Positions 1 through 10,947 of a DNA stretch of 10,947 nucleotides are shown here, in pieces. The notes under the pieces are model-generated. The model searched no databases. It was not told the origin of the DNA and saw only the letters and a list, made by a program, of their open reading frames with translations. The DNA is from an uncultured Holophagales bacterium (GTDB lineage: Bacteria; Acidobacteriota; Thermoanaerobaculia; Multivoradales; UBA5704), in assembly GCA_963842525.1 (NCBI GenBank), contig CAWJGT010000002.1:1-10947 (forward strand), given 5' to 3'. Every line of letters starts with the position of its first letter. Positions within the stretch are counted from its first letter, which is position 1. Position numbers and translations under genes: made by a program.

Positions 1-1211
1 GGCCGCGTTGTGCTGCTGGAAGTGGATGACCAGGAACTCCCGCTCCAACTGTTCGAGCGAGATGCAGAAGTCCCGTGCCGCCAAGCCGGCGGTCATGAGG
101 TTGGCGGTGGAGACGAAGAGCTGGACCGGGTCGAAGCTGGCGTTGCCGCCGGGCAGGCGCTCCCAGGCCCTCTTGAAGGGTTCGAGGAGATACCGGGAGG
201 TCCCGAGCGTCATCAGGTTGGCTGCCTGGTAGCCCCAGTCGAGTGGGTTGAGGGAGATGCTGGCGACCTGCCTCGGCCGGTTGGCGACGAAGATCGCCTC
301 GGCCGGGATCCTGCCCGCCCGGTCCACGGTGAACCGGATGATCTCGATGGCGGCCTCGAACTCGCCGGGACCGTAAGACAGCAGGCCCGGCCGAGGGTTC
401 TTGATGAAGGCGTAGCCGAAGCCGTAGCGGCCCAGCAGGCCGGGCGTGGGCTCTTCCTCGTCGAAGACGAAGTCGCGGTTCATGACGAGGTAGCTCCCTT
501 CGTTGAGCGGCACGACCAGGCTCGGCGCGCCGGGGCCGAAGGGCTGAAAGGAAAATCTGAAGTCGAAGATGCGGACCGAGGGCAGGATCCATTCGAGCTC
601 CGGCCCGATGCGGCGCAGGTCGACGATCTCGTAGCGGTCGCTCTCCGGAAACCCGCGAACCTCGCCGCTGCGCCCTCTGAAAAATGTTGCGAGAAGCCGA
701 AGCCGACCTGCGACGGGTTTTCCTCCGGGCACCAGCTCAGGGGGCGCAGCAGGCCGGGCACCCGGGTCCGGTCCTCGGCCGGGATGTACGCCTCCGGCAG
801 GCGGAAGTGGCTGACGCGCATGAAGTAGCGCAGCACGAACTGGCGGAGCTGGTCGCGTGTCCACTGCACCGCCTTGGCCTTGTCCGCGACCGGCGACTTG
901 GGCTGGTCGTAGAAGAGGGACTGGTAGTTGCCCATGATCGCCATGTCGCGGCCTTCGACCTGGGCGACGTCGAAGAAGCCGAAGCTCTCGTCCGGGCGGT
1001 TGAAGCTGACGGTGAGCGGGAACTTCTGCGCGAAGCTGTCGGTGGCGCAGGCCCGGTCCCACCAGCGCTTGAGATCCAGGCCCCGGCGCAGGTAGAGATC
1101 GGCGCTGTCGAGCACATCCCGCTCGTCCTGCGAGACGCTCCAGGGGGATGCGGCCTGCCTGCCGCAACAGCCGTTTCCGCCCCAGACGCCGGCTTGAGCC
1201 GTCGAGCTCAC
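1..1211 (-). CDS. Uncharacterised protein, >400 aa, 3' end outside the window; one apparent frameshift near 682
   Basis: The GTG start at 1211 overlaps the upstream TGA (GTGA) and has a GAGGAG RBS 8 nt upstream. The ORF-track frame reads naturally to ...VGFGFSQHF. Adding one base to the A5 run at 680-684 gives an open frame to base 1 (FRGRSGEVRGFPESDRYEIVDLRRIGPELEWIL...GRYGFGYAFIKNP...YGPGEFEAAIE...FVANRP...EREFLVIHFQQHNAA) with strongly GC-ending codons. No family recognised. Confidence 0.8.
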
Positions 1212-2113
1212 GTTGGCGTCTCCTCATTCGTCTGCCACGTACAGCGCAGGGTGTATCCGCCGTTGTAGTGCTTCTCGGGGAACCAGAGCGTCGCCCGGCC
1301 TTCATAGCCTGGAAGATCGCCTCGGCGGACGTGGACTCCCTGGCTGCCGTAGTTGTCCACTCCCGACGTGTCGCCCGCCCTTTCGTTCCGCTGGATCTCG
1401 CAGGTGTAGGCCCGTGGATCGGCGCTGACCGGCAGGTATCCGGGCGGCAGGCCGTGCCGGACAAAACCGTAGGTGCGGCTTTCGATGGCGAGCGTGCCTT
1501 CCAGGGTGACGTCGTAGTTTTTCCCGTTCCACGCCTTGGTGAGGGTCACGCGGCCTCTCCCGCCGACCTGCGAGGGGGTGCCGGAGCCGCCCCAAGTCAG
1601 GATCGAAGGCGGCGAAACCGGCGCAGGCGTGACGACGGGCCGCGGCGAAACCCCGCGCAGTGCGTCGCGAATGCCCTCAAGGGCCTCGGTCTTCTTGCTC
1701 TTGCATTTGAGCGGCCAGCGGGCGAGCACCTGGTAGGACACCCGGATGTATCTCTTCTCGTCCAGCGGGATCCGATGCCGGCGGCCGGACTCTCCATCTG
1801 GCTGCAGGTATTCGGCGATGACCCAGGCCGCGAAGCCGTCTGCGGTCATCCCGCCCGTCACCAGGATCTCGCCGGAGCCGTCTGGCAGGATCTTCTCCTC
1901 ACAGCGGCGCACGGAGACGAGGGTGTAACGCACGAGCTTCAGGGAATTGTCCTGAAGATCCCGGGAGTCCCAGTCCGGAGCCGCCGTCTCGCGGGACGCC
2001 GGCTCCCAGAACGGCAAGGGCCGCGAGGTGCCCGAGGTGCCTAGCGCGTGCACCATCTGCCCCACGGTGGCATCGATGAACGTGCCGAGGAAGCTCTGGA
2101 GCGTCCACATCAT
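1208..2113 (-). CDS. Uncharacterised 'DGFAAWVIA'-domain protein B (~301 aa) with a Pro-rich linker and a C-terminal beta-rich extension
   Basis: Intact ORF. The likely start is ATG 2113, coupled to the upstream stop (TGATG), rather than the track's 2215. The core KLVRYTLVSVRRCEEKI...DGFAAWVIAEYLQ...EKRYIRVSYQVLARW is paralogous to the 3264-3967 product. Confidence 0.8.
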   Translation of the reverse strand: MMWTLQSFLGTFIDATVGQMVHALGTSGTSRPLPFWEPASRETAAPDWDSRDLQDNSLKLVRYTLVSVRRCEEKILPDGSGEILVTGGMTADGFAAWVIAEYLQPDGESGRRHRIPLDEKRYIRVSYQVLARWPLKCKSKKTEALEGIRDALRGVSPRPVVTPAPVSPPSILTWGGSGTPSQVGGRGRVTLTKAWNGKNYDVTLEGTLAIESRTYGFVRHGLPPGYLPVSADPRAYTCEIQRNERAGDTSGVDNYGSQGVHVRRGDLPGYEGRATLWFPEKHYNGGYTLRCTWQTNEETPT

Positions 2114-3220
2114 CAGTCCGGAGCTCCTCTGCCCGGTAGGGGGCAACGGAACAGCGCGGCCAACCCGCCGCTCTGCCGGAGCCTCGGGTAGGTCTGCCGC
2201 AGCGCCGTCTCGCAAGGGCCGGTCACGAGGTCGCGCCCGAGCGCCGGCAGGCCCGGACGGGAGCCATCCGGGCGGTACCCGAGGAAGTTGGCCAGGTGAG
2301 GGTCGTGCCCCACGGCGTCGTACCAGATGAGCACGGCCGAGGAGACGCCGTTCGCGAAAGCTTCGCCGGACGCGATCTCATGGCCATGGCGCCACAGCAC
2401 GTCCGCGAGGACCTCGGGGTGCCGGATGTTGACCAGGGTGAGGGCCCAGGACAGGCCGGCCGTCGCGTTGAGCCGGCCCGGCTCGTGCGGCGGCTCGTCG
2501 CACGCCTTGCGGAAGGCGCGGCCGGCGGCGCCACTCCAGGGCAGGGCGTGAGTGGGCGCGAAGTAGAGGCCCCGGCCCACGCCGTGCCAGAAGAGCTCGG
2601 CGAGATCCGGAGCGGCCCATTGCAGCCAATCCCCGAGCCCCTGGACGCGGTACGGGTAAAGGTTCCTCGCCACGAGCCCCAAGGCTTCGGCGGCAAGGTC
2701 CCGATAACCGGGAAGGGCGTTCTCTGCCCAGAGAGCCAGCCAGCCCTCCAGGCCGGTGGCGCTCCGGTCGGTCTCCAGCAGCCGGGTGGCGAAAAAGAGC
2801 GCCGCGCCGGTGTGGAGCGGGATGGCGGCGCGGTCCGGCAGCCTTTCCAGGAACCGCCGCGGAGGGTCCACCGCGGCCCACGCGTAGCCTAGGCCCTCGG
2901 CCGTCCATAGGAACGGGTAGGTGCCGAGCTCCGCGGGATGGGGTATGGCGGAGGCCTGCTGGAAGCGCTCGAACGCTTCGAGCTTGTTGGCGAGCTCGAG
3001 CCATTCGAGCCCCGCCGCGGCCGGCAGAACGGCTCCCGCGGCCGCGGCCGATTGCTGCAGCATCCGCAGGGCCGCCCCCATGCCTTCGCGGATGGCAGTC
3101 TCTCCCAGCGCCGTCGAGACTTGGCGAGCGCCGAGCATCATCATCGAAGAGGACAGATCCATCATCGATTCGGCGAGCTCCTGGAACGTACTCCGGGGCA
3201 CTGTCCACCAGATTGCTCAT
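2113..3220 (-). CDS. Uncharacterised predicted helical 'WHGVGR' protein B (~362-368 aa), paralog of 5566-6909
   Basis: Open frame 3201-2113. The start is either GTG 3201 or ATG 3220, which directly follows AAGGAGG and needs one base removed from a 4-base run near 3195-3198 to read MSNLVDSARSTFQELAESMM. Motifs LWTAEGLG, LHTGAAL, PGY...EALGLVAR, FWHGVGRGLYFAP, AGLSWALTLV and FANGVSSA all match the 5566-6909 product in order. Confidence 0.82.
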
Positions 3221-3263
3221 CCTCCTTCGCACCGGCCCCGGAAGGCCATGGAGATCCGCTCAG

Positions 3264-3967
3264 CTACGCCCTGGCCTCGCTGGGCCGGAATCCCCGGATC
3301 GCTCTCTCGATGTCGCGCAGGACGTCGACCTGCCGGTTGTCGCAGCAGTCTTCCGGACGCCGCCACGACTCCAGGACCCGATGGTAGACCCGGAGATATC
3401 TCTTCTCGGAACGGGAGAGCCGCGGCCCGCTGTCCCTCGATTCCCGCTCTCTGTCGTCCCCCTCTCCGTGGTCCTCCCTTCTCCCTTCGTGCCTGTGCTC
3501 GTGCCTCTCGTCGTCGTCCTCTCCCTGCAGGTAGCGCGCGATGACCCAGGCGGCGAAACCATCATCCTCCATGTCATCCGCGTAGATGACCTGCCCCTCT
3601 TGATGATCCGCTCGTCACAGGGTTTGATCGACACGATCGTGTACTCGACCAAGTTGACGGTCTCGTCGTGATCACAGCAGTTGCAAGATGACATGTGTCG
3701 TTCCTCCTTACTGGCTTCTTGATTGGCTTCTTGGGTCCATGAGTTGTCTCTATGCGTTCCAGCCCCCGGGAATCCCATGCCCAGGGCATTTCCATTTCCA
3801 TACGGGTTCGAGTTGTAGAAACCCTGTCCGCCCCCCGGCTGCTGCATGCCGCGCATCCCTCCGAGCGATCCGAGCGCTCCGATCGCCCCAATCGCTCCAG
3901 TAAATGCGTTGATGAGCCGAAGGCCATCAAAGGGCATCAACATCATCTGAGTGAAAATCTGCGTCAT
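3264..3967 (-). CDS. Uncharacterised 'DGFAAWVIA'-domain protein A (~234 aa) with a Gly/Met-rich N-region, Cys clusters and a charged His-containing insertion; one apparent frameshift near 3595
   Basis: ATG 3967 has GAGGAGGT upstream. The frame runs MTQIFTQMMLMPF...MSSCNCCDHDETVNLVEYTIVSIKPCDERIIKRG. Adding one base to the C4 run at 3594-3597 joins it to QVIYADDMEDDGFAAWVIARYLQ...EKRYLRVYHRVLESW...IERAIRG. The join is supported by colinearity with the uninterrupted paralog at 1208-2113. Confidence 0.78.
3703..3710 (-). promoter_or_regulatory. Internal Shine-Dalgarno (TAAGGAGG) ahead of in-frame ATG 3694
   Basis: The minus strand reads TAAGGAGG-aacgacac-ATG: a perfect 8-nt SD with an 8-nt spacer, in frame with ATG 3967 (codon 92). 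Confidence 0.65.
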
Positions 3968-3976
3968 GTTCCATGC

Positions 3977-3984
3977 ACCTCCTC
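3977..3984 (-). promoter_or_regulatory. Shine-Dalgarno (GAGGAGGT) for the gene starting at 3967
   Basis: Lies in the short gap between the stop at 3994 and ATG 3967. Confidence 0.7.
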
Positions 3985-3993
3985 GCGTCTCAC

Positions 3994-5569
3994 TCACCGG
4001 GTCCTCCCCAGAGCCCACAGCAGAAAGCCTCCGACCACCAGGAAGAGAGTCGCGGAGACCTTCTCTCCTTGACCGGCGAGCGCGCCCGCCTGCACAAAAT
4101 AGTGCAATAGCAGAGCCAATGCGGCCATTACCATCAACGCCGCGGCGAGCACGAGATGCGAGCTTTCCGCGCGCCGCGGCGCACGGCCCTCTCGCGGGGA
4201 AGCCAGCCGCGCATCCTCCTCGGCGCCCCGGGTCAGCAACTCGTCGAGCCGTTGCGGCAGCGACACCATCAGCAGGGCGTAGCGGTCGAGCTGACCGCTC
4301 CAACTGTCGAAGCTCATCGCCTCCCGCACCTGCGAGAAGCCGGCGAGCAGACGAACTCCTGCAAACCTTCGCTCAGCGGATCATACCCCGCGCGAGCCGC
4401 TGGCTCAGGAGGGCTACCGCGAAGAGCCCGCGATAGAGCTCCAGCAGGGGACGGCGCGGGCGGTAGCCGCACTCCCGAGCCGTGCGCGCGTAGAGGAAAA
4501 GGTGCTCGGCCAGGCTCTCACCGCTGGGGGTCCAGGAGCCGTCCCGGAAGGGCACGATCTGGCGCAGGCGCAACCGTAGCTCCTCCTCTGATCTCGCGCC
4601 GTCCTCGCACCATCTCCCGCAACAGAGCGGTGCAGGCAGCGTCCGGGTCGCGCGAGACCACGGCCACCAGAGCCTCCCCTAGATCGGGCGGCAGGGCCGT
4701 GGTCGAGCGGGCGAAAGCGGTACCCTGGAAAGCAATCCGGCCCTCTGGCAGCACGCGCACGTCTTCCGCGCCCAGATCGAGCGGGAACAACCGGCCCGCG
4801 AGCACCTGGCGCCACCAGAGGGCGCAGAAGCTCCGCGCCAGCTCTCGCGAGCCCGCGGGGGCCACCTGGCTCAAGGAGACGCCTCCCGGGTCCGCGACCG
4901 TGAGCAGCCGCGCCGTCGTGAGACGCGGAAGACCGCCGCACGGCCAGGCGTTGAAGACCTCCGCGTCCCCCGCCAGCAGGTCGAGGTCCTGGACCGCGGC
5001 CGGAGATCCGCCTGCTCGTGCAGGTGCTGCCGGAAGCCTTCGAGCGTGTCTTTGACGGCCGCGGCCGTCCAACCCTGGGCCACCAGGGCCTCGCCGGCGA
5101 GCGGCAGCACCTCCAGATCGGCCTCGACTCCCTCAGCCGTGTCCTCCCGGACCAGCCGCACGATCACGGGCTCTCCGCCCGCCAAACGGCCCCGGTGCGC
5201 CTGAAGGAAGAGCCGGGACTCGAACGGCTCCGCCTCCAGATCCGCGAACCCATTCGCGAACGGACGGCCCAACTCGGCCACGATCCGCTCGTGGACCGCG
5301 CCGGCCGGCAGCGGCGGCACCCGATCGGACAGACTGGCCAGCTCGAGGGCGTCGCCTACCGCGAGGAGGTCGACGCGCGAGGCGAGATAGAGCCCGAAGG
5401 CCGAGAAGACCGGGCCGAGCTCCTCGAAAGCCCCGCGCAGGCGGCGGCCGAGCGTGGCCCCGGAAGCCCCAGCCTCCAGGCGGTGCGGACGGCGCAGCAA
5501 CTCCCAGCGGGCGAGGCAGGCCTCGACACCGCTCCGCCGCTGGCGCTCCGCACTGCGCTGCGGGTTCAT
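3994..5569 (-). CDS. UbiB/ABC1/AarF-fold pseudokinase with two C-terminal transmembrane helices (~525 aa); about 4 apparent frameshifts
   Basis: ATG 5569 overlaps the upstream stop (ATGA). The N-terminus RRLRGAFEELGPVFSAFGLYLASRVDLL...LASLSDRVPP...IVAELGRP...FADLEAEPF matches the ABC1 pattern RLRxALEELGPTFIKLGQxLSTRPDLL...LQDxVPP...ELG...FxxFDxEPL. Joined from track ORFs 4871-5569, 4518-5072, 4373-4573 and 3994-4329. It ends in two hydrophobic segments (LVLAAALMVMAALALLLHYFV; ATLFLVVGGFLLWALG). Confidence 0.8.
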
Positions 5570-6909
5570 CTCGCCACCCCTCTCTCGATCTTTGCGACCA
5601 GCGCCGCCAATTCCTGATACCGGAAGATCTCACCCAGACGGCCCTGCCGCTTGAGCACCGGGTAGTAGACGTCGAGCGCGGTCTCGGCGGGGGTCCGCAC
5701 CAGGTGCTGCCACAGGTCCGCCACCCAAGTTCCGGGGGCTGGTACTCGTAGAAGGTGGCGAGGAACGGCGCCTCCGGCGTCGTATCGGCTCGCATGATGG
5801 CCGAGGAGGCCACGCCATTCGCGAAACCGCCATCGCGCGCCAGCTCCTCGCCATAGGGCGAAATCAGCAGCTCGGCGAGGATGCGCGGGTCGCGCTGGGC
5901 GACGAGCACGTAGGCCCAGGCCGCGCCGGCCAGAGCGCTCAGGCGTGCCTGCTCGTCCGGGGCCTCGCGCCAAGCCATCTCGAAGATGAAGGGGTCGGAG
6001 CCCGGCACGAAGTTGACGGGCGCGAAGAAGAGCGCCCGGCCCACCCCGTGCCAGTAATAGCCCAGGACGTCGGGAGCGATGTCGCGCACCGCGCGGTCGA
6101 CCGCCCCAACCAGGCCGGAATGGAACGTGCGGGTCACCAGCCCGAGCGACTCGTAGGCGGCGCCGACGTAGCCGGGCCGCGAATTTTCATGGCAGAGCTG
6201 GAGGATCCGCGCCACGATGCGGCGCAGCTCCGGGTCCGGCGTGTTGGTCCTGACGCCATTCAGGCAGGTCTGCGCGAAGGACAGCCCGATGCCGGCGTGC
6301 AGCATGGCCAGGTTCTTGTCCGGCAGGCCGCTCGTCCTCTCGTCGTCGAGGATGCCGTGGGGGGTGACGCCCTGCTCCCAGAAACTGTCCCCGTAATCGT
6401 GCCCCAGTCCCTCGACCGCCCAGAGGGCGCGGAAGGGACCCAGGCCGTAGGCGCGGCCGAGCAGCTCGTAGAGTGGGAAGGGCGGGTCCGTGGGGACGCC
6501 GATGAGCTTCGCCACGTCCAGAACCAGGCAGAAGACTCCCCCTTGTCCCGCAGCTCGGTCAGGCGAGATCGCCCACGCCGCGGGCAAGTTGGCGGGCGGC
6601 CTCGCCCGAGCGCTGTGCCACGTCGCCCGACGTTTCCACCCAGAGGCGCGGGTCGAGCAGGTCGGGCGTGAGGAAGTTCGGCCCCATCGTCAGCAGGGCG
6701 TTCTGGAAGCACTGGCCGAGTTGGTAGAAGCGGCGCAGACAGCCCTCGGTTCCCAGCGTCTCCGCCGCCGTGCCGGTCACGGCGTCGAAGGCGCTGCTCA
6801 CCCGCTGGCGGTCCCGCGAAAGTGGCGAGAACGCGCGCACGAGTTGCTGGGCGCCGTACAGCGGCATGGCCCACGAGAGGCTCAGAGCCGCTTTGGTCAG
6901 GTCTCGCAT
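5566..6909 (-). CDS. Uncharacterised predicted helical 'WHGVGR' protein A (~447 aa) with an N-terminal 'SWAMPLYG' domain; about 3 apparent frameshifts
   Basis: ATG 6909 has GAGG upstream. Joined pieces: MRDLTKAALSLSWAMPLYG... (6909 to ~6570), LTELRDKGE, VFCLVLDVAKLIG...YWHGVGRALFFAP...FYEYQPP (to ~5735), and ...LVRTPAETALDVYYPVLKRQGRLGEIFRY...ERGVAR* (stop 5566). The joins are supported by the intact paralog at 2113-3220 (ELANKLEAF vs ELRDKGEVF; ETALRQTYPRLRQSGGLAALFR vs ETALDVYYPVLKRQGRLGEIFR). Confidence 0.8.
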
Positions 6910-6924
6910 CAGGGCCTCGACCGG

Positions 6925-7535
6925 TTAGCGGCGGTACCTGTTCGAACGCCTGCCGCCGGAGGACGACTGTCCGCTGCCGGAGGGCTGATAGCCGAGGGCG
7001 GCGGCGGTGGCGGAGGCCGCTTCCGTGACGGCGCGGGCGCCCTCCTCCATCGACCGGGCACCGTAATCCGCCGCACGAGCGCCAGCGTCCGCGGCACGGT
7101 TTTGTATTCCGTGACGCGCCAGTCGGAGTCCGTGGAGCCCCGGCCCTGGCCGCCGGATCCCTGGCCATAGCTGCCGGAGTCCTGACGGGCATAGCCCATG
7201 GAGCTCTGGCCGTAGCCCTGATCGTGGCCGGGGGAACCCTGGCCCTGGCCCTGTCCCGACCGCTGCATCCAGGCGTTGGGATCGAACACCCCGAAGCCGA
7301 GATTGAACATGACGTCCACCATGCTGCGCTGAATCTGGTCGCCGGCGTCGAACATGCTCTTCATGGTCGATCCGAGCTGCTCCCTCATCGAGCCGGTGAC
7401 GGAGTTGAACCCGTCCGCCGCTTCGCCGAACGGGCGGCTCATGTCTCGCGGGAGGGTCAGGTTGAGCATCTGCTTCATGCCATAAAGCGGCATCGCCCAG
7501 GAAAAACTGAGCATCGACTTCGTCAGCTCACGCAT
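6925..7535 (-). CDS. Small uncharacterised protein (~200 aa): Met-rich 'SWAMPLYG' N-domain plus Gly/Gln/Ser-rich low-complexity tail
   Basis: AAAGGAG RBS at 7543-7549 lies 7 nt before ATG 7535. The track frame ends at 6909. After ~7090 an alternative frame with GC-ending codons (ARAADYGARSMEEGARAVTEAASATAAALGYQPSGSGQSSSGGRRSNRYRR*, TAA 6925-6927) looks more natural and leaves room for the next RBS. The 3' end is therefore uncertain. Confidence 0.75.
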
Positions 7536-7542
7536 GGGAGGT

Positions 7543-7549
7543 CTCCTTT
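7543..7549 (-). promoter_or_regulatory. Shine-Dalgarno (AAAGGAG) for the gene starting at 7535
   Basis: 7-nt spacer to ATG, within the gap after the stop at 7564. Confidence 0.7.
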
Positions 7550-7563
7550 CCTGTCGGGCAGGC

Positions 7564-9231
7564 TCATATACACCTGCGCAAGGTTTTCAGAAACATCGCC
7601 AGCGACGCCGCCGCGATGAGGATTTCCGCTGTAAACAGGTTGGCGCCGATCGCCGCGCTTTCGCCGGTCACCGTAATGAGCACCGAGATGGCGAGCGTGA
7701 CGGAGGCGAACCGGAAACGCCTGGAGCGCCGGCACGCCGGTGGCCGGCCGGTCCGCCGGCAAGGTTTGCGGGGTCCGCTCGCGGCGCGTCATCCGGTCGA
7801 GAGACTGGAGGGCGCGCGCACCCCCGTCCTGCGCCAGATTGCCGGTGGCCGCGGACCACTCGACCATACGGTCGTAGGAGAAGAGCATCCGCCAGCCTTC
7901 CTGCCGCAGGTGCCGGTCGCAGGCCGCGGCGAGATAGCTGCCGACGTCGAATCCGGGAGCGAAACGGGTGATGGAGCCCGTCGATCGCGATGGACGAGCG
8001 GATGTACTTGACGACGTCCTGCTCGGGCCAGATCCGTGGTGGGCCCGCGACAGCCGCAGCATGTCGAGCATCACCAGAGTGAAGTTCTTCTTCAGCTCGC
8101 CGCTTCCTTGCCCTTGAGCTCGTACCAGGTATCGGCCTGCCTCTCCACGCCGGCGCGGAAGCCCTCGGGATGGGAGTTGCCGTCCATCACCGCAACCTTG
8201 AAGAACGCTCGGCACATGGCGTCGAGATCGCCTCGCGTGTAGGCGAGGGTGAGGCCCACCAGGTACCGGCGCGAGTGGCGGCTGAGCACTCCGGTGATGC
8301 CGAAGTCGACGTAGCCAACGACGTTGTCCGGCAGGATCATGAGGTTCGCCGGGTGGAGGTCCGCGTGGAACATGCCGTGGAGGAAGGCGTCGCCGAGGAA
8401 GTTGTCGATGACGTTGCGGGCGAACTCGTCGGGCTCGAGCCGGACAGCTCCAGGCGGCGCAGAGTCATCTCGTCCCCGGTTTCACGGGCGCGCAGGTAGC
8501 CCAGGAGCGTCGCCCCCTCGAAGAACTCGGCCACCAGCGTGCGGCGGCTGACACAGCTCGGCAGCAGCTTGGGCACGCGCTCGGCGGGGTTGCCCCGCTG
8601 TTACTCGGAGTTGCTCCATGTAGCGCGCCTCGCTGCGGTAGTCGAGCTCTTCGGCGGTCCAGACGATGAACTCGGTCAAACGGCTGACCGCCCAGTAGAA
8701 GAGGCGCAGGCGCAGGTGGCGGATGAGCCAGAGCATCGAGCTCATCAGGCGGATGTCGCCGGAGAACTCGACGTCGACGGACGGCCGCTGGACCTGGACC
8801 GCGAGCTTCTGCCCGTTCAGGTAGGCCACGTGGACCTGTCCGATCGAGGCGGTGGCGAGCGGCTCCGTCTCGATCTGGTCGAAGTCTCGGAAGGCCGCTT
8901 GCCCAGCTCCTCCAGGAAGGTCCGCTCGACCTCCTCGTACGGGAAAGGTGCCACCCGGTCGAGCAGATTGGATGGGCTTCGCAGACTTCGAAGGAGACGA
9001 TGTCCGGCTGAAGCGCCAGCATCTGGCCGAGCTTGATGAACGTCCCGCCCATGTCCTCCAAAAGGACGCGCAGCCGCTCCGGGCGCGAGAGATTGCCCGG
9101 CGGCAGACGCCGCGCCAGCCACCCCAACCAGGGCCAGCCTCCAGGCGCGGCCCCAGCAGCATGGAGAGACCGTGCGCGATCAGCACGCGCAGGATTCTGC
9201 CCAGGCGACGCGCGTTAGCGAGGACGGTCAT
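7564..9231 (-). CDS. UbiB/ABC1/AarF family atypical protein kinase-like protein with C-terminal hydrophobic helices (~555 aa); many (about 9) apparent frameshifts
   Basis: Family motifs occur in the right order across frames: RRLGRILRVLIAHGL; ERLRVLLEDMGGTFIKLGQMLALQPD (KxGQ, ~9023-9040); LLDRVAPFP; EPLATASIGQVH (Ala-rich loop); LAVQVQRP; EELDYRSEARYME; LVAEFFEG; GMFHADLHPANL (HADLHPAN at 8344-8367); YVDFG (DFG at 8299-8307). The hydrophobic end ...LAISVLITVTGESAAIGANLFTAEILIAAASLAMFLKTLRRCI* has its stop at 7564-7566. Not labelled ubiB because no ubi genes are nearby. Confidence 0.9.
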
Positions 9232-9315
9232 GGCGGACGCTCAGAATAGATAGACACTTCGACATCCTAAAGGAGCGGGGTCCAGGGGAGGAGAAAGCGC
9301 GGGACCAAAAGGGAT

Positions 9316-10947
9316 CTAGACGCGATGACTTTCCTCGGCCGCCGCCATTTGGGGATTGTTTGCGAATGAGCGAAAGAAGATGGACTTCCGCCGCACCAGC
9401 ATCTCGTCGATCGCTGACTGCATCCTGGCCTTCACCTCGCGGCTGATCTCACGCACGATCGAGGGGTCTTCCGCCGCCTCGGGACCGTACGTCTCCTGGA
9501 CCGGCATCGGCTCCAGGAACCGTGTGTGCCACTCGAGGAAGGGGCAGGCCGGGGAACGGGGAGTTGGGCCGAGCGGCAGGTAGAGCCACTCGGTGGCGCG
9601 CTTGACCCACTTCCAGTCGAGCCGGCCCCAGATGGGGTAGATCTCGGCGCTCCCCACGGTGACGAAGGGCACGATCGGGGCACGGTTCCTGAGCGCCATC
9701 TTCACGTACTCGTCACGCCCGAACTTGCCGAGCTTGTAGGCTTGACGGTAGGGGGTGAAGGCGCCGTGGATGCCCTCGGGGAACATACCCAGGAGCCCTT
9801 CCCGTTCCAGCACCCAGTCGGCGTTCTCCTGGCAGGCCACGATGCCGCCCAGCTTGGTCATGTAGTTGGCCAGGAAGGGGTTCTTGACGAGGCAGGGGTG
9901 GATCAGGAAGCGCGGGACCCGTCCGGTGGCCCGCTTGACGGCCACCAGGGCCATGACGCCGTCCCGGGCATGAAGCCCCGGTGAACGCCGGTGACCACCA
10001 CCCTACCCTGCCGCGGCACGTTCTCCAGACCCTGGTACTCGATGCGCCAGTAGTGGTCGTGGAGGAAGCGGAAGAGGGTGCGCTCATAGGCCCCGATATA
10101 GTCGAGGTCGAGCCCGAAATCGTCCGGCTCCGGGGCTTCTCCATCGCTGCCAAAGGCGGCCAGCACGGCCTCGGCGCTCGTCTTCTTCGGGACGAACCCC
10201 AATTCGCGCTCGATCGTCTTTCCGGAGACGGTCGCGTTGTGTCGCAAGTAGTCGAGCCAGCCGCCGCCCCAACCGAAAGGAATCCGCCGCACGCCCGCCA
10301 GGCGCAACGCGACGCGCACCGGCACGGCTCCCCGGGGAGCGACGTGGTAGACGCCGGGCTTGCCGGCACCGTCTCCACCGCGCACCGCACGGCCTCGGCC
10401 AGATCCTCGGGGGCGAGGACCTGGAGCGCGGGGTCGAACCCCGGCGGCACCACGGCCGAACGGCCGCGCAGCATCATCGAGAGGGGATCGGCTCCGTCGC
10501 GGGTCCCCACCGGGGCGGGGCGCAGAATGATGCGCTCCCAATCCGGCAGCTTCGCCGCGGCCAAGGCCTCGAGATCCCGCCAGGCGCGGGCAACGGGATG
10601 GTTCCCTTCCGGCCGATAGGACTCCGTCACGTAGCCAGGGTTGTGATGATGGGGATCGAGGGCTGCGGCGGAAGAGAGCAGGACGAGCCTGCCGGTTCCC
10701 TGGGCAGCGAGGCCCTCGAAGGCGGTGCCGGCCGACTCCAGGTCCGGTCCGGCCTCAGTGAGCCGGGGACAATAGACGACGGTTCCGGCCTCCCCCACTC
10801 CCTCCACCCGCCCAGCCAGGAGAGTCGTTACAGAGTCTTCGGGGCCTTCCGAGGATAAATCTTGCCATGCCGTTGCTTCCTTCAGGCCCGGCGAGCCGCG
10901 CAGGACCGTCTGCGCCACCCGCTGGGCTGAAACGATCACCGGAGTGA
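9316..10947 (-). CDS. Fusion of an extended-SDR/NAD-dependent epimerase-like domain and a lysophospholipid/glycerolipid acyltransferase (LPLAT, PlsC superfamily, MGAT-like); 5' end probably outside the window; frameshifts near 10370 and 9965
   Basis: SDR-like: LVLLSSAAA...NPGYVTES, IILRPAPV, GFDPALQVLAPEDLAEAV, PGVYHVAP, IERELGFVP. Acyltransferase: DDFGLD, YWRIEYQGLENVPRQGRVVVTGVHRGFMP[W]DG (catalytic His...Asp block, restored by one T near 9965), GMFPEG, GKFGR, MALRNRAPIVPFVTVGSAE. The two domains are continuous within a single frame (track ORF 9903-10541). Confidence 0.85.

Follow-up and report, generated by a model that had tools for sequence, protein, structure and literature searches.

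Is the UbiB/ABC1-like gene at positions 3994..5569 (minus strand), which an earlier note on this DNA described as a pseudokinase encoded in one operon with a near-canonical ABC1 kinase, a selected partner protein that has exchanged its catalytic motifs, or a gene falling apart? The window analyzed here is an entire contig of 10,947 nt (C2, GC content 0.68) from a genome of 9.95 Mb in 34 contigs. The following genes were recognized in it, all on the minus strand and listed from high to low coordinates, with frameshifts counted against the proteins of a second cluster in the same genome:

9316..10750, minus strand: acyltransferase of the PlsC/DAGAT type, frame-broken, upstream of the motif-complete UbiB gene (weak Pfam DAGAT/Acyltransferase match on 9316-9954)
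7567-9231, minus strand: motif-complete UbiB/ABC1 partner (Pfam ABC1 E-value 2.6e-19 on one piece), nine frameshifts
6989..7568, minus strand: famB, a small protein whose N-terminus carries the conserved motif MRELTKSMLSFSWAM, three frameshifts
5556..6998, minus strand: famBA, with a famB-like N-terminus and a famA domain, five frameshifts and a stop that overlaps the beginning of the degenerate UbiB gene
3994..5569, minus strand: degenerate UbiB/ABC1-like gene (Pfam ABC1 match on a piece; alignment to the paralogue), seven frameshifts
3258..3967, minus strand: famC, conserved, just downstream of the degenerate UbiB gene, one frameshift
2113..3201, minus strand: famA paralogue of 362 aa, intact, no frameshifts (229 identical residues in 386 columns against the famA protein of the second cluster)
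1208..2215, minus strand: second famC-type gene, 335 aa
1..1211, minus strand: famD, START-like, found by tblastn, in at least two frames, with its 3' end cut by the contig end

The degenerate gene starts with an ATG at 5569-5567, which overlaps the famBA stop as ATGA (such overlaps join neighbouring genes of the cluster), and ends with a TGA at 3996-3994. Its length of 1576 nt is not divisible by 3, and its recognizable pieces (4871-5569, 4518-5072, and 3994-4329) each differ in frame. A single open reading frame across 3994-5569 was ruled out, as the sequence is spread over three frames and requires seven shifts. The piece at 4871-5569 is matched by Pfam ABC1 (PF03109) with an E-value of 1.1e-9 and 38.2 bits, above the gathering score of 22.9, as the earlier note had proposed to check. 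The same note held that the motif replacements lie within well-aligned frames and owe nothing to indels; this does not stand, since seven shifts are needed to align 3994..5569 with its intact paralogue, and the breakage of the frame had been overlooked. The replacements themselves were all found on the minus strand as quoted, in differing frames of the window and not within one. The motif sites, assigned from the sequence and the corresponding family columns, and other features of the degenerate gene are:

5390..5407, minus strand: FSAFGL at the place of the KxGQ motif
5195-5221, minus strand: ESRLFLQAH where the Ala-rich loop ATASIGQVH is expected
5150-5167, minus strand: VIVR (within VIVRLV) where VAVK is expected
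4758-4787, minus strand: FPLDLGAEDV where the catalytic loop HADLHPAN is expected
4713-4736, minus strand: IAFQG (within IAFQGTAF) where DFG is expected
4532..4564, minus strand: RQIVPFRDGSW, a family-specific invariant loop in the alignment and the predicted partner contact in the co-fold
4093-4155 and 4009-4059, minus strand: two hydrophobic C-terminal helices (membrane hairpin)

The last of these bear out the claim that the C-terminal transmembrane pair is kept, and an Asp is retained at the catalytic-base position in the window copy.

The window is collinear with positions 176,565-185,834 of another contig of the same genome (C34) at about 70-78% nucleotide identity, and in this paralogous cluster every gene is intact. 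Alignment of the C34 proteins to the window by frameshift-aware dynamic programming gave 25 frameshifts over six genes of the 10.9-kb contig. After frame correction, none of the six contains a premature in-frame stop, that of famC being the alignment end only. In particular, the degenerate gene has 311 identical residues in 548 columns against its C34 paralogue and the motif-complete partner 377 in 565, both with zero stops. Shifts in the degenerate gene are predicted near 4985, 4962, 4939, 4928, 4609 (2 nt), 4382, and 4356. Contigs of four soil or rhizosphere sequencing runs from four studies, compared over 3900-5700 and about 90-96% alike, contain inserted bases behind positions 4352, 4384, 4605 (2 nt), 4923, 4937, 4951, and 4999, that is, one insertion beside each of the seven predicted shifts, 8 nt in total. 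With these eight bases restored, the degenerate gene becomes a frame of 1584 nt encoding about 527 aa. As the run contigs are relatives at about 90-96% identity, the intactness that they show is that of close relatives and not of the window copy itself; in a search of runs with words of the window, the best run contained at most 0.13 of them. Short repeats occur at just three of the seven gaps (two doubled bases and one CG repeat), a mixed outcome of the homopolymer test. Four further ABC1 genes of this genome (L001-L004) have unbroken frames. Since the shifts recur in several genes of the cluster without premature stops, and the relatives carry the extra bases at all seven places, the seven breaks in the degenerate gene are very probably errors in the consensus of a contig with weak support and not decay. 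The window is a poor-quality example of the pairing of a live and a degenerate UbiB protein.

The contig may be a second cluster of this genome or a mis-binned contig. If it came from a different, related organism, the two-cluster genome would be an artefact and the gene a normal orthologue, an origin that we regard as possible though on the whole unlikely. The contig is collinear with, and at 75-82% nucleotide identity closer to, the clusters of three other metagenome-assembled genomes (L011, L010, and L026) than to C34, and this similarity includes the acyltransferase at 9374-10747; moreover, the estimated contamination of the bin is 3.36%, and relatives have one copy each. Against such an origin, the GC content of the contig agrees with that of the genome, and the C34 copy is the nearest degenerate-family sequence in the protein tree.

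The motif replacements of the window copy recur in the intact C34 copy (541 aa), which matches Pfam ABC1 with an E-value of 1.2e-21 and 77.4 bits over profile positions 2-204 of 244. Used as a query, it retrieved 129 proteins at an E-value of at most 1e-5; among the 120 matches listed, identity is 38-61% (100% for the query's own cluster), most are about 500-600 aa long, and the named ones are labelled as AarF/UbiB-type or ubiquinone-biosynthesis proteins, with two "hypothetical". Of the listed matches, 116 were aligned together with the live partner. The Lys of KxGQ is replaced by Ala in 80 of the 116 and by Ser in 16 (Lys in none), and its Gln by Leu in 68 and Arg in 25 (Gln in none). The Ala-rich loop reads ESRLLx and is followed by a Gln invariant in 116 of 116; the Gln and the His of this loop are retained in the family. 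At the beta3 Lys, Arg is found in 73 proteins and Lys in 31. The catalytic His is Pro in all 116, the catalytic Asp is Glu in 68, Gly in 15, Asp in 14, and Ala in 11, the Asn column holds Asp (41), Gly (30), and Asn (25), and the Asp of DFG is mostly Gly (80) or Ala (25), with Asp in two proteins. Consistently, none of 60 full-length degenerate orthologues matches the HxDxHxxN or the Ala-rich loop pattern. Thus, the degenerate motifs are shared by 116 homologues at 38-61% identity, as the earlier note had asked of the orthologues.

The replacements in this family follow a regular pattern. Of 91 positions invariant in 39 partners, the degenerate family keeps 18, and at others one invariant residue has given way to another, each in 116 of 116 proteins (Q73R, F278W, H289P, and Y370W); such swaps suggest an altered function rather than decay. 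In addition, R351, Q352, P355, F356, R357, D358, and W361 are invariant or nearly so in the family alignment. The dN/dS ratio (Nei-Gojobori) in the 14 closest pairs is 0.12-0.52, well under 1, which agrees with the purifying selection that the earlier note had proposed to look for; the partner, compared between the same genomes, has 0.08-0.41. In the FastTree tree of 118 sequences the degenerate family forms one clade (61 of 61, support 0.998) with a mean depth of 1.66, about double that of the partner clade (0.82). A recent tandem duplication of the partner is unsupported, as the degenerate-family profile scores another UbiB paralogue at 216 bits and the neighbouring one at 128; the degenerate gene is therefore no recent copy of the neighbour.

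Modelled with AlphaFold, the C34 copy (pLDDT 84.6, pTM 0.76) shows the UbiB fold, with C-terminal helices at residues 485-509 and 517-539. Its best 12 Foldseek matches in the PDB are all COQ8A, MSMEG_1954, or Rv3197. The degenerate family shares with UbiB/COQ8A (ADCK3) the fold (7udq_B, E-value 7.1e-13, TM-score 0.72 on the target), the Pfam domain, and the N-terminal KxGQ-domain scaffold residues G60, G67, D75, and loop Q131; it differs in the Lys and Gln of KxGQ, the Ala-rich loop, the catalytic His, Asp, and Asn, and the Asp of DFG. Neither member of the pair reaches the cut-off of the UbiB equivalog TIGR01982 (487.55), the degenerate copy scoring 121.2 bits and the live partner 240 bits.

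The other half of the pair is the ABC1 gene at 7567-9231, which, as had been stated, lies in the same cluster and contains FIKLGQ, ATASIGQVH, HADLHPAN, and VDFGITG. At 8782-8805 (minus strand) the window partner reads LAVQVQRP, so that its beta3 (VAVK) Lys is a Gln, at a position occupied by Lys without exception in the other partners (39 of 39); this may be a base error of the contig or a real change.

A scan with one genome per species yielded 65 loci, all in metagenome-assembled genomes. By record title, Acidobacteriota contribute 52 of the 65, including 20 in Thermoanaerobaculia, 11 in Blastocatellia/Pyrinomonadales, two in Holophagales, one in Vicinamibacterales, and 18 of unspecified class; Latescibacterota contribute four, and nine bear another label or none. 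The degenerate gene could be scored in 64 of 65 loci, 53 of which extend at least 4.2 kb upstream of it. In 52 of these 53, a live-type ABC1 gene is located upstream on the same strand at a distance of 0-3.4 kb, locus L064 being the sole exception without an upstream partner. KxGQ, the beta3 Lys, HxDxHxxN, and DFG are present in all 53 full-length partners. Among 31 related genomes, a full-length degenerate-family match was found in 12, as a single copy in each except the genome studied here; the raw tally of 29 of 31 counts cross-hits to ordinary UbiB paralogues. In four loci of Latescibacterota (L021, L039, L042, and L050) the live and the degenerate UbiB genes adjoin with gaps of 0-62 nt and without famB or famBA between them, and this direct adjacency points to the pair as the core unit.

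Judging by its motifs, the degenerate family appears to have lost the capacity to handle ATP. The retention of Lys or Arg at beta3, of both Gln and His in the loop, and of the Asp in the window copy leaves room for binding of a nucleotide or another ligand, which these residues may still permit. A stronger version of this idea holds that the protein is not dead, its rebuilt pocket binding a nucleotide or lipid, and that it either performs non-canonical chemistry of its own or works without the UbiB encoded next to it. SelO, among other pseudokinase folds, turned out to be an enzyme, and here not only do the loop Gln and His and the beta3 Lys or Arg persist, the replaced positions are themselves invariant. 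However, the metal-binding positions vary (Glu, Gly, Asp, or Ala for the catalytic Asp; Asp, Gly, or Asn for the Asn), 105 of 116 proteins have Gly or Ala for the Asp of DFG, and the partner accompanies the gene almost without exception (52 of 53), so that we find this version rather improbable. A truly decaying duplicate, belonging to a pseudogenized second cluster of the same genome, might account for the 25 frameshifts across six genes, for a second copy seen in this genome only among 31 relatives, for the Lys-to-Gln change of the partner, and for the scarcity of short repeats at the gaps, but is very unlikely given that premature stops are absent from all six genes once the frames are corrected, that identity to the paralogues (311 of 548 and 377 of 565 columns) falls within the range of intact orthologues, that near-identical sequences of four other runs restore the frame at all seven places, and that the gene at 2113-3201 is fully intact.

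The kinase-pseudokinase reading of the earlier note is best considered for the family as a whole, and at this level it is supported. Its inference of a dedicated inactive partner gains from the shared motifs, the dN/dS values, the pairing in 52 of 53 loci, and the co-fold described below, with inactivity deduced from the sequence and binding from a model.

The pair is embedded in a conserved gene order: acyltransferase, live UbiB, famB, famBA, degenerate UbiB, famC, famA, (famC), and famD. An intact orthologue of the acyltransferase (L011:3615-5081) matches PF01553 with an E-value of 4.1e-8, and relatives of this gene occur in 53 of 66 loci. No family in Pfam or NCBIfam was found for famA, famB, famC, or famD; Pfam matched none of 30 famA and none of 27 famD members, and a sequence profile search of the PDB gave no match for any of the four. 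In the Atlas clusters nearest to famA, 11-13% of the members contain PF08012 (DUF1702), which serves as a lead only, and nothing relevant was found in the DUF1702 literature. For famD, the Atlas search gave a best score of 0.84 and was unusable. The model of a famD orthologue (L012:13355-14644, pLDDT 81.1) has a START/Bet v 1 helix-grip fold, resembling the START domain of MLN64 (Z-score 11.7, rmsd 4.2, 205 of 214 residues aligned) and a carotenoid-binding protein (Z-score 10.9); nearly all of its best 50 matches are of the START/Bet v 1 helix-grip type, and its Foldseek match is weak. The flanks of the L011 cluster (262-3611 and 14577-16154) encode an HMG-CoA reductase, a phytoene-desaturase-like FAD oxidoreductase, and a patatin-like phospholipase, and of 66 loci, 24 have a relative of the first, 28 of the second, and 36 of the third. 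With a START-like protein, an acyltransferase, lipases, and these flanking genes as neighbours, the setting of the pair is lipid metabolism.

Modelling of the pair, as suggested by the earlier note, was performed with residues 1-500 of the partner and 1-470 of the degenerate protein, using alignments made for this analysis and with the membrane hairpins left out. The ipSAE values were 0.60, 0.62, and 0.65, and the best of three controls gave 0.00; the co-fold (0.62) thus reached a mark attained by 116 of 157 solved complexes and two of 215 mismatched pairs. The pLDDT of the partner is at least 78, and the agreement of contacts between runs at least 53%. Confident contacts connect residues 351-357 of the degenerate protein, its RQxVPFRD loop, with partner residues 315-322, just past DFG, and further with 286-287, 345-348, and 402-404; on the degenerate side, residues 351-354 and 356-357 form the predicted interface. 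The model supports, as a prediction, binding of the live and the degenerate UbiB proteins to each other. The score may also reflect a memory of UbiB crystal dimers.

Taken jointly, the best explanation is a selected degenerate subfamily that forms a heterodimer with its live partner in a lipid operon, the breaks in the window being errors; we give it a probability of about 0.7. According to this explanation, the degenerate gene would belong to an old monophyletic subfamily of the UbiB/ABC1 fold whose ATP-binding and catalytic motifs have been replaced, many of the replacements being invariant, and which is apparently co-inherited and co-transcribed with a motif-complete ATPase or kinase of the UbiB type. 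The two proteins would form a heterodimer, each held by its C-terminal membrane hairpin, in which the RQxVPFRD loop of the degenerate subunit may dock on the segment of the live subunit just past DFG and thereby tune or direct its ATPase. At the centre of a lipid-handling operon, the pair would be accompanied by a START-like carrier, an acyltransferase, and lipases.

More tentatively, one may imagine an obligate membrane-anchored heterodimer, with the loop gating the mouth of the live active site, as the ATP-driven engine of an unrecognized bacterial system for extraction or handover of a hydrophobic lipid, possibly an isoprenoid. If real, this system would further comprise the START-like carrier, the proteins headed by a common docking helix, the acyltransferase, and the lipases, and would be a bacterial counterpart of the plastoglobule ABC1K1/ABC1K3 pair or of the UbiB-dependent lipid distribution in mitochondria. 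The activity of the UbiB family is still debated, with ATPase, kinase, and lipid extractor as the options (PMC8956952).

The heterodimer that we favour has partial precedents. Like LKB1-STRAD, a eukaryotic kinase-pseudokinase signalling pair, it includes a degenerate paralogue under selection as the partner of an active one; it differs in belonging to another kinase-like branch and in being bacterial, operon-encoded, membrane-anchored, and located among lipid-metabolism genes. The Arabidopsis proteins ABC1K1 and ABC1K3 both retain catalytic motifs. These two homologous atypical kinases of plastoglobules are reported to interact, with possible mutual regulation (PMC7109304). In both cases the partners are UbiB-family paralogues, interacting on a lipid body in the plant and only predicted to bind here; the plant pair is eukaryotic and not encoded in an operon, whereas the bacterial pair has one motif-dead member. 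The mycobacterial UbiB-like ATPases Rv3197 and MSMEG_1954 (MABP-1), with solved structures, are among the top fold matches (7cyr, E-value 9.5e-13), and the degenerate copy scores 26.5 bits on NF050082, where the cut-off is 800. We know of no dead partner of these proteins, and in the texts reached, some in part only, a full-text literature search returned no description of degenerate bacterial UbiB partners. The pair would carry the principle of an active enzyme with a pseudo-enzyme partner into the bacterial UbiB branch. The operon, which holds both proteins beside candidate lipid carriers and enzymes, offers a compact genetic system for studying partner, ligand, and substrate.

Finally, an N-terminal motif of about 25 residues (beginning with MRELTKSMLSFSWAM) is found in famB, famBA, and a GDSL-lipase-like protein of C34, perhaps as a common helix for docking or targeting. 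Its carriers are located as follows:

6909-7535, minus strand, in the window
6559-6909, minus strand, in the window
3-1703, minus strand, in locus L009

The same motif also heads proteins of about 620 aa in L027, L028, and L033, and one of about 480 aa in L055.
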